Assembly: GCA_937996535.1 (NCBI GenBank)
Contig: CALKVF010000077.1
Coordinates: 1,352 to 65,351, forward strand
From: an uncultured Novosphingobium sp.
Lineage (GTDB): Bacteria; Pseudomonadota; Alphaproteobacteria; Sphingomonadales; Sphingomonadaceae
Length of the DNA stretch: 64,000 nt
Direction of reading: 5' to 3'
Shown here: positions 1 through 64,000 of the stretch, piece by piece
How positions within the stretch are numbered: position 1 is the stretch's first letter
Layout: the number at the start of each line of letters is the position of its first letter
Notes under the pieces: model-generated
Database searches by the model: none
The model's input: only the letters and a program-made list of their open reading frames with translations
Told to the model about the DNA's origin: nothing
Made by a program: the position numbers and the translations under genes

Positions 1-91
1 GGTCAATCCCGAAATCCGCATCGACACCACGCAGCTCACGCCCGAACAGGCGGCCGATCTGGTGGTTGACCGCCTGCTGGGAGACGCCTGA
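1..91 (+). CDS. cysNC: 3' end of bifunctional sulfate adenylyltransferase subunit 1/APS kinase (CysN/CysC), partial
   Basis: Frame from nt 2 reads VNPEIRIDTTQLTPEQAADLVVDRLLGDA*, a typical APS-kinase C-terminus; lies directly upstream of DUF2061 and cysQ. Confidence 0.75.
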   Translation, partial: VNPEIRIDTTQLTPEQAADLVVDRLLGDA

Positions 92-94
92 GCC

Positions 95-343
95 ATGTTC
101 CTGTTCAATGGCCACGAAACCCACCGCCGCTCGTTCCTCAAGGGGATCAGCTGGCGGGTGCTGGGCAGCATCGACACCTTCCTGCTCAGCTGGTTCTTCA
201 CCAGCAACGCCAAGGCGGCAGGGGCGATCGCTTCGACCGAAGTGATTACAAAAGTCCTGCTTTACTATTTCCACGAACGCGTCTGGAGTTCGGTCGAATG
301 GGGCGTCGATCGCACCCCCGACGATCCGGCTGCCAATATCTGA
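95..343 (+). CDS. DUF2061 family small membrane protein
   Basis: RSFLKGISWRVLGSIDTF...ITKVLLYYFHERVW signature; sulfate-activation operon context. Confidence 0.85.
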   Translation: MFLFNGHETHRRSFLKGISWRVLGSIDTFLLSWFFTSNAKAAGAIASTEVITKVLLYYFHERVWSSVEWGVDRTPDDPAANI

Positions 344-353
344 GGAACCCTGA

Positions 354-1082
354 ATGACCGACGCCGAACTTGCCGCGCATCTGGCCGAAGTGGCCGGCCG
401 CCTGCTGCTTGAAGTGCGCGGATCGGGGGTTTTTGCGGGCAAGGCGCTGGGCAATGCCGGCGATGCGGTGGCCAACCGCTTCCTCGTCGAGGCGCTGCGC
501 GAAGCCCGCGCCGAGGACGGCCTGCTCTCCGAAGAGGAAAAGGACAGCGCCGAGCGCCTGAGCCAGAGCCGGGTGTGGATCGTCGATCCGGTCGATGGCA
601 CCCGCGAATACGGCGAAGAGCGCGCCGACTGGGCGGTTCACGTGGCGCTCGCCATCGATGGCAAGCCGGTGCTCGGCGCAGTCGCCCTGCCCGGTGCAGG
701 CACGGTGCTGCGCAGCGACCGGCCGGGCGTTGTGCCCCCCGCGCCCGAGCGCCTGCGCATGGTGGTCAGCCGCACGCGGCCCGCCGCCGAAGCGATGGGC
801 GTTGCCGCCGCGCTCGATGCCGAACTGATCCCGATGGGCAGCGCCGGGGCCAAGGCGATGGCCGTGGTGCTGGGGCAGGCTGACATCTACCTTCATACCG
901 GCGGGCAATACGAATGGGACAGCTGCGCACCCGCCGCCGTGGCGCTCGCGCATGGCCTCCATGTCAGCCGGATCGACGGCAGCCCGCTGGTCTATAACCA
1001 GCGCGACACCTACATGCCCGATCTGCTGGTTTGCCGCACCGAGCACGCCCCCCTGGTATTCGAGGCGCTGAAGGGGCTTTAA
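354..1082 (+). CDS. cysQ: 3'(2'),5'-bisphosphate nucleotidase (PAP phosphatase)
   Basis: Inositol-monophosphatase motifs LSEE, WIVDPVDGTREY, GSAGAK, EWDSCAP; GAGGA RBS. Confidence 0.92.
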   Translation: MTDAELAAHLAEVAGRLLLEVRGSGVFAGKALGNAGDAVANRFLVEALREARAEDGLLSEEEKDSAERLSQSRVWIVDPVDGTREYGEERADWAVHVALAIDGKPVLGAVALPGAGTVLRSDRPGVVPPAPERLRMVVSRTRPAAEAMGVAAALDAELIPMGSAGAKAMAVVLGQADIYLHTGGQYEWDSCAPAAVALAHGLHVSRIDGSPLVYNQRDTYMPDLLVCRTEHAPLVFEALKGL

Positions 1083-2233
1083 CCCTCGTTCAATTCCGCC
1101 CGGATTTGCACGCCCTGTTCGTCCAGCCGGGGCGGCATTGAGAGCTGCTCCGGGATACCGGCGGAAAACCGCACCGGCTGGGCCTGCTCGAAATAAGCGC
1201 CTTCGCTGGGGTGTTCGCGCCGCCGGAAAAAGCCCACCGCATTGAGGTGCGGATCGTGCAACACCTCGCCCAGATCCTGCACGGCCTGTGCCGGCAATTG
1301 CGTGGCGTGGCAGCGGCGGATCAGCTCGGCGGTGCTGAAGTTCGGCGTCAATGCGGCGATGTGCTGATACAGTTCGTCCTGATGGGTTGCCCGCCCGCCC
1401 GGCACGTTGAAGCGTTCCTGGGTGATGAATTCGGGATCTTCCAGCACGGTGAATACCCGGTCCCAGGCATCGTGGGTATACATCACGATGCTGACCGCGC
1501 CGTCGCTGGCCGGGAACGGCTGGCGATAGGGATCGACCTGCCGGGCATAGCCGACCGGCGCATTGGGCGGATCGAAGGTCTGCCCGCCCAGATGCTCCAG
1601 CATCATGAAGCTTGAGAACACCTCGAACATCGGCACTTCGACCAATTGCCCCTCGCCCGTGCGCTCTCGGTGGAACAGCGCACCCAGCGCGCCATAGGCA
1701 GCGTGCAGCCCCGCCACCTTGTCCGCAATCAGCGAGGGTAGGTAGCGCGGGCGAGGATCGCCATCGACGCGCGGCAGCAGCGTGGCCGTGCCGCTGGCCG
1801 CCTGGATCACGTCATCATAGGTCTGCAAGTCGGCATAGGGACCGTCCTGCCCGAAGCCGACGCAGTGGACGTAAACGATGTCGGGCCGCAGCGCCTTGAC
1901 GCTGTCATAGTCGAGCCCCAGCCGTTCCAGCGCCTTGCCGCGCACGTTGACCACGAAGACATCGGCCTCGCGCAAGAGACCCTGCATCACCGCAGCATCG
2001 GTTTCGCCCTTGAGATCGAGCGCGATCGAACGCTTGCCGCGATTGAGCGCCATGAACCCCGGCGCCATGCCCGGGGTGGCCGCGGGCTTGGCCGACCAGC
2101 GAAACGCATCGCCGATCCCCGGGCTTTCGACCTTGATCACCTCGGCGCCCATGTCCGCAAGGATTTGCGTCGCATAGGGGCCGAACACCACCGTGGTAAG
2201 ATCGACGACCCTGATCCCTTCAAGCATCCTCAT
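1079..2233 (-). CDS. CaiB/BaiF family (class III) CoA-transferase
   Basis: LEGIRVVDLT..GPYATQILADMGAEVIKVE, LNRGKRSIALDLK, GFGQDGPY, YDDVIQA; start chosen from GGTGAGG RBS. Confidence 0.9.
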   Translation of the reverse strand: MRMLEGIRVVDLTTVVFGPYATQILADMGAEVIKVESPGIGDAFRWSAKPAATPGMAPGFMALNRGKRSIALDLKGETDAAVMQGLLREADVFVVNVRGKALERLGLDYDSVKALRPDIVYVHCVGFGQDGPYADLQTYDDVIQAASGTATLLPRVDGDPRPRYLPSLIADKVAGLHAAYGALGALFHRERTGEGQLVEVPMFEVFSSFMMLEHLGGQTFDPPNAPVGYARQVDPYRQPFPASDGAVSIVMYTHDAWDRVFTVLEDPEFITQERFNVPGGRATHQDELYQHIAALTPNFSTAELIRRCHATQLPAQAVQDLGEVLHDPHLNAVGFFRRREHPSEGAYFEQAQPVRFSAGIPEQLSMPPRLDEQGVQIRAELNEG

Positions 2234-2334
2234 GCGGCCCAATCCTCACCTATGGAATCCCCTAAGACCAAGGCGATGCCACAAGTCGGGCGGCAAGGGA
2301 AAGGGGCAGCCGTGCCGCGCCCGTTCCAAATGGT

Positions 2335-3027
2335 TCAGGCGGTGCGCTTGGGCGGCTCGTAGGGCGGCAGGCCTTCATAGACGCTGTCGGGCGTGACCAG
2401 CATCTTGTCATAGACCTCCTTGGGATAGTCGAGATGCGGCTTGGCCGGATCATAGGCCGGCTGGGGCACGTTGGGCGCACCGGCATAGGCCGCGGGATTG
2501 ACCATCGCGGCCATTTCATCGGCCGAAACGCCAAGGCTGGCCAGCACATCGGGATCGACCCAGGTCGGCGCATCGAGCACCCGATACTGGGTGGCGATTT
2601 CCAGCGTCATGTTCTCAGGTCCGGCGAAATAGAGCGACTTGCAGAACCCGTGATCGATCGGACCGACGATCGGCACGCCGTGGCTGCGCACCCGGTCGCG
2701 CATGGCATAGAGCGCGGTTTCATCGGGCACGCGGAAGGCCACGTGCTGCATCACCCCCGGCGCGCAGGGGATTTCGCCGCGCCCGGCGTGGGTCACCCCG
2801 ATAGTGCTCGGGATCTTTTCCCCGCCCGGCACGTAAACCAGGCTGAACAGGCTATCGTCGGCCATCTTGAGGAACGCGTGCGACGCCCCGGCAACGCCGT
2901 GCATCTCGAAAATGGCGACCAGCGGGAAGCCCAGCACCTGGGTAAAGAATTCCAGCTGCTTCTTCATGTCACCGGCCATGAAGGCGATGTGGTGGACCCC
3001 GACGGGGTGCTGCGCGGTAGTGGTCAT
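2335..3027 (-). CDS. VOC/glyoxalase family protein
   Basis: GVHHIAF, MQHVAF, GPIDHGFCKSLYFAGPENMTLEI metal-ligand pattern. Confidence 0.85.
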   Translation of the reverse strand: MTTTAQHPVGVHHIAFMAGDMKKQLEFFTQVLGFPLVAIFEMHGVAGASHAFLKMADDSLFSLVYVPGGEKIPSTIGVTHAGRGEIPCAPGVMQHVAFRVPDETALYAMRDRVRSHGVPIVGPIDHGFCKSLYFAGPENMTLEIATQYRVLDAPTWVDPDVLASLGVSADEMAAMVNPAAYAGAPNVPQPAYDPAKPHLDYPKEVYDKMLVTPDSVYEGLPPYEPPKRTA

Positions 3028-3065
3028 CGATGTATCTCCTCGATCACGATTGCATTGGGCGCGGA

Positions 3066-4634
3066 TCAGCCGACCTTGGCGATCTCGCGCAGTTCCTTCT
3101 TGGCGACCTTGTTGAGTTCGGCGCGGGGGAATTCGTCCATGAACAGCACGTCGACCGGCACCTTGAACCCGGCGAGTTCATGGCGGCAGGCGGCGAGCAC
3201 GGCATCGCGCAGCCCATCGCCCGGCTGGGCCGCGATGATGAAGGCCACCGGCACTTCATCAAGCATCGGATGCGGACGGCCGACCACGGCCACCTCGCCC
3301 ACCCCGGCCACGGCGGCGATTACCGCCTCGATCTCGCTCGCGGCGACGTTTTCCGCGCCAACCTTGAGCATGTCCTTGGCCCGGTCGGCAAAGCGCAGGT
3401 GGCCTTCCTCGGCCTGCCACACGCGGTCGCCGGTATCGAACCAGCCATCGGCATCAAAGCTTGCGGCGGTCGCTTCGGGGTTGTTGAGATATTCGAGGAA
3501 CAGCGCGCGCCCGCGCTTGCCCCGGATCTTGAGGTTGCCGGTTTCGCCCTTGGCCACCGCCACCCCGGCATCGTCGACCACCTTGATCTCGTATTCCGGG
3601 GCCGGCAGCCCCATCGAGCGCGGCGCGGCGGGCAGTTGCGGCGGGGTGAAGGTGCCGTGCGTGACGATCTCGGTCATGCCCCAGGCACCGACGATGGTGA
3701 GGCGCAGCACCGGCTCCAGATTGCCGATGTTGGCCGCGCCCACCACCCAGTGGCGGAAACTGTGCTGCTCCGGGATCCCCTGCGCGATCGCGGCCTGCAG
3801 CGCGAAGGGGATGACATTGCCCCAGGTGCAGCCGTGTTTGAGCGCATTGGGCCAGAACCGGCTGGCCGAGAACTTGGGCTGCAGCACCATCCGGCTGCCC
3901 GACCAGACCACCGGAAAGTGGCCCCAGCTCATCGCATTAGTGTGGCACAGCGGAGTGAAGACCAGCGCGCAGTCGTCGCTGCGGAGCTGGTTGTGCGCCG
4001 CCCCCACCTGCGCGCCCCACAGCACGTTGGCGTGGGTCCAGACCACGCCCTTGGGGCGCGAGGTGGTGCCCGAGGTATATTGCACCGAAATCCGCGTCAT
4101 TGGATCGAGCGGCGCGAACACCTCCGCCGCGCCGTCGCCCGGAATCGCGCTGAACGGCAACACGCCTTCTGGCAGCGGCGCATCCCCGTCTTCCGGCACC
4201 GCAATTGCCGCCACCCAATCAAACTTCGCGCCCGTCTCGGCCAGCAACGGCAGATAGGTGCTTTCGACCACCGCCGCCTTCACGCCCGAATGCTCGATAA
4301 AATAGATCATCTCGCCTACCGCGGCGCGCGGATTGGTGGTGACCACCACCGCGCCGATCAGCGCACAGGCGTACCAGGTCAGCAGAAATTCGGGGCAATT
4401 GTTGGCATGGAGCAGCAGGAAATCACCCTGCCCGATCCCGCGCGCGCGCAGCCCCGCGGCCGTATCGCGCACCGCGGCGTAGAACTCACCGTAGGACCAG
4501 GTGCGCCCTGCCCCGGCGAACGGCTCCCAGATCAGGAACGGGGCATCGCCGCGCCGCTCGGCCTGGGCACGCAGCAGCCAGTGGACATCCTTGTCGGCAT
4601 AGGGATCAAGGGCGGCAGGATCGAACACGCTCAT
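3066..4634 (-). CDS. Acyl-CoA ligase (CaiC-like AMP-binding protein)
   Basis: YTSGTTSRPKG P-loop, WGMTE, WFDTGD, DRAKDMLKVGAENV, C-terminal NKVAK. Confidence 0.92.
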   Translation of the reverse strand: MSVFDPAALDPYADKDVHWLLRAQAERRGDAPFLIWEPFAGAGRTWSYGEFYAAVRDTAAGLRARGIGQGDFLLLHANNCPEFLLTWYACALIGAVVVTTNPRAAVGEMIYFIEHSGVKAAVVESTYLPLLAETGAKFDWVAAIAVPEDGDAPLPEGVLPFSAIPGDGAAEVFAPLDPMTRISVQYTSGTTSRPKGVVWTHANVLWGAQVGAAHNQLRSDDCALVFTPLCHTNAMSWGHFPVVWSGSRMVLQPKFSASRFWPNALKHGCTWGNVIPFALQAAIAQGIPEQHSFRHWVVGAANIGNLEPVLRLTIVGAWGMTEIVTHGTFTPPQLPAAPRSMGLPAPEYEIKVVDDAGVAVAKGETGNLKIRGKRGRALFLEYLNNPEATAASFDADGWFDTGDRVWQAEEGHLRFADRAKDMLKVGAENVAASEIEAVIAAVAGVGEVAVVGRPHPMLDEVPVAFIIAAQPGDGLRDAVLAACRHELAGFKVPVDVLFMDEFPRAELNKVAKKELREIAKVG

Positions 4635-4638
4635 CGCC

Positions 4639-5496
4639 TTACTGCCCCTCGAACACCGGCTTGTAGGCCGCCGGATCGGGATTGGCGAGCCACATGCCGA
4701 GCGCGTTCTTTACGTCCTCGCTGTGGATCACCTTGCCCAGTTCGATGCTTTCGAGCGCGAGGAAATCGCGCTGCCCCTGATTGGTGCCAAAGTTCACCAG
4801 CGTCTTGACCCCGCGCAGCGCGAGCGGCGCGCGGGCGGCCATGTTGGCAACGAACGCGGCAACGTCGGCATCAAAAGTTTCGGGCGCATAGAGCCGGGAG
4901 ATGAGGCCCAGCTCAAGCGCCTTGGCCGGGGGCAGGAATTCACCGTGCAGCAGCACGTCGAGCGCCTTGGCCCGGCCGAGCAGGCGCACGCAGTGCCACG
5001 CCCCGCCGCCGCCGGGCACCAGCCCGAAACTGGTCTGCGGCAACGCAAAGCTGCCTTCGGGGTGATCCATCATCAGCCGGAAATCGAACGACAGCGAAAA
5101 TTCGCACCCGCCCCCGCCAACCACGCCGTTGATCGCCGCCACCGTCACCGCCGGCAGGTTCTGGATGCGCAGCGCCAGTTCATGGATGCTGCTCATCGAA
5201 GAGGGGATTGCGCGGGTGATTTCGAGCAGTTCCTCCGCGCGCGAAGGCCCGCCATCGGCCCCTTCGCGGCGGCCTTCGGCATGGTCCTGCATTTCGTTGA
5301 GGTCCATCCAGCGCAGGAACACCCCGTTCTCACCCGTGACCAGGAAGACTCGCACCGAAGGATCGCTCTCGATCTCGGTGAGCAGGGTGTGCAGTTCGGC
5401 CAGCATCCGCGAATTGAGCACCTGCAGCGGCGGATTGCTCATCCGGCAGGTAACGACGTGGCCTTCGCGGCTGACATTGAGATGGCGGTAGTCCAT
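4639..5496 (-). CDS. Enoyl-CoA hydratase/isomerase (crotonase) family protein, atypical
   Basis: TVAAINGVVGGGGCEFSLSFDFR, FGLVPGGGG; start MDYRHL after GAGGAG. Confidence 0.85.
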   Translation of the reverse strand: MDYRHLNVSREGHVVTCRMSNPPLQVLNSRMLAELHTLLTEIESDPSVRVFLVTGENGVFLRWMDLNEMQDHAEGRREGADGGPSRAEELLEITRAIPSSMSSIHELALRIQNLPAVTVAAINGVVGGGGCEFSLSFDFRLMMDHPEGSFALPQTSFGLVPGGGGAWHCVRLLGRAKALDVLLHGEFLPPAKALELGLISRLYAPETFDADVAAFVANMAARAPLALRGVKTLVNFGTNQGQRDFLALESIELGKVIHSEDVKNALGMWLANPDPAAYKPVFEGQ

Positions 5497-5573
5497 CGGC
5501 GGCGCTCCTCTCGATCCGGACCGCTCGGGCGGCCTCTGGTGCATGGTGGACAGTCATGCGCTCCGCGATTAAT

Positions 5574-5588
5574 GTCAATTAAATTTAC
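5574..5588. promoter_or_regulatory. GTCAA-N5-TTGAC-type operator (GTCAATTAAATTTAC)
   Basis: Palindrome variant shared with other intergenic regions of the catabolic island; sits between divergent genes. Confidence 0.55.
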
Positions 5589-5684
5589 CGTTTGAACGAT
5601 GCCAGTTGATGATTGACAGGTTCGCCACGATCACGGCAATCGCATCGGCCTAACAGATTGACAGAAATGGGAAGAGACAAGCCA

Positions 5685-6107
5685 ATGGCCAAGACCCTGA
5701 CGACGCAGACCATCTCCAACGAACTGGCCGAAACGCTGATGCGCGGCGCCGTGGCCAAGGCCGAGGCGATGGGCGTGCCGATGTGCATCGCGATCTGCGA
5801 TCCTTCGGGCGCGCTGGTGCAGTTCCTGCGGATGGACCGCGCCGCCCTGCTCAGCGTCAACATCGCGCAGGACAAGGCCTATACTGCCGTCTCGTTCGGC
5901 ATGGCGACCCACGAATGGCACGATTTCATCAAGGACGACGCGCCGCTGCTGCACGGCATCGTCCACACACCGCGCCTGGTGGTGTTCGGCGGCGGCTATC
6001 CGATCAAGGTCGATGGCGAAGTGGTCGGCGGGATCGGGGTCAGCGGCGGACACTATAGCCATGACATGGAAGTCGCGCTGGCCGGTCTCGCCGCCGCCGG
6101 GCTCTGA
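5685..6107 (+). CDS. GlcG/HbpS (DUF336) heme-binding protein
   Basis: FLRMDRAALLSVNIAQDKAYTA, GGGYPIKVDGEVVGGIGVSGG. Confidence 0.9.
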   Translation: MAKTLTTQTISNELAETLMRGAVAKAEAMGVPMCIAICDPSGALVQFLRMDRAALLSVNIAQDKAYTAVSFGMATHEWHDFIKDDAPLLHGIVHTPRLVVFGGGYPIKVDGEVVGGIGVSGGHYSHDMEVALAGLAAAGL

Positions 6108-6111
6108 TCCG

Positions 6112-6768
6112 TCAGACCAGCAAACCGCGCACGATCAGGTCAGCCGCGCTGGCGATCGTGCGCGATAGCGCCTCGGGCTCGCTGCTCAGCCGCTCGTCGA
6201 CCGCCTCGACCAGCGGTCGCAGAGCCACCAGCGCGCCCGCGCCGTGGGCCAGCAGCGTGAACGGCACCGTGATGTGGACATCGCGGAACACCCCCTGCGC
6301 GCGGCCTTCCTCCAGCATCGTCGCGATCGGCCAGGTTCGCGCGCGAAAGAAGGTTTCGACGATATAGTCGAGCCGCTCGCTGCGCCGCGCGCCTTCCACG
6401 TTCATCAGCTGCACGATCGCCGGAAAAGCGGCCACGGATTCGAGGAAATCGACGCAGGCCGCGTGCAACCGGCGCTCTACCGCGGTGTCACCGGCGAGGC
6501 CGCGCTGCGATGCGACCATGCGGTCGTGCAGCCGTCCCATGCCGTGATCGACCGCGGCCATCCACAGGCCCAGCTTGGTCCCGAACCGCGCGTTGAGCAG
6601 TCCGTGGCTGATCCCCAGCGATGCCGCGATCTCGCGGATCGAGGCGCCTTCGAAGCCGCGTTCGGCAAAGGCTTCGAGCGCGCGTTCAAGGCAGGCCTCG
6701 TCGGCCACCGGGGGCTGGTCGGTATGGGCCGGTCGGCCGGGCCGGCGGCGATGGGTAAGCGCAGTCAT
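6112..6768 (-). CDS. TetR/AcrR family regulator
   Basis: ALEAFAERGFEGASIREIAASLGISHGLLNARFGTK HTH. Confidence 0.88.
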   Translation of the reverse strand: MTALTHRRRPGRPAHTDQPPVADEACLERALEAFAERGFEGASIREIAASLGISHGLLNARFGTKLGLWMAAVDHGMGRLHDRMVASQRGLAGDTAVERRLHAACVDFLESVAAFPAIVQLMNVEGARRSERLDYIVETFFRARTWPIATMLEEGRAQGVFRDVHITVPFTLLAHGAGALVALRPLVEAVDERLSSEPEALSRTIASAADLIVRGLLV

Positions 6769-6822
6769 CCTGCCCCTCTAGCACAGATGCGAAAGAATAA
6801 TTAGACAATCGGATATTTATTG

Positions 6823-6858
6823 GTCATCTGCGTTGACGAAATCATCAAGGGAGTTGAC
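6823..6858. promoter_or_regulatory. Two tandem GTCAA-N5-TTGAC-type operators (6823-6837 GTCATCTGCGTTGAC; 6844-6858 ATCAAGGGAGTTGAC)
   Basis: Each has one mismatch to the island consensus; the second overlaps the RBS of the monooxygenase. Confidence 0.5.
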
Positions 6859-6859
6859 G

Positions 6860-8011
6860 ATGCCCGCCACCCACGCCGAACTGGTTGAACGCGCCCGAGC
6901 CCTCGCCCCGGCGATCCGCGCCCGCGCCGCAGAGGCCGCCGCCTTGCGCAAACCCGTCGACGCCTCGATCCAGGATCTCATCGATGCCGAACTGATCCAG
7001 ATGTTCGTTCCGAAGCGTTGGGGCGGCTCGGAAGCCCCGCTCGCGGCGATGATGGACGTGGTCGAGATCATCAGCGCGGCCTGTCCGTCCACCGGGTGGA
7101 TCACCGCCTTCTACATCAGCCACAACATATACGTCGCCAAATTCGCCGAGGCGGTGCAGGAGCAGTTGTTCGGCCCGCGCGGCTATGTCCTGCTGCCGGC
7201 CGCGTCCGCTGCCGATATGGAGGCCCGCAAGGTCGATGGCGGCTGGGAAGTCAGCGGCCGGGCGGCCTGGGGCTCGGGCGTAATGCACGCGGATTGGGTG
7301 CTGATGAGCGGCAAGGCCGAAGACGGCCCGCGCTCGTTCCTGATGCCGATCGACGCGGTCGAAGTGCTTGATACCTGGCACTTTGCCGGTATGGCCGGGA
7401 CCGGCAGCAACGATTATGTCGCGCGCAGCGTGTTCGTGCCCGATGCCCACGCGATCACCGCTGGCGAGTTCCACGGCGGCGCAACCGAAGGCTCAAGACT
7501 GCACGCCAACCCCTTGTTCTCGATCCCGTTTCTGGTGTCAGCTTATTGCACGATCCTGCCGGTGATCACCGGCAGTCTCAAGGGCATGATGGGCGCCTAT
7601 GAAGAGATGATCGACAAGCGCGTGCGCAATTTCAGCGGGGTCGTGCTCAAGGATCAGCAGACCGCGCACACCACACTGGGCCAGCTGCAAATCGAAACCC
7701 GCGCGGCAGGCGAACTGGCCCGCGCGGTCTATGACCGGGCTGAAGGCGTGCTGGCCGCGCGCCCCTTCACCACCGACGACCGGCTCCACGCCAAGGGCCA
7801 GACCGCCTTCACCTCGCGCCACTGCCGCGAGACGGCCAACCGCATGATGGCCGCGGCCGGTGCATCAAGCTTCCACGAGGGCCAGCCGCTCCAGCGCATC
7901 TGGCGCGACATCAACACCGTCTGCTCGCACGCGTTCTGGGATTGGGACGTGTCGTGCGAGCAAACCGGGCGCCAGCATCTCGGCCTGCCGCTGACCCACC
8001 CGCTGGTCTGA
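6860..8011 (+). CDS. Flavin-dependent monooxygenase, acyl-CoA dehydrogenase fold (HsaA/C2-like, group D)
   Basis: ELVERARALAP, FVPKRWGG, ACPSTGW, WGSGVMHADW, DTWHFAGMAGTGSND, LQRIWRD. Confidence 0.85.
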   Translation: MPATHAELVERARALAPAIRARAAEAAALRKPVDASIQDLIDAELIQMFVPKRWGGSEAPLAAMMDVVEIISAACPSTGWITAFYISHNIYVAKFAEAVQEQLFGPRGYVLLPAASAADMEARKVDGGWEVSGRAAWGSGVMHADWVLMSGKAEDGPRSFLMPIDAVEVLDTWHFAGMAGTGSNDYVARSVFVPDAHAITAGEFHGGATEGSRLHANPLFSIPFLVSAYCTILPVITGSLKGMMGAYEEMIDKRVRNFSGVVLKDQQTAHTTLGQLQIETRAAGELARAVYDRAEGVLAARPFTTDDRLHAKGQTAFTSRHCRETANRMMAAAGASSFHEGQPLQRIWRDINTVCSHAFWDWDVSCEQTGRQHLGLPLTHPLV

Positions 8012-8028
8012 CCGGTCACCCCTTAGTT

Positions 8029-8079
8029 GACAATGAAGTTGACAAACATCGGGTTTGAGTTACCGTCAACATAATTGAC
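8029..8079. promoter_or_regulatory. Two GTCAA-N5-TTGAC operators upstream of the TonB receptor (8029-8043 GACAATGAAGTTGAC; 8065-8079 GTCAACATAATTGAC, perfect)
   Basis: Read directly in AT-rich intergenic DNA. Confidence 0.6.
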
Positions 8080-8121
8080 GCGAAGAAGCTGACAATCAGC
8101 TCTGTCATGGGAGGGAAGAGG

Positions 8122-10299
8122 ATGCACAAAACTCATCGTTTGATGCTTGGAGTCGCGGTCTCGGCAATCGCGCTGACCAGCGGCGGACAGGCCTTCGCGC
8201 AGGACACCGGCAGCCAGGGGCTCACCGAAATCGTGGTCACCGCGCAGAAGCGCGAAACCAAGCTCGAAAAGACCCCGATGACCATCAACGTCATCAGCGG
8301 CGATGAAATCGCCTCGTCGGGCATCGTCGAAATCAAGAGCCTGGCGGCGACCGTGCCTGGCTTCACCATGAACGAGTCGCCCGGCGGGCTCAGCGGCGTG
8401 GCGCTGCGCGGCGTCGGCACCTCGGCGGGCAGCCAGGTGTTCGAACAGTCTGTCGGCCTGTTCGTTGACGGCATCTACCACCCGCGCGCGCGCCAGTATC
8501 GCGATGCGCTGTTCGACGTTGAACGCGTCGAAGTGGTCAAGGGCAGCCAGGGCGTGCTGTTCGGCAAGAACACCAGCGTCGGCGCGGTCAGCGTGATCTC
8601 GCGCGGGGCGGGTTCCAAGACCGGCGGTTACCTGCAGGGCACGGTCGAGGCCAATTACGGCAGCTACGGCTTCGAAGGCGGGGTCGACGTTGTCGCGAGC
8701 GACACCTTCAAGGCCCGCATCGCCGGGATGTTCGATCACCAGAACGGCTTCGTCCAGAACGTCACGCTGAACCGCAAGGAAGCCAATGGCGACCGTTACG
8801 TGGTGCGCGGCGTGTTCGATTTCACCCCGACCGAAGCACTGAGCCTGCGCGCCAAGGTGCAGTTCAGCAAGCTTGACCAGGTCGGCAACAACTTTGAATT
8901 CATCGCCAACCAGAACGTCACCGCCCTGCAGGGCCTGGGCGTGGTCGATGGCGGCTTGAACGACTATGTGAAGTACGAAAGCGCCGGCTCGTTTGGCGAC
9001 GCGCTCGACTGGCAGAAGGGCCAGGATCACTCGCTTGAAATCAAGTATGATCTGGGCAACGATTTCACGCTGACGGCGGTGTCGGGCTACACCAAGTTCG
9101 ACTTCAACAACGGGTTCGATTCAGACTCGACCCCGGGCACGCAACTGTTCTCGCACTTCAATGAAAAGTTCGACCAGTTCACCCAGGAAGTGCGCCTGAC
9201 CTCGCCGGGCGGGCAGCCGCTCGAATATATCGTCGGCGGGTATTACCTGCACTCGACGGTGCACTACAACTACCTGAGCTACTACAACAACTTCCCGGTC
9301 GCGGGCGGGCTTTACGGCACCACGTCGCAGCGCTTCAACCAAACCGAGAACACCTTCGCCGGGTTTGGCCAGGCCACCTGGCACATGGCTGACAACCTGC
9401 AGCTCAATGTCGGCGGGCGCCTGACCAGCGACAAGAAGGATGCCGATTACCAGAAGTTCCTGCTCAGCGACGGCGGCCGTCCGACCGGGCTGGTGGCGCT
9501 GCTGGGCAATGGCCCCTACCACGCGGTCAACGTGAAGGATGACACCTTCGATTTCTCCGGCACGCTGAGCTACAACCCCACGCCCAGCTCGACGCTCTAC
9601 GTCTCGGCCGGGCGCGGCAACAAGGGTTCGGGCTTCGTCAACCAGGCGGCGCTGGCCAATCCCTGGCCGGCCACCTTCCTGGTCCCGGTGGAACGCGTGA
9701 CCACCTATGAAGCGGGCTTCAAGGGCCGCGTCCTCGATGGCCGCGTCTATCTGTCGCTTGCCGCCTATCACATGGACATCAAGAACTTCCAGGACAGCTT
9801 CTACAACTCGACCGCGCGCGCCTTCCAGGTCCGTTCGCTCGATGCGAAGAGCACCGGGTTCGAAGCCGAAACCCAGATCAAGTTCAGCGATGCGATCACC
9901 GGCTATGGCAACCTGTCGTGGACCCCCCATGCCAAGCTCGCCAATGGCGAACGGATGCAGCGTTCGGCGCGGTTCAGCTCGACCATGGGCCTGCGTTACA
10001 AGTACGAGCTGTCCGACAGCCTGACCCTGTCGGGCTTTGGCCAGTGGCTGCACTCAACCTCGATGCTGCACCAGCCGGCCTCGGCCCCGGGCGACAACTG
10101 GAGCCACCCCTACGACCTGCTGAGCGCCCGCATCCAGCTCACCTACGAGCCCGCGCGCCTGAGCTTCTTCGTCAACGGGGCGAACCTCTCCAAGCAGGTT
10201 TACCGCACCTTCTCGTTCGGCAGCCCGCTCGGCCTCGGCCAGGTTGGCGCGCTCAATGATCCGCGCACCTTCACCTTCGGGATCCGCAAGGAATTCTGA
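8122..10299 (+). CDS. TonB-dependent receptor
   Basis: Signal peptide (AFA/Q), EIVVTAQKRE TonB box, DVERVEVVKGSQGVLFGKNTSVGAVSV plug motif, PRTFTFGIRKEF with terminal Phe. Confidence 0.95.
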   Translation: MHKTHRLMLGVAVSAIALTSGGQAFAQDTGSQGLTEIVVTAQKRETKLEKTPMTINVISGDEIASSGIVEIKSLAATVPGFTMNESPGGLSGVALRGVGTSAGSQVFEQSVGLFVDGIYHPRARQYRDALFDVERVEVVKGSQGVLFGKNTSVGAVSVISRGAGSKTGGYLQGTVEANYGSYGFEGGVDVVASDTFKARIAGMFDHQNGFVQNVTLNRKEANGDRYVVRGVFDFTPTEALSLRAKVQFSKLDQVGNNFEFIANQNVTALQGLGVVDGGLNDYVKYESAGSFGDALDWQKGQDHSLEIKYDLGNDFTLTAVSGYTKFDFNNGFDSDSTPGTQLFSHFNEKFDQFTQEVRLTSPGGQPLEYIVGGYYLHSTVHYNYLSYYNNFPVAGGLYGTTSQRFNQTENTFAGFGQATWHMADNLQLNVGGRLTSDKKDADYQKFLLSDGGRPTGLVALLGNGPYHAVNVKDDTFDFSGTLSYNPTPSSTLYVSAGRGNKGSGFVNQAALANPWPATFLVPVERVTTYEAGFKGRVLDGRVYLSLAAYHMDIKNFQDSFYNSTARAFQVRSLDAKSTGFEAETQIKFSDAITGYGNLSWTPHAKLANGERMQRSARFSSTMGLRYKYELSDSLTLSGFGQWLHSTSMLHQPASAPGDNWSHPYDLLSARIQLTYEPARLSFFVNGANLSKQVYRTFSFGSPLGLGQVGALNDPRTFTFGIRKEF

Positions 10300-10312
10300 T
10301 CCGCCTTGCCCC

Positions 10313-10393
10313 GCCATCCGCCCAATGCCCCGGGCGGATGGCACCGGCATACAAAACGGCCCCCGGCATCGCTTGCCAGGGGCCGTTTGTTTT
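10313..10393. terminator. Double hairpin/bidirectional intrinsic terminator between convergent TBDR and P450
   Basis: GCCATCCGCCC/GGGCGGATGGC (10313-10342) and AAACGGCCCC..GGCA/TGCC..GGGGCCGTTT flanked by A and T runs. Confidence 0.75.
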
Positions 10394-10403
10394 GCAGCGA
10401 GTA

Positions 10404-11627
10404 TTAGCCGTTGAGGCGGATCGGCAGGGTCTTCATCGCCTGGACCAGATTGGAGCGCAGCCAGGTCGGCTCGCCCGCCAGGGCATAGTTCGGGAAGGCT
10501 GCCAGGAACGCCTCAAGGATCACCCGCAGCTGCAATTGCGCCAGCCGCGAACCCAGGCAGTGGTGGACGCCGTAGCCAAAGGTGAGGTGACGCGAGGCGT
10601 TTTCGCGGCACAGATCGAGCCGGTGCGGATCGGCGAATACCGCCGGATCATGATTGCCCGCGCCATAAAGCAGCGCCACCCGTTCACCCGCCTGCACCGC
10701 GGTTCCGCCAACCACGACATCGCGCTTGGCGGTGCGGGCCATCTGGTAAACCGGGCTGTACCAGCGCAGCAATTCGTTGGTGGCCCCGGCGATCAGCGCG
10801 GGATCATCGAGCAGCAACTGGCGCTGATCGGGATTGCGGACCAGCGCCCACAGCGCCCCGGCCAGCGAACTGCGCGTGGTTTCATTGCCCGCCGCGATCA
10901 TGTTCGAGAAAAAGCTCTTCTGCTCGATCTCGCTCAGCGCCCGTCCGCCGATCGTGGCATTGGCCACCCGGCTCAACAGATCGCCGGTCGGCGCGCGGCG
11001 GCGCTGCTCCAGCAGGTGCCAGCCATAGTCGAAGATTTCGAGATAGCGCTGGTTGGCATCGGCCATGGTCGGCGAATATTCGGGGTCGTCGATTCCGAAC
11101 ACGGCATTGGTGAATTCAAACACCCGCCATTCGTCCTCCTCGGGCACGCCCATTGCCGCGCAGACGGTCTTGATCGGTACGATCGCAGCCACTTCGGTGA
11201 CCACGTCCACCGCATCGCGCCCCTTGAGGCTGGCGATCAGCGCATCGACCGAGGCGCGGATGCGCGGCTCCAGTTGAGCCAGCGCGCCGGGCATGAAGGC
11301 CGAAGCCACCACGCCGCGAAAATCGGCGTGTTCGGGATTGTCCATCGCCAGCATGAAACGCGACAGCACCTGGCCGATTTCCGGGTCCATCGCGGTAAAG
11401 CTGTCGGTCGGGATGCGAAAGCCCTGCGTCGAGGTGAAATTCTCGGCATCGAGCGACACCGCGCGAATGTCATCAAACCGGGTCAGTGCCCAGAACGGCG
11501 GCTGGTGGGCCGATCCGGGATGGCGCCAGACCGGCTGGGTTTCACGCATCCGGTCATAGAGCGCATAGGGGTGTCCCTGCGCGAAGGTATCCGGGTCGAT
11601 AACGCTGAAGTCGATCTGGCCCTGCAT
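10404..11627 (-). CDS. Cytochrome P450
   Basis: I-helix AAGNETT, ExxR (ELLR), heme-thiolate FGYGVHHCLG. Confidence 0.96.
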   Translation of the reverse strand: MQGQIDFSVIDPDTFAQGHPYALYDRMRETQPVWRHPGSAHQPPFWALTRFDDIRAVSLDAENFTSTQGFRIPTDSFTAMDPEIGQVLSRFMLAMDNPEHADFRGVVASAFMPGALAQLEPRIRASVDALIASLKGRDAVDVVTEVAAIVPIKTVCAAMGVPEEDEWRVFEFTNAVFGIDDPEYSPTMADANQRYLEIFDYGWHLLEQRRRAPTGDLLSRVANATIGGRALSEIEQKSFFSNMIAAGNETTRSSLAGALWALVRNPDQRQLLLDDPALIAGATNELLRWYSPVYQMARTAKRDVVVGGTAVQAGERVALLYGAGNHDPAVFADPHRLDLCRENASRHLTFGYGVHHCLGSRLAQLQLRVILEAFLAAFPNYALAGEPTWLRSNLVQAMKTLPIRLNG

Positions 11628-11637
11628 CGCGCGGCGC

Positions 11638-12834
11638 CTAGAGCAGATCGGCCGGGGTGGTCGGCATGCCCAGCTCGACCTTGCCGGCGAGCACGGCGGT
11701 GCGATCCCAATCGAACATCACGTGGCCGCGCATCACCTGCAGATCGCGCAGGTGCCGCTGCAAGGGCGCGCTGGTCATCGACGCGCTTGCCCCGGCAGCA
11801 GCGCCCAGCGTGTTGACCGCCGAATTGGCCAGCCGCACGATCTGTGCCGCGGCCAGCCGCAACGCCACCTGAACGTCAATCGGGGTCTGCGCGCCATTGG
11901 GGCCTTCGCGGTCCAGCACCCGGCAGGCATCGTCCCAGACCAGCCGCGCCGCGCGAACATCGGCCATCGCCTCGCCCAGCCGCAGGTGGGTGGTCTGCAT
12001 ATCGCCCTGCCGCGCCCCGCCGCTGAACGCCTGAAGCTTGGTCTTCATCCGCTCTGTGAACCAGTCAACCGCGGCCTCCGCCGCGCCCAGCGCCGGGGTT
12101 GCCGCGACCAGCGCCAGCCCGGCCCGCAAAGGTGCGCGCAGGGTCGATCCCGGGTGCAGCGCCTCGCCCGGCGAAGCGCCGGCGGCCATCAGCCGGGCGG
12201 GCAATGTCATGTGGGTGGGCACGAACACATCGCGCACAATCACCGCCTGGCTGCCCGTCGCGGCCATGCCCGATACGTACCAGACATCGTCGATCTCAGC
12301 CTGGCCCACCGGCATGGCGCAGAAGATCGGCTCCATCGTCTCGGGATTGAGGCCGTTGACCAACAGCCAATCCGAATGGTTGACCCCGGTGGCCCATTCC
12401 CACCGCCCCGAAACGCGAAAGCCCCCTTCGACCGGCACCGCCTTGCCGGTGGGAGCAAGCGGCGCCGGCGCGCGCGGGATTGCGCCATCCTTGAAGAAGG
12501 CGGCCTGCGCCTCCGCACCGAACTTGCACAGCATCCACGCGTGAAGCGCCAGGAATGACAGCGTCCAGCCGCTTGAGGGGCAGCCCCGGCTGAGCCGGCG
12601 CACCACATCCATGAAGGCGCTGAACTGCGCGCCCTGCCCGCCGACCCCGGCCGGGGCCAGCATGGCGAAGAAGCCGGCGGCATCGGCCTCGTCCACGGTT
12701 GCATCGGGCATCGCCCGCGCAGCTTCGGCGGCGGCGGCGCGATCAGCGAGGCGCAAGGCAAAGGCATCGGCCCAATCGCTCCACGGTTCTCCGCCGCGCG
12801 TCATACCACTGACCTGGCTTTGCTGGGCCATCAT
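11638..12834 (-). CDS. Flavin-dependent monooxygenase, acyl-CoA dehydrogenase fold (HsaA-like)
   Basis: RGCPSSGW, SGRWEWATGVNHSDW, DVWYVSGMAATGS, LQRHLRD; start may be 12831. Confidence 0.85.
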   Translation of the reverse strand: MMAQQSQVSGMTRGGEPWSDWADAFALRLADRAAAAEAARAMPDATVDEADAAGFFAMLAPAGVGGQGAQFSAFMDVVRRLSRGCPSSGWTLSFLALHAWMLCKFGAEAQAAFFKDGAIPRAPAPLAPTGKAVPVEGGFRVSGRWEWATGVNHSDWLLVNGLNPETMEPIFCAMPVGQAEIDDVWYVSGMAATGSQAVIVRDVFVPTHMTLPARLMAAGASPGEALHPGSTLRAPLRAGLALVAATPALGAAEAAVDWFTERMKTKLQAFSGGARQGDMQTTHLRLGEAMADVRAARLVWDDACRVLDREGPNGAQTPIDVQVALRLAAAQIVRLANSAVNTLGAAAGASASMTSAPLQRHLRDLQVMRGHVMFDWDRTAVLAGKVELGMPTTPADLL

Positions 12835-12897
12835 GCCGATCCTTTCCCAATTGCCTCGTGCGGGCTTTCAAGCAGCCTGTCCAAGTTCCAATTTTTT

Positions 12898-12912
12898 GTC
12901 AAGTTAGTTTAC
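12898..12912. promoter_or_regulatory. GTCAA-N5-TTGAC-type operator (GTCAAGTTAGTTTAC)
   Basis: Between the divergent monooxygenase and MarR genes. Confidence 0.55.
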
Positions 12913-13020
12913 AGAGTTAACGAAAGGCAGCTTGGGATTACTACTAAGATGGGCTCAAAACCGTCCGAAATCAGCCGAAACTATCTTGCGCGCCCTGCCC
13001 CGAGCGGGAATGGAGAACCC

Positions 13021-13437
13021 ATGGCGAATTCCCTGCTGATGCTTGACCTGATGCGGACCTATCTGTGGTTCGACGAACAACTGCGCAGCCGGCTGGCCGA
13101 GCGCGGCTGGGGTGCGGTCAGCCGGTCGCAGTCGCTGGTGCTGACCCATATCGCCAATGGGGTTAGCCGGGCCTCGCGGATCGCGGAAAACCTAGGGGTT
13201 ACGCGTCAGGCGATGAGCCAGCTGCTGAGCGACATGGAATCGCGCGGACTGATCGAACTGCAGCCCGACCCGTTCGATCGCCGCGCCCAGCTCGTCCAGT
13301 TTGCCCCCGGCGGTGCGGCAATCCGCGAGGATGCCCAGCAGACGCTGCGCGAGCTTGAACGCGACATGGAAGAGGCACTGGGCAGCGAGCGGATGCGCGA
13401 TCTGCGCGAGGCGCTGGAACGCTTCCCCGAACGCTGA
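13021..13437 (+). CDS. MarR family regulator
   Basis: RASRIAENLGVTRQAMSQLLSDMESRGLIELQPDPFDRRAQLV wHTH; GGAGA RBS before MANSLL. Confidence 0.9.
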   Translation: MANSLLMLDLMRTYLWFDEQLRSRLAERGWGAVSRSQSLVLTHIANGVSRASRIAENLGVTRQAMSQLLSDMESRGLIELQPDPFDRRAQLVQFAPGGAAIREDAQQTLRELERDMEEALGSERMRDLREALERFPER

Positions 13438-13591
13438 TCGCCCCCCGCGCCGAACGGCAATCGTCAATTTCAACGACATTTTTACCCAACGGTCCATAAC
13501 CACCCCGGCAGGGCTGGCGAGGTGGCTGGCGATCGGTTATTCGGCACCCATATCCGGGCGGCAAAACTGCCCCGGAGCGCCGGAACCGATC

Positions 13592-14050
13592 ATGCAATCA
13601 CCTTACCTCATCGTATCATTGCTCCAGGGCTTCTACTGGTTCGATTCCGGGCTGCAGAGCTTCCTGCGCGCGCGCAGCTGGCCCACGCTGACCCATTCGC
13701 AATCGATGGTGATGATGAACATCACGATCGGCGCGACCCGGCCGGTGGAAATCGCCCGCAATCTGGGGATCAGCCGTCAGGCGGTCCACGTCACGCTGGC
13801 CCAGATCGCCGAACTCGGCATGATCCGCTTTGCCGACGATCCGACTGACAAGCGCACCAAGATCGTAGTGCTGACCGAAATCGGCGAACCGATGCGCCGC
13901 GATGCCCAGGCCGCCGTCTCGATGATGACCAAGCGCCTGGCCGAACGCATCGGCCAGCCGCAGCTTGCCGGGCTGATCGCGGCCTGCGGGGTGGACTGGG
14001 GCGATCCGATCGATTTCGAAGCCGAAGCCGCGCTCGAAGCGCGCGCCTGA
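13592..14050 (+). CDS. MarR family regulator (paralog of the upstream MarR)
   Basis: EIARNLGISRQAVHVTLAQIAELGMIRFADDPTDKRTKIV; shares WFD..L...L..R.W.....SQS with the upstream MarR. Confidence 0.9.
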   Translation: MQSPYLIVSLLQGFYWFDSGLQSFLRARSWPTLTHSQSMVMMNITIGATRPVEIARNLGISRQAVHVTLAQIAELGMIRFADDPTDKRTKIVVLTEIGEPMRRDAQAAVSMMTKRLAERIGQPQLAGLIAACGVDWGDPIDFEAEAALEARA

Positions 14051-14054
14051 CGGC

Positions 14055-15587
14055 TCAGGCGCCGACGGCGCTACGCTTGCCCTGCCAATAGGGCGCCCGC
14101 AGCTGCGCCTTGAGCACTTTGCCCGCGGGGCTACGCGGCAGCGGTTCGCTGCGCAGATCCCAGCTCTTGGGGCATTTGTAGCGCGCCAGCCGCTCGTGCA
14201 GGTGCGCCAACAGCGCCGCGGTGCTCGGCGCAGCGCCCGCAACCGGCACGACGATCGCGTGGACCAGTTCGCCCCAGTGCGCATCGGGAATGCCGATCAC
14301 GGTGCATTCGTGCACCTCGGGGTGCAGGCTCAGCGCGTTTTCGACCTCGATCGAATAGATGTTTTCCGCGCCCGAGACGATCATGTCCTTCATCCGGTCG
14401 GTGATGGTGATGAAGCCATCCTCGTCCATGAAACCGGCGTCCTGCGAATGCATCCAGCCGCCGCGCAGGGCTTCGGCGGTTTCCTCGGGCCGGTTCCAAT
14501 ATCCCGCCATCACGCAGGGCCCGCGCCCGACGATTTCGCCCACCTGCCCACGCGGCAGTTCGGCGCCATCGGGGCCAACCACCATGATCTCGAAGCCATA
14601 ACCCGGAACGCCTGCGGTGCGCAGCTTGGCCAGTCCGCTCTCGACCCGGTGGTGTTCGGGCATCAGGAAGGTGATCGAGGGCATTTCGGTCATTCCGAAG
14701 CCCTGGATAAACGCGATCCCCGGCAGACGCTCCTGCGCGCGGGCGATGGTCGCCGCGGGCATCGGTGAGCCGCCATAGCCCAGCATCCGCAGCGAGGAGA
14801 GATCGTGCGCTGCAAGGTCAGCATGGGTCAGCGTATCGATCACCGCCGGCACGGTGAACACGTGGGTCACGCGGTGCCGCGCGGTCAGCGCCATGATCGT
14901 CGCGGGGTCGAGCTTTTGGGCAAAGACGTGGGTTCCGGCCACCATCGTCACCGAAAACATCCCGATATCGGCAAGGTGGAACATCGGCGCGCAGTGCAGG
15001 TTCACGCAGGCCGGGCCGAACCCGATCATCATGATCAGGTTGTTCGCCACCGAAACCAGATTGCGGTGGGTCAGCATCACGCCCTTGGGCAGACCCGTGG
15101 TGCCGCCGGTGTAGAACACCCCGGCAAGATCGGCATCGGCGCGGGCCGCATCGGCCAGCGGTACAAGCCCGGCCGCCGCCCGGCGCAGGCTGCCGCCCGC
15201 TTCATCGAGCCGTTCGATCCGCAGGTCTGGCAAAGCCTCAGCGAGGCCCGCAGCCTGGGCTTCGAACCCATCGCCCACCAGCAGCACTTTCGCGCCCACG
15301 TCGCTGAGCTGGAACGAGAGTTCGGCAACCGTCAGCCGGGTGTTGAGCGGGACGATCACCGCCCCGGCCCAGAATGCCGCGAAATAGGCATCGTAATAGT
15401 GATCGCTGTTGGCGGCGAGCACGGCCACCCGATCATCGGCCCCGGCGCCAAAACTGCGCAGCAGCGCGGCAAGGCGCGCGATGTCATCGGCAACTTCGGC
15501 CCAGCAGCGCTGCCGCTCACCATCGATGGTGGCAAGGCCGCGCGGATTGATGCGCGCCGCGCGATGGATACCCTGGGTCAGTTGCAC
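14055..15587 (-). CDS. Long-chain acyl-CoA ligase (AMP-binding)
   Basis: YTGGTTGLPKG, GFGMTE, WMHSQD, DRMKDMIVSGAENIYSIEVE, PAGKVLK; GTG start. Confidence 0.92.
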   Translation of the reverse strand: MQLTQGIHRAARINPRGLATIDGERQRCWAEVADDIARLAALLRSFGAGADDRVAVLAANSDHYYDAYFAAFWAGAVIVPLNTRLTVAELSFQLSDVGAKVLLVGDGFEAQAAGLAEALPDLRIERLDEAGGSLRRAAAGLVPLADAARADADLAGVFYTGGTTGLPKGVMLTHRNLVSVANNLIMMIGFGPACVNLHCAPMFHLADIGMFSVTMVAGTHVFAQKLDPATIMALTARHRVTHVFTVPAVIDTLTHADLAAHDLSSLRMLGYGGSPMPAATIARAQERLPGIAFIQGFGMTEMPSITFLMPEHHRVESGLAKLRTAGVPGYGFEIMVVGPDGAELPRGQVGEIVGRGPCVMAGYWNRPEETAEALRGGWMHSQDAGFMDEDGFITITDRMKDMIVSGAENIYSIEVENALSLHPEVHECTVIGIPDAHWGELVHAIVVPVAGAAPSTAALLAHLHERLARYKCPKSWDLRSEPLPRSPAGKVLKAQLRAPYWQGKRSAVGA

Positions 15588-15686
15588 GAAATTTCAGGCC
15601 TTTATCAGCTTGGTCCGGCAGCCCGCCAATGCATGGCGCAGCCTCCGGTTCATCCCCGTTTCCAGCTACCCAGCCTTGCGGATATT

Positions 15687-15701
15687 GTCAAATAAATTGC
15701 C
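15687..15701. promoter_or_regulatory. GTCAA-N5-TTGAC-type operator (GTCAAATAAATTGCC)
   Basis: One mismatch; upstream of the CoA ligase. Confidence 0.5.
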
Positions 15702-15716
15702 TATTACGTGAGGTGA

Positions 15717-16913
15717 TCAGATCACGCCGCGCGCTGTCAGATCGGCCAGCTGGGCACTGTCGAGGCCGAGCAGCGCGCCATAGACTTCGGCATTGTGTTC
15801 GCCCGGCACGGCAGGCGCCGGGCGGCGCACGGCCGAGGGCGTATCCGACAGCTTGGGCATCGGCGCCTGCATCCGCAGCGCGCCGTGGACCGGATCGTTC
15901 ACCGCAACGATGGCCTCGCGCGCGGCGAAGTGCGGATCGGCCAGCATTTCCTTGCCCGTGAAGATCCGCCCGGCGGGAACCGAATGTTCGACCATCAGGG
16001 CTTCGAGCTGATCGACGGTCAGGGTCAGGGTCCAGGCCTCGATCAGATCATCGAGTTCGCGCTGGTTGGTGCCGCGCGCGATGTGGGTGGCATAGCGCGG
16101 ATCGCTGGCCAGTTCGGGGCGGCCCATCGCCTGGGCCAACCGGGCAAAGATCGTGTCGCCATTGCCGCCGATCATGTATTCGCCGTCGCTGCAGCGATAG
16201 ACGTTGCTCGGCGCGATGCCAGGCAGGATCGAGCCCAAACGCTGCCGCACCAGCCCCATCGCGTCATATTCTGGAACCAGGCTTTCCATGACCTGCAGCA
16301 CGGCTTCGTAGAGCGCGGAATCGACCACCTGCCCCTTGCCGCTGACCTCGCGCGCACGCAGCGCGGCCAGCGCACCCATGCAGCCATAGGTCGCCGCCAG
16401 GGTATCGCCGATCGAAACCCCCATCCGGCTTGGCGGGCGATCCGGATCGCCCACGATCGCGCGCCAGCCGCCCATCGCCTCGCCGATCCCGCCATAGCCG
16501 GCGCGGGTCGAATAGGGGCCGGTCTGACCATAGCCGCTCATCCGCACCACGATCAGGCGGGGATTGATCGCGTGCAGCGCATCGGGCCCCAGCCCCCACT
16601 TCTCCATCGTGCCGGGCTTGAAATTCTCGATCATGATGTCGGCATCGGCGAGCAGGCGGCGGGCCAGATCCTGCCCCTCGGCCACGCGCAGGTTGGCAGT
16701 GACCGACCGCTTGTTGCGGGCGATCACGCTCCACCACACCTTGCGCTCGCCATTGCCCCAGGTCCGCATCGGATCGCCCACCACCGGCGGCTCGATCTTG
16801 ATCACATCGGCGCCCATGTCGCCCAAGAGCTGGCCGCAGAACGGGCCCGCGATCAGCTGCCCCAGCTCGACCACCTTGATCCCGGCCAGCGCACCCTTGT
16901 TCTCGCTCGTCAT
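15717..16913 (-). CDS. CaiB/BaiF family CoA-transferase
   Basis: LAGIKVVELGQLIAGPFCGQLLGDMGADVIKIEPP, RNKRS, ENFKPG, SGYGQTGPY; overlaps the lyase stop codon. Confidence 0.92.
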   Translation of the reverse strand: MTSENKGALAGIKVVELGQLIAGPFCGQLLGDMGADVIKIEPPVVGDPMRTWGNGERKVWWSVIARNKRSVTANLRVAEGQDLARRLLADADIMIENFKPGTMEKWGLGPDALHAINPRLIVVRMSGYGQTGPYSTRAGYGGIGEAMGGWRAIVGDPDRPPSRMGVSIGDTLAATYGCMGALAALRAREVSGKGQVVDSALYEAVLQVMESLVPEYDAMGLVRQRLGSILPGIAPSNVYRCSDGEYMIGGNGDTIFARLAQAMGRPELASDPRYATHIARGTNQRELDDLIEAWTLTLTVDQLEALMVEHSVPAGRIFTGKEMLADPHFAAREAIVAVNDPVHGALRMQAPMPKLSDTPSAVRRPAPAVPGEHNAEVYGALLGLDSAQLADLTARGVI

Positions 16914-17830
16914 CATTCGCTTTCCGCTTTGGGGAATCCGCCGGCCCGGGCCAGCATCGAAGGCATGGGCTTGTCCATCACGCCCGCAAGCCAGTGCGCG
17001 GCCGCGATCAGCCGGTCAAGCTCAAGCCCCGTGGCCACGCCCGAGCGTGCCAGCAGATAGGCCACGTCCTCGCTCGCCACGTTGCCCGCCGCGCCCGGGG
17101 CAAAGGGACAGCCGCCCAGCCCGCCGATCGAGGCATCGACCACGCCAGCCCCGGCTTCGACCGCCGCCCAGACATTGGCGATCCCGGTGTTGCGGGTGTT
17201 GTGGAAATGGACGCGCACCGGCAGCGGCGCGATAGCCGCCTTCACCGCCGAAACCAGCGCCGAAACCTGCGCCGGCACGGCCACGCCGATGGTATCGGCC
17301 AGGGCAATCTCGCACGGACCGAAGGCAGCAAGTTCGCGCGCCATCGCCACCACGTGGGCCGTGTCCACCTCGCCCCCGAACGGACAGCCGAAGGCCACCG
17401 CAATGGTCACCTGCGCACTGCGCCCGGCGGCCTTGGCCAGAGCGATGATGCGCCCGGCCACGGCGATCGATTCCGCGCTGGTCTGGCCCTGGTTGCGGAT
17501 CCCGAACGGATCCGACGCAATCGCCACCGCGCCCAGCTGATCAAGCCCGCTGGCGAGCGCGCGTTCGGCCCCGCGTTCGTTGAGCACCAGCCCGATCCGG
17601 GTCACCCCGGCGGGCGCGCCCAGCGCGGCCACCACCGCTTCGGCATCGGCCATCTGCGGCACGCGCTTGGGATTGACGAAGCTTGCCACTTCGATCCGCC
17701 GCGCGCCCGCGGCAATGGCGCGGCGGATCAGTTCGACCTTGTCCTCGGTCGAAACCAGTTTCGCCTCGTTCTGCAATCCATCGCGCGGGCCGACCTCGAC
17801 CAGTTCGATGGCCCTTGTGTGCTGTGTCAT
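16913..17830 (-). CDS. Hydroxymethylglutaryl-CoA lyase family protein
   Basis: EVGPRDGLQNE, ADTIG, HFHNTRNTG, GGLGGCPFAPGAAGNVASED. Confidence 0.92.
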   Translation of the reverse strand: MTQHTRAIELVEVGPRDGLQNEAKLVSTEDKVELIRRAIAAGARRIEVASFVNPKRVPQMADAEAVVAALGAPAGVTRIGLVLNERGAERALASGLDQLGAVAIASDPFGIRNQGQTSAESIAVAGRIIALAKAAGRSAQVTIAVAFGCPFGGEVDTAHVVAMARELAAFGPCEIALADTIGVAVPAQVSALVSAVKAAIAPLPVRVHFHNTRNTGIANVWAAVEAGAGVVDASIGGLGGCPFAPGAAGNVASEDVAYLLARSGVATGLELDRLIAAAHWLAGVMDKPMPSMLARAGGFPKAESE

Positions 17831-17844
17831 GGTAGCGGTCTGGA

Positions 17845-18987
17845 CTATTGCTGCCCGGCGATCCAGTCCCTCACCACTTCGGCGGCCTGCACCACCAGCT
17901 CGGGCTGGCCGAAGTAATAGTGATTGGCGCCCATGATCATCTTGTGATCGATCGAACACTTGCTGGCCGCAGCCATCAGCCGCGCCGCGTGGCTCGGCGT
18001 GCAGGCATCGTCGGCGCTGTTCTCGATCACCAGCATCGGGCAGGAAATGCGCGCGGCACACTTCAGGCCATCGGCGTTGGAATCGTCATAGGACCACTGC
18101 GACATCCACGAACGCAGTGTGGCAAAGCGCGCCAGCCCAACCGGCCCGTCATTCACCACAAAGGGATCGCCGAGCATACAATGATTGGGCTGGCGATCGT
18201 TGGGATCGACCGCCGGATCAACCCAGCGCGGATCGGCCATCGTGCCCTGAACGGTAAAGCAGCGTTCGTGGTTTTCGAGGCCCTTGGCCTTGAGTTCGGC
18301 GAGCTGCCCCTTGACCCAGGCGGTAATGCGCCGGTTGCGGGCGATCTGCCGCTCGCGGTATTCGGCGACGAATTCGGCCGAGAATGGCGGCTTGGGGCCA
18401 TTTGGATCGTAGATGTTCCAGGCCGGGTTGCGATCGAAGGGACGGCTCTCATCCTCGATCGAGGGATCGAGCCACTCGGTCAGCGTCAGGTTGCGCGAAA
18501 GGTGCGCGGCCAGCAGCATCACGCCATCGGCCGGAATGAACTTGGCCGCGGTCAGATCATAAGGATCGCCCGCCGGGGTATGGGTGACGCGCGGATCCTG
18601 CGCTTCGGCCTGATAGAACATCGAGAGCGAGCCGCCGCCCGACCAGCCGCCGAGGTAGACCTTCTTGTAGCCCAGCCGCTCCTTGGCATCGCGCACGCAG
18701 GCGGCCAGATCCATCACCGCGCGTTCCATGATCAGCGCGGTGTCGTTGCCGCGGTAGCGCGGATTGCAGTAGATCGTGTGCACGCCCATCTTGGCCAGCG
18801 TGCCGACCAGCGGGAGATAGGATCCACCCCCGATCGGATGCGAGAAGATCACCACGCTGTCCGCCGCTTCTTCGGGCTTGAGCAGGTGGCATTCCACCGC
18901 AACCTTGCCGATTTCGCCGCCGTAGGTGTCCTTGAAGGCGCTCTGTTCGCTGAACAGGACCAGATAGGGAATGCGCTCGTATTTCAC
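17845..18987 (-). CDS. Alpha/beta hydrolase
   Basis: Nucleophile elbow GWSGGG, putative Asp (SADDAC) and His (GANHYY); GAGGAG RBS before GTG. Confidence 0.85.
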   Translation of the reverse strand: MKYERIPYLVLFSEQSAFKDTYGGEIGKVAVECHLLKPEEAADSVVIFSHPIGGGSYLPLVGTLAKMGVHTIYCNPRYRGNDTALIMERAVMDLAACVRDAKERLGYKKVYLGGWSGGGSLSMFYQAEAQDPRVTHTPAGDPYDLTAAKFIPADGVMLLAAHLSRNLTLTEWLDPSIEDESRPFDRNPAWNIYDPNGPKPPFSAEFVAEYRERQIARNRRITAWVKGQLAELKAKGLENHERCFTVQGTMADPRWVDPAVDPNDRQPNHCMLGDPFVVNDGPVGLARFATLRSWMSQWSYDDSNADGLKCAARISCPMLVIENSADDACTPSHAARLMAAASKCSIDHKMIMGANHYYFGQPELVVQAAEVVRDWIAGQQ

Positions 18988-18997
18988 CGGTTACTCC

Positions 18998-19582
18998 TCA
19001 GGCTGCGGCGGGGGCATGGCGGCTGCGGCGATCGACCGCTTCGGCGCCGAATTTGGCGATCTTGGCCGGCCGCGTGCGCGCGGTCCATTCGGCCAGGGCA
19101 GCATCGAACTTGGCGGTTGCGCCGGCAAGGATCGCATCGTGATCCTTCACCCGCACCGTAAGTTCGACCTGTATTCCATTGGGATCATACATATAAATCG
19201 ATTTGACGAAACCGTGATCGACCGGCCCGACCGCGCTGATCCCGAAGCTGTTGATGCGTTCCTGCATGGCCAGCAGATCGTCCTCGCTGGCTACCTCGAA
19301 GGCCCAGTGCATGTCGAAGCTTTCCTTGCGCTGGAACCAGTCGGGATCGGCTGAACCCGGCGCATCGAAAAAGGCCAGGAACTCGCCATTGCCCATGCGG
19401 AAGAACAGGTGGAGATAGGGGTCATGCTCGCCCGTGCCGGTGACTTCCTCCAGCACGATCCCGGTCCGGTCGACCAGCCCGAGCACGTCGGAATAGAACC
19501 AGATCGTCTGCTGCGCATCGCGGCAACGGTAGGCGGCGTGGTGGACCCCGAGAATCGGGCGGGGCTTGATCTGCGTCGTCAT
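18998..19582 (-). CDS. VOC/glyoxalase family protein
   Basis: GVHHAAYRCRDA, YLHLFF, MHWAFEV, DHGFVKSIYMYDPNGIQVEL. Confidence 0.88.
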   Translation of the reverse strand: MTTQIKPRPILGVHHAAYRCRDAQQTIWFYSDVLGLVDRTGIVLEEVTGTGEHDPYLHLFFRMGNGEFLAFFDAPGSADPDWFQRKESFDMHWAFEVASEDDLLAMQERINSFGISAVGPVDHGFVKSIYMYDPNGIQVELTVRVKDHDAILAGATAKFDAALAEWTARTRPAKIAKFGAEAVDRRSRHAPAAA

Positions 19583-19677
19583 GGCCTGCACTCCCTCCAC
19601 ATCCCGATCGGCGCACGGCGCACCTGCGCCAGCTTGTCACCGATCGGATCGGGGCATCTTAGAAGGGCTGCGATAGC

Positions 19678-19694
19678 TGTCAATCCAATTGACA
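19678..19694. promoter_or_regulatory. Perfect operator TGTCAA-TCCAA-TTGACA
   Basis: Upstream of the VOC-hydrolase-lyase-transferase operon. Confidence 0.65.
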
Positions 19695-19718
19695 ATTATC
19701 GCCCGGCACAAGCGCACT

Positions 19719-20348
19719 TCAGGCGCGATAGGCCCGCATGAACACGTCGACCGCGCCTTCAACCTCCAGCCGGATCTCCTCGGGCCCCGGCATGGCGCAG
19801 GCGCCAAGCAGCAGCCGCTGATAGGCGCCGTTCTGGAACAGGCCGATGAACTGCTGCGCGGCAAGCAGCGGATCGGCCCGGCGCAGCTTGCCCAGATCCA
19901 TCTGTCCCGCCAACCACTCCGCCGTGCGCGCCTGCCCGCGGCTGATCCCGCGTTCAAACAGCAGCCGCCCCAACTCCGGGAACCGCCCGGCCTCGCCCAT
20001 CACCATGCGGTGCAGCGCCACGATCTGCGGGCGCAGGATCGTGGCCATCACCGTCAACCCCAGTTCGCGCAGGGTCGCGGCAGGATCCCCCGCCGGCGGC
20101 AAAGGCAGGCGCAGCGCCTCGCCATAGCGTTCGACCAGATCATCGACCACGGCGGCAAACAGGTCATGCTTGTTGCGGTAATAGCTCCACAGCGTGGTCT
20201 TGGAGCCGCCGATCGCAGCGGCGATCGCCGACATCGTGGTCTGACCATAGCCGTGCTTGAGAAACGCCTTGCGCGCCGCCGCGACGATCGTCTGGCGGCG
20301 CTGCTCCTGGCGCACGGCGGGAGACTGGGCGGATGATTGCCGGGTCAT
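19719..20348 (-). CDS. TetR/AcrR family regulator of the divergent efflux operon
   Basis: ARKAFLKHGYGQTTMSAIAAAIGGSKTTLWSYYRNKHDLF; EAGRFPELG C-terminal motif. Confidence 0.92.
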   Translation of the reverse strand: MTRQSSAQSPAVRQEQRRQTIVAAARKAFLKHGYGQTTMSAIAAAIGGSKTTLWSYYRNKHDLFAAVVDDLVERYGEALRLPLPPAGDPAATLRELGLTVMATILRPQIVALHRMVMGEAGRFPELGRLLFERGISRGQARTAEWLAGQMDLGKLRRADPLLAAQQFIGLFQNGAYQRLLLGACAMPGPEEIRLEVEGAVDVFMRAYRA

Positions 20349-20354
20349 GAAATC

Positions 20355-20425
20355 GTACTAATCAGTATCATTGCGGTTGACAAGACCGCCCCCCAGCGGG
20401 CAATGCGCCGTACCATGCAGTACGG
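20355..20425. promoter_or_regulatory. TetR operators GTAC-N6-GTAC (20355-20368; 20408-20425 CCGTACCATGCAGTACGG) with TTGACA -35 at 20377
   Basis: Two related palindromes in the divergent promoter region. Confidence 0.6.
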
Positions 20426-21857
20426 TATCCCGACCCGCAGCGCCTTGCCCAATTTCGCCGCCTTGCTGATCGCGGGCAGCGCGCTCGCGGGCTGCGCCGC
20501 CATGCCGCCAGCAAGCCAGCTGGCCCAGCCCCGCGCGCTGGGCGCAGCCTCCGCCAGCGAAGCCGCCTTTCCCGCCGACACCTGGTGGACCGCCTATGGC
20601 GATCCCGGGCTCGATGCACTGATCGCCCAAGGCTTGGCCAATTCCCCCGACATGGCGATTGCCGCCGCCCGCATTCGCGCGGCAGACGGCATGGCCCGGC
20701 AAGCCGGGGCCGCCGCGCTACCGACGCTGGGCGTCGATGCCGCGGTGGGCGGCAACAAGCAGAGCTACAACATGGGCATCCCCGCCCAGTTCGTGCCCCA
20801 CGGCGTGGTCGATACCGGGCGGATCTCGGGCACGCTCGGGCTCGACCTCGATCTGTGGGGGCGCAACCGCGCCGCCCTTGCCGCCGCTTCGGGCGAGGGC
20901 GCCGCCGCGCGGGTCGATGGGGCACAGGCCCGGCTGCTGCTGACCAGCGCGATTGCGCTTGCCTGGGGCGATCTCGCTCAGCTCTATGCCACCCGCGATG
21001 TCGCCGCCCGGCAGGCCGAAGTGCTGGCCGAAACCGAACGGCTGACCGAGGCCCGCCGTGCCAGCGGAATCGATAGCGGGATCGACCTCAACCTTGCCCG
21101 CGCCCGCCATGCCAGCGCGCAGCAGGCGCTGGCCGCGCTCGATGAAGCCATCGCGATCAGCCGCAACCGGATCGCCGCGCTGGTTGGCGCGGGGCCGGAC
21201 GTGGCCGCCACGCTGCCTACGCCGCGCGCCGGGCTGACCGCCAGCACCGCAATCCCGGCAGAGCTGCCCGCCAGCCTCGTCGCCCGCCGCCCCGATCTGG
21301 CCGCCGCGCTGCTGCGCACCGAGGCTGCGGCCCAGCGGGTCAAGGTCGCCCGGCTCGATTTCTATCCCGACATCAACCTCTCGGCCGTAGTCGGGCTGCA
21401 ATCGCTGGGAATTGCCCAACTGTTCGACAGCGGATCGACCTATGCCAATTTCGGCCCGGCGATCCGCCTGCCGCTGTTCGAGGGGGGGCGCCTGCGCGGG
21501 CGCTATGACAGCGCCGCCGCCGGCTATGAAGAAGCTGTGGCGCGCTATGACCAGAGCCTGCTGGCCGCGCTGCGCGAAGTGGCCGATACGCTCGAATCCC
21601 GCCGCGATCTTGCCGGCCGCCTCGCCAGTGCGCGCGCCGCCGATGCCGCCGCACAGGAAGCCGCCCGGCTGGTAACCCTGCGCCGCAAGCAAGGCATCGC
21701 CAGCCAGTTGCAGGTGCTGGCCGCTGAAGACACCGCGCTGGGTGCGCGCCGGCTCGGGGTCGAGCTGGAAGCCCGCGCCTATCTGCTTGACGTAATGCTG
21801 ACCAAGGCACTGGGCGGCGGTTTTACCGCCCCGCCCCGCCCCCTGGGGAACAATTGA
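20415..21857 (+). CDS. Efflux outer-membrane factor lipoprotein (NodT/OprM family)
   Basis: Lipobox LAGC, WWTAYGDP, LDLWGRNR, LVARRPDL, FYPDINL, KALGGG; start uncertain (20403 or 20415). Confidence 0.92.
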   Translation: MQYGIPTRSALPNFAALLIAGSALAGCAAMPPASQLAQPRALGAASASEAAFPADTWWTAYGDPGLDALIAQGLANSPDMAIAAARIRAADGMARQAGAAALPTLGVDAAVGGNKQSYNMGIPAQFVPHGVVDTGRISGTLGLDLDLWGRNRAALAAASGEGAAARVDGAQARLLLTSAIALAWGDLAQLYATRDVAARQAEVLAETERLTEARRASGIDSGIDLNLARARHASAQQALAALDEAIAISRNRIAALVGAGPDVAATLPTPRAGLTASTAIPAELPASLVARRPDLAAALLRTEAAAQRVKVARLDFYPDINLSAVVGLQSLGIAQLFDSGSTYANFGPAIRLPLFEGGRLRGRYDSAAAGYEEAVARYDQSLLAALREVADTLESRRDLAGRLASARAADAAAQEAARLVTLRRKQGIASQLQVLAAEDTALGARRLGVELEARAYLLDVMLTKALGGGFTAPPRPLGNN

Positions 21858-21858
21858 A

Positions 21859-23001
21859 ATGACCGATAACGCCACGATTTCCGATCAAACCCCGGGCAGC
21901 GGCGATGCCGCGATGGACCGCCGCCGCAAGGCGCTGCGGATCTTCGGCGCGGCGCTCGCCGTCGTCGCGCTGATCTGGGGCGTGTGGTATTTCCTGACCC
22001 AGGCCGGGCGGGTCCATACCGACAACGCCTATGTCGGCGCCGATACCGCCGTGGTCACGCCGCAGGTTTCCGGCACGGTCAAGGAGGTGCGCGTTGGCGG
22101 CACCCAGATGGCCCGCAAGGGCGACGTGCTGATCGTGCTCGACGATGCCGATGCCCGGATCGATCTCGCCAATGCCGAAGCCGCGCTGCAGCAGGCGCGC
22201 CAGCGCTTCCGCCAGGCCGTGGCCGGCACCGCATCGTCATCAGCCCGGGTCAGCGCCCGCGCCGCCGACATCGATCAGGCCCGCGCCCGGATGACCATTG
22301 CCCGCGCCGATTTCGAACGCGCCCGCAGCGCCTATGACCGCCGTTCGCGGCTGGGTGAAAGCGGCGCGGTTTCGGCCGAGGAATTGACCCAGGCCCGTGC
22401 CGGATTCTTGCAGGCGCAAGCCGCGCTGGGCCAGGCCCAGGCTGCGCTTGCCGCAAGCGAAGCTACCCGCGCCTCTGCCGCGGGCGATCTCGCGGCCAGT
22501 TCGGCGCTGACCGCCGGCCTCAGCGAAGCCACCGCCCCCGATGTGGTCGCCGCCGAGGCCCGGCTGGCGCTCGCCCGGCTCAATCTCGAACGCACCGTGG
22601 TGCGCGCGCCGATCAGCGGGATCGTGACCAACCGGCAGGTCCAGATCGGCCAGCGGATTGCCGCCGGCACCCCGATCATGACGCTGGTTCCGCTCGATGC
22701 GGTATTTGTCGATGCCAACTTCAAGGAAAGCCAGCTGCGCAAGGTCAAGCCCGGGCAAAGCGTGGAGCTGACCTCGGACTATTACGGCCGCAGCGTGGTG
22801 TTCCACGGCAAGGTCTTCGGCTTTGCCGGCGGCACGGGCGCGGCCTTTGCGCTGATCCCGGCCCAGAACGCCACCGGCAACTGGGTCAAGGTGGTGCAGC
22901 GCCTGCCGGTGCGCATCCGGCTCGATCAGGCCGAACTGCGCGATCATCCGCTGCGCGTTGGCCTGTCGATGGACGCGGTGATCGACACCCGCGGCGAATA
23001 G
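21859..23001 (+). CDS. emrA: EmrA/HlyD family membrane fusion protein
   Basis: TDNAYV, ANFKESQL, GAAFALIPAQNATGNWVKVVQRLPVRI. Confidence 0.93.
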   Translation: MTDNATISDQTPGSGDAAMDRRRKALRIFGAALAVVALIWGVWYFLTQAGRVHTDNAYVGADTAVVTPQVSGTVKEVRVGGTQMARKGDVLIVLDDADARIDLANAEAALQQARQRFRQAVAGTASSSARVSARAADIDQARARMTIARADFERARSAYDRRSRLGESGAVSAEELTQARAGFLQAQAALGQAQAALAASEATRASAAGDLAASSALTAGLSEATAPDVVAAEARLALARLNLERTVVRAPISGIVTNRQVQIGQRIAAGTPIMTLVPLDAVFVDANFKESQLRKVKPGQSVELTSDYYGRSVVFHGKVFGFAGGTGAAFALIPAQNATGNWVKVVQRLPVRIRLDQAELRDHPLRVGLSMDAVIDTRGE

Positions 23002-23011
23002 GGCCGAGCCG

Positions 23012-24541
23012 ATGACCGACGAACGCCTTGCCCCCCTCAGCGGCGCCAAGCTGACGCTGGCGGCGATCGGGCTGGCGCTGGCGAACTTCATCGTCATCCT
23101 CGACACCACGATCACCAACGTCTCGGTGCCGCACATCGCGGGCGGGCTGGCGATTTCGCCCTCACAGGGCACCTGGACGATTACCTCCTATGCCGTGGCC
23201 GAGGCGATCACCGTGCCGCTGACGGGCTGGCTGGCGGCGCGCTTTGGCACCTACCGCACGCTGGTCGCCTCACTGCTCGGCTTTGCACTGTTTTCGGTGC
23301 TGTGCGGGCTGGCCCGCACGATCGAGCTGCTGGTCGTGCTGCGGGTGCTGCAAGGGCTGTCAGGCGGGCCGCTGATGCCGCTCACCCAGACCCTGATGCT
23401 GCGCATCTTCCCGCCCGAGAAAATGGGCGGGGCGAATGCCCTGTGGGGGGTAACCACGATCGCCGCGCCGATCATCGGCCCACTGATCGGCGGCTATATC
23501 TCGGACAACTGGTCGTGGCCATGGATCTTCTACATCAACCTGCCGGTCACCGCGCTGTGCCTGTTCATCGTGACCCAGCTGATCGCGCGCTATGAAACCG
23601 AAACCGTGCGCGAGCGGATCGACGGGGTCGGCCTTGCGCTGCTGGTGGTCTTCGTCGGCTCGTTCCAGCTGATGCTCGATCTTGGGCGCGAGTATGACTG
23701 GTTCAATTCGCCGATGATCACCACGCTGGCGCTGACCGCGGCGATCGGCTTCGTCGCCTTCCTGATCTGGGAACTCACCGATCCGCACCCGGTGGTCGAT
23801 CTCAAAGTGCTGCGCCACCGCACCTTATGGGTAGGCACGATCGGGGTCGCGCTGGGCTTTGGCGGGATGTTCTCGATGATCGTGCTGATCCCGCTGTGGC
23901 TGCAATCGGTGATGGGCTACACCGCCAGCGAAGCCGGGCACGCGATGGCCTTTATCGGGATCTTCGCGATCCTGATTGCCCCGCTCGCGGCCAAGCTGAT
24001 GGAAGTGGTCGACCTGCGGCTGTGCATCACGCTGGGCACGCTGTGGCTGGTGATCATGTCGCTGATGCGCACCCAGTGGACCACCGAGGGCGATTTCTGG
24101 GACTTCAGCCTGCCGCAACTGCTGCAAGGCCTCGGGATGCCGTTCTTCTTCATCGGGCTGATGACCTTTGCGCTGTCCTCGGTCCCGCCCGAGGATACCG
24201 CCTCGGCCGCCGGGCTGCTGAGCTTCATGCGCACGGTCAGCGGCGCGGTCGGCACCGCCTTGGCGACCGCCACCTGGGACGATGCCACCCGCGAAAACCG
24301 CGCGCTGCTGGTCGGCCAGCTCAACGATCCCGCCGGCGCAATGGCCCGCATGGAACATGCCGGCATGGGCGAGGCCCAGGCGCGCGGAGTGATCGAACGC
24401 CTGGTCGATTCCCAGGCCGCCACGCTGGGGGCAAGCCACGTATTCTTCATGGCGGCGGCGGTGCTGTTCCTCGCCGCGTTCCTGCCCTGGCTGGCCCCCC
24501 GCCCCAAGCTGCGCGGCGGCGTGGGTGCCCCCGCGCACTGA
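23012..24541 (+). CDS. emrB: DHA2 family MFS efflux permease
   Basis: LDTTITNVSVPHIAG, WTITSY, WPWIFYINLP; hydrophobic pattern consistent with 14 TMs. Confidence 0.93.
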   Translation: MTDERLAPLSGAKLTLAAIGLALANFIVILDTTITNVSVPHIAGGLAISPSQGTWTITSYAVAEAITVPLTGWLAARFGTYRTLVASLLGFALFSVLCGLARTIELLVVLRVLQGLSGGPLMPLTQTLMLRIFPPEKMGGANALWGVTTIAAPIIGPLIGGYISDNWSWPWIFYINLPVTALCLFIVTQLIARYETETVRERIDGVGLALLVVFVGSFQLMLDLGREYDWFNSPMITTLALTAAIGFVAFLIWELTDPHPVVDLKVLRHRTLWVGTIGVALGFGGMFSMIVLIPLWLQSVMGYTASEAGHAMAFIGIFAILIAPLAAKLMEVVDLRLCITLGTLWLVIMSLMRTQWTTEGDFWDFSLPQLLQGLGMPFFFIGLMTFALSSVPPEDTASAAGLLSFMRTVSGAVGTALATATWDDATRENRALLVGQLNDPAGAMARMEHAGMGEAQARGVIERLVDSQAATLGASHVFFMAAAVLFLAAFLPWLAPRPKLRGGVGAPAH

Positions 24542-24569
24542 CCCCGCAATCAGGGCTGGCCAAGCCCAT

Positions 24570-24603
24570 CCGCGCAGTTTAACCAAGCGATTAAACAGCG
24601 CGG
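24570..24603. promoter_or_regulatory. Inverted repeat CCGCGC-A-GTTTAA..TTAAAC-A-GCGCGG (operator or terminator) before the beta-oxidation genes
   Basis: Dyad seen in the 95-bp intergenic gap; no clear U-tract. Confidence 0.4.
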
Positions 24604-24635
24604 GAATCGCCGCGCGCGGGATAGGAGCGGGGCAG

Positions 24636-25379
24636 ATGACAAGGCAGGTCGAACGAACCGATGCAAACGGGGTTGCCGTGCTGACCCTCAACCGCCCGGA
24701 CAAGCTCAATGCGCTGACGGTGACCATGTTCCGCGAACTGCGCGAACACGTGGCCGCGCTGCGCGGCGATGCTTCGATCGCCTGCGTGGTGCTGCGCGGC
24801 GCGGGCAAGTGCTTTTCCGCCGGGCACGATCTGGCCGACATCGCCACGGGTGAGGAAGTGCCCTCGCGCGGGTGGCACAGCGAAACCTTGCGCCTGCTTG
24901 AAAAGCTGCCCCAGCCGGTGATCGCGGCGGTTCACGGCCATTGCTACACCGGCGCGCTCGAAGTGGCGCTGGCCTGCGATTTCATCGTCGCGGCCGATAA
25001 CGCCCGGTTCGGCGATACCCATGCCAAGTGGGCCCTGACCCCGATCTGGGGGATGAGCCAGCGCCTCCCCCGCCGGGTCGGCATCGCCACGGCCAAGCGG
25101 CTGATGTTTACCGCCGACATGATCGACGCGGCCGAGGCCATGCGGATCGGGCTGGCCGAATTCGTGGTCCCAGCGGCCACCTTCGATGCTGAAATCGCCG
25201 CGCTCGCCGCGCGCATCACCGCCAATTCCGCCTTCACCCACCGCGCCAACAAGCGCCTGCTCGACACCACCGATGCGATGCATCTCGATGCCGGGCTGCA
25301 ATGGGAAGTCATGGAATGCGAAGGCCACGGGCCCGACATGCACGACCGCATCGCCGCCTTCACCGGCAAGAAACAGTAA
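24636..25379 (+). CDS. Enoyl-CoA hydratase/isomerase family protein
   Basis: LTLNRPDKLNAL, FSAGHDL, VIAAVHGHCYTGALEVALACD; AGGAG RBS. Confidence 0.9.
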   Translation: MTRQVERTDANGVAVLTLNRPDKLNALTVTMFRELREHVAALRGDASIACVVLRGAGKCFSAGHDLADIATGEEVPSRGWHSETLRLLEKLPQPVIAAVHGHCYTGALEVALACDFIVAADNARFGDTHAKWALTPIWGMSQRLPRRVGIATAKRLMFTADMIDAAEAMRIGLAEFVVPAATFDAEIAALAARITANSAFTHRANKRLLDTTDAMHLDAGLQWEVMECEGHGPDMHDRIAAFTGKKQ

Positions 25380-25391
25380 GGCAGACCGGCA

Positions 25392-26597
25392 ATGGATATT
25401 GAATTCGGCCCCGAGCTTGAGGCTTTCCGGCGCGAGGTCGCCGAATTTCTCGATACCGCGCCTACGCCCGAGATCCGCGAGGCTGGCCGCAAGACCACCA
25501 GCGCCTTCGCCCCGTTCGAAGCGGCGATCAAATGGCAGGGTATCCTGAACCAGCGCGGCTGGGCCGCACCGGGCTGGCCCAAGCAGTATGGCGGCACCGG
25601 CTGGTCGGTCGAACAGCGCTACATCTTCGCCGAGGAATACTGGAAGCGCGACCTGCCGCCGCTGCTGCCCAACGGGTTGCAGATGGTGGGCCCGCTGCTG
25701 ATCGAGGCGGGCAGCGAGGAACAAAAGGCCCGCTACCTGCCCGGCATCCTCAGCGGCGAGGATTACTGGACCCAGGGCTATTCCGAACCCGGCGCGGGAT
25801 CGGACCTTGCCGCGCTCAAATGCAGCGCCGTGGCCGACGGGGATGACTACATCATCAACGGCCAGAAGATCTGGACCACGCTGGCGCACAAGGCCAACCG
25901 CATGTTCATGCTGGTGCGCACCGACGGCGCCGGCAAGAAGCAGCAGGGGATCACCTTCCTGCTGCTGGAGCGGACCGACTACCCGGGCATGGAAATCCGG
26001 CCGATCATCGGCCTCGATGGCATTCCCGAGCAGTGCGAGGTGTTCTTCGACAATGTCCGCGTGCCGCAATCAGCCCGCGTCGGCGCCGAGAACGACGGAT
26101 GGAGCGTGGCCAAGGCCCTGCTCAAGCACGAACGCGGCGGGTCGGCCAGCAGCCCGGCGATGTATCGCCGCCTCGAAACGATCCGTGCGGCGGCCAGCGG
26201 CACGCCCTCGCCCCACGGCGGCACGGTGCTCGACGATCCGGTGTTCCAGCGCGATCTCGGCGAACTCGAAGCCGAAATCGCAGCCTGCGCGGCCTTTGAA
26301 AAGCTGGTGATCAGCGGCCATCCCTCGGCCGCCGATCCGGCCATGCCATCGCTGACCAAGGTGATGAACAGCGAACTGACCCAGCGCATCTCGGTGATGA
26401 TGACCCGGGTTGCCGGGCTCGAAGCCCTGCCCTTGCAGCCTGAGGCGCTGGAGGTCGGATCCACGGCCGCGCCGCTCGGCAGTGATCTCGAACTGCTGGC
26501 CATGCCCTATTACCTCAATTCGCGGGCCACCACGATCTACGCCGGGACCAACGAGGTCCAGCGCGACCTGATCGCCCGCACCCTGCCGACCGCCTGA
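25392..26597 (+). CDS. Acyl-CoA dehydrogenase, large subunit (PimC/ChsE-like)
   Basis: WTQGYSEPGAGSDLA, NGQKIWTT, EVFFDNVRVP, TIYAGTNEVQR. Confidence 0.9.
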   Translation: MDIEFGPELEAFRREVAEFLDTAPTPEIREAGRKTTSAFAPFEAAIKWQGILNQRGWAAPGWPKQYGGTGWSVEQRYIFAEEYWKRDLPPLLPNGLQMVGPLLIEAGSEEQKARYLPGILSGEDYWTQGYSEPGAGSDLAALKCSAVADGDDYIINGQKIWTTLAHKANRMFMLVRTDGAGKKQQGITFLLLERTDYPGMEIRPIIGLDGIPEQCEVFFDNVRVPQSARVGAENDGWSVAKALLKHERGGSASSPAMYRRLETIRAAASGTPSPHGGTVLDDPVFQRDLGELEAEIAACAAFEKLVISGHPSAADPAMPSLTKVMNSELTQRISVMMTRVAGLEALPLQPEALEVGSTAAPLGSDLELLAMPYYLNSRATTIYAGTNEVQRDLIARTLPTA

Positions 26598-26611
26598 CCG
26601 GGGGACTGACC

Positions 26612-27712
26612 ATGGATTTCACTTTCACCTCCGAACAGGAAATGCTGCGCAGCGGTCTGGCCCGGTTGCTCAGCCAGACCTGCAGCTTTGACCAGCGCCA
26701 GGCGCGGCTGCGCGCCGGGCGCGGCCACGATGCCGATGTCTGGCGCCAGTTTGCGGACATGGGCCTGCTCGCCCTGCCCTTCAGCGAGGCCGAAGGCGGG
26801 CTGGGCGGCGGCGCGAGCGATGTGGTGGCAATCGGCGAACTGCTCGGCCGCCATCTGGTGGTCGAACCCTATGTCGGCTCGATCCTCCTAGGCGGCAAGG
26901 CGCTGGCGCTGGCCGGGGAACGCGCGGGCGCGCTGCTGGGCACGGTCATCGCCGGCGAGGCCGTGGCCGCGCTCGCGCACGAGGAACGCCACGGGATCGG
27001 CCCGCTCGCCATGCTCGGCACCACACTGAGCGAAAGCAGCGGCACGCTGCGGCTGGATGGCGACAAGCGCATGGTGCTCGATGGTGCTGAGGCGCAGGTA
27101 CTGGTCGTGTCCGCCCGGCAAGGGGACCGGCTGGTGCTGGTCCAGGTCGATCCGGCCGCTGCCGGGGTGAGCATCACGGGTTATACCACCATCGATGGCC
27201 GCCGCGCTGCAAACCTGCGCTTTGCCGGGGTATCGATCGATCCCGCCGCCGTGCTGCTGGACAATGCCGAAGCGGCGCTGGATGGGGTGATTGCGCTCGC
27301 TACGCTGGCGCTCTGCGCCGAAGCCGTGGGCGCGATGGGCGCGCTGCTCGAAGCCAGCAGCACCTATGGCGCGACCCGCAAGCAATTTGGCGTGCCGATC
27401 GCCAGCTTCCAAGCCATTGCCCACCGCCTTGCCGACATGAAGATCGCCTGGGCCAAGGCCAACGCCCTGCTGCTCCACACCACAGCGCTGGTCGAAGCCG
27501 GCAAGGGCGGCGCCCGCGAAATCGCGCTGCTCAAGGCGCAGGCCGGCCGCCTTGGCCGCAGCCTTGGCGAAAGCGCAGTGCAGGTCCACGGCGGGATCGG
27601 GATGACCGACGAACTCAACGTCGGACACTACCACAAGCGCATCCTCGCGATCGAGGCGATGCTTGGCAGCACCGACTATCACCTGCGGCGGGTCGGCGCG
27701 GCAGCGGCCTAG
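26612..27712 (+). CDS. Acyl-CoA dehydrogenase, small subunit (PimD-like)
   Basis: RKQFGVPIASFQAIAHRLADM, QVHGGIGMTDE; lacks the SEPxAGSD motif. Confidence 0.88.
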   Translation: MDFTFTSEQEMLRSGLARLLSQTCSFDQRQARLRAGRGHDADVWRQFADMGLLALPFSEAEGGLGGGASDVVAIGELLGRHLVVEPYVGSILLGGKALALAGERAGALLGTVIAGEAVAALAHEERHGIGPLAMLGTTLSESSGTLRLDGDKRMVLDGAEAQVLVVSARQGDRLVLVQVDPAAAGVSITGYTTIDGRRAANLRFAGVSIDPAAVLLDNAEAALDGVIALATLALCAEAVGAMGALLEASSTYGATRKQFGVPIASFQAIAHRLADMKIAWAKANALLLHTTALVEAGKGGAREIALLKAQAGRLGRSLGESAVQVHGGIGMTDELNVGHYHKRILAIEAMLGSTDYHLRRVGAAAA

Positions 27713-28464
27713 GGCACGGTATAGTCTCCGCAATCGGGCAGCGGACTGTCGGGCACATAGTCGCCGCTGGCGGGGTCGATCCGCAGCAGCCGCGTAACGC
27801 TGCAATCGGGATCGACCACCCGCTTCAGATCGCGTTGCCGCAGGCGCTTGCCCGCAAGCGAATCCGCCGAGCGTGACACTGCGCCCGGATAGGAGGTCGC
27901 GCGGGTGCGATAGCGCAGCACCGCTGGCCCTGCCCCGCTCCCCGGCGCAAGCGAGAGGCTGGCGCTGAAGCTGTATTCATCATGACAGGCCCCGGCGCGC
28001 TGGCGATAGTCCTCCTCGCTGAAACAGGCCCGGATCATCGCGCCGCCTTCCCACGGCACGGTCAAGACCGCGCGCACCGCGCCATCGGCGGGGACGCGGT
28101 AAAGCGTCAGCTGCGATGCCCAGGCACCGCCGCCCGAATAGGCGGTGCTTTGCTGGTCGATCACCCCGACCAGGCTGGTGCCATCGCCCAGCACGATCCG
28201 GCGCGGCCATAGCGCCAGGTTGGCAGCATCGGCATCGCCGCGCGGTGATGCCGGGGCCAATTCGGTGCTGACCGCCCGGCTGCCCGATGCCAGTTCGAGG
28301 ATCGTCGGCGCGCCCTCCTCCTTGGCAATTCGCGCGCACCAGCTGCCATCCGCAACACACAGCCGCGCTTCATCGCCGGCTGCGGGGCGCAAGATTTCGA
28401 TCCTGTTTGCCGGCAAGGTAGCTGCCGGAGCCAGAAGCAGCCCTGCCACCACGATCATGCTCAT
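27709..28464 (-). CDS. Hypothetical secreted protein with six Cys
   Basis: N-terminal hydrophobic signal; clean ORF co-oriented with the upstream gene. Confidence 0.7.
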   Translation of the reverse strand: MSMIVVAGLLLAPAATLPANRIEILRPAAGDEARLCVADGSWCARIAKEEGAPTILELASGSRAVSTELAPASPRGDADAANLALWPRRIVLGDGTSLVGVIDQQSTAYSGGGAWASQLTLYRVPADGAVRAVLTVPWEGGAMIRACFSEEDYRQRAGACHDEYSFSASLSLAPGSGAGPAVLRYRTRATSYPGAVSRSADSLAGKRLRQRDLKRVVDPDCSVTRLLRIDPASGDYVPDSPLPDCGDYTVP

Positions 28465-28476
28465 CCTGCCGCCCCT

Positions 28477-29586
28477 TCAATTGCCGCGTTCATAGCGCCC
28501 CCGGCCGAATGCCTCGGGCAACAGGGCCGTGCCATCAATGCTCAGGTCCAACCGCTCGAACGGCGGCGGGGTGAGCTGTTTTGCATCGATCCCGATGGCG
28601 ACGACCCCGGCACTGACGGGCGGGACCGCGATGGTCTGGTCACGCTCGGGGGCGAAGGGGGCAGACACGCGGACCGACACCAGCGGCGCCGACACCGCGC
28701 CGGCATGGATCGCCAGCCCGCGATCCGCCGTCTCCAGGCGTTCTTCGTGCCCATCGGCGAAGCTGAGGGTTACCGCCACGCGGCGCGCGCCCATGTCGCT
28801 TTCGGGATCGAGCACCCGCACCGCCAGCCCGCCGATCCAGCCGCGCTCGTCGCGCGCGGCGGCGATATCGGGTTCCTGCGGCATGGTGCAGGCCGGCGGC
28901 AACACCGGTGGAAGCAGTTCGGGATCGGGGAGATCGGCTGCGCGCGACGCGTTGCGGGCGTGTTGGCGCGCCAGTTCCCATTCGCCCAGCGCCTGCTGCG
29001 CGGCTTCAATTTTGCCCGGCACAGGGCCGTTTGGCCCGATCGCCTCGCCCGCCAACCGCTCGGCTGCGGCGCGCGCGGTTTGGAGCTGCGCCAACGCTTC
29101 GTCAGCCCGCGCCTTAAGGCTTGCTGGGCTTTCGGCCTCCTCGCCGATCAGCGCCGGGCTGAGCGCCGGCGCGGCCATGACCCCGCCCAGGATCGGGCAG
29201 CGGTCCTGCACCGCGGCAACCTCTGCCTGATAGTGCTGATCGCGCAGCGCACGTTCGGGCCGTTCGCTCCATGGCTCGGTCCCGAGCAGGGCATAGAGCG
29301 GGCGGGTGCGATCGGGCATGGCAGCGCGCAGCACCACAGCCTGCCCTTCGCGCGTCCAGGTTCCGTTGACCTGCTGGTCGGCCGCGCCGTAGCTCATGAA
29401 CCATGCGAAACTGCCGTCGGCGCGCAGCAGCAATTCAGAGCCAACCTCGTGCACGCCCGACAGGTAATAGTGCCCGGCAAAGGCCGGATCGACGACCCCG
29501 GCGGTGGCTGCCACAGCCGGGCGCTCCTGCGCCCGGGCCGGCGCCGCAGCAGCCGCCAGCAAGGCGGCCCATCCCAGCCATTTCAT
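28477..29586 (-). CDS. Hypothetical secreted protein
   Basis: Signal peptide MKWLGWAALLAAAAAPARA/Q; GHYYLSGVHEVGSELLLRADGSFAW domain; start may be 29595. Confidence 0.72.
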   Translation of the reverse strand: MKWLGWAALLAAAAAPARAQERPAVAATAGVVDPAFAGHYYLSGVHEVGSELLLRADGSFAWFMSYGAADQQVNGTWTREGQAVVLRAAMPDRTRPLYALLGTEPWSERPERALRDQHYQAEVAAVQDRCPILGGVMAAPALSPALIGEEAESPASLKARADEALAQLQTARAAAERLAGEAIGPNGPVPGKIEAAQQALGEWELARQHARNASRAADLPDPELLPPVLPPACTMPQEPDIAAARDERGWIGGLAVRVLDPESDMGARRVAVTLSFADGHEERLETADRGLAIHAGAVSAPLVSVRVSAPFAPERDQTIAVPPVSAGVVAIGIDAKQLTPPPFERLDLSIDGTALLPEAFGRGRYERGN

Positions 29587-29715
29587 ACCATTCATCTGCG
29601 CGACCCAACCCATCCTCGGAAACGTACTTATGCGTAGTGCCCCGGATTTCAGTCAATCGATTTAGCTGCCAGCATCTGACCTGCGTGCAGGCGGGTTTTC
29701 CCTTTTTTGCCTCAC

Positions 29716-29777
29716 ACGTCGTTAGGCAGCGCAGGGGAAACGGGGGCTAATGGGACTCCTGCGCTGCCTATTGACGT
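29716..29777. other. Long stem-loop with G-rich (plus)/C-rich (minus) loop; possible sRNA
   Basis: Perfect 13-bp TAGGCAGCGCAGG/CCTGCGCTGCCTA stem, extended by ACGTC/GACGT. Confidence 0.45.
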
Positions 29778-29859
29778 CAGCGCGTCACCCCAGTTGCAAA
29801 ATGCTCAACACCCTGCGCGGGTTTCGCACTTGCGAATCGCGCAACCCAACCCCATTTGC

Positions 29860-29931
29860 GCCTTGCCTTTCAGGCATCCTCTCCCAAACTTTTAGGGCCG
29901 ACCGGATTGCTCCGACCGGCCCATTCTTTTT
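29860..29931 (+). ncRNA. suhB/alpha-r8 (MmgR-like) small RNA
   Basis: TGCCT-TTC-AGGCA hairpin, then TCCTCTCCCAAACTTT anti-SD-like segment, then GGGCCG..CGGCCC-ATTCTTTTT terminator; upstream CTTGCG..CCATTT promoter-like spacing. Confidence 0.65.
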
Positions 29932-29955
29932 GGGATAGAGCCCGCTGACAGGCGA

Positions 29956-30207
29956 TCAGACCGGGGCTTGCGCCTTGGCGATCATCCCCGAAATATCGTC
30001 GAGCAGGCCAAGGCGCTGCTTCTTGAGATCTTCCAGACGGAAATCCGAAGCGGCTTCGACTTCGCTTTCGATGCGATGAATTTCACGATTGAGATCGTGG
30101 TATTGGTCCGAAAGCTTGCGGAAATGCGCATCCGACAGCTTGAGTTCGTGCAGCACACCGACGGCATCGGGAAATTCGGCATGAAGATCGTGGGGGGTGT
30201 GGCTCAT
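29956..30207 (-). CDS. YdcH/DUF465 family protein
   Basis: MSHTPHDLHAEFP...LKLSDAHFRKL..YHDLNREIHRIE...LKKQRL. Confidence 0.88.
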   Translation of the reverse strand: MSHTPHDLHAEFPDAVGVLHELKLSDAHFRKLSDQYHDLNREIHRIESEVEAASDFRLEDLKKQRLGLLDDISGMIAKAQAPV

Positions 30208-30281
30208 CGTTACCTTCTCTGTTCGGACAATCGGTTGCGACCCGGTTGACGAACATTCACACGCCAGGCCGAAGGGCTGCA

Positions 30282-30295
30282 TTGCGCAGGATCAA
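30282..30295. promoter_or_regulatory. FixK/FNR-type box TTGCG-CAGG-ATCAA upstream of the YdcH gene
   Basis: Fits TTG(A/C)-N6-(T/G)CAA; about 80 bp upstream of the start. Confidence 0.5.
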
Positions 30296-30336
30296 GTCCT
30301 GCACAATTTGCTCCTCCGGCCCGCGATTACTTCGGC

Positions 30337-32385
30337 TTACCCCCGCGTGAAGCTGCCGCCCGCTGCGGCCTTCTCGACCAGCAGCTTGGCCGGCTCGATC
30401 CCGATCGCGCGCAAGCCTTCGACCACCTTGGGCAGGCCCACGGTGTCAGCCCAGAACATCGGCCCGCCGGTATAGACCGGCCAGTTGTAGCCCAGGATGC
30501 AGGCCACATCGATGTCGCTGGCGCGGATCGCAACGCCTTCTTCAAGCACCTTGGCACCTTCGTTGACCACCGGATAGAGCAGCCGGGCGATGATCGCCTC
30601 GGCGCTTTGCGGGCCGGTGTTGGCCACGCCCTTGGCCGCAGCCAGATCGGCGATCACCTGGGCGGCAACGGGGCTGGGCGAAGCGATGCGCTTGTCGTCA
30701 TAGTCATAGAAACCGCCGCCCTGCTTCTGCCCCAGCCGGCCCAGCTTGACGAGATCGCCATTGAGCGTGCGCTCGTTCGAGCCACGCCCGATCACGTCGA
30801 GCCCGACCAGATCGCCCATCGCGAACGGCCCCATCGCAAAGCCATAGTCGAACACCGCCTTGTCGATGTCCTGCGGGGTCGGCCCTTCGAGCACCAGCGC
30901 CATGGCCTGCCGGCTGCGCGGCCCCATCACGCGGTTGGCGATAAAGCCCGGCCCCACCCGGCTCACCACCGGCACCTTGGCAATCGTGCGCGCCATCTTG
31001 AGCGCGGTGGCCAGCACCGCATCCGAGGTTTTCGCGCCGCGCACGATTTCGAGCAGCCGCATGACATTGGCGGGCGAGAAGAAGTGCAAGCCGACCACGC
31101 TTTCGGGACGCGAGGTGACCGAGGCAATCTCGTCGATATCGAGGTAGGAGGTGTTCGAGGCGAGGATCGCGCCGGGCTTGGCAATCGCGTCGAGCTTGCC
31201 GAACACGTCCTTCTTGATGCCCATTTCCTCGAACACGGCCTCGATCACCAGATCGACGCTCGCCAGCGCCTCAAGCCCGAGCGCGGGCGTGATCAGCGCC
31301 ATGCGCTGCTCGACCTGCTCGGCGGTCATCCGGCCCTTGGCGGCGGTGTTTTCGTAATTCTTGCGGATCACGCCGACCCCGCGTTCCAGCGCGACCTCGC
31401 TCATTTCCACCAGCGTCACCGGGATCCCGGCGTTGAGGAAGTTCATGGTGATCCCGCCGCCCATCGTGCCAGCGCCGATCACCCCAACCGCCTGAACCGG
31501 CAGCGGAGCCACGTCCTTGGCCAGATCGGGCACCTTCGCCCCTTCGCGTTCGGCGAAGAAGTAATAGCGCTGGGCGGCGCTTTCGGTGCTGGTCAGCAGT
31601 TCGACGAACAGTTCGTGCTCGCGGGCGATGCCTTGGTCAAACGGCAGTTCCGCCGCCGCCTCGACCGCCTTCACGATATTGAACGGCGCCTTGAAACCGC
31701 GAAACGCGCGGGCGTTCTTCTTGAGGTATTCGGCGTAGACCTCGCTCTTGCCGCGATAGGGCTCGACCTTTTCCTGACGGTCGCGCACCCGCGGCAGGGG
31801 CTTGCCCTCGTCCACCAGCTTGCGCGCAAAGGCGATCGCATCCTCGCGCAGGCGCCCTTCCTCGGCGAGCGCATCGATCATCCCCATGTCGAGGGCCTTC
31901 TTGGCCGGCACCGGAGCCCCGCCGCCGATCAGTTCAAGCGCGGCAGGGATTCCCACCACGCGCGGCAGCCGCTGGGTACCGCCTGCGCCGGGGAGCAGGC
32001 CCAGTGCCACTTCGGGCAGACCAACCTTGGCCGAAGGCACCGCGATCCGGCAGTGGCAGGTCAGCGCCAGCTCGTAGCCGCCGCCCAGCGCCGTGCCGTG
32101 GATCGCGGCGACCACGGGCTTGGTCCCGCGCTCGATGATGTCGAACACTTCCTGCAGGCCCGGCTCCTGCGCCGGCTTGCCGAGTTCCGAGATGTCGGCC
32201 CCGGCCACGAAGGTGCGCCCCGCGCAGATCAGCACGATCGCCTTTACCGCGTCGTCGGCGGCAAACTGGCTGAACCCGTCATAGAGCGCGCGGCGCGTGT
32301 GGATCGACAGCGCGTTCACCGGCGGATAGTCGATGGTAAGGATGCCGATGCCGTCGATGACTTCGGTAGTGCCGACCTGGCTCAT
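30337..32385 (-). CDS. Enoyl-CoA hydratase/3-hydroxyacyl-CoA dehydrogenase (PimF/FadB-like)
   Basis: [70 protein letters not shown]. Confidence 0.94.
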
Positions 32386-32486
32386 GATTTTGTCCCTCTC
32401 CTACAGCCCTTTGCGAGCCTTGATTCGTCTTTATGCTGCACGGCCATGCCACCGTTTGCACGCATCGTCATCACCGCGCGTGCAGA

Positions 32487-33116
32487 CTAGGGCGCGCCCA
32501 GCACGGCAACCTGCGCCGCCAGCCGGTCCACCTCGCCGCGATCGTGGCTGACATAGAGGATCGGCAGGCCCAGTTCATCGCGCAGTCGCTCGATCAGCGC
32601 CATGATTTCCGCGCGGCGCGGTGCGTCGAGCGAGGACAGCGGCTCGTCCATCAGCAGGAACCGCGGCGCGCCGAGCAGCGCGCGACCGATCGCCACGCGC
32701 TGCGCCTCGCCGCCCGAAAGGGTGCGCGGCCAGCGATCGAGCAGGTGCGCGATACCCAGCAGCGCCGCCACCTGATCGAGATCGAGCCAGCGATCCGCCG
32801 GGCTGGCCAATTCCCAGCCGAACAGCAGATTGTCGCGCACGCGCAGGTGGGGAAACAGGCGCCCATCCTGAAAGACATAGCCCGCGCGGCGCTGCTGCAC
32901 CGGCAGATCGATCCCGGCAGCGCTGTCGAACAGCACTTCGCCGCCGACCACGATCCGGCCCCGATCGGGGCGCAGCAGCCCGGCGACCATGTTGAGCACG
33001 CTGGTCTTGCCCGCGCCCGAAGGGCCAAGCAGCGCCGTCAGCCCGCTGCTGGCGGCAAGGTCCAGCCGGATGTCGGCAGCGCCCAGCCGGCGCTCGATCG
33101 TGATCTCAAAGGACAT
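32487..33116 (-). CDS. modC: Molybdate ABC transporter ATP-binding subunit (short, no TOBE domain)
   Basis: GPSGAGKT, GYVFQDGRLFPHL, LSGGEAQRVAIGRALL, LLMDEP. Confidence 0.92.
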   Translation of the reverse strand: MSFEITIERRLGAADIRLDLAASSGLTALLGPSGAGKTSVLNMVAGLLRPDRGRIVVGGEVLFDSAAGIDLPVQQRRAGYVFQDGRLFPHLRVRDNLLFGWELASPADRWLDLDQVAALLGIAHLLDRWPRTLSGGEAQRVAIGRALLGAPRFLLMDEPLSSLDAPRRAEIMALIERLRDELGLPILYVSHDRGEVDRLAAQVAVLGAP

Positions 33117-33798
33117 GGCCGCGCCCTTCCCGGCCCCGCACCAGCCATTCCGAGGCCAGCAAGGCCGCCAGCGACAGCGCCACCGCGATCACCCCTAGGC
33201 GGGTGACCTGCGCTTCGCCGCCGGGCACTTGCAGCGCGCCATAGATCGCCAGCGGCAGGGTGCGCGTCTCCCCCGGAATGTTCGACACGAAGGTGATCGT
33301 TGCGCCAAATTCGCCGAGCGAGCGGGCAAAGCCCAACACCATGCCCGCGAGCACGCCGGGCATGGCCAGCGGCAGGGTGATCGCGGTGAAAGTGCGCAGC
33401 CGCGATGCCCCCAGCGTCATCGCCGCCTGTTCAAGCCGCGGATCGACCGCCTCGATCGACAGCCGCATCGCCCGCACCATCAGCGGTAGCGCCATGACCG
33501 CCGAAGCCAGCGCCGCCCCGGTCCAGCGGAACATGAAGTGCAGCCCCAGCCAGTCCGCCGCCCAGCGCCCGACCGAGCCATTGGCGCCAAAGGCCAGCAG
33601 CAGCAGCCAGCCGGTCACCACCGGGGGCAGCACCAGCGGCAGGTGAACCAGCGCATCGAGCAGCACCCGCCCCGGAAACACCCTGCGCGCCAGCACCCAG
33701 GCGAGCGCGAAGGCCACCGGCAGGGTCGCGCCAATCGCCACCGCGCTGACCTTGAGCGAGAGGCCGACCACGGCCAGTTCGTCGGCTGTCAGGATCAT
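33106..33798 (-). CDS. modB: Molybdate ABC transporter permease
   Basis: LPLVLPPVVTG, FARSLGEFGATITFVSNIPGETRTLPLAIY. Confidence 0.95.
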   Translation of the reverse strand: MILTADELAVVGLSLKVSAVAIGATLPVAFALAWVLARRVFPGRVLLDALVHLPLVLPPVVTGWLLLLAFGANGSVGRWAADWLGLHFMFRWTGAALASAVMALPLMVRAMRLSIEAVDPRLEQAAMTLGASRLRTFTAITLPLAMPGVLAGMVLGFARSLGEFGATITFVSNIPGETRTLPLAIYGALQVPGGEAQVTRLGVIAVALSLAALLASEWLVRGREGRGHVL

Positions 33799-34586
33799 CG
33801 GCGCGGCCCGGCGGCGCGGGTCGCGAAGCCGTGCCGCGCGAAAATCGCCTGCCCCTCGGCAGACAGCAGGAACCGCCGAAAGCCCGCGGTGCCCGGGCTG
33901 GTGGCCGCGCGCAGCACGGCGATCGGGTAGGTGATCGGGGCATGGCTGGAGGCCGGAAACTGGCCCACCACGCGCACTCCGCGCGAGGCAACCGCATCGC
34001 TGGCATAGACGATGCCAAGTGGCGCTTCGCCGCGTTCGACCAGCGCCAGCGCGGCGCGCACATTCTCGGCCCGGGCGAGGCTCCCTGCGACCTGCGGCCA
34101 GACCCCGAGCCGGGTCAGCGCGGCCTTGCCATATTTGCCCGCTGGGACCGCATCGGGATCGGCCATGGCCAGCCGTCCGCCGCCCAGCGCGCGGGCAAGT
34201 GCAAAACCGGGGGCGATTTTCAATTGCAGTGGGCTACCCGCCGGGGCGACCAGCACCAGCCGGTTGCCGACCAGCGGCGCGCGGGTGCCGGGGCGGGTCA
34301 GCCGCTTGCCGGCAACGTAGTCCATCCATTCCTCGTCGGCGGAAATGAACAGGTCAGCCGGGGCGCCCGCCTCGATCTGGCGGGCCAGCGCCGAGGATGC
34401 GGCAAACGACAGGACGGGGCGATCATGGCGCCGTGCGGCCCAGGCATCAGCGGCGTCGCTCAACGCTTCCTGCAGGCTCGAGGCGGCCAGCACCAATGGC
34501 GTGCGCGGAGCCGCCTGCGCCGGGGGCAGGACCAGCACTTGCGCGGCCAAAACGGCGGCGAGCCAGATTTTACGAAACAGCGGCAC
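33795..34586 (-). CDS. modA: Molybdate ABC transporter substrate-binding protein
   Basis: VLAASSL, SFAASSALARQIEAGAPADLFISA, VPAGKYG, ENVRAAL, GIVYASDA; GTG start inferred from the signal peptide. Confidence 0.92.
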   Translation of the reverse strand: MPLFRKIWLAAVLAAQVLVLPPAQAAPRTPLVLAASSLQEALSDAADAWAARRHDRPVLSFAASSALARQIEAGAPADLFISADEEWMDYVAGKRLTRPGTRAPLVGNRLVLVAPAGSPLQLKIAPGFALARALGGGRLAMADPDAVPAGKYGKAALTRLGVWPQVAGSLARAENVRAALALVERGEAPLGIVYASDAVASRGVRVVGQFPASSHAPITYPIAVLRAATSPGTAGFRRFLLSAEGQAIFARHGFATRAAGPRR

Positions 34587-34600
34587 CGGCGATGATCCCG

Positions 34601-34631
34601 AATTGGCGATACCGCGCGTATAAAGCCAATT
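34601..34631. promoter_or_regulatory. Inverted repeat AATTGGC..GCCAATT with TATA core; possible degenerate ModE/Mop box
   Basis: Immediately upstream of modA; weak match to CGxTATATA-N6-TATATAxCG. Confidence 0.3.
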
Positions 34632-34662
34632 GCGGCGCGGGCAACGGGGCCGCAGTGCCGAT

Positions 34663-34688
34663 GGCCCCCGCCCGGTTGGGCAGGGGCC
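34663..34688 (-). terminator. GC hairpin after the porin gene (no U-tract; stabiliser or weak terminator)
   Basis: GGCCCCUGCCC/GGGCGGGGGCC on the minus strand. Confidence 0.45.
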
Positions 34689-34701
34689 GGATGTCAGCAG
34701 A

Positions 34702-35451
34702 TCAGAACGCGGCCGAAATGGTGCCGACCAGCGCGCCCTTGGTGATGTAGTGGCCCGACTTGGAACCGCCAGCGAAGTTGGCGTTGCCAAAGGCGGTGCC
34801 GATATCGGTCCCGACGTAGGAGACGTTGAGGGTCAGCTTGCTCAGCGCGAAATCGGCGCCAAAACCATAGTCGACCACGTCCTTGCCGTGGGTGTAGCCG
34901 CTGGTCCCGCTCGAATAGCCAAGGTGGCCCTTGAGGGTGATCGGCGTATCACCGAGCGGCAGGCCGAGATCGCTGTAGACCCAGATGTTGTGGCCGCCGA
35001 TGTTGCTCTGCTTCGGCGCCCAATAGGTGCCGAGCTTGGCGTTGACCGGGCCGACTTTGCCCGAAGCCGAACCATAGACTTCGACATAGTCGTGGCCGGT
35101 GGTGCCGGGATAGACGTAGTAGACAAGCCCGCCATCAAGCGTGGCCCCGCCGACCGTCTTCGACACGCCGCCGATCAGGTCGAGTTCCATGTTCGAGCCG
35201 CCGAAGGTGCCATAGCCGCCGAGGTTCGACGCCCAGGTGCCGACATAGACGCCCGACGAATGGGCCACGGTCAGGCCGCCCTGAACCGCCGGCTCGCTGT
35301 CGGTCTGCGAAATGCCGCGCAGGCGGTATTCGCTGGTCACCGCGACATTGCCGGTGATGGTGAAATCGCTGGCCGGGGCTTCGTCGGCATAGGCCGTGGT
35401 CGAAAGTGCCGTCGCCGAAAGTGCGAGTGCGAGAGCAAGGCTCTTGTTCAT
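34702..35451 (-). CDS. TorF family putative porin (Gcw_chp/TIGR02001-like)
   Basis: Signal peptide AYA/D; TGNVAVTSEYRLRGISQTDSEPAVQGG, YVGTWASN, ELDL; terminal Phe. Confidence 0.88.
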   Translation of the reverse strand: MNKSLALALALSATALSTTAYADEAPASDFTITGNVAVTSEYRLRGISQTDSEPAVQGGLTVAHSSGVYVGTWASNLGGYGTFGGSNMELDLIGGVSKTVGGATLDGGLVYYVYPGTTGHDYVEVYGSASGKVGPVNAKLGTYWAPKQSNIGGHNIWVYSDLGLPLGDTPITLKGHLGYSSGTSGYTHGKDVVDYGFGADFALSKLTLNVSYVGTDIGTAFGNANFAGGSKSGHYITKGALVGTISAAF

Positions 35452-35497
35452 GGGGTCCCTCATTTTTTGCTTTGGCCAATGCAGCCGCCACAGCATC

Positions 35498-35513
35498 CGC
35501 AATGATCGTGCCA
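35498..35513 (-). promoter_or_regulatory. sigma54 (-24/-12) promoter TGGCACGATCATTGCG
   Basis: TGGCACG-N4-TTGC with correct GG-N10-GC spacing, about 47 bp upstream of the porin ATG. Confidence 0.8.
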
Positions 35514-35566
35514 GTTCGGCAAGCGCCCGAAAAACGAAGGATAAGGGCAGGCACGCGGGGACGGCC

Positions 35567-35613
35567 TGCCTAAAAAACAGGCAGCAGAAATCCCCGCGCT
35601 TACTTTTTGGTCG
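35567..35613. promoter_or_regulatory. NtrC-like enhancer: TGCCT-N7-AGGCA (35567-35583) plus a weaker second site (35597-35613)
   Basis: 17-bp palindrome with A-rich core; the two sites are 30 bp apart centre-to-centre, upstream of the sigma54 promoter. Confidence 0.55.
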
Positions 35614-35620
35614 GCGCGCC

Positions 35621-37246
35621 CTAAAGCGTCAGGAGGATCGCGCCGAATGGCGGCAGGTGCCCCGGCTCGGCGCCGTTGACCGCCTGGATCACCCCGCCAT
35701 CAAGCACGGCGCACTCAGGCCAGGCCGCCGGGGCCGCACCAAGGTTGAACACCGCGATGATCGTTTCGTTGCCTGCCATGCGGCGCAGCACCAGCCGCAC
35801 ATCGTCGGCCAGCAGCACGTCGCACGCCCCGATCCGCAGCGCCGGGTGGCGCTTGCGCAGTGCCACGACCGTGCGGGTCAGGTTGAGCAGCGAGGCCGGA
35901 TCGCCATCCTGCCGGTCCACCGCGCGGGCCATGTTCTCTTCCCCCAGCGGCAGCCACGGCTGGCCGGTGGTGAAGCCGCCCTGCTCGTCCTGCGCGGCCC
36001 ACGGCAGCGGGGTGCGCGCGCCATCGCGCGACAGGGTCAGCGGCCAGTTGGCGATCGCTTCGGGATCCTGCAACTGGGCAAAGGGGATGTCGACCTGAGT
36101 CAGACCCAGTTCCTCACCCTGATAGAGAATGACATTGCCGCGCAGCGAGCCGAGCAGCACCATCTTGAGCCGGGCAAAGGCATCGCGGTGTTCAGCCGCG
36201 CACCAGCGCGACAGCGCGCGCGGGGCATCGTGGTTTTCAAAGGCCCAGCTTGGCCAGCCGGTGCCCGGGCTATCGGGCCATTCGCCCAGCGCCGAGGCGA
36301 CCAGCGCCGGGGTCAGTTCACTGGCGTAGAGGAAGTTGAAGCCATAGGCACTGTTGAGCCGCTGTTCGCCCGCGGTGAAGGCGTGCATTTCGGCCAGCGC
36401 CTCGTCCCCGCCGACTTCGGCCACGGTGAAGATCGCGCCATATTCGTCGAGCACCGCGCGGATCCGCTCGATGAACAGCGGAATGTCGGCGTGCGACTGG
36501 TTGAAACGGTGCAGCTGGAAATCGAACGGGCGGGTGCGCGGCTTGCCGGTATCGGGCGCGGGCGGATTATCGGTCAGCGCGGTATCGTGCATCGCGAAGT
36601 TGAGCGCATCGATGCGGAAGCCATCGACGCCCCGATCGAGCCAGAACCGCGCCACGCAGAGCAGCGCATCCTGCACCGCGGGATTGTGAACGTTGAGCTG
36701 GGGCTGGCTGCTCAGGAAATTGTGCAGGTAATATTGCCCGCGCCGCGCGTCCCAGGTCCAGGCCGGGCCGCCGAACACCGACTGCCAGTTCGACGGGGGC
36801 GAGCCTTCGGGCTTGGCATCGGCCCAGACATACCAATCGGCGCGCGGGTTGTTCTGGCTCTGGCGGCTCTCCGCAAACCAGGCGTGCTGATCGCTGGTAT
36901 GGGCATAAACCTGATCAATCGTGACCCGTATTCCGCGCGCATGGGCCGCAGCCACCAGCGCATCAAAATCGGCCAGCGTGCCGAAAATCGGATCGACATC
37001 GCAATAGTCGGCCACGTCATAGCCAAAGTCCGCCATCGGCGAGGTGAAGAACGGCGACAGCCAGATCGCATCGACGCCGAGCGCGGCGATGTGATCGAGC
37101 CGCTCGGTCACGCCCCGAAGATCGCCCACGCCATCGCCGTTCGCATCGGCAAAGCTGCGCGGATAGACCTGATAGATCGTCGCCCCCTTCCACCACGGGG
37201 TGGCGGCATCGGTTGACGGGACTGCAAGGGGGGAAAGCTGGTTCAT
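35621..37246 (-). CDS. GH13 alpha-glucosidase
   Basis: WWKGATIYQVYPRSFAD, DFGYDVADY, GVDGFRIDA, VAEVG, FENHD, RDGARTP. Confidence 0.93.
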   Translation of the reverse strand: MNQLSPLAVPSTDAATPWWKGATIYQVYPRSFADANGDGVGDLRGVTERLDHIAALGVDAIWLSPFFTSPMADFGYDVADYCDVDPIFGTLADFDALVAAAHARGIRVTIDQVYAHTSDQHAWFAESRQSQNNPRADWYVWADAKPEGSPPSNWQSVFGGPAWTWDARRGQYYLHNFLSSQPQLNVHNPAVQDALLCVARFWLDRGVDGFRIDALNFAMHDTALTDNPPAPDTGKPRTRPFDFQLHRFNQSHADIPLFIERIRAVLDEYGAIFTVAEVGGDEALAEMHAFTAGEQRLNSAYGFNFLYASELTPALVASALGEWPDSPGTGWPSWAFENHDAPRALSRWCAAEHRDAFARLKMVLLGSLRGNVILYQGEELGLTQVDIPFAQLQDPEAIANWPLTLSRDGARTPLPWAAQDEQGGFTTGQPWLPLGEENMARAVDRQDGDPASLLNLTRTVVALRKRHPALRIGACDVLLADDVRLVLRRMAGNETIIAVFNLGAAPAAWPECAVLDGGVIQAVNGAEPGHLPPFGAILLTL

Positions 37247-37266
37247 CACGGGTGCTCGAAACGCAT

Positions 37267-39072
37267 TCAATCCTGGGCCGCGCAAACCGCGAAGCCGAAA
37301 GCTGGCAAGGTAAGGGTGATTGTCCCCGGGGCAGAAGCCGCGGCGGGACACTGGCCGGACAGGGCCTTGAAAGCAAGACTGGCCGGCTCGATCGCGATCC
37401 GGCTGGTCAGCGGCGCTGCCGAGGTATTGTAGGCCAGCACCACTTCGCGGTTGGTCTTGGGATCAAAGCGCGAGACGGCAAACAGCCCCGGCTGGTCCGA
37501 AAAGGCACGGATCACGCTGCGGCCTTCGCTCAGCGCCGGGGTTGCCCGGCGGACTGCAGCCAGCTGGCGGATCAGGCCGTAGAGCGGGTGGCCTTCATCG
37601 AAATTCGACTGGGCCGTGGTCGCGCTGGTGCCGATCAGGTGATTGTCGTTGTAGACCGCGACTTTCGAGGGGAACATATCTTCACGCGCGGCCTGATCGT
37701 TGCCGTCCGACACGAAGCCCTGTTCATCGCCGTAGTAGATCACTGGCACGCCGCGCAGGGTCAGCAGCATGGCATGGCCCAGAGCCACCCGGGCGAGCAG
37801 TTCCGCGTCGCTCGCCGCCGGATTGGCCTGTTTCACGAACATCGAGAAGCGCCCGAAATCGTGATTGCCAAGGAAGGTCGGCATACGGTTCACCGCCGCA
37901 TCACCGCCTTCGTACAGCGCATCATCTTCGATCAGACGGGCCATCACGTCGGTTCCGGCCTTGCCCGAAACCACGCGCTGGGTGGCGGCGGCAAAGGCCA
38001 TGTCGAGCGCATTGGGCAGCCCGGCAATCCGGGTCCAGCGCGCGGTCAGCGCCGGATCGACATCGCCGGTCGCCACTTCGCCGAAGATATGAAAATTGGG
38101 GATGCCCTGCTTGCGCGCGGTTTCCTGCATGGCCGGCACGAAGGCGCGCCAGAACTCGGGATTGACGTGCTTGGCCGTGTCGATGCGATAGCCATCGATT
38201 CCGAACCGCTCGATCCAACTGGCGTAGATTGCGATCATCCCCTGAACCACGCGCGGATCCTCGGTCGCCAGATCATCAAGCCCCGAAAAATCGCCGTAGA
38301 GCGCGCCCTCGCCCACCCAGTTCGAATTGCCGCGATTGTGATAGTAGATCGGATCGTTGAGCCAGGCCGGCACCTTGACCTGTTCTTCCCCCTTGGGAAC
38401 GAACGGAGTGTAGGCGAAGCCCGGATCGGTCAGCTTGGCCCAGTTTTCCGGGCGCGGATCGGCATCGCCCATGAAGCCGGGATTGATCGCCGCGCCATCC
38501 AGCCCGCCCTTGCGCGAAAACGGATAGTCGGCCTTGCTGCGACAGGGATGGTCGCCCGCCTCGCGGTACTGGATCACATCGGCAGTGTGGTTGATGATGA
38601 TGTCCATATAGACCTTCATCCCGCGCGCATGGGCCGCGGCGACGAAGGCCTTGAAATCGGCTTCGCTGCCGAAATGCGGATCGACCTTGGTGAAGTCGGT
38701 CACCCAATAGCCGTGATAGCCCGCGCTCTCATCACCCTTGGGGCCTTGCACCGGCTTGTTCTTGAACACCGGGGCGAGCCAGATCGCGGTCGCGCCCAGA
38801 TCCTGGATGTAGTCCAGCCGCTGGGTCAGCCCCTTGAGATCGCCGCCGTGGTAAAAGCCCTTGGCCGCAGGATCGTAGCCGGTCTTGAGCCGATCGCCCT
38901 TGATCCCGCCGGTGTCGTTGCGCGGATCGCCGTTTTCAAAGCGATCGGGCAACACGAAATAGACGATTTCCTGATCGGCCGGGCGGGCCCGCACATCCTG
39001 CTCGGGCGACGCCTGAGCCGCGGCCGGGGCAAGAGCCAGCGCGCTGGCGGCAAGCAGCAGAGAACGGACCAT
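37267..39072 (-). CDS. Secreted GH13 alpha-amylase/cyclomaltodextrinase-like enzyme
   Basis: Signal peptide; YFVLPDRFENGD, YHGYWVTDF, DGYRIDTAKHV, FGEV, FLGNHD; alternative GTG start at 39114 overlaps the halogenase stop. Confidence 0.92.
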   Translation of the reverse strand: MVRSLLLAASALALAPAAAQASPEQDVRARPADQEIVYFVLPDRFENGDPRNDTGGIKGDRLKTGYDPAAKGFYHGGDLKGLTQRLDYIQDLGATAIWLAPVFKNKPVQGPKGDESAGYHGYWVTDFTKVDPHFGSEADFKAFVAAAHARGMKVYMDIIINHTADVIQYREAGDHPCRSKADYPFSRKGGLDGAAINPGFMGDADPRPENWAKLTDPGFAYTPFVPKGEEQVKVPAWLNDPIYYHNRGNSNWVGEGALYGDFSGLDDLATEDPRVVQGMIAIYASWIERFGIDGYRIDTAKHVNPEFWRAFVPAMQETARKQGIPNFHIFGEVATGDVDPALTARWTRIAGLPNALDMAFAAATQRVVSGKAGTDVMARLIEDDALYEGGDAAVNRMPTFLGNHDFGRFSMFVKQANPAASDAELLARVALGHAMLLTLRGVPVIYYGDEQGFVSDGNDQAAREDMFPSKVAVYNDNHLIGTSATTAQSNFDEGHPLYGLIRQLAAVRRATPALSEGRSVIRAFSDQPGLFAVSRFDPKTNREVVLAYNTSAAPLTSRIAIEPASLAFKALSGQCPAAASAPGTITLTLPAFGFAVCAAQD

Positions 39073-39110
39073 GAGCACCTTGACCTTCGATCGGGAGGAG
39101 AACGGCTGGC

Positions 39111-40625
39111 TCACCGCCCCTGCCCCGCCTTGACGGCGCAGACGTGGGCGATGAACTCGTCATGCGAGGGAAACTGGCTGATCGGCGCGGTCATCAGCGT
39201 GCGCAGATCCTTGAGGAACCCGGCCAGTTCGTCGCGCGTCAGCACGTCGGCCAGCGGGTGGTAGGTATCGGGCATGATGTTCTGCCCGACCAGCACCTGA
39301 AACCAGCCGACCTCGGCAAACAGTTCATCCTGTTCGCGGAAGATCCGGCCCGTGGCCTTGAACAGCGCGATCTTGTCATGCAGCGTTTCGGGCAGGTCCA
39401 TTTCGCGCAGATCCCGCCAGAACGGTTCGTCGCGCTGGTTGGCGGTGTAGTGTAGGATGATGAAATCGCGGATCCGCTCGTAATCGTAGGCGATCCGGCG
39501 GTTGTAGGCATCGACATTGGCCTGGGCAAAGCCGCGATCCGGAAAGTGCGAGATCAGCCGCGCGATGCCGTTCTGCACCAGATGGATCGAAGTCGATTCC
39601 AGCGGCTCGATGAAGCCCGAGGACAGCCCCAGCGCGATGACGTTGCGGTTCCAGGCGAGCCGCCGCATCCCCGTCTTGAAGGCAATGGTGCGCGGATCGG
39701 CCAGCGGCTCGCCCTCAACCGTATCGAGCAGGATCCGGGTCGCCTCGTCCTCGCTCATATAGGCGCTGGAAAAGACGTGGCCGTTGCCGGTGCGGTGCTG
39801 CAGCGGAATGCGCCACTGCCAGCCGGCAGGATGGGCGATCGACTGGGTATAGGGGCGGATCGGGCCGACGTTGGCAGTCGGCACGGCAATCGCGCGGTCG
39901 CTGGGCAGCCAGTGGCTCCAGTCGACATAGCCGGTTTCGAGCGTCTGCTCGATCAGCAGCCCGCGAAAGCCCGAGCAATCGATGAACAGTTCGCCGGCAA
40001 ACTCCTCGCCGGATTCCATCGTGACCGAGCGAACGAACCCGGTGTCGGGCGCCAGATTGACGCCCACGATCTTGCCTTCGCTGCGCACCACGCCGGCGCG
40101 TTCGGCATGGCCGCGCAGGAACCGGGCATAGAGCGCCGCATCGAAGTGGAACGCATAGGCCGGCCCATCGAGCTGGGTGCCCGGAATGCGCGCCGCGCGC
40201 GCAAAGCGGCCAGCGCGGGCCAGGGTTTCGTTGAAGGAATAGTGGCCCAGCGGCTCGGCCACGCCTTCGCGCTGGCCCCGCAGCCAATATTGCCAGAATT
40301 CGATGAGATCGAGGCTTTGGCCGATCTGCCCGAAGGCGTGCATGTAACTGTCGCCAACCCGGCCCCAGTCACGAAATTCGATGCCCAGCTTGAAGCTGCC
40401 CTGGGTGGCGCGCACGAATTCATCTTCGTCCAGCCGAACCAGACCGTTGAACAGGCGGATCGAGGGAATGGTGGCTTCGCCGACGCCGACAATGCCGATC
40501 TCTTCGCTTTCGATAAGCCGGATGCGCAGCTGATCGCCCATGGTCGCGGACAGTGCGGCCGCGGCCATCCAGCCCGAGGTTCCGCCGCCGACGATGACGA
40601 CGTCGCGGATGCGACTATCGCTCAC
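39111..40625 (-). CDS. Tryptophan halogenase family flavin-dependent enzyme
   Basis: GGGTSG, VGVGEATIP, catalytic-Lys motif GSFKLGIEF, WQWRIP (WxWxIP), FIEPLESTSI. Confidence 0.93.
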   Translation of the reverse strand: MSDSRIRDVVIVGGGTSGWMAAAALSATMGDQLRIRLIESEEIGIVGVGEATIPSIRLFNGLVRLDEDEFVRATQGSFKLGIEFRDWGRVGDSYMHAFGQIGQSLDLIEFWQYWLRGQREGVAEPLGHYSFNETLARAGRFARAARIPGTQLDGPAYAFHFDAALYARFLRGHAERAGVVRSEGKIVGVNLAPDTGFVRSVTMESGEEFAGELFIDCSGFRGLLIEQTLETGYVDWSHWLPSDRAIAVPTANVGPIRPYTQSIAHPAGWQWRIPLQHRTGNGHVFSSAYMSEDEATRILLDTVEGEPLADPRTIAFKTGMRRLAWNRNVIALGLSSGFIEPLESTSIHLVQNGIARLISHFPDRGFAQANVDAYNRRIAYDYERIRDFIILHYTANQRDEPFWRDLREMDLPETLHDKIALFKATGRIFREQDELFAEVGWFQVLVGQNIMPDTYHPLADVLTRDELAGFLKDLRTLMTAPISQFPSHDEFIAHVCAVKAGQGR

Positions 40626-40677
40626 AACCCATCTCCCTTCCGTTCACGGACAAATATTCTGAAACAGTTTTGGTCGG

Positions 40678-40714
40678 AAGAAAATGGCGGGCCCGGAACC
40701 GGTCCGGGCCCGCC
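40678..40714 (-). terminator. Intrinsic terminator/attenuator after the TBDR
   Basis: 12-bp GGCGGGCCCGGA/TCCGGGCCCGCC stem followed by AUUUUCUU on the minus strand. Confidence 0.75.
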
Positions 40715-40722
40715 GGTAGTCA

Positions 40723-43443
40723 TTAGAACTTGTAGGTAACGCCAACCATGAAGTTGCGGCCATAGTTCTGGTAGTCACGCACCTGGCGGCTGTCGCCGTT
40801 CTGGTAGGTAATGAAGGGTTCGTTGGTCAGGTTGCTGGCCTGCAGCAACACGCCCAGCCCTTCGAGCGAACCGCTCTGGAAGGTGTAACCGATCTGGGCA
40901 TCGACGACGAATTCCGCGCCGGCCATGATGTGGTCACGCGCCAGGCTGAGGCCCGAGACTTCGGCCAGGAACTCCGAGCGGTAACGCCCCGAGGCGCGCG
41001 CCTGGAAGCCGTTCTTTTCGTAGTAGACCGTGCCGTTTACGACCCAACGCGACAGACCCGGCATCGAGATCGGGTCGGCGCCGCCTTCCTTCACTTCGCT
41101 GTCGGTGTAGGACGCGCTGCTGACCAGGCCGAAGCCGTCCAGCGTGGTCGAGAAGGTGCTGAAGGGCAGCGAAAGCGAAGCTTCGAAGCCATAGACCTTG
41201 CCCGACTGACCATTCTGCCACTGCGACACGATGCCCTGGTTGAACGTCGGGGTGACGTTGCCCGGGGTCGGGGTGCCGGTGAAGTCGAAGGTCGAATTCT
41301 GGCGGTAGATCCAGTTTTCGAGGTGCTTGTAGAACGCACCAGCCGACACATAGGCGCCGCGGCCGAAGTACTTTTCGACAGCGAGGTCAAGGGTATCGGC
41401 CATCAGCGGACGCAGCTTGGAGTTACCGACGCTGCCCGACCACGGCGAACGCGTGATGCTGGCACCCGGGATGTTGTTGGCAGCATTGAAGCTGTAGCCA
41501 ACGCCCGGATTGAGCTGGTCCATGCGGGCACGGGCCAGCATACGGGCCGCACCGACGCGCAGCAGGGTCTGCGGCGCGATTTCATACGAGACGTTCAGGC
41601 TCGGCAGGAAGTCGGTGTACTTGTCGCCATCGGTGATCGGGCGCGAGATCGTGCCGCTACCCGGGTTCGACGCGGCATAGCCATCGGCCTGCTGGTCGGT
41701 GTGAACCACCTGCAGACCCGCGTTGCCCTTGAACCCGCCGCCGTTGAAGTTCGCCTGCACGAAGCCGGTCAGAACCTTTTCACGCACGACGAAGCTGTTG
41801 GTCAAGCGGCCCGGCGTCCACAGCGCCTCGTTGGTGAGGTTGTAGTTGCCGTCGTTGTAGTACTTCCAGGAATCGAACGAGACCATGCCCGGGATGCCGA
41901 TGAAGTCGAGCTTCACGGGGCTGAACAGGTAGCTCGACGGAACCGCCGGGCTGGCCGGGTAGTTCTTGTTGGTCAGCACGAAGCCTTCGTCGATCAGCTG
42001 CTTGCGGCGGTCCGAATAGTTCGCACCGACGGTCACGTTTTCGATGAAGCCGTCCATCGCCTGAACCGCCTGGAGGCGGATCGACTGGAGGCGGTCCTTG
42101 ATGGTCGGGCGGTTGACGAAGCCATCCTGGCAGTTCGCATGGGTGCCGCCGCAGCTGTTCCAGCCCTGCGGGTCGGTGATCACGAACAGCGCCGGATCAG
42201 CATAGTTGATCGTCGGCTGGAAGGTGATCACGCCGCCGGTCGAAGGCATGGTGAAGCCCAGGCTGTCGGTCGCGCCAACGCCGCCACCACGGCCGGTGCC
42301 GAGGTAGATTTCGAGGTTCTCTTCAACCTTCTTGAGCTTCGAGTAGCTCAGGTCGAGTTCGAGGGTCAGCGTGTCGTTGGCCTTGAACTGGGTGTTGTTG
42401 CCAATCGCCCAGATTTCGGCGTCGCGGTGCACGACATCGTTGCGCATCACGGCTTCAACGCCGGTGTAGCGGCCCGAGGTGACCAGACCGTTGGCGGTGG
42501 TGTAACCCGGCTGAAGCTGGGCGCCCGACCACTGCAGCGGCAGTTCGATGCCGCGCAGACGCTGGTCGTCCTTGAACTTCGACCAGTAGCCGTCGAACGT
42601 GGTGTGGAAGCGGTCGTCCGGCTGCAGTTCGAGCACGCCCATCACGCCATCGCGCTTGAGTTCATTCGACTTGGCATAGGGCTTGGCGCCGCCGATGACC
42701 TTGGTGGTCGAGTTGAGGTCGGGGTAGCCCCAGGCCTGCCAGCGCTGTTCCTGGGTCGGCGACTGCATACGGGCATAGCCGATCGCCCAGCCAGCGGTGC
42801 CGGCTTCGTTCTGATCGACATAGAACAGGTTGGCGCGGTAGCCCTTGTTCGAGATGTCGGGGTTGAGCTTGCCCAGATCGTTGAGTTCGGCGCGGGCGCC
42901 CAGCACGATCTGACGCTTGCCATAGGCCAGCGGACGGATCGTCTTCATGTCGATCGTGCCGCCCAGGGCCTGGCCGATCAGCTTGGCATCAGGGGTCTTG
43001 TAGACCACCGCGCCGTTGAGCAGTTCGCTCGGATACTGGTCGAGTTCGACGCCGCGGTTGTTGCCGGCGCTGACCTGTTCGCGGCCGTTGAGCAGCGTGG
43101 TGGTGAAGTCGGGCGCAAGACCGCGGATCGAAACCACGTTGGCGCGGCCGTCAAGGCGCTGGGTCGCAAGGCCCGGCAGGCGCGACAGCGACTCGGCGAT
43201 CGACAGGTCGGGCAGCTTGCCGATGTCTTCGGCGGCCACGACTTCGACGATCGACGTGCTGGCCTTCTTCTGCGCGGCCGAGGTATCAAGCGAACCGCGA
43301 TAGCCGGTCACGACGATGGCGTCGTCAGCCGAAGCGGCAGCAGCGTCCTGCGCGTAAACGACAGTCGGCAGCGCCACGGCGCTGACCGCCAGCGCCAGGG
43401 CCGAAACGCCCATGTCGCTGGAGAATTTGGTGCGAAGTGTCAC
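40723..43443 (-). CDS. TonB-dependent receptor, MalA-like maltodextrin/starch-product uptake
   Basis: IVVTGYRGSL, AEDIGKLPDLSIAESLSRLPG, SIRGL, TLLNGREQ, VYKTPDA, GRNFMVGVTYKF; GH13 context. Confidence 0.93.
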   Translation of the reverse strand: MTLRTKFSSDMGVSALALAVSAVALPTVVYAQDAAAASADDAIVVTGYRGSLDTSAAQKKASTSIVEVVAAEDIGKLPDLSIAESLSRLPGLATQRLDGRANVVSIRGLAPDFTTTLLNGREQVSAGNNRGVELDQYPSELLNGAVVYKTPDAKLIGQALGGTIDMKTIRPLAYGKRQIVLGARAELNDLGKLNPDISNKGYRANLFYVDQNEAGTAGWAIGYARMQSPTQEQRWQAWGYPDLNSTTKVIGGAKPYAKSNELKRDGVMGVLELQPDDRFHTTFDGYWSKFKDDQRLRGIELPLQWSGAQLQPGYTTANGLVTSGRYTGVEAVMRNDVVHRDAEIWAIGNNTQFKANDTLTLELDLSYSKLKKVEENLEIYLGTGRGGGVGATDSLGFTMPSTGGVITFQPTINYADPALFVITDPQGWNSCGGTHANCQDGFVNRPTIKDRLQSIRLQAVQAMDGFIENVTVGANYSDRRKQLIDEGFVLTNKNYPASPAVPSSYLFSPVKLDFIGIPGMVSFDSWKYYNDGNYNLTNEALWTPGRLTNSFVVREKVLTGFVQANFNGGGFKGNAGLQVVHTDQQADGYAASNPGSGTISRPITDGDKYTDFLPSLNVSYEIAPQTLLRVGAARMLARARMDQLNPGVGYSFNAANNIPGASITRSPWSGSVGNSKLRPLMADTLDLAVEKYFGRGAYVSAGAFYKHLENWIYRQNSTFDFTGTPTPGNVTPTFNQGIVSQWQNGQSGKVYGFEASLSLPFSTFSTTLDGFGLVSSASYTDSEVKEGGADPISMPGLSRWVVNGTVYYEKNGFQARASGRYRSEFLAEVSGLSLARDHIMAGAEFVVDAQIGYTFQSGSLEGLGVLLQASNLTNEPFITYQNGDSRQVRDYQNYGRNFMVGVTYKF

Positions 43444-43579
43444 GATGCACTCTCCCTAAAACCACCGGATTTGCAAACAGGCACCGGTGTCCAACCCCCT
43501 CAGGCAGGCGGGTCCATTTGCTGGAACCTCCCCTGCTCAAGCTGGCCCATAGGTCCGCGCCGAGCGCCGCCGGTAGTAG

Positions 43580-43591
43580 GCATACGTATAC
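43580..43591. promoter_or_regulatory. LacI/MalR operator GCATACGTATAC
   Basis: CG-centred palindrome between the TBDR and LacI genes; matches the second site at 44799. Confidence 0.65.
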
Positions 43592-43743
43592 GCATAATAT
43601 TCAACCCACAGCCCTGTGCCCGCAGGGACACGCCTTGTATGCAAGGCTTACAAAGTGGCTGCGCGCTTGCCGCAAGGCGCGCCTGCGCCTAGAAGAACAA
43701 GGGGTCGGGACGCGAACCGCGCCGTGGGAGGCAATGACAGGTC

Positions 43744-44778
43744 ATGGGCCGCAAGCGCTCGTCCAAGCCGACAAGTTTCGACATCGCCTACCTTGCCGGG
43801 GTGTCCCAGCCGACCGTCAGCCGCGCGCTGCGCGGGTCGAAGTCGGTCAGCCTCGCCACGCGTCAGCGGATCGAGGCAATTGCCCGCGAACTGCACTACT
43901 CGGTCGACAAGAACGCCTCATCGCTGCGCTCGCAGCGCTCCAACACCATCGCCCTGTTGTTCTTCGAAGACCCCACCCCCGACGGCGCGAACATCAACCC
44001 GTTCTTCCTGGCCATGCTCGGCTCGATCACCCGGCACTGCGCCAATCGCGGGCTCGACCTGCTGATCTCGTTCCAGAAAATGGATGACGACTGGCACGTG
44101 CGCTATCTCGACAGCCACCGCGCCGACGGGCTGATCCTGCTCGGCTATGGCGATTTCACGGTCTACCGCACCCGGCTCTCGCAGCTGGTCGAACACGGCA
44201 CCCGGTTCGTCCACTGGGGCTCGGTGCGCGAAGACACCATCGGTGCGGCCGTCGGCTCCGACAATTTCGGCGCAGGCCGGCTCGCGGCGGACCATCTGCT
44301 GGGCCTTGGCCGGCGGCGCATCGCCTTCTTCGGCCACGCCGACGAACACTACCCCGAATTTGCCGACCGCTATCGCGGGCTGTGCGAAGGGCTGGCCGAT
44401 GCCGGGGTGGCAATTGACCCCGCGCTCCAGCTCGACGCGCTCAACAACGAGGAAGCCGGGCGGGCCGCGGTGCGCACACTGATCGATGAGGCGATCCCGT
44501 TCGACGCGATCTTTGCCGCCAGCGATCTGATCGCGATCGGGGCGATGCGCGCCCTGACCGAGGCGGGCCTTGCGATCCCCGGCGATGTCGCGGTGGTTGG
44601 GTTCGATGATATTCCGGCAGCCTCGCTCACCACCCCGCCGCTGACCACGATCATGCAGGATCTGAAAGCGGCGGGCGAGCTGCTGGTCGAAACATTGCTG
44701 GCGCAGATCGAGGACCAGCCGCCCGCCAACCGCACCCTGCCGACCCGGCTGATCCAGCGGCGCAGCACCTTGGGCTAA
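43744..44778 (+). CDS. LacI family regulator (MalR/MalI-like)
   Basis: TSFDIAYLAGVSQPTVSRAL HTH; VVGFDDI, PPLTTI. Confidence 0.94.
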   Translation: MGRKRSSKPTSFDIAYLAGVSQPTVSRALRGSKSVSLATRQRIEAIARELHYSVDKNASSLRSQRSNTIALLFFEDPTPDGANINPFFLAMLGSITRHCANRGLDLLISFQKMDDDWHVRYLDSHRADGLILLGYGDFTVYRTRLSQLVEHGTRFVHWGSVREDTIGAAVGSDNFGAGRLAADHLLGLGRRRIAFFGHADEHYPEFADRYRGLCEGLADAGVAIDPALQLDALNNEEAGRAAVRTLIDEAIPFDAIFAASDLIAIGAMRALTEAGLAIPGDVAVVGFDDIPAASLTTPPLTTIMQDLKAAGELLVETLLAQIEDQPPANRTLPTRLIQRRSTLG

Positions 44779-44798
44779 CCGCGCCCGCGGGGGCCTAG

Positions 44799-44810
44799 GT
44801 ATTCGTATGC
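44799..44810. promoter_or_regulatory. LacI/MalR operator GTATTCGTATGC
   Basis: Reverse complement GCATACGAATAC is 11/12 identical to the 43580 site; upstream of the MFS transporter. Confidence 0.65.
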
Positions 44811-44873
44811 ATGTTGCCCCGAAACGCGGGGCGTGCAAGCCAGCTGGCACAGGGATTTGGGGGAAGATACGCG

Positions 44874-46364
44874 ATGGAAAAACTGCGGCAGGGCCGGGCT
44901 GGCCTGTTCAATATCAGCTTCGGCTTTTTCGGCATCCAGATCGGGTTTGCGCTGCAAAACGCCAACATGAGCCGGGTGTTCCAATCGCTCGGATCGAGCC
45001 TTGATGACCTCTCCGCGCTGTGGGTCGCGGCCCCGCTGACCGGGCTGCTGGTGCAGCCGGTGATCGGCCACCTGTCAGACCGCACCTGGCTTGGCCGGCT
45101 CGGGCGGCGGCGGCCCTATTTCCTGGCGGGCGCGCTGCTCGCCGCGCTGTCGCTGCTGGCCATGCCGGCCAGTTCGGCGCTGCTCTCGGCCGCGCTGCTG
45201 CTGTGGATGCTCGACGCCAGCCTCAACGTCTCGATGGAGCCGTTTCGCGCCTTCGTCGGCGATATGCTGCGCAAGGACCAGCACACCGCGGGCTATGCCG
45301 TGCAGACCGCCTTCATCGGCGCGGGCGCGGTGGTCGGCTCGCTGTTCCCCTATCTCCTCAGCCACTGGAACGTCTCGAACGAGGCGGTCGCCGGCGGCAT
45401 TCCCGATACCGTGCGCTATTCGTTCTGGGCGGGCGGCGCCGCGCTGTTTGCCGCGGTGCTGTGGACCGTGCTGACCACCCGCGAATATTCGCCCGAGGAA
45501 CTGCGCGCCTTTGGCGAAGCGGACGAGGCCGAGGCTGCCCCGGCAGTGTCCCTTGCCGCCCGCTCCAGCGCCGGGCCGTTCTGGTGGATCGTCGCGGGCA
45601 TTGCGCTCGGCTTTGCCACCGAAACGCTCGGCCTGAAGAAGGAAGTGTTCCTGCTGGCCGCGCTGCTGGTTGGCTATGGTCTGCTCAGCCACATCGCGAT
45701 CCGCATGGCCCGCGCGGGCCGCAGCGCCAACATGCTGACCCATATCGTCGGCGATTTTTCCGGTATGCCCGACATCATGAAGCGGCTGGCGCTGGTCCAG
45801 TTCTTCAGCTGGTCGGCCCTGTTCATCATGTGGATCCACACCACCCCGGTGGTCGCGCAGAACTTCTTCGGCTCGGCCGATCCGGCCAGCGCCGCCTATC
45901 AGGAGGGCGGTAACTGGGTGGGCGTGCTGTTCTCGGTCTACAACGGGGTGGCGGCGATCGCCGCGCTGGCGATCCTGCCCGCGCTGTCACGCCGGATCGG
46001 CAAGGCGCGCACCCATGTCGCCTGCCTTCTGGCAGGCGCGCTGGGCTACGCCAGCTTCTTCCTGTTCAAGGATCCGCAGCACCTGATCGTGGCCGAACTC
46101 GGCATCGGCCTCGCCTGGGCCTCGATCCTCGCCATGCCTTATGCGATCCTTGCAAGCAGCCTGCCGCAAAACAAGCTGGGCATCTACATGGGGCTGTTCA
46201 ACGTCTTCGTGGTGGTGCCGCAGCTGCTGGTCGCAACGGTGATGGGCTCGATCATGAAGGCGTTCTTCCCGACCGAGCCGATCTGGACCATGGCCTTTGC
46301 CGCGGGAACCCTGGTGCTCGCCGCGCTGGCGATGCTCAGGGTCAAGGTTCCCGGCGAGGCTTGA
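44874..46364 (+). CDS. MFS maltose/alpha-glucoside transporter
   Basis: NISFGFFGIQIGFALQNANMSR, QPVIGHLSDRTW..LGRRRPY, LDASLNVSMEPFRA, GIYMGLFN. Confidence 0.9.
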   Translation: MEKLRQGRAGLFNISFGFFGIQIGFALQNANMSRVFQSLGSSLDDLSALWVAAPLTGLLVQPVIGHLSDRTWLGRLGRRRPYFLAGALLAALSLLAMPASSALLSAALLLWMLDASLNVSMEPFRAFVGDMLRKDQHTAGYAVQTAFIGAGAVVGSLFPYLLSHWNVSNEAVAGGIPDTVRYSFWAGGAALFAAVLWTVLTTREYSPEELRAFGEADEAEAAPAVSLAARSSAGPFWWIVAGIALGFATETLGLKKEVFLLAALLVGYGLLSHIAIRMARAGRSANMLTHIVGDFSGMPDIMKRLALVQFFSWSALFIMWIHTTPVVAQNFFGSADPASAAYQEGGNWVGVLFSVYNGVAAIAALAILPALSRRIGKARTHVACLLAGALGYASFFLFKDPQHLIVAELGIGLAWASILAMPYAILASSLPQNKLGIYMGLFNVFVVVPQLLVATVMGSIMKAFFPTEPIWTMAFAAGTLVLAALAMLRVKVPGEA

Positions 46365-46371
46365 GCCCTGT

Positions 46372-47607
46372 TTAGGCCGCCGCGCGCTGTTCCATCCAGC
46401 GGCGATAGACCTTGGCGCTGCGCGCCGCGCCCACCTGCGCCACGATCAGCGCCCACAGCGGCGACACCCCCGGCACGGTGCGGCGCCGGCGGCTGAGCCG
46501 GACCAGCTGATATTTGACCGCCGCCATGTGCGCGACCGAGGCCACCGCCTTGTTCTTCCATGTGATCGGCTTCAGCGCCGGGGCGCGATCGTGGCCCAGC
46601 CGCCAGCTGCGCACCAGATCGGGCTCGATCGCGAGCGCGGTGGCAATCCCCGCCATCGCAACTCCGCTATCCACCACCTGCTCGGCCACGGCCCGGCGGC
46701 GGATCCCGCCGGTGACCATCAGCGGCATCGTCGCAACCGCGGCAATGTCATGCGCAAATTCGAGGAAATAGGCCTCACGTGCAAGGGTCCGCTCGTCGCG
46801 CGCCTCGCCCATCATCGCGGGGGCTTCGTAGCTCCCGCCCGACAGTTCGACCAGATCGACCCCCAGCGGCGCGAGCATTGCCACCACCGCGCGGGCATCC
46901 TCGGGCGAGAAGCCGCCGCGCTGGAAATCGGCCGAATTGAGCTTGACCGAAACCGCAAAGCCCGGCGCCACCGCCGCCCGGATCCCGCGCACGACATCAA
47001 GCAGCAGCCGCGCCCGGTTTTCGAGGCTCCCGCCCCACTGGTCCTGCCGCTTGTTCGACAGCGGCGAAAGGAATTGGCTGAGCAAATAGCCATGCGCGGC
47101 GTGGATCTGCACCCCGGTGAACCCGGCCTGTTCGGCGAGCTTGGCCGTGGTCACGAAGCGATCGGCGATCTCGGCGATTTCGTCCGCGGTCAGTTCGCGC
47201 GGCATCGGGAACTGCTTGGACTGCGCGCCAAGATCAAGCGCGATGGCCGAAGGCGCGACCGTTTCCTGCCCCAGCCCGGCGGGCATCTGGCGACCGGGAT
47301 GGTTGATCTGCATCCACACCTGCGCGCCCTTGCAGCGCGAGGCATCGGCCCAGGCCCGGAAGCGGTCCAGATGGCGGTCATCCTCGAGCAAGACCCCGCC
47401 CGGCCCGGTCATCGCGCGGGCATCGATCATGACGTTGCCGGTAATGATCAGCCCGACCTCGCCCTCGGCCCAGGCCGAATAGATTTGCAGCAGCTCGGCC
47501 GAGGGCGCGTGATCGGCATCGGCCAGGTTCTCTTCCATCGCGGCCTTGCCGATGCGGTTGGGAATGCTTGCGCCATTGGGCAGGACCAGCGGGGAAAACA
47601 GCGACAT
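46372..47607 (-). CDS. NADH:flavin oxidoreductase (old yellow enzyme family)
   Basis: PNRIGKAAMEE, QINHPGRQ, GVQIHAAHGYLLSQFLSPLSNKRQDQWGGSLENRAR, KLNSADFQRGG. Confidence 0.93.
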   Translation of the reverse strand: MSLFSPLVLPNGASIPNRIGKAAMEENLADADHAPSAELLQIYSAWAEGEVGLIITGNVMIDARAMTGPGGVLLEDDRHLDRFRAWADASRCKGAQVWMQINHPGRQMPAGLGQETVAPSAIALDLGAQSKQFPMPRELTADEIAEIADRFVTTAKLAEQAGFTGVQIHAAHGYLLSQFLSPLSNKRQDQWGGSLENRARLLLDVVRGIRAAVAPGFAVSVKLNSADFQRGGFSPEDARAVVAMLAPLGVDLVELSGGSYEAPAMMGEARDERTLAREAYFLEFAHDIAAVATMPLMVTGGIRRRAVAEQVVDSGVAMAGIATALAIEPDLVRSWRLGHDRAPALKPITWKNKAVASVAHMAAVKYQLVRLSRRRRTVPGVSPLWALIVAQVGAARSAKVYRRWMEQRAAA

Positions 47608-47637
47608 CACACAATCTCCGGAATCAGATTTTGACGC

Positions 47638-47668
47638 AGCTTAACCTTTAAGTTAAGTTTAAGGTCAA
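47638..47668 (-). promoter_or_regulatory. MerR-type promoter: TTGACC-19 bp-TAAGCT with dyad ACCTT..AAGGT
   Basis: Elongated 19-bp spacer and overlapping 22-bp dyad, the hallmark of MerR-activated promoters; divergent MerR gene. Confidence 0.85.
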
Positions 47669-47692
47669 GCCCGAATGTGAAAGACTGCTTCG

Positions 47693-48118
47693 ATGAAGAT
47701 CGGCGAACTGGCCAAGCGCAGCAGCATCGCCCCCTCGCGCATCCGTTTCTACGAAAGCATCGGCCTGCTTCAGGTCGAGCGGCGGGCCAATGGCTATCGC
47801 ACCTACCCGGCTGAAACCGCAGTCGTGCTCGAACTGATCGCGGCGGCCCAGCAGGCAGGCTTCAGCCTTGAGGAAATCCGCAGCCTGCTGCCCGGCAATC
47901 TCGGCCAATGGCAGCACGATGCGCTGCTGACCGCGCTCACCGCCAAGGTGGCCGACATCGAAAAGCTGCAGGCCCGGCTGGCGCAAACCAAGGCGCACCT
48001 GCTGGCCCTGATTTCCGACATCGAGGCCCGGCCCGAGGAAATCGACTGCGCTGCCAATGCCGAGCGCGTCCTGTCGCGGGTGCGCGGCCGGGCGGGCGGC
48101 CGCGACCAGCCCGCTTAA
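47693..48118 (+). CDS. MerR family regulator
   Basis: MKIGELAKRSSIAPSRIRFYESIGLL..RRANGYRTY, AQQAGFSLEEI. Confidence 0.93.
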   Translation: MKIGELAKRSSIAPSRIRFYESIGLLQVERRANGYRTYPAETAVVLELIAAAQQAGFSLEEIRSLLPGNLGQWQHDALLTALTAKVADIEKLQARLAQTKAHLLALISDIEARPEEIDCAANAERVLSRVRGRAGGRDQPA

Positions 48119-48966
48119 GGCTGCGCCGACGCTACCGGCGCGGCGCCCGGCACCTTGCGGGCGATGTCGGTGTTTTCGGGGAACACCGGCCAGAGCAGTT
48201 GCTGGCCGAGCGTGGCTTCTGGCAGATCCTCCACCCCGTAGCTGACCGGATAGGTCCGGGTGATCCGCGCCGTGCCGAACAGCACGTCCCAAATGAACAT
48301 CAGGTTCCCGTAGTTGCCCTTGTAATGCACCGCCGGATCGCTGGCATGGCGGCCGTGGTGGGCATGATGGGTCGCCGGGGTCGAGATCAGACGCTCCACC
48401 ACCCACATCAGCGGCGCGAGGAAGCCGATGCGATACAGCGGCTCGTCCCATTTGACGTCGCTGTGCGCGCTGATGATGACCAGCATCTTGACCACCAGAT
48501 AGCCGGCATAGACCCAGCCCAGTCCCAGATAGACCAGCGTGGCCGCCAGCCAGATGCTGGGCATCAGCGCATAGTAGATGATGTTGTTACGATAGACGAG
48601 CCGCACGCTCATGTAGCGGCCGTTATGGTGTGCGCGGTGGAGGTTGTAGAGCCACGCAAAGCTGTGCGAGGCGCGGTGCCACCAGTATTGCATCATGTCT
48701 TCCAGCACCAGGAACAGCGGGATCGCCGCCCACAGGCTGAGCTGGCCGAGCGCGCCGCGATAGGCCGGAAAATAGTGCTGCCCCAGCCGATCGACGGCCA
48801 CCAGGATCAGCGGCTGGGTAACCAGCAGAACCATCACGGTCGAAACCACTTCGATGATCCCGTCGTGGCGGCACTGCTCGCGCTTGGAGAACAGGTCGGA
48901 TCGCGCGAGTTCGAGCAATCCGAACCCCAGATAGATTGCGATCACCGCCCAATTGGCAAGTGGCAT
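48115..48966 (-). CDS. Sterol desaturase/fatty-acid hydroxylase family membrane di-iron protein
   Basis: His boxes YWWHRASH, LHRAHH, SAHSD, THHAHH and GNYG. Confidence 0.9.
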   Translation of the reverse strand: MPLANWAVIAIYLGFGLLELARSDLFSKREQCRHDGIIEVVSTVMVLLVTQPLILVAVDRLGQHYFPAYRGALGQLSLWAAIPLFLVLEDMMQYWWHRASHSFAWLYNLHRAHHNGRYMSVRLVYRNNIIYYALMPSIWLAATLVYLGLGWVYAGYLVVKMLVIISAHSDVKWDEPLYRIGFLAPLMWVVERLISTPATHHAHHGRHASDPAVHYKGNYGNLMFIWDVLFGTARITRTYPVSYGVEDLPEATLGQQLLWPVFPENTDIARKVPGAAPVASAQP

Positions 48967-49054
48967 GGCCTTCTTCCCCCTGTGTCACACCGGTGCAGGT
49001 CAGCCGCCGCATTCCAGTTGCAAATCACCCCATAGCGCGGCATCCCCGGCATGA

Positions 49055-49720
49055 ATGCAAAGAACTTATCAATTATCCGAAATGGCCCCGACCCGTGCCG
49101 ACGGGTCGATTGCGCAGTTACTGTCCGAGACCGGGCGACGGCAACGCTTTGCCCCCGGCGCGATGATCCAGCAGCAAGGCGATAGCGGCGACGGGTTCTG
49201 GCTGATCGAAACCGGCAGCGTCACGATCTGCCGTTTTGGCCGCGAGGGCGAATTGACGGTCTATGCCGTGCTCGGCGCCGGGGTGCTGTTCGGCGAACTC
49301 GCCTATTTCGCCGGGGTTGCCCGTCAGGTCGATGCCGTGGCCGAAAGCGAGGCCACGCTGGTGCGGATCGAGCCGGCGCAGATCGATCACTTGCTCGACA
49401 GCCGGCCCGACTTTGCCCGCTGGCTGCTGCGCTCGCTCGCCGGGCAGCTACGCGCCGCGCTCAACCGGATCGAGGGCGACCGCCACCTTTCCGCCGAAGA
49501 ACGCCTCGCCCGGGCGCTCGCCGCGCTGGCGGGCAGCCAGGGCAGCGAATTCGCTACCACCCAGCAGCACCTTGCCGACCTGATCGGTGTGTCACGGATC
49601 ACGGCGGGGCAAGTCCTCGCCAAGCTCGAAGCTGATGGCCTCATCAAACGCAGCTACCGGCGGATCACGGTGCTCGACCGGGCGGCGCTCACTCACCGGG
49701 GCGGCGGGACAGCGGGTTAA
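49055..49720 (+). CDS. Crp/Fnr family regulator
   Basis: cNMP-type domain (QQGD, LFGELAYF) plus HTH TQQHLADLIGVSRITAG; start 49055 or 49082. Confidence 0.88.
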   Translation: MQRTYQLSEMAPTRADGSIAQLLSETGRRQRFAPGAMIQQQGDSGDGFWLIETGSVTICRFGREGELTVYAVLGAGVLFGELAYFAGVARQVDAVAESEATLVRIEPAQIDHLLDSRPDFARWLLRSLAGQLRAALNRIEGDRHLSAEERLARALAALAGSQGSEFATTQQHLADLIGVSRITAGQVLAKLEADGLIKRSYRRITVLDRAALTHRGGGTAG

Positions 49721-49727
49721 CGCTGGC

Positions 49728-51821
49728 TCAGTGGCCGCCGAGCGCGGTGAGCAGGGGCGCCAGATTATCCGCATGGGCGCGCCAGCGCCCGGCCGAGGTC
49801 TTGTAGACCGGCTGGCGCACCTGATTGACGCTGGCGGTGCGGACCGGACGCTTGGTTTCGTGGAAGGCAAGGCAGGCCGGATCCCAGGGCAAGCCGAGGA
49901 AATCGAGCATCCGCCGCGCCTGGGTTTCGATATCGCCGATCACGTCTTCGTAATCGACCTCAAGCAGGTGCGAGGCGGGAACCACATCGCGCCAATGGGC
50001 CATCAGCGCCTGATAATCGCGGTGGAAGCGGCCAAGCTCGGCCATGTCGTAGGTGAACGACTGTTCCCCCCCGAACAGCTTGGAATAGCATGACAGGCAG
50101 GTATCGACCGGATCGCGCCGGGCGTGGATGATCCGGGCCTTGGGCAGGATCATCCGGATCAGCCCGACATACATGAAGTTGGCGGGCATCTTGTCCACCA
50201 CGTGCGGCTTGTCGCTGGCAATGGCCGCCACGGCGGAAAGGTAGGCATCGCCCATTTCGCGCAGCCGGTCGGCTGTCATGCCGACCAGCGCATCCGGCAT
50301 TCCGCCATTTTGATCGGCCAGCCGGCTGAGGAACTTCAGCTCGCCCGCCCCGTCGATCGCGGGATGCGAGGCAAGGATCTGCTCGATCAGCGTGGTCCCC
50401 GATCGCGGCATCCCGACAATGAAGATCGGTGACGACGAGGGCGCACCCGCCCCGGCAAACTGTTCGAGCAATGCGGGCGAAAACGCCTCTGCCAGCCGCC
50501 CGAGCCAGCGGCTGACCGCATCGGGATCATACTGAATGGTCGAACGCTTCATCGCGTTGCCTTCGTTCAGGTGGCGGAACGCGGCATCGGAATCGCCGGT
50601 ATCGAGGAAGGCCTTGCCCAGCGCGAAATGCAGGCTCATCCGATCGGAGAACGACTGCACCCCGCCCGGCCCCGTCAGGTCCTGCATCTTGGCGATCGCG
50701 GGATCGCCCGCCTTGAACTTCACGATGTCCGCGCGGCCATGGAGCGCCGCGGCCGAATCCGGAAATTCGGCCAGCACCGCATCCAATTGACGCAGCGCAT
50801 CGGCGCTATCGCCGTTCTCCTGAAACGCCATCGCCCGCCCCACCAGCAAGCGCTCGCGAATGGCGCTCGGCACGCTCAGCGCCAGATCGAAACAGGCAAT
50901 CGCTTCGTCAAACCGCCCCAGCGCCAGCAAGATCGAACCATAGGCGCTCTGGACCTCGGCATTGTCGGGGCGCAGCTTGGCCGCGCGCTGCGCATCGCCC
51001 AGCGCCTCGTCGAGCTGGTCCATTTCCTTGAGCGAACTCGCGCGCGACGCGAGCGCCACCGCATGGTCGGGCGCGATCCGGAGCAATGCGTTGAGCCAGC
51101 CGATCGCCGCGGCATGGCGCCAGCGCGCCGTCTCGGTCGCGGCAAGGTTGATATAGGCATCGTGCAAGCCGGGATTGAGCCGAATCGCGCGCTGCCCATA
51201 GTCCATCGACAGGTCATACTGGCCCTGTTCCTTGCACAGGCTGGCAAGGTTGGAATAGGGCTCGGCATAGTTGGGATTGAGCGCCAGCGCGCGCTGCCAG
51301 TGTTGCTGCGCGCCCGCGATATTGCCCAGCCGCTTGCAGGTGTTGCCCAGGTTGTTGTGCGCGCTGGGATTGCGCGGATCGAGCGCGACCACCTTTTCGA
51401 GGCAGATCAGGCTTTCATCCAGCTGGCCGCTTTCCTGCAGGATGATCCCCAGGTTGTTCCAGGCGCCGATCATTTGCGGGTCCAGTGCAACCGCCTTGCA
51501 GCCGTGCACCTCAGCCTCGGCCAGCCCGCCCTGCCGGCGCAGCATTTCAGCCAGATTGCTGTGATAGAGCGCCGCTGCCGCCGGTGATTGGCAGGCCTGA
51601 CGCAGCAGCGCCACCGCCCGCACCTGATCGCCCATGGCATGAGCCATGAGCCCGAGCATGTGCAAGGCATTGGGTTCGCCCGGAACATTCGCCAGGATCT
51701 GCCGGCAGATCGCTTCGGCCTGCTGCGCGTTGCCGGCGTTGAGATGGGCTTGGGCCTGCTCCAGTCCCTGCCGGACCGCCTGGATGGTCTGCGGGGAAAG
51801 AGGGGCGCTATTCGTGTTCAT
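49728..51821 (-). CDS. TPR-repeat-containing PAPS-dependent sulfotransferase
   Basis: About 440 aa of TPRs (AWNNLGIIL, AHNNLGNTC, PYSNLASL); 5'-PSB loop PIFIVGMPRSGTTL, VDKMPANF, 3'-PB motif IIHARRDPVDTCLS, TASVNQVRQP. Confidence 0.93.
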   Translation of the reverse strand: MNTNSAPLSPQTIQAVRQGLEQAQAHLNAGNAQQAEAICRQILANVPGEPNALHMLGLMAHAMGDQVRAVALLRQACQSPAAAALYHSNLAEMLRRQGGLAEAEVHGCKAVALDPQMIGAWNNLGIILQESGQLDESLICLEKVVALDPRNPSAHNNLGNTCKRLGNIAGAQQHWQRALALNPNYAEPYSNLASLCKEQGQYDLSMDYGQRAIRLNPGLHDAYINLAATETARWRHAAAIGWLNALLRIAPDHAVALASRASSLKEMDQLDEALGDAQRAAKLRPDNAEVQSAYGSILLALGRFDEAIACFDLALSVPSAIRERLLVGRAMAFQENGDSADALRQLDAVLAEFPDSAAALHGRADIVKFKAGDPAIAKMQDLTGPGGVQSFSDRMSLHFALGKAFLDTGDSDAAFRHLNEGNAMKRSTIQYDPDAVSRWLGRLAEAFSPALLEQFAGAGAPSSSPIFIVGMPRSGTTLIEQILASHPAIDGAGELKFLSRLADQNGGMPDALVGMTADRLREMGDAYLSAVAAIASDKPHVVDKMPANFMYVGLIRMILPKARIIHARRDPVDTCLSCYSKLFGGEQSFTYDMAELGRFHRDYQALMAHWRDVVPASHLLEVDYEDVIGDIETQARRMLDFLGLPWDPACLAFHETKRPVRTASVNQVRQPVYKTSAGRWRAHADNLAPLLTALGGH

Positions 51822-51906
51822 GACCAGAGGCTGCTTTTCAAACGGAACGGTTCTCTAGAACAAGCCGGCGCGCGATCAAAGCGCGCGTCCCTTGCCCGAA
51901 ACGATA

Positions 51907-51948
51907 ATGCGCCCCCTTCCCCATCCTCAGATGCGAAAGGGGGCGCAT
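51907..51948 (-). terminator. Hairpin after the autotransporter gene (weak U-tract)
   Basis: ATGCGCCCCCTT/AAGGGGGCGCAT stem with inner CATC/GATG; followed by UAUCGUUUC on the minus strand. Confidence 0.6.
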
Positions 51949-54013
51949 ATCCAGCACCATTGGCGTGCGGTCAGAACCCGAACTGCAGGCCCGCGGTGAC
52001 GTTGGCCACGGTCATGCTGCTGTAGGCTTCGCTGCGGAAGTTTGCCCCCAGGCTGATCTTCGCCGCCGGAGCGATCGCATAGGCCAGCTGCACTTCACCG
52101 CGTCCGCGCAGTTTGCGGGCCTCGGCCGTATTGGCCAGCGCGAAGATTTCGAGATCGGGAATATCGCTGGTCCCGGCAAAGCTGGTGGCCTTCGATTCCA
52201 GATCGTATTCGATCCCGCCGCCGATCTTGTAGCTCACCGAACCGCTCAGCGCGCCGCTCAGGCTCAGGCCGGCAAGGCCGGTGGTCTGGCGCTGGCTGTA
52301 GGCGGCGTAGCTGACCGGGAATTCAACCCCTTCGCGCAGCGTTTCGCTGTACCCGCGCCGGCCGGCATAGCCATAGCGCACCCCGATATAGGGCATCAGG
52401 CGGGCCTGCTGGGCAAGGTCAAAGGCGTAGCCCGCCTCACCGCCGATCGCCCAGGTCTTGAGCCGCGACGAGCCAGCGCCCGCTTCGGTGTCCTGCAAGG
52501 TCGCCAGGCGCGCAATCGCCACGTTTTCGGCATGGTAAACCCCGGACAGGCGCAGCTGGAGCCCCATCCCGTTGACCTTCTGGCCAAGACCGATGAACCC
52601 GCCGAACATCGGCTGTTCACCCGTCGAGGCAATCTGACCAAGCTGGTTCGACTGGTGCACCGTATAGTCGACGAAAGCGCCAACCCGGATCGTCGGCGTG
52701 ATGCGATAGGCGGCCGTGACCACCCCGGCGACTTCATCCTTCTGGCGCAGGCTGGAATAGCGCACGCTGGCCGACAGGCAGACGCCGCCCTGGCTGAAGC
52801 TGGTGCAATCATTGCCCAGCGCGCCAGCAACAGTGGCCGCCCGGTTGCGCAGCGCGATCAGCACCTGATCCCGGCTAAAGCCAAGCGCCCGCAGCGAATT
52901 GGCCGCATCCGGTCCCAGCCGGGCAATGATCAGATCCCAGTTGGTTCCCGACGTGTTGCTGAGCATCCAGCGGAAATTGCTGAACACGCCCTTCACCGTG
53001 CCATCGACCGCGGTCACCCCGGTCAGGACATTGGCATAGGTGCCCAGCGCAAGCGTCGAATCCGAGGTCAACGAGAACGAGGTCAGCGTGCGATCGGTGC
53101 CGGTATAGGCCAGCTGGCCATACTGCGCCGCCGAAATCACCTGTTCGACATAGTTCGTGGGCAGGCTGCCCGCGAAGGTCAGCGCAGCGCCCGCGCCGCC
53201 GCCCTGGGCGTTGATCAGCGTGCTGATCGTGCCGCTGTTGTAGATCCCCGCCGTGCCGCCACGGATGGTGCCGGTGTTGGTGAGCGTGGTGACCGTGCCC
53301 GCGGTGTTGTAAAGCCCATAGGCCGACCCGGTGATCGTGCCGCTGTTGCTGACCGAGGCGACCGTGCCCGAGGACTTGTTCCAGATGGCATAGGTGGTGC
53401 TCGATCCGCCCACCGTGCCGCTGTTGCTGAACGCAGTGATCGCGCCACTGTTGACGATGCCGTTGGCCGAACCGGTGATCGTGCCGCTGTTGGCCAGCGA
53501 TGCGATGCTGCCCGCGTTGGCAAGGCCGGCATCGACCCCGCGGATCGTGCCGCCGCTGGCATTGGTCAGGGTGCGGATCGTGCCCGAGGCCGCGTTCCAG
53601 ATACCATCGGTGGTGGCGGTGCCGCCAATCGTGCCGCTGTTGGTCAGCGTGGTGAACAGGCCGGAGTTGTAGATCCCGTCAAGCGCGCCATCGACGCTGC
53701 CGGTGTTGGTCAGGGTGGTGACCATCCCGGTATTGTTGATGCCCTTGCCGGCGCTGCTGGTGATCGCGCCGGCATTGGCCAGCGATGCCACGATGCCCGC
53801 ATTGGCGAGGCCCGCATCGACGCCGCGGATCGTGCCGCCGCTGACGTTGGTCAGGGTACGGATCGTGCCCGCCGCGGCGTTCGAGATGCCGGTGCTGGTC
53901 GAAATCCCGCCAATCGCGCTGTTGTTGGTCAGCGTGGTCACCGTGCCGCTATTGGCAAGGGCCGAAGCGGCGCCGGTGATCGTGCCGCCATTGGTCAGCG
54001 TGCCGATCGTGCC

Positions 54014-54577
54014 GAGATTGTCGATACCGTTGACCGATCCCGCAATCGCACCGCCGCTGGCGTTGGTCAGCACCGCGATATTGCCGGCAGCCTGGTTCCA
54101 GATGCCGTGCTGGCTGGTCTGGCCGCCGATCGTGCCGGTGTTGGTCAGCGCCGAGATCGTTGCCGCGTTGTCGACCGCCTTGCTCGCGCCGGTGATGGTC
54201 CCGGCATTGCCGAAGGTGGTGATCGTGCCGCTGTTGCTGAGGCCGATGGTGCCGCCAGCGATGCTGCCCGCGTTGCCGAGCGTGCCGATCGTGCCCAGAT
54301 TGTCGAGCCCGTTGACCGAGCCGGCAATCAAACCGCCGCTGGCGTTGGTCAGCGCCGCGATGTTGCCGGTCGCGCGGTTCCACAGACCATACTGGCTGCT
54401 CTGGCCGCCGATCGTGCCGGTGTTGGTCAGCGCCGAGATCGTCGCCGCGTTGTCGACCGCCTTGCTCGCGCCGGTGATGGTCCCGGCATTGCCGAAGGTG
54501 GTGATCGTGCCGCTGTTGCTGAGGCCGATGGTGCCGCCAGCGATGCTGCCCGCGTTGCCGAGCGTGCCGATCGTGCC
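54014..54577. repeat. Tandem 282-bp (94-aa) duplication inside the passenger domain
   Basis: 54119-54295 and 54401-54577 are near-identical (one mismatch seen). Confidence 0.85.
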
Positions 54578-57500
54578 GGCATTGCTGAGGCCGATGGCCC
54601 CGCCGGTGATGCTGCCCGCGTTGGTCAGCGTGGTAATTCGGCCCGCGTTGATCAGCCCGTCCACGGTGCCGGTGATGCTGCCCGTGCTGGCATTGGTCAG
54701 GGTGGTGACAACACCCGACGTGCGGTTGGAGAAGCCGCTGGCACTGTTGGTGCTGCCGATCAGCGCATTGTTGGTCAGGCTGGCGATGGTGCCGGTGTTG
54801 TCGATGCCGCTGGTCAGCCCGGCGATCGTGCCGGCATTGGTCAGCGTGTCGAGCGCACCTTCGTTGAGGAGGCCTGCCGTGTAGCCGGTGATGTTCCCGC
54901 TGGCACTGTTGGTCAGCGTGGTGATCGTGCCGTGCAGCTTGTTCCACACGCCGCTGCCCATCGCATCGCCGGTGATCGAGCCGTTGTTGATCAGCGTGGT
55001 GAGGGTTCCGCCATTGGCCAGGCCATCGCTGCCGCCGTGGACCGTCCCGTCATTGGTCAGCGTGGCGATCTGGCCATCGTTGGTGATCCCGGTCACCACG
55101 CCCGAGATTTCGGCGCCCGCATCATTGGTCAGCTGGGTGATGACCCCGCCAGCGCTGTTGCGGATGCCGTCGAACACTGCAGTCCCGCTGATCGTGCCGC
55201 TGTTGGTCAGGCTGGTGATGGTTCCGGCATTGGCCAGACCAAAGCTGCTGCCGCTGATCAAGCCGCTGTTGGCCAGCGCATCGATCGTGCCGTGGTTGTA
55301 GACGCCGGTATGCGCGCCGACGATCGTGGCGCCCAGGGCATTGGACAGCGTGTTGATCGTGCCACCGGTCAGGTTCGACAGGCCGGCGTTGGCCGCGAGG
55401 CCGCCGATGCTGCTGACGTTGGTGACGGTGTTGATCGTCCCGGCGTTCGTCAGCGAGCCGATGATGCCTTCGTTGTAGATACCATAGGTGCCGCCGTGGA
55501 TCGTGCCGCTGTTGGTCAACGTGATGATCGCACCGCTATTCCAGATCGCGGCACTGTTGCCGGTGATGCTGCCGCCGGCGTTGTTGGCAAGCGTCGCGAT
55601 GCTGCCGTCGCCTGTGTTAAAGATGCTGGAATAATCGGTGGTGTGGATTGTGCCGCTGTTGCTCAGCTGATCGATCCGCCCATCGTTGTAAATCGCCGCG
55701 GTAATGCCGCTGATCGTCCCGCCCGACCGGTTGTCGAGCAGACCGATATAGCCCTGCCCCTGATTCCAGATCCCGTCGGCATAATGCAGGCTATCGATCG
55801 TGCCGGTGTTGATCACAGTGCCGATGATGCCGCTGTTGACAATGCCGGTGTAGGCTGCGGTGATCTCGCCCGAGTTGTTGAGCGTGGTGATCGTGCCGCC
55901 GCTGTGATTGAACAGGCCGACATAGTCCGTCGCGCTGAGCGTGCCGCTGTTGGTCAGCGTGCCGATCATGCCGTCGTTCGAAACCCCGACGTTCCGTCCG
56001 GTGATCGTGCCGCTGTTGGTCAGCTTATCGATCTGGCTGATGTTGCTGAGACCAGTGCTGGTGTTGAGGTTGGTGCCGATGATGGTCCCGGCGTTCATGA
56101 GCGCGCCCAGCGTGCCCTCGTTGCGCAGGCCATAGACCGTGCCGCTGATCGTGCCGTCCGCGCTGTTGGCCAGCGAATTGATCGAGCCGCCATCCCGGTT
56201 GCGGATGCCATATTCGCTGTAAGCCCCGCCGATCGTGCCGCTGTTGGTCAGACCGCTGATGGTGCCAATGTTATCGATGCCACGGCCCGCAGTGGCGGAG
56301 GTGCCGCCGCTGATCGTGCCGCGGTTGGTCAGCGTGCCGATTTGGCCGTCGTTATAGATCCCGGCGGTAACCCCGCTGATAATGCCAGTGGCATTGTTGG
56401 TCAGGTCGCCAATCACGCCGCTCTGGACGTTCCAGATGCCATCGTAATAGGCATCGCCGCTGATCGTCCCGTTGTTGATCAGGGTGGCAATACCGCCATA
56501 GTTCGTGATCCCGATGCTCGACCCGCTGATGGTGCCCGAGTTGGTCAGCGTGATGATCTGGCCGTCGGCATTGTTGTAAATGCCGCTCCACCCGCCGTGG
56601 ATGACGCCGCCGGACTCGTTGGTCAGATCGCCGATCGACGCGAGATTATAGATGCCGCTGCCAGGCGGCGTACCGCCAACGCCGCCGCCGGTGATCGTTC
56701 CGCTGTTGCTGAGCGTGGTGATCCCGCCCTCGTTCTTGAGGCCATAGCTCGAACCGCTGATCGTTCCGCCAGCAGCGTTGCTCAGGAGGGTAATCGTACC
56801 GGTGGCGTGGTTGAAAATGCCAAGGGTTCTGGTGCTTCTGGTTGTGCTGCCGATGGTCCCGCTGTTGGCCAGCGTCCCGATCAGACCTTCGTTGTAGACG
56901 CCGGCCGTCGGCCCTGAAATGGTGCCGCCGGCACTGTTGGTCAGCGTAGCGATTTCGCCAGTACCCGTATTCCAGACACCGTCGTAATTGCTGCCGGAGA
57001 TAGTCCCGCTATTGGTCAGCGTGGTGATCTGGCCGTCATTGGCAAGGCCCACGCTGCTGCCCGAAATGACGCCGTTGCCGCTATTGTCGATCGCGCCGAT
57101 GTGGCCGTTATTCCAGATGGCCGCGTTGATCCCGGTGATGCTGCCGCTGTTGCTGAGGGTATCGATGGTACCCGTGCCCATATTCCACAGGCCGTTGAAG
57201 GCAGAAGTGCCGCTCAAGGTGCCGCTATTGGTCAGCGTACCAATCGTTCCCGAGTTCAGCACGCCAAACGCCGGGCCAGTGATCGTCCCGCTATTGGTCA
57301 GCGAGGTGATCGTGCCTTCGTTCAACACAGCAGTCGCCGAGCCAGTAATCACGCCGGCATTGTTCAATGACGAGATATTCCCGTCCGCCAGGTTGCGCAG
57401 ACCGGTGGCGGTCGACACGTTGCCGATCCGGCCGTAGTTCATGACCCCATCGAGCGGGCCCGTGATCGTTCCGTCATTGGCAAGCGTGGTGATCGTGCCG

Positions 57501-58820
57501 TAGTTGATGATGCCGTAGGACGCGGTGCTGCTGATCAGCCCGTGGTTGGTCAACGTCCCAATCGCGGCATTGTTGTAGATGCCCGCTGAAACCCCGGAAA
57601 TGAAGCCGGACGCCTCGTTGGTCAGCGTGTTGATCACGCCGTTGTTGAGGTTCCAGATACCATCATAGCTGGTCGTGGCTTCAATGGTGCCGCTGTTGAT
57701 CAGCGTGTTGATCGTACCGCTGTTGGCAACGCCCGTCTCCCCGCCGCTGATGAGGCCCGCGTTGGTCAGGGAATCGATCGTTCCCTCGTTGTTGACGGCG
57801 TACTTGACCGAACGGATCACCCCGCTCGTATCGTTGAGCAGGGTGTTGATCGTGCCACCGCCCATGTTGTTGATGCCATATCGATTGGTGGCATCGGTAC
57901 CGATGGCATTACCAATGGTGCCGGTATTGGTCAGCGTATCGATCAGCCCGTTGTTGGCCAGGGCATCGCCGGTGCCGGTACCGGCCGTGATCAAGCCCGC
58001 GTTGGTGAGCGTGGTAATCTCGCCTTCGTTGGAAACCCCGATGAAGTTGCCGCTGATAACGCCAGTGCTGGTGTTGTTCAGCTCCGTGATCGTGCCACCC
58101 CCGAAGTTCCAGATACCATGGTCACTGTTAGCCCCCCCGATCGTCCCGGAGTTGGTCAGCGTACCGATCGTGCCTCCGCTGCCGATACCGTGTGTGATGC
58201 CGCTGATGGCTCCGCCAACGTCGTTGGTCAAAGTGGTGATGATGGCATCCGGGTTATTCCAGATGGCAACGCTACTGTTGGTTCCACCAATCAGTCCGGT
58301 ATTGGTGAGGGTGCCGATCGTGGCCCCACCGAGGTTGTTGATCGCGGGCGCGGCATTGACAGTATTCAAACCGCTAACGCCGCCACTGATCGTCCCGGTA
58401 TTGGTCAACGTGGAGATGGAGCCTTCGTTGAAGATACCGGCAGTGACACCGGATATGACGCCCCCCGCGTTGTTGGTCAGGCCCCCGATAAAGCCAGCGC
58501 CGTGGTTCCAGATGCCAGAGTAGGACCCGGTGGATTCGATCGTACCGCTATTGGTCAGCGTCGAGATCGTGCCTTCGTTGTCGATGCCGGATTGACCGCC
58601 CGAAATGACGCCGGTGGACGCGTTGATCACGTTATCGATCGTTGAGCCACCCCTGTTCCAGATGCCGTAGGCCCAGTCACCGGAGATCGTGCCGCTGTTG
58701 GTCAGCGTGGTGATCGCACCATCGTTCTTAACGCCAGTATCAACGCCCGACAGCGTTCCGGTGCTCGTGTTCGTGAGCGTCGTGACCGTACTGCCACTGG
58801 GCATCACAACTGCGCCGATT

Positions 58821-58827
58821 CCCCCCC
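58821..58827 (-). repeat. G7 homopolymer tract at the frameshift junction
   Basis: Minus strand ATC AC GGGGGGG AATC GGC GCA; G6 or G9 gives a continuous ORF. Confidence 0.85.
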
Positions 58828-59204
58828 GTGATCGTGCCGCTGTTGGTATAGGTGCCAGTCGAAACCGTCACGGGGCCGGTGCAGTTCACGCTGTTGCCGC
58901 TGGTGCTACAGGCCGCCGCCTGGGCTGACGATACCGGCACCACCATCATGGCCGCGGCAAAGGCAATCGCCGACGAACCGCTCGACAAGGCCACAATGCG
59001 CCCGCGCTTGGCGTTATTTGCTGAATTCGTCATCGTGCCCCCGACCAGATTTTGCTTAAATGAAACGTCAGATCTGATCGTCGCGACCGCGCTGGATCAG
59101 CCCTTCGGCCTGACCGCGAGGGGGGTGGATGCGGGGCATTGGGGAGAACCCAGGCGCTGCACTGCCGACCTCATACGCGCATCATGCGTCAGATAAGGTG
59201 GCCC

Positions 59205-59400
59205 TATTTGCATCATAATATGATTTCAATAAGTGCAATCACATATAACATATGACTCTAATTGCATCTTACATTGCATCATTATGATATATATGCAGAT
59301 TTCCTGAGGAAATTTGCCCGCAGAAGCCTATTCGCCTGGGGGATTGCCCGGTTTTTCATATTACATTATGATGACCATCAGCTTAGTTCTGATATCGAGC
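59205..59400. promoter_or_regulatory. AT-rich divergent promoter region with repeated TTGCATC and ATCAT..ATGAT motifs
   Basis: TTGCATC at 59208, 59262, 59274; CATTATGAT at 59280, 59364; ATTTCCT-G-AGGAAAT at 59299-59313. Confidence 0.5.
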
Positions 59401-59514
59401 AATTTTGTGCCCGCGCGGCGGAAATCCTGCTCTGTCTTGCCGGGCTACCAATTTGACCGGCAGCCCACCGATAGTGCAGCTGCCCCGGCCCTGTGTTCGG
59501 GATACTTGAATTCG

Positions 59515-60219
59515 ATGAGCGTTACCGTCAGCCACAACATCTGCGTCATTGACGACGATGAGGAATACACGCTCTTCGTGCGCCGCTACCTCTCGTCGGT
59601 GGGCCACACGGTGCGAGCCTATACCACCGCGCAGGAATTTCTTGCCGATGCAGAGGCACTGAACTGCGACATATTCCTCGTCGACCTGATGCTGCCCGGG
59701 ATGGACGGCATTGACCTCGTTTCGATGATCCGCGCCAATGGTGATGCCGGGATCATCGTGGTCAGCGGCCGGATGGGCGCCGATGCCTTTACCACGGCCC
59801 TTGCCGCCGGCGCCGACATGTTCGTGAACAAGCCGGTGCGCGCTGATCAGATCGCCCAGGCCATCGCCTCGCTGAGCCGCCGCCTGGCCCCCGGCACCGC
59901 GAGGCGCGACGTTCCCTGGTCACTCGATTGCACCAAGGGCGTGCTGACCGCGCCGGGCGGCGATGAAATCAAGCTCGGCCCATTGGAGCAGCGCATCGTG
60001 ATCGCGCTCGCTCAGGCTGCCGACAAGGGCCGCTCGCGCGCCGAACTGGCGCAAATCGCCCAGGTGGCCCCCAGCGCCGATGATCGCAATCTCGACGCCG
60101 CGATGTTCCGGCTGCGCCGCAAGATCGAAAGCGCCACCGGCAAGCCCTCCCCGATCATCACCATGCACGGCAAGGGCTATGCGGTGACCGGGACCATCGA
60201 ACTGGTCAATCCGGCGTGA
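59515..60219 (+). CDS. OmpR/PhoB family response regulator
   Basis: VIDDDEE, LVDLMLPGMDG, VSG, NKPV; wHTH NLDAAMFRLRRKIE..IITMHGKGY. Confidence 0.92.
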   Translation: MSVTVSHNICVIDDDEEYTLFVRRYLSSVGHTVRAYTTAQEFLADAEALNCDIFLVDLMLPGMDGIDLVSMIRANGDAGIIVVSGRMGADAFTTALAAGADMFVNKPVRADQIAQAIASLSRRLAPGTARRDVPWSLDCTKGVLTAPGGDEIKLGPLEQRIVIALAQAADKGRSRAELAQIAQVAPSADDRNLDAAMFRLRRKIESATGKPSPIITMHGKGYAVTGTIELVNPA

Positions 60220-61616
60220 TCCTGATGCTCGATGTCCGGACGATCCTCTGGATCTTCTGGGCCGTCATCATTTCCTTCACGCTGGGAATGCTGCTGCTGC
60301 GCACCGATCGCATCTGGTCGGGCACCTATTACTGGATCGCTGGCAACGTCACCTCGATGTTTGCGATCACCACCCTGCTGTGGATGCAGACGGTGCCGTT
60401 TTCGGCCAAGCTCAATGTGGTCCCCGACACGATGGTGCTGGTCGCCAGCATGTTCAAGGTCTTGTCACTCAGCGGGAAGCACCAGCGCGCGCGATCCGCG
60501 CTGCTGGGAGCCGCGCTGATCGCCGGGTATATCCTGGTGGCCCGGACCTTGGACGCATTGACCGCCGTTAACCTGACCCTGGGCGGCGCGGGGGTGGTCG
60601 CAGCGATAATCGCGGGCTGGCAGGCCTATCTGTGCTATCGCTCACCGCGCTGGCGCAGCCTGAATGGCAGCGGCCTGTTCGCGGCAGCCGCCATGGTGAT
60701 CTGCCTGTACTACATCGCTGCCGGCGTTCGCGGCTTCAACGTGCAGGACGGGCGCTACCTGTTTCAGCAAAGCGGGCTTGCTCAGGCCAACCTGATCATT
60801 TCGCTGGCCTATTACATCATCTGTCACATCTGCCTGATCGCGATGCTGGCGGCCCGGCTGAGCCGCTCGATGGTAGACAGCCAGATGCGCCAGCGGCGGC
60901 AGATCAACCTGACCCGCCAGGCCGAACAGCACGCCTTGGAAATGGTCGCGCAGGCGAATGAAAAGCAGGCGTTGCTCGACGTGCTGGCCCACGAAGTGCG
61001 GCAGCCGTTCAACAATGCCCAGGCCGCCTTGAACGATGTGCTGATGACGCTGCACAGCAACAGCCCCGACTATGCGGCCGGACAGCGACTCCAGGCAATC
61101 ATCGACCATATCGTGCTGTCGCTATCCAATGCGATTGTCGGCTCCAGCATGCTGGAGCGCAAGACGCAGTCGCTGATGGCCACCACCGATGTCGTCGCGG
61201 TGTGCGAACTGGCCTGCAGCGACATGGGGCTGAACTGGCGCAACCACGTCGAGCTTGAACTGGGCGAGCGCGCCATCTTTACCGAGGCCGACCCGATCCT
61301 GCTGCGCCTGGCGATCCGCAACCTGCTCGACAATGCGCTCAAGCACTCGCAACTGGGCCGCAAGGTCAAGCTTCACGTCGGCGTTGATGAGGCGTTGATG
61401 CGGGTCGCGATCACCGTAACCAATTGGCCTGCAACCGAGTTCGCCCCCGATCCCGCCTTGTTCGAGCGCGGCGTGCGCGGCAAGCAGGCGGCGCCTGAAA
61501 ACAAGGGCCTGGGACTGTTCATCGTCAGCGAAGTGGCCGTGCTCCACCACGGCGAAGTGCAAAACCGGGTCGACGAGCACGGCTGCACCGAATTCAAGCT
61601 GCTGCTGCCGGCCTGA
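60216..61616 (+). CDS. Membrane-bound sensor histidine kinase (about 7-TM input domain)
   Basis: H-box LAHEVRQP, N-box RNLLDNALKH, F-box LFERG, G2 GLGLFIV; GTGA overlap with the regulator. Confidence 0.9.
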   Translation: MILMLDVRTILWIFWAVIISFTLGMLLLRTDRIWSGTYYWIAGNVTSMFAITTLLWMQTVPFSAKLNVVPDTMVLVASMFKVLSLSGKHQRARSALLGAALIAGYILVARTLDALTAVNLTLGGAGVVAAIIAGWQAYLCYRSPRWRSLNGSGLFAAAAMVICLYYIAAGVRGFNVQDGRYLFQQSGLAQANLIISLAYYIICHICLIAMLAARLSRSMVDSQMRQRRQINLTRQAEQHALEMVAQANEKQALLDVLAHEVRQPFNNAQAALNDVLMTLHSNSPDYAAGQRLQAIIDHIVLSLSNAIVGSSMLERKTQSLMATTDVVAVCELACSDMGLNWRNHVELELGERAIFTEADPILLRLAIRNLLDNALKHSQLGRKVKLHVGVDEALMRVAITVTNWPATEFAPDPALFERGVRGKQAAPENKGLGLFIVSEVAVLHHGEVQNRVDEHGCTEFKLLLPA

Positions 61617-61633
61617 CCCAGCAGCGGGCGCCT

Positions 61634-62485
61634 TCAGTCCAGCCTGGCAACCATTAGCTGCGCGGTCGGGCTGACCGCGATCGCCGCCGGATCGTGCCCT
61701 TCTGACGCGCAGACGATCAGGGCCTTGCCGTCCGCCCCGCCCACCGCCACGGCATAGGCGTGAACGCTCAGTTCCACCGTATCGGTCACCTCGCCGCCCT
61801 CGCGCACGCGCAGCACCTTGGGGCCGGCCTCGCCCGGATTGGCAACCCACACCGCGCCTTCGGGATCAAGGCAGATGCCGTCCGGCTGCACGCCTTCGGG
61901 CAGCTGCGCCCAGACCCGGCGGTTGGACAGGCTGCCATCGGCGCCGATGTCATAGGCGGTCAGGCAAAAGCCGTTGGTCTCCCCAATGATCAGGGTCTTG
62001 CCATCAGGGGTGATCACCAGGCCGTTGGGAAAGCGCAGATCGCCCGCGACCTTGGTGACGGTGCCATCCGGATCGATCCGCGCGATGACGCAGGTTTCCG
62101 CTGGGGGGGCCTCGGGGTTCCAGAAATTGTAGCCGATATCGCTAACCCAGGTGCGCCCCTGCGGATCGGTGATCGCATCGCTGAGACAGAACACGCAAGT
62201 GCCCGAGAGGTCAGCAAATTCATGCAGCGCGCCGCCATGCCAACGTTTCATCTTGAGGTTCAGGGCATCGCTGAACACCACCGAACCATCGGGCAGGAAG
62301 CCCAGCCCATTGGGTTTGAACGGCAGCTCGATTTCGGTGCGCAGGTCGCCCGTCAGGCTGGCCGATTTGATGGCATTGCCGTGGATGTCGATGAACCACA
62401 GCCGATCACCGCGCCAGCGCGGACTTTCGGTGAACCGCAGGCCGTGGCCGAGGCCAACCAGAACGTCGGGCTTGTAGGCAGTCAT
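61634..62485 (-). CDS. SMP-30/gluconolactonase/LRE family protein
   Basis: FTESPRW..LWFID, FPNGLVITPDGKTLI, PDGICLDPEGAVWVA. Confidence 0.92.
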   Translation of the reverse strand: MTAYKPDVLVGLGHGLRFTESPRWRGDRLWFIDIHGNAIKSASLTGDLRTEIELPFKPNGLGFLPDGSVVFSDALNLKMKRWHGGALHEFADLSGTCVFCLSDAITDPQGRTWVSDIGYNFWNPEAPPAETCVIARIDPDGTVTKVAGDLRFPNGLVITPDGKTLIIGETNGFCLTAYDIGADGSLSNRRVWAQLPEGVQPDGICLDPEGAVWVANPGEAGPKVLRVREGGEVTDTVELSVHAYAVAVGGADGKALIVCASEGHDPAAIAVSPTAQLMVARLD

Positions 62486-62522
62486 GCTCCGCGCCTCCCC
62501 TCGCGAGTCCTATCGACTCGTT

Positions 62523-62538
62523 CTGAGTGATGACTCAG
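62523..62538. promoter_or_regulatory. TetR operator CTGAGT-GATG-ACTCAG
   Basis: Perfect 6-bp inverted repeat between the divergent SMP-30 and TetR genes. Confidence 0.6.
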
Positions 62539-62585
62539 TTAAGTTCTTGCTCAGTTGTGGTCAAGCTGCGATACAGTTCGCCATC

Positions 62586-63215
62586 ATGAGCACGACAAGC
62601 CCCACCAAGGCCAGGCGCGATGCCGCCCCCACGCGGGTGCGCGGGGTGTCGAAAAACCCCGCCGAAGCCCGCCGCAAGCTGATCGAAGCCGCGATCGACC
62701 TGTTCGGCCGGCACGGCTTCGCCGCCACGTCGACCGAGGCCGTGGCCGAACAGGCAGGCTATGGTCAGGCCACGGTGTTCTTCCACTTCAAGACCAAGGC
62801 CGGGCTGCTCGAAGCCTGTTTTGACCTGATGCTCGACCGTGCGCGCACAAGCCTGGTCGCGGCAGAGCCTTCGGGCACGCAAAATCTGCTGAGCCGGCTC
62901 GATCAATACTACGGCCCGAACGCCGAATTCTTCGCGCGGATGATGTCGGAACTGGCCGGGAACGCGCGGTTCGGGCCGATCTACGCCGCCTTCCACGACC
63001 ATATGCGCAGCCTGATCGAGGCTGAACTGCGCCGCGAAACCGGGGCCACGCCGGATCGCTGCGCCTTTGCCGCCGCCGCCATCAAGAGCATGATGCTCGG
63101 CGTCCACGCCGAACACCGCATCGCCCCCGGCCGGTTCGAAGACGCCCAGTACGGCGCAATGCTGCACATGGTGGCGGCACTGATCATCGCGGATCTGATC
63201 TCCAAACCCGCCTGA
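62586..63215 (+). CDS. TetR/AcrR family regulator
   Basis: LIEAAIDLFGRHGFAATSTEAVAEQAGYGQATVFFHFKTKAGLL. Confidence 0.9.
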   Translation: MSTTSPTKARRDAAPTRVRGVSKNPAEARRKLIEAAIDLFGRHGFAATSTEAVAEQAGYGQATVFFHFKTKAGLLEACFDLMLDRARTSLVAAEPSGTQNLLSRLDQYYGPNAEFFARMMSELAGNARFGPIYAAFHDHMRSLIEAELRRETGATPDRCAFAAAAIKSMMLGVHAEHRIAPGRFEDAQYGAMLHMVAALIIADLISKPA

Positions 63216-63218
63216 TCG

Positions 63219-63359
63219 TCAGGGCTGCCCCGGCTTGGGCGGGCGGGCATAGCCGCAGCATGGACAAGGCGATGCCTGGACTGCAGCGTGCCACACCTTG
63301 CCGCAGCGTTCGCACAGCGCCGGGACTAGCAGGCGCAGCGCCCGATCGAGCAGGGTCAT
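63219..63359 (-). CDS. 46-aa CPxCG-type zinc-ribbon microprotein
   Basis: ATG overlaps the cobA stop (ATGA) after GGAGG; MTLLDRALRLLVPALCERCGKVWHAAVQASPCPCCGYARPPKPGQP. Confidence 0.5.
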   Translation of the reverse strand: MTLLDRALRLLVPALCERCGKVWHAAVQASPCPCCGYARPPKPGQP

Positions 63360-64000
63360 CGCACTGCCTCCGCAGCAACCCGAGCGCATTCGATAGGCCG
63401 GTCGGCAGCCGTGCGCATCGCCTCGCCAATCAGCAGCAGCGCGGGGCCGGATCCCAGCCCGGCCTGCGCCGCCAGCGGCAGCAGATCGAGCCGGGTCGCA
63501 ATGTGGCGCTCGTCCGGCAGGCTGGCGTTTTCGACCAGCGTGACCGGCGTGGACGCGGGCAGCCCCGCCGCGCGCAGATTGCGTGAAACTTCGGCAGCGG
63601 CAGCCTTGCCCATGTAGATCGCCAGGGTAGCGTCCGGGTCGGCCAGGGCCGCCCAATCGAGATCAAGGGGTTCGCCTGCCCGGGCGTGGGCGGTCACCAG
63701 CACCAGCTTGCGCGCCAGACCGCGCAGGGTGAGCGAGCGCCCCAGGCCGGCGGCAGCGGCGCTGGCGGCCGTCACCCCGGGGCAAATCGCCACGTCGACG
63801 CCCGCCGCCCGGCAGGCATCGAGTTCCTCGGTCGCGCGGCCAAAAATCGCCGGATCGCCGCCCTTGAGCCGCACCACCCGCTCACCCGCCAGCGCCGCCG
63901 CCACGATCAGCCGGTCGATGCTGGCCTGATCCTTGGAATGCCGCCCCGACCGCTTGCCCACGTGAACCAGCCGGGTTGCCGGCAAGGCAAGGCCGAGCAC
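63356..64000 (-). CDS. cobA: Uroporphyrinogen-III C-methyltransferase (5'-truncated by the window)
   Basis: HVGKRSG, VVRLKGGDPAIFGRATEE, CPGVTAA, SLTLRG, TLAIYMG. Confidence 0.93.
   Translation of the reverse strand: MLGLALPATRLVHVGKRSGRHSKDQASIDRLIVAAALAGERVVRLKGGDPAIFGRATEELDACRAAGVDVAICPGVTAASAAAAGLGRSLTLRGLARKLVLVTAHARAGEPLDLDWAALADPDATLAIYMGKAAAAEVSRNLRAAGLPASTPVTLVENASLPDERHIATRLDLLPLAAQAGLGSGPALLLIGEAMRTAADRPIECARVAAEAVR

Follow-up and report, generated by a model that had tools for sequence, protein, structure and literature searches.

A TPR-fused sulfotransferase encoded beside an autotransporter in an uncultured Novosphingobium, and its predicted action on the neighbouring passenger

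What does a sulfotransferase act on when its gene directly follows that of a giant autotransporter? We analysed a 64-kb stretch of Novosphingobium DNA (the window; source genome, a MAG of 120 contigs, 88% complete) in which these two genes lie next to a divergent two-component pair. An earlier note, made from the sequence alone, had proposed that the sulfotransferase serves the autotransporter as its dedicated modifying enzyme. The ORFs and domain matches agree with the positions it gave for all four genes, and the layout is as it described: the two genes are co-oriented and separated by a spacer of about 150 bp, and the regulator and kinase genes diverge from them across an AT-rich region (Table 1). 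Neighbourhood surveys show that this gene arrangement is more than chance. Because related bacteria keep both genes adjacent, the sulfotransferase probably sulfates the autotransporter before export. We give a probability of about 0.5 to the full reading, in which the enzyme is predicted to sulfate protein in the cytoplasm, using PAPS, and to be dedicated to the autotransporter encoded immediately upstream.

Table 1. Positions of the features in the window
Feature	Position (nt)	Strand	Remarks
TPR-sulfotransferase	49728..51821	-	697 aa; Pfam Sulfotransfer_3 E 1.5e-48 and many TPR families
TPR part of sulfotransferase	~50460-51794	-	residues ~10-383, ~11 TPRs; nt include linker helices to residue 454
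TPST-like PAPS sulfotransferase domain	49731-50429	-	residues 465-697
Spacer, autotransporter stop to sulfotransferase start	51822..51970	-	149 bp
Autotransporter main ORF	51971..58807	-	2278 codons; PF03797 at 52040-52723
G7 homopolymer (C7 on + strand)	58821..58827	-	point where signal-peptide frame and main frame part
N-terminal ORF of autotransporter	58740..59033	-	97 codons as assembled; from ORF listing and sequence
Divergent intergenic region, autotransporter/response regulator	59034..59514		AT-rich
OmpR/PhoB-type response regulator	59314..60219	+	ORF with TTG start; Pfam Response_reg 9e-21, Trans_reg_C 3e-10
Sensor histidine kinase	60216..61616	+	Pfam HATPase_c 1.4e-10

The sulfotransferase has no signal peptide. 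Its best full-length sequence matches in the PDB are the animal enzymes TPST1/2 (E about 1e-7; 21–24% identity); the catalytic Glu, Lys and Ser line up with theirs, and both the 5'-PSB and the 3'-PB motifs are present. R473, E494, K544 and S664 are invariant across 38 homologs, and their positions align with the catalytic residues of the TPSTs. In an AF2 model (pLDDT 91.6), the TPR part finds its best PDB matches in OGT and SPINDLY, both of which modify proteins. For the modelled catalytic domain (pLDDT 89.6), the 13 best PDB fold matches are all tyrosylprotein sulfotransferases (TM 0.63–0.67), followed by polyketide and carbohydrate sulfotransferases. The catalytic domain is closest to the tyrosylprotein sulfotransferases by sequence and predicted fold, a resemblance that does not fix acceptor specificity; together with the TPR fusion it suggests a protein substrate. 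An APS kinase gene is present on the window's own contig.

Protein tyrosine sulfation exists in bacteria, where it is carried out by RaxST (PMC4646787). Like TPST1/2 and Xanthomonas RaxST, the window enzyme is a member of Pfam Sulfotransfer_3, and it keeps the catalytic Arg/Glu/Lys/Ser positions of the TPSTs, but it carries a ~450-residue N-terminal TPR array and linker that the TPSTs lack, and it is cytoplasmic whereas the TPSTs work in the Golgi lumen. RaxST presumably lacks a TPR array as well. RaxX, the substrate of RaxST, is a short peptide that leaves the cell through a type I system; here, a beta-helix passenger of 2000 residues would be modified, and no type I transporter is encoded at the window locus. 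OGT and SPINDLY likewise join a C-terminal transferase domain to a long N-terminal TPR superhelix by which protein substrates are recruited, the transferase being a GT-B glycosyltransferase rather than a P-loop-type sulfotransferase; bacterial FlmG, a TPR-fused protein glycosyltransferase, shares that architecture.

The earlier note had suggested a neighbourhood survey, and in the surveys the linkage is conserved across many genomes with differing flanks and orientations. Among 41 related genomes, 75 TPR-sulfotransferase and 72 PF03797 matches yield only three adjacent pairs: that of the window and those at G006 (50% identity) and G015 (37%), which hold the two best homologs over the full length. 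At both, the sulfotransferase is again directly downstream of the autotransporter and co-oriented with it, amid unrelated flanking genes. In species-representative genomes, enzyme and autotransporter are no more than 1.5 kb apart at L003, L004, L005, L006, L008 and L009, and likewise at L010, L011, L012, L014, L032 and L041. Linked loci of this set show co-oriented, divergent, downstream and convergent arrangements, and the taxa include Acetobacteraceae, Thalassospira, Cohaesibacter and Desulfobulbales. PF03797 scores above its cut-off in 10 linked autotransporters, 2 from a second survey and 8 from the species-representative set, in which the confirmed loci are L003, L006, L008, L010, L011, L014, L032, L041 and, by HMM only, L012.

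A tree places the window enzyme in a clade of nine (SH-aLRT 97), eight of which are linked to an autotransporter within 1.5 kb, with varying flanks and orientations; the locus of the ninth is cut by a contig end. Six more linked loci fall outside this clade. The earlier caveat that such paralogs are common is borne out, with ~90 others unlinked, among them copies from the same genus and a second copy in the genome that holds the window; the autotransporter-linked enzymes are confined to particular clades. Ten homologs at 55–66% identity, looked up independently, comprise six linked, one probable and three with no autotransporter within 8–10 kb. At one of these loci, L108, the order is autotransporter, IalB, sulfotransferase, GT9-like gene, FkbM methyltransferase, hydrolase, CysD and CysN/C, with gaps of 6–11 nt or overlaps, so that PAPS synthesis genes stand in the same tightly packed string as the autotransporter. 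In one Magnetospirillum-type operon, PAPS-synthesis genes are accompanied by a two-component pair that is divergent. The proposal of a dedicated partner enzyme thus passes the linkage test, and the enzyme is TPST-like and free of a signal peptide.

Alternatively, the two genes could lie together because surface traits are transferred or regulated jointly, the enzyme acting on LPS, an exopolysaccharide, a small molecule or some protein other than the autotransporter. We regard this as quite unlikely, since the linkage is specific to particular clades and outlasts changes in orientation, gene order and flanks across several orders and classes, the L108 genes almost touch, and fold and TPR fusion favour a protein. 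It would, however, suit the size of the family, which reaches 10 copies per genome in the genus, most of them away from autotransporters and some beside TonB-dependent receptors (L015, L016) or polysaccharide genes (L085), as well as the three close homologs without a nearby autotransporter and the hairpin between the two window genes. That hairpin was a caveat of the earlier note. The spacer RNA folds with an MFE of -71.9 kcal/mol (z -3.95; 0/200 shuffles as good) into a long GC-rich hairpin at ~51903-51951 (minus strand) and a second short GC stem. The U tract 3' of the hairpin is weak, and a scan for consensus terminators did not call it. The element could be a partial terminator or attenuator, or could stabilise the mRNA.

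If the enzyme is indeed dedicated to its neighbour, the OGT-like TPR superhelix would hold the unfolded repeat passenger in the cytoplasm, the TPST-like domain would move sulfate onto its hydroxyl groups, and Sec and the beta-barrel would then export the modified protein as a negatively charged surface fibre. The likeliest acceptors would be tyrosines in the loops that immediately precede the conserved G-I-(W/Y/F)-N strand, for example in S-Y-D-G-I-W-N. That the passenger is the substrate is suggested by the linkage, and that modification would precede export is argued by analogy with Aah/TibC and HMW1C. The BAHT enzymes (Aah with AIDA-I, TibC with TibA) are soluble cytoplasmic proteins that modify their passenger many times before export (PMC4358343). 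As there, a cytoplasmic enzyme gene adjoins a repeat-rich classical autotransporter here, and most relatives of the window locus carry a heptosyltransferase-like (GT9-like) gene. BAHTs, in contrast, transfer heptose from ADP-heptose and form a dodecameric ring with an iron-finger, whereas we predict transfer of sulfate from PAPS and substrate capture by a fused TPR superhelix; having no glycosyltransferase, the window locus is not a member of the BAHT systems.

Sulfotransferase/PAPS-synthetase operons predicted to modify co-encoded surface proteins (collagen-like, tail-collar) were described by Iyer et al. 2010 (PMC2938197). Those operons are centred on 2-oxoglutarate dioxygenases predicted to hydroxylate the substrate beforehand, and the description does not include autotransporters or TPR fusions. 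Our literature search found no paper on a sulfotransferase-autotransporter pairing, and sulfation before export is undescribed for any autotransporter.

The earlier note overlooked the usual third member of the clade, a TPR/GT9-like gene (~390 aa) directly 3' of or near the sulfotransferase in eight of the nine clade members, beside it in 6/10 of the independently looked-up loci, and absent at the window locus. With such a neighbour, the usual acceptor could be a sugar: the sulfotransferase would act on a sugar (of the sulfo-heptose type) first placed on the passenger by the glycosyltransferase, and the window would hold a remnant lacking its acceptor. The GT9-like protein scores 24 bits with Pfam Glyco_transf_9 (cut-off 22) and matches heptosyltransferase III/I models weakly; HldE-like and HAD (GmhB-like) genes that could supply ADP-heptose flank the G006 locus, and FkbM methyltransferases are often next. 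On the other hand, the sulfotransferase has a TPR array and so does the GT9-like enzyme, suggesting that the protein itself is what both of them recognise, and the catalytic domain of the sulfotransferase is nearest to protein-tyrosine rather than carbohydrate sulfotransferases. At least seven linked loci (L002, L010, L011, L012, L014, L032, L041), and the window, have no glycosyltransferase within 10 kb, so the sulfotransferase-autotransporter link is independent of a glycan-adding partner. The remnant version would fit the failure to find a GT9-like gene in the rest of the genome, an absence that 88% completeness leaves unproven. Overall, we consider a sugar acceptor unlikely.

Among Tyr, Ser/Thr and a glycan, we favour Tyr as the predicted acceptor on the passenger. 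Tyr makes up a median of 3.1% (up to 8.8%) of linked passengers; for 20 autotransporters from related genomes that are unlinked, the figure is 1.9%. Y-G-[IVLM] is also more frequent in linked passengers (2.4 against 0 per 1000 aa), a motif defined after seeing the data and counted over rows that are not independent. Its presence in linked autotransporters may come from common descent alone. The window passenger has an ordinary Tyr content of 2.1%.

The PF03797 beta-domain matches the last 409 residues of the window autotransporter (E 3.2e-15; also found in the genome search), which ends in ...QFGF. On translation, the passenger (~1900 aa) is Gly/Thr/Ser/Asn-rich with beta-helix-type repeats (...TLTNSGTISG...GI[W/Y/F]N...), and the gene contains tandem repeats of 282–285 nt at 53474-54577. 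The N-terminal ORF encodes the first repeat, preceded by a signal peptide of the Sec type with a basic n-region, a hydrophobic core and the residues ...SSAQA/AA. The earlier note had treated the frame as intact and ~2,350 aa long. In the assembly it is broken by a +1 frameshift at the G7 run, which sets a 75-codon signal-peptide segment apart from the 2278-codon main frame; the N-terminal ORF is out of the main frame after codon 70. The length given earlier holds if the frameshift is read through, but not as assembled. The system in the window is a reduced form, autotransporter and sulfotransferase only, switched off by the G7 frameshift as assembled.

G6 in place of G7 gives a single frame of 2353 codons. 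The window contains just five G/C runs that reach 7 bases or more, and two of these lie within the 5' 700 nt of the autotransporter gene. The differing frames of signal-peptide segment and main ORF might also mean that the locus is inactive or decaying, with a frameshifted pseudogene and an orphan sulfotransferase, or that the frameshift is an error of a fragmented, incomplete MAG; the missing glycosyltransferase is in line with decay. Both variants appear improbable to us: by translation, the remaining 6.8 kb of the autotransporter gene has no further stop or frameshift, the sulfotransferase keeps every invariant residue, and changing the homopolymer by a single base brings the frame back, as happens in surface genes under phase variation. 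The G006 homolog, from the same genus, likewise has a G7 run, in frame, ~35 nt into the coding sequence.

The two-component pair, which the earlier note counted as part of the system, does not travel with it: no homolog of the window regulator or kinase lies beside a sulfotransferase-autotransporter pair in any locus examined as DNA. A divergent OmpR-type pair occurs at one further locus (28% identity over the comparable part of the receiver domain), and at another a weak response-regulator match lies ~4 kb away. NCBIfam matches of the window regulator are all below cut-off, as are those of the kinase to sensor-kinase families. The receiver domain begins at residue 76 of the regulator ORF, so the true start is probably the ATG near 59515. 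The kinase has a multi-span membrane N-terminus, and its start overlaps the regulator stop by 4 nt. GC content falls to 0.52 in 59000-59499 against ~0.65 around it. In the divergent intergenic region, (A/T)TTGCATC occurs three times (repeats D1 and D4), two of the copies lying 12 bp apart, and there is one promoter-like site on the plus strand at 59344-59372.

All four genes that an earlier note had placed at this locus were found in their claimed positions: a TPR-sulfotransferase, an autotransporter just upstream of it and, on the other side, a two-component pair.

Features of the autotransporter-sulfotransferase locus in window coordinates
Feature	Position or length	Strand	Remarks
TPR-sulfotransferase	49728-51821	-	697 aa; many TPR matches and Sulfotransfer_3, E 1.5e-48
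Spacer between autotransporter and sulfotransferase	149 bp	-	strong hairpin, z -3.95
Autotransporter main frame	51971-58807	-	uninterrupted, 2278 codons; Gly/Thr/Ser/Asn-rich repeats
G7 run	58821-58827	-	signal-peptide frame left here; G6 would fuse both frames
Signal-peptide ORF	59033-58740	-	Sec-type signal peptide and first repeat; frame differs from that of the main ORF
OmpR-type regulator and membrane histidine kinase	59314-61616	+	divergent from the autotransporter across an AT-rich region, GC 0.52

The sulfotransferase carries no signal peptide, and its residues 465–648 match positions 1–216 of the Pfam profile Sulfotransfer_3 (PF13469) with 166.4 bits against a cut-off of 27. The 5'-phosphosulfate-binding loop reads GMPRSGTT (470–477) and the 3'-phosphate-binding motif RRDPVDTCLS (568–577); within them, G470, P472, R473, G475, R569, D573 and S577 are invariant across 38 homologs. 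R473, E494, K544 and S664 are likewise invariant in this set and align with the catalytic positions of tyrosylprotein sulfotransferases (TPSTs) in a phmmer comparison with PDB sequences. The columns of E494, K544 and S664 correspond to the catalytic Glu, Lys and Ser of TPST2.

The AlphaFold model of the full-length enzyme (pLDDT 91.6, pTM 0.86) consists of approximately 11 TPRs joined by a helical linker to an alpha/beta catalytic domain. The TPR part is best matched by the TPR superhelices of O-GlcNAc transferase (OGT) and SPINDLY. Since a Foldseek search with the full-length model returned TPR proteins only, the catalytic domain was modelled on its own (pLDDT 89.6). PDB ranks 1–13 are then all TPSTs (tick TPST, human TPST1 and human TPST2; E 6e-11 to 5e-9, TM 0.63–0.67), followed by polyketide sulfotransferase domains, mycobacterial Stf proteins and heparan-sulfate 3-O-sulfotransferases, and a PDB sequence search ranks the relatives in agreement with the fold search. 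Judged by profile, motifs, catalytic residues and predicted fold, the catalytic domain is TPST-like and of the PAPS-dependent class. The nearest catalytic relatives of the enzyme are the TPSTs; its nearest architecture is that of OGT.

The last 409 residues of the autotransporter match PF03797 (E 3.2e-15, 57 bits against a cut-off of 26) and end in an aromatic residue (...LQFGF). This match emerged from the C-terminal part alone; the whole 2278-residue sequence gave none in Pfam or NCBIfam. In translation, the passenger, putatively of the beta-helix type, comprises about 1900 residues of 20- to 25-residue Gly/Thr/Ser/Asn-rich repeats, matches no Pfam passenger family and is 42% identical to the passenger of the autotransporter at a Magnetospirillum-type locus (L108; see below). 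Two near-identical tandem units of 282–285 nt (93% identity) at 53474–54577 point to recent repeat expansion.

The length of about 2350 residues given in the earlier note does not hold for the gene as assembled and is reached only if a frameshift at the G7 run is read through, as the Sec signal peptide is out of frame with passenger and barrel. The frameshift could reflect phase variation, an assembly error or decay. Two of the five G/C runs of at least seven nucleotides in the window fall within the 5'-terminal 700 nt of this gene, and the autotransporter of G006, a genome of the same genus, has a G7 run too, in frame and about 35 nt past its start codon (L001 4676–4682); the rest of the window gene is intact across 6.8 kb. 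Among the matches listed, Logan contigs carrying parts of the window come from freshwater and wastewater metagenomes only (share ≤0.20), no contig piece covers the G7 run and no RNA sequencing run carries window sequence. One Logan contig, from a strain of about 97% identity, spans the sulfotransferase start and the autotransporter end. At L110 (10388–13826), gene calling splits the autotransporter that follows the sulfotransferase into two overlapping genes (681 and 484 aa); it may be another frameshifted one.

The 150-bp hairpin spacer of the earlier note is confirmed to within a base pair. Its hairpin lacks a good U tract and is not called by a consensus terminator scan. A convergent gene for a Crp-family regulator lies 7 bp past the sulfotransferase. 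The genome is metagenome-assembled (2.5 Mb, 120 contigs, 88% complete) and contains one autotransporter and two TPR-sulfotransferases. On the same contig, about 50 kb from the sulfotransferase, an APS-kinase-domain gene (G000:C77:927-1376) ends at window positions 1–25; its open frame of 479 aa is probably of the CysN/C type.

The gene-neighbourhood survey that the earlier note had proposed as its own check bears out the linkage, which is kept in three surveys with varying flanks and orientations. In the first, the enzyme and PF03797 were searched for separately in 41 related genomes. The 75 sulfotransferase and 72 autotransporter matches form only three adjacent pairs: those of the window, of G006 (50% identity) and of a further related genome, G015 (37%), the latter two being the best full-length homologs of the enzyme. 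In both, the enzyme is directly downstream of and co-oriented with an autotransporter (2413 or 1683 aa), and the flanking genes are unrelated to those of the window and to one another.

The second survey covered 61 loci from species-representative genomes, using an iterated beta-domain HMM, ORF reading and Pfam confirmation; iteration and confirmation were required because the first-pass HMM missed divergent barrels such as that of L041. The enzyme gene has an autotransporter within 1.5 kb (hereafter, linked) at L003, L004, L005, L006, L008, L009, L010, L011, L012, L014, L032 and L041. These loci belong to Acetobacteraceae and other Rhodospirillales MAGs, Thalassospira, Cohaesibacter, a Rhodobiaceae MAG and Desulfobulbales-type MAGs, and the autotransporter may lie upstream in the same orientation, or be divergent, downstream or convergent. 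A tree was built from 106 catalytic domains; eight of the nine members of the window's supported clade in it are linked, the ninth (L007) being cut by a contig end. A second supported clade (L011, L012, L014 and L041) is linked in 4/4 cases, counting the barrel of L041. None of the about 75 rows in two large clades is linked; among them are paralogs from the same genus, the second copy of the window genome and tandem pairs from Steroidobacteraceae and other Gammaproteobacteria.

The third survey used a different database, in which 5543 of the candidates scored were homologs at E ≤1e-60. The best 120 of these share 53–87% identity, the names given being Acetobacteraceae, Magnetospirillum, Telmatospirillum and Herbaspirillum. 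Neighbourhoods were inspected for ten homologs of 55–66% identity: six adjoin an autotransporter, one adjoins an unannotated divergent gene of 1547 aa, and three have no autotransporter within 8–10 kb. Because autotransporters are few per genome among the thousands of genes in the genomes surveyed, adjacency in such changing contexts cannot be due to chance. We regard functional coupling of the sulfotransferase and the autotransporter as well supported, with a probability of roughly 0.8.

The earlier note lacked a third member of the module. In eight of the nine members of the window's clade, a gene of about 390 aa lies next to or after the sulfotransferase, their stop and start codons frequently overlapping, and it is beside the enzyme in 6/10 looked-up loci. 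Its product combines a short TPR array with a C-terminal domain that matches glycosyltransferase family 9 (GT9; heptosyltransferases) weakly and consistently, with 24 bits against a cut-off of 22 in Pfam and a similarly weak match in NCBIfam. A PDB profile search with the whole protein was swamped by TPR proteins, and with the catalytic part alone the heptosyltransferase matches were insignificant (E about 0.2). HldE-like and HAD (GmhB-like) genes, potentially for ADP-heptose synthesis, flank the locus in G006. The window locus departs from this pattern in having no GT9-like gene next to the sulfotransferase, and a profile search of its genome (88% complete) gave TPR matches only.

The main rival to sulfation of the passenger protein is sulfation of a sugar carried by it. 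At least seven linked loci (L002, L010, L011, L012, L014, L032 and L041) have no GT9-like gene within 10 kb, which shows the autotransporter-sulfotransferase link to be independent of that gene. Both these loci and the TPST-like fold speak against a glycan acceptor; predicted fold and sulfotransferase-only loci together favour direct protein sulfation. We consider direct sulfation of the passenger protein the best single mechanism and give it an even chance. The TPR arm of the TPST-like enzyme would recruit the passenger as substrate. More tentative is the full proposal that many Proteobacteria O-sulfate passenger tyrosines in the cytoplasm by means of such a TPR-guided, TPST-like enzyme, and Ser or Thr residues of the passenger may be sulfated in place of Tyr.

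Median passenger Tyr content is 3.1% in linked autotransporters versus 1.9% in 20 unlinked ones from related genomes, one of which (L103) is read in the wrong frame and was left out of the motif comparison. Passengers of the sulfotransferase-only clade reach 4–8.8% Tyr, whereas that of the window is ordinary (2.1%). The motif Y-G-[IVLM], in which Tyr immediately precedes a conserved G-I-x-N strand, is common in linked passengers, at 2.4 per 1000 residues, and all but missing from controls, at 0 per 1000, a comparison of related rows with a motif chosen after the data had been seen. Of the 41 tyrosines outside the last 300 residues of the window's autotransporter, 9 fall in this motif; others sit one or two residues further back, often by Asp, as in S-Y-D-G-I-W-N. 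Tyr richness and Y-G-[IVLM] are only suggestive as signs of the acceptor. The passengers at L014 (4429–9762), L041 (1443–9563) and L011 (1987–8247), with 4.4–8.8% Tyr, have repeats of the forms ...AYAYAYG[IV]... and DAYG[IV].

To our knowledge, dedicated modification of autotransporter passengers is limited to glycosylation (Aah and TibC, with HMW1C for a two-partner adhesin), and bacterial protein sulfation to a single small peptide, RaxX. The closest working analogy to the window pair is provided by Aah/AIDA-I and TibC/TibA, in which a cytoplasmic heptosylating enzyme encoded beside the autotransporter modifies the passenger repeatedly before export (PMC4358343). These BAHT systems have an adjacent GT9-type heptosyltransferase gene, whereas the window locus has none. 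RaxST establishes that bacteria are able to sulfate protein tyrosine (PMC4646787). RaxST/RaxX, unlike the window locus, pairs the enzyme with a small secreted peptide and a neighbouring type I secretion/peptidase transporter; no ABC transporter or HlyD gene was found at 47.6–61.6 kb of the window, and the neighbours of the sulfotransferase are the Crp-family regulator, a fatty-acid hydroxylase, the autotransporter and the two-component pair. Iyer et al. predicted that collagen-like and tail-collar proteins of bacteria are sulfated, on the basis of operons with sulfotransferase and PAPS-synthetase genes (PMC2938197), but an autotransporter-sulfotransferase module is not among the operons described. 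Literature searches in full text yielded no published description of a sulfotransferase-coupled autotransporter.

The sulfotransferase would be a dedicated autotransporter-modifying enzyme with a new chemistry and new substrate recruitment. Should passenger tyrosines be sulfated, the module would yield the first sulfated adhesin of a bacterial surface; protein-tyrosine sulfation in bacteria, so far represented by RaxST/RaxX, would gain a second system, and autotransporter modification a third chemistry beside O-heptosylation and N-glycosylation. The occurrence of a TPST-like enzyme beside autotransporters in several classes, at some loci with PAPS-synthesis genes of their own, points to a widespread, unstudied post-translational modification of the bacterial surface. 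Sulfate esters would alter the charge, hydration, adhesion, phage recognition and metal binding of a surface fibre, and the module could offer a simple way of producing sulfated proteins in the bacterial cytoplasm.

The Magnetospirillum-type locus is the most telling of those looked up. Its gene string (L108 860–9641) encodes an autotransporter, IalB, a TPR-sulfotransferase, a TPR/GT9-like protein, an FkbM methyltransferase, a hydrolase, CysD and CysN/C. Genes overlap or are 6–11 nt apart, and the PAPS-synthesis genes are therefore in the same tight string as autotransporter and enzyme. A divergent OmpR-type regulator and kinase lie upstream of the autotransporter.

In the window, the regulator matches Response_reg (9e-21) and Trans_reg_C (3e-10) and the kinase HATPase_c (1.4e-10) in Pfam, and their genes overlap by 4 nt. 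The kinase has no Pfam HisKA match; an H-box-like HEVRQP was spotted by eye. The divergent arrangement across the AT-rich region is as the earlier note described, whereas its inclusion of the pair in the module is not supported: no regulator or kinase homolog lies beside the autotransporter-sulfotransferase pair in L001–L081, the nearest being a weak regulator match about 4 kb away in L012. The Magnetospirillum-type locus alone has an analogous divergent pair, and its regulator is 28% identical to that of the window over the comparable part of the receiver domain. Local regulation by the window's two-component pair is a guess. The sequence (A/T)TTGCATC occurs three times at 59199–59280 within the AT-rich region, with two exact copies 12 bp apart (59261 and 59273); it could be a site for the adjacent OmpR-type regulator, which the 12-bp spacing would suit.

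Genes for FkbM methyltransferases and IalB-like proteins are frequent at module loci. The small, secreted IalB-like protein (PF06776), of which none was found in the window, recurs at L082 (7177–7869), L083 (9455–9991), L003 (11138–11791), L004 (6119–6772), L007 (3685–4338), L009 (14064–14717) and L034 (9941–10540). At L034, a 1516-residue protein with an OmpA-like C-terminus adjoins a double GT9-like gene and a sulfotransferase. L013 (2384–12250) has type I secretion ABC and HlyD genes and no autotransporter; there, a fused FkbM-methyltransferase/TPR/GT9-like protein and a TPR-sulfotransferase adjoin an unannotated repeat protein, which suggests that the module enzymes serve type I secreted proteins too. 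At L015 (259–8405) and L016 (6746–17653), TPR-sulfotransferases of a different clade adjoin TonB-dependent-receptor-like proteins of about 1000 aa with a signal peptide and a C-terminal ...RF(R/K)M.
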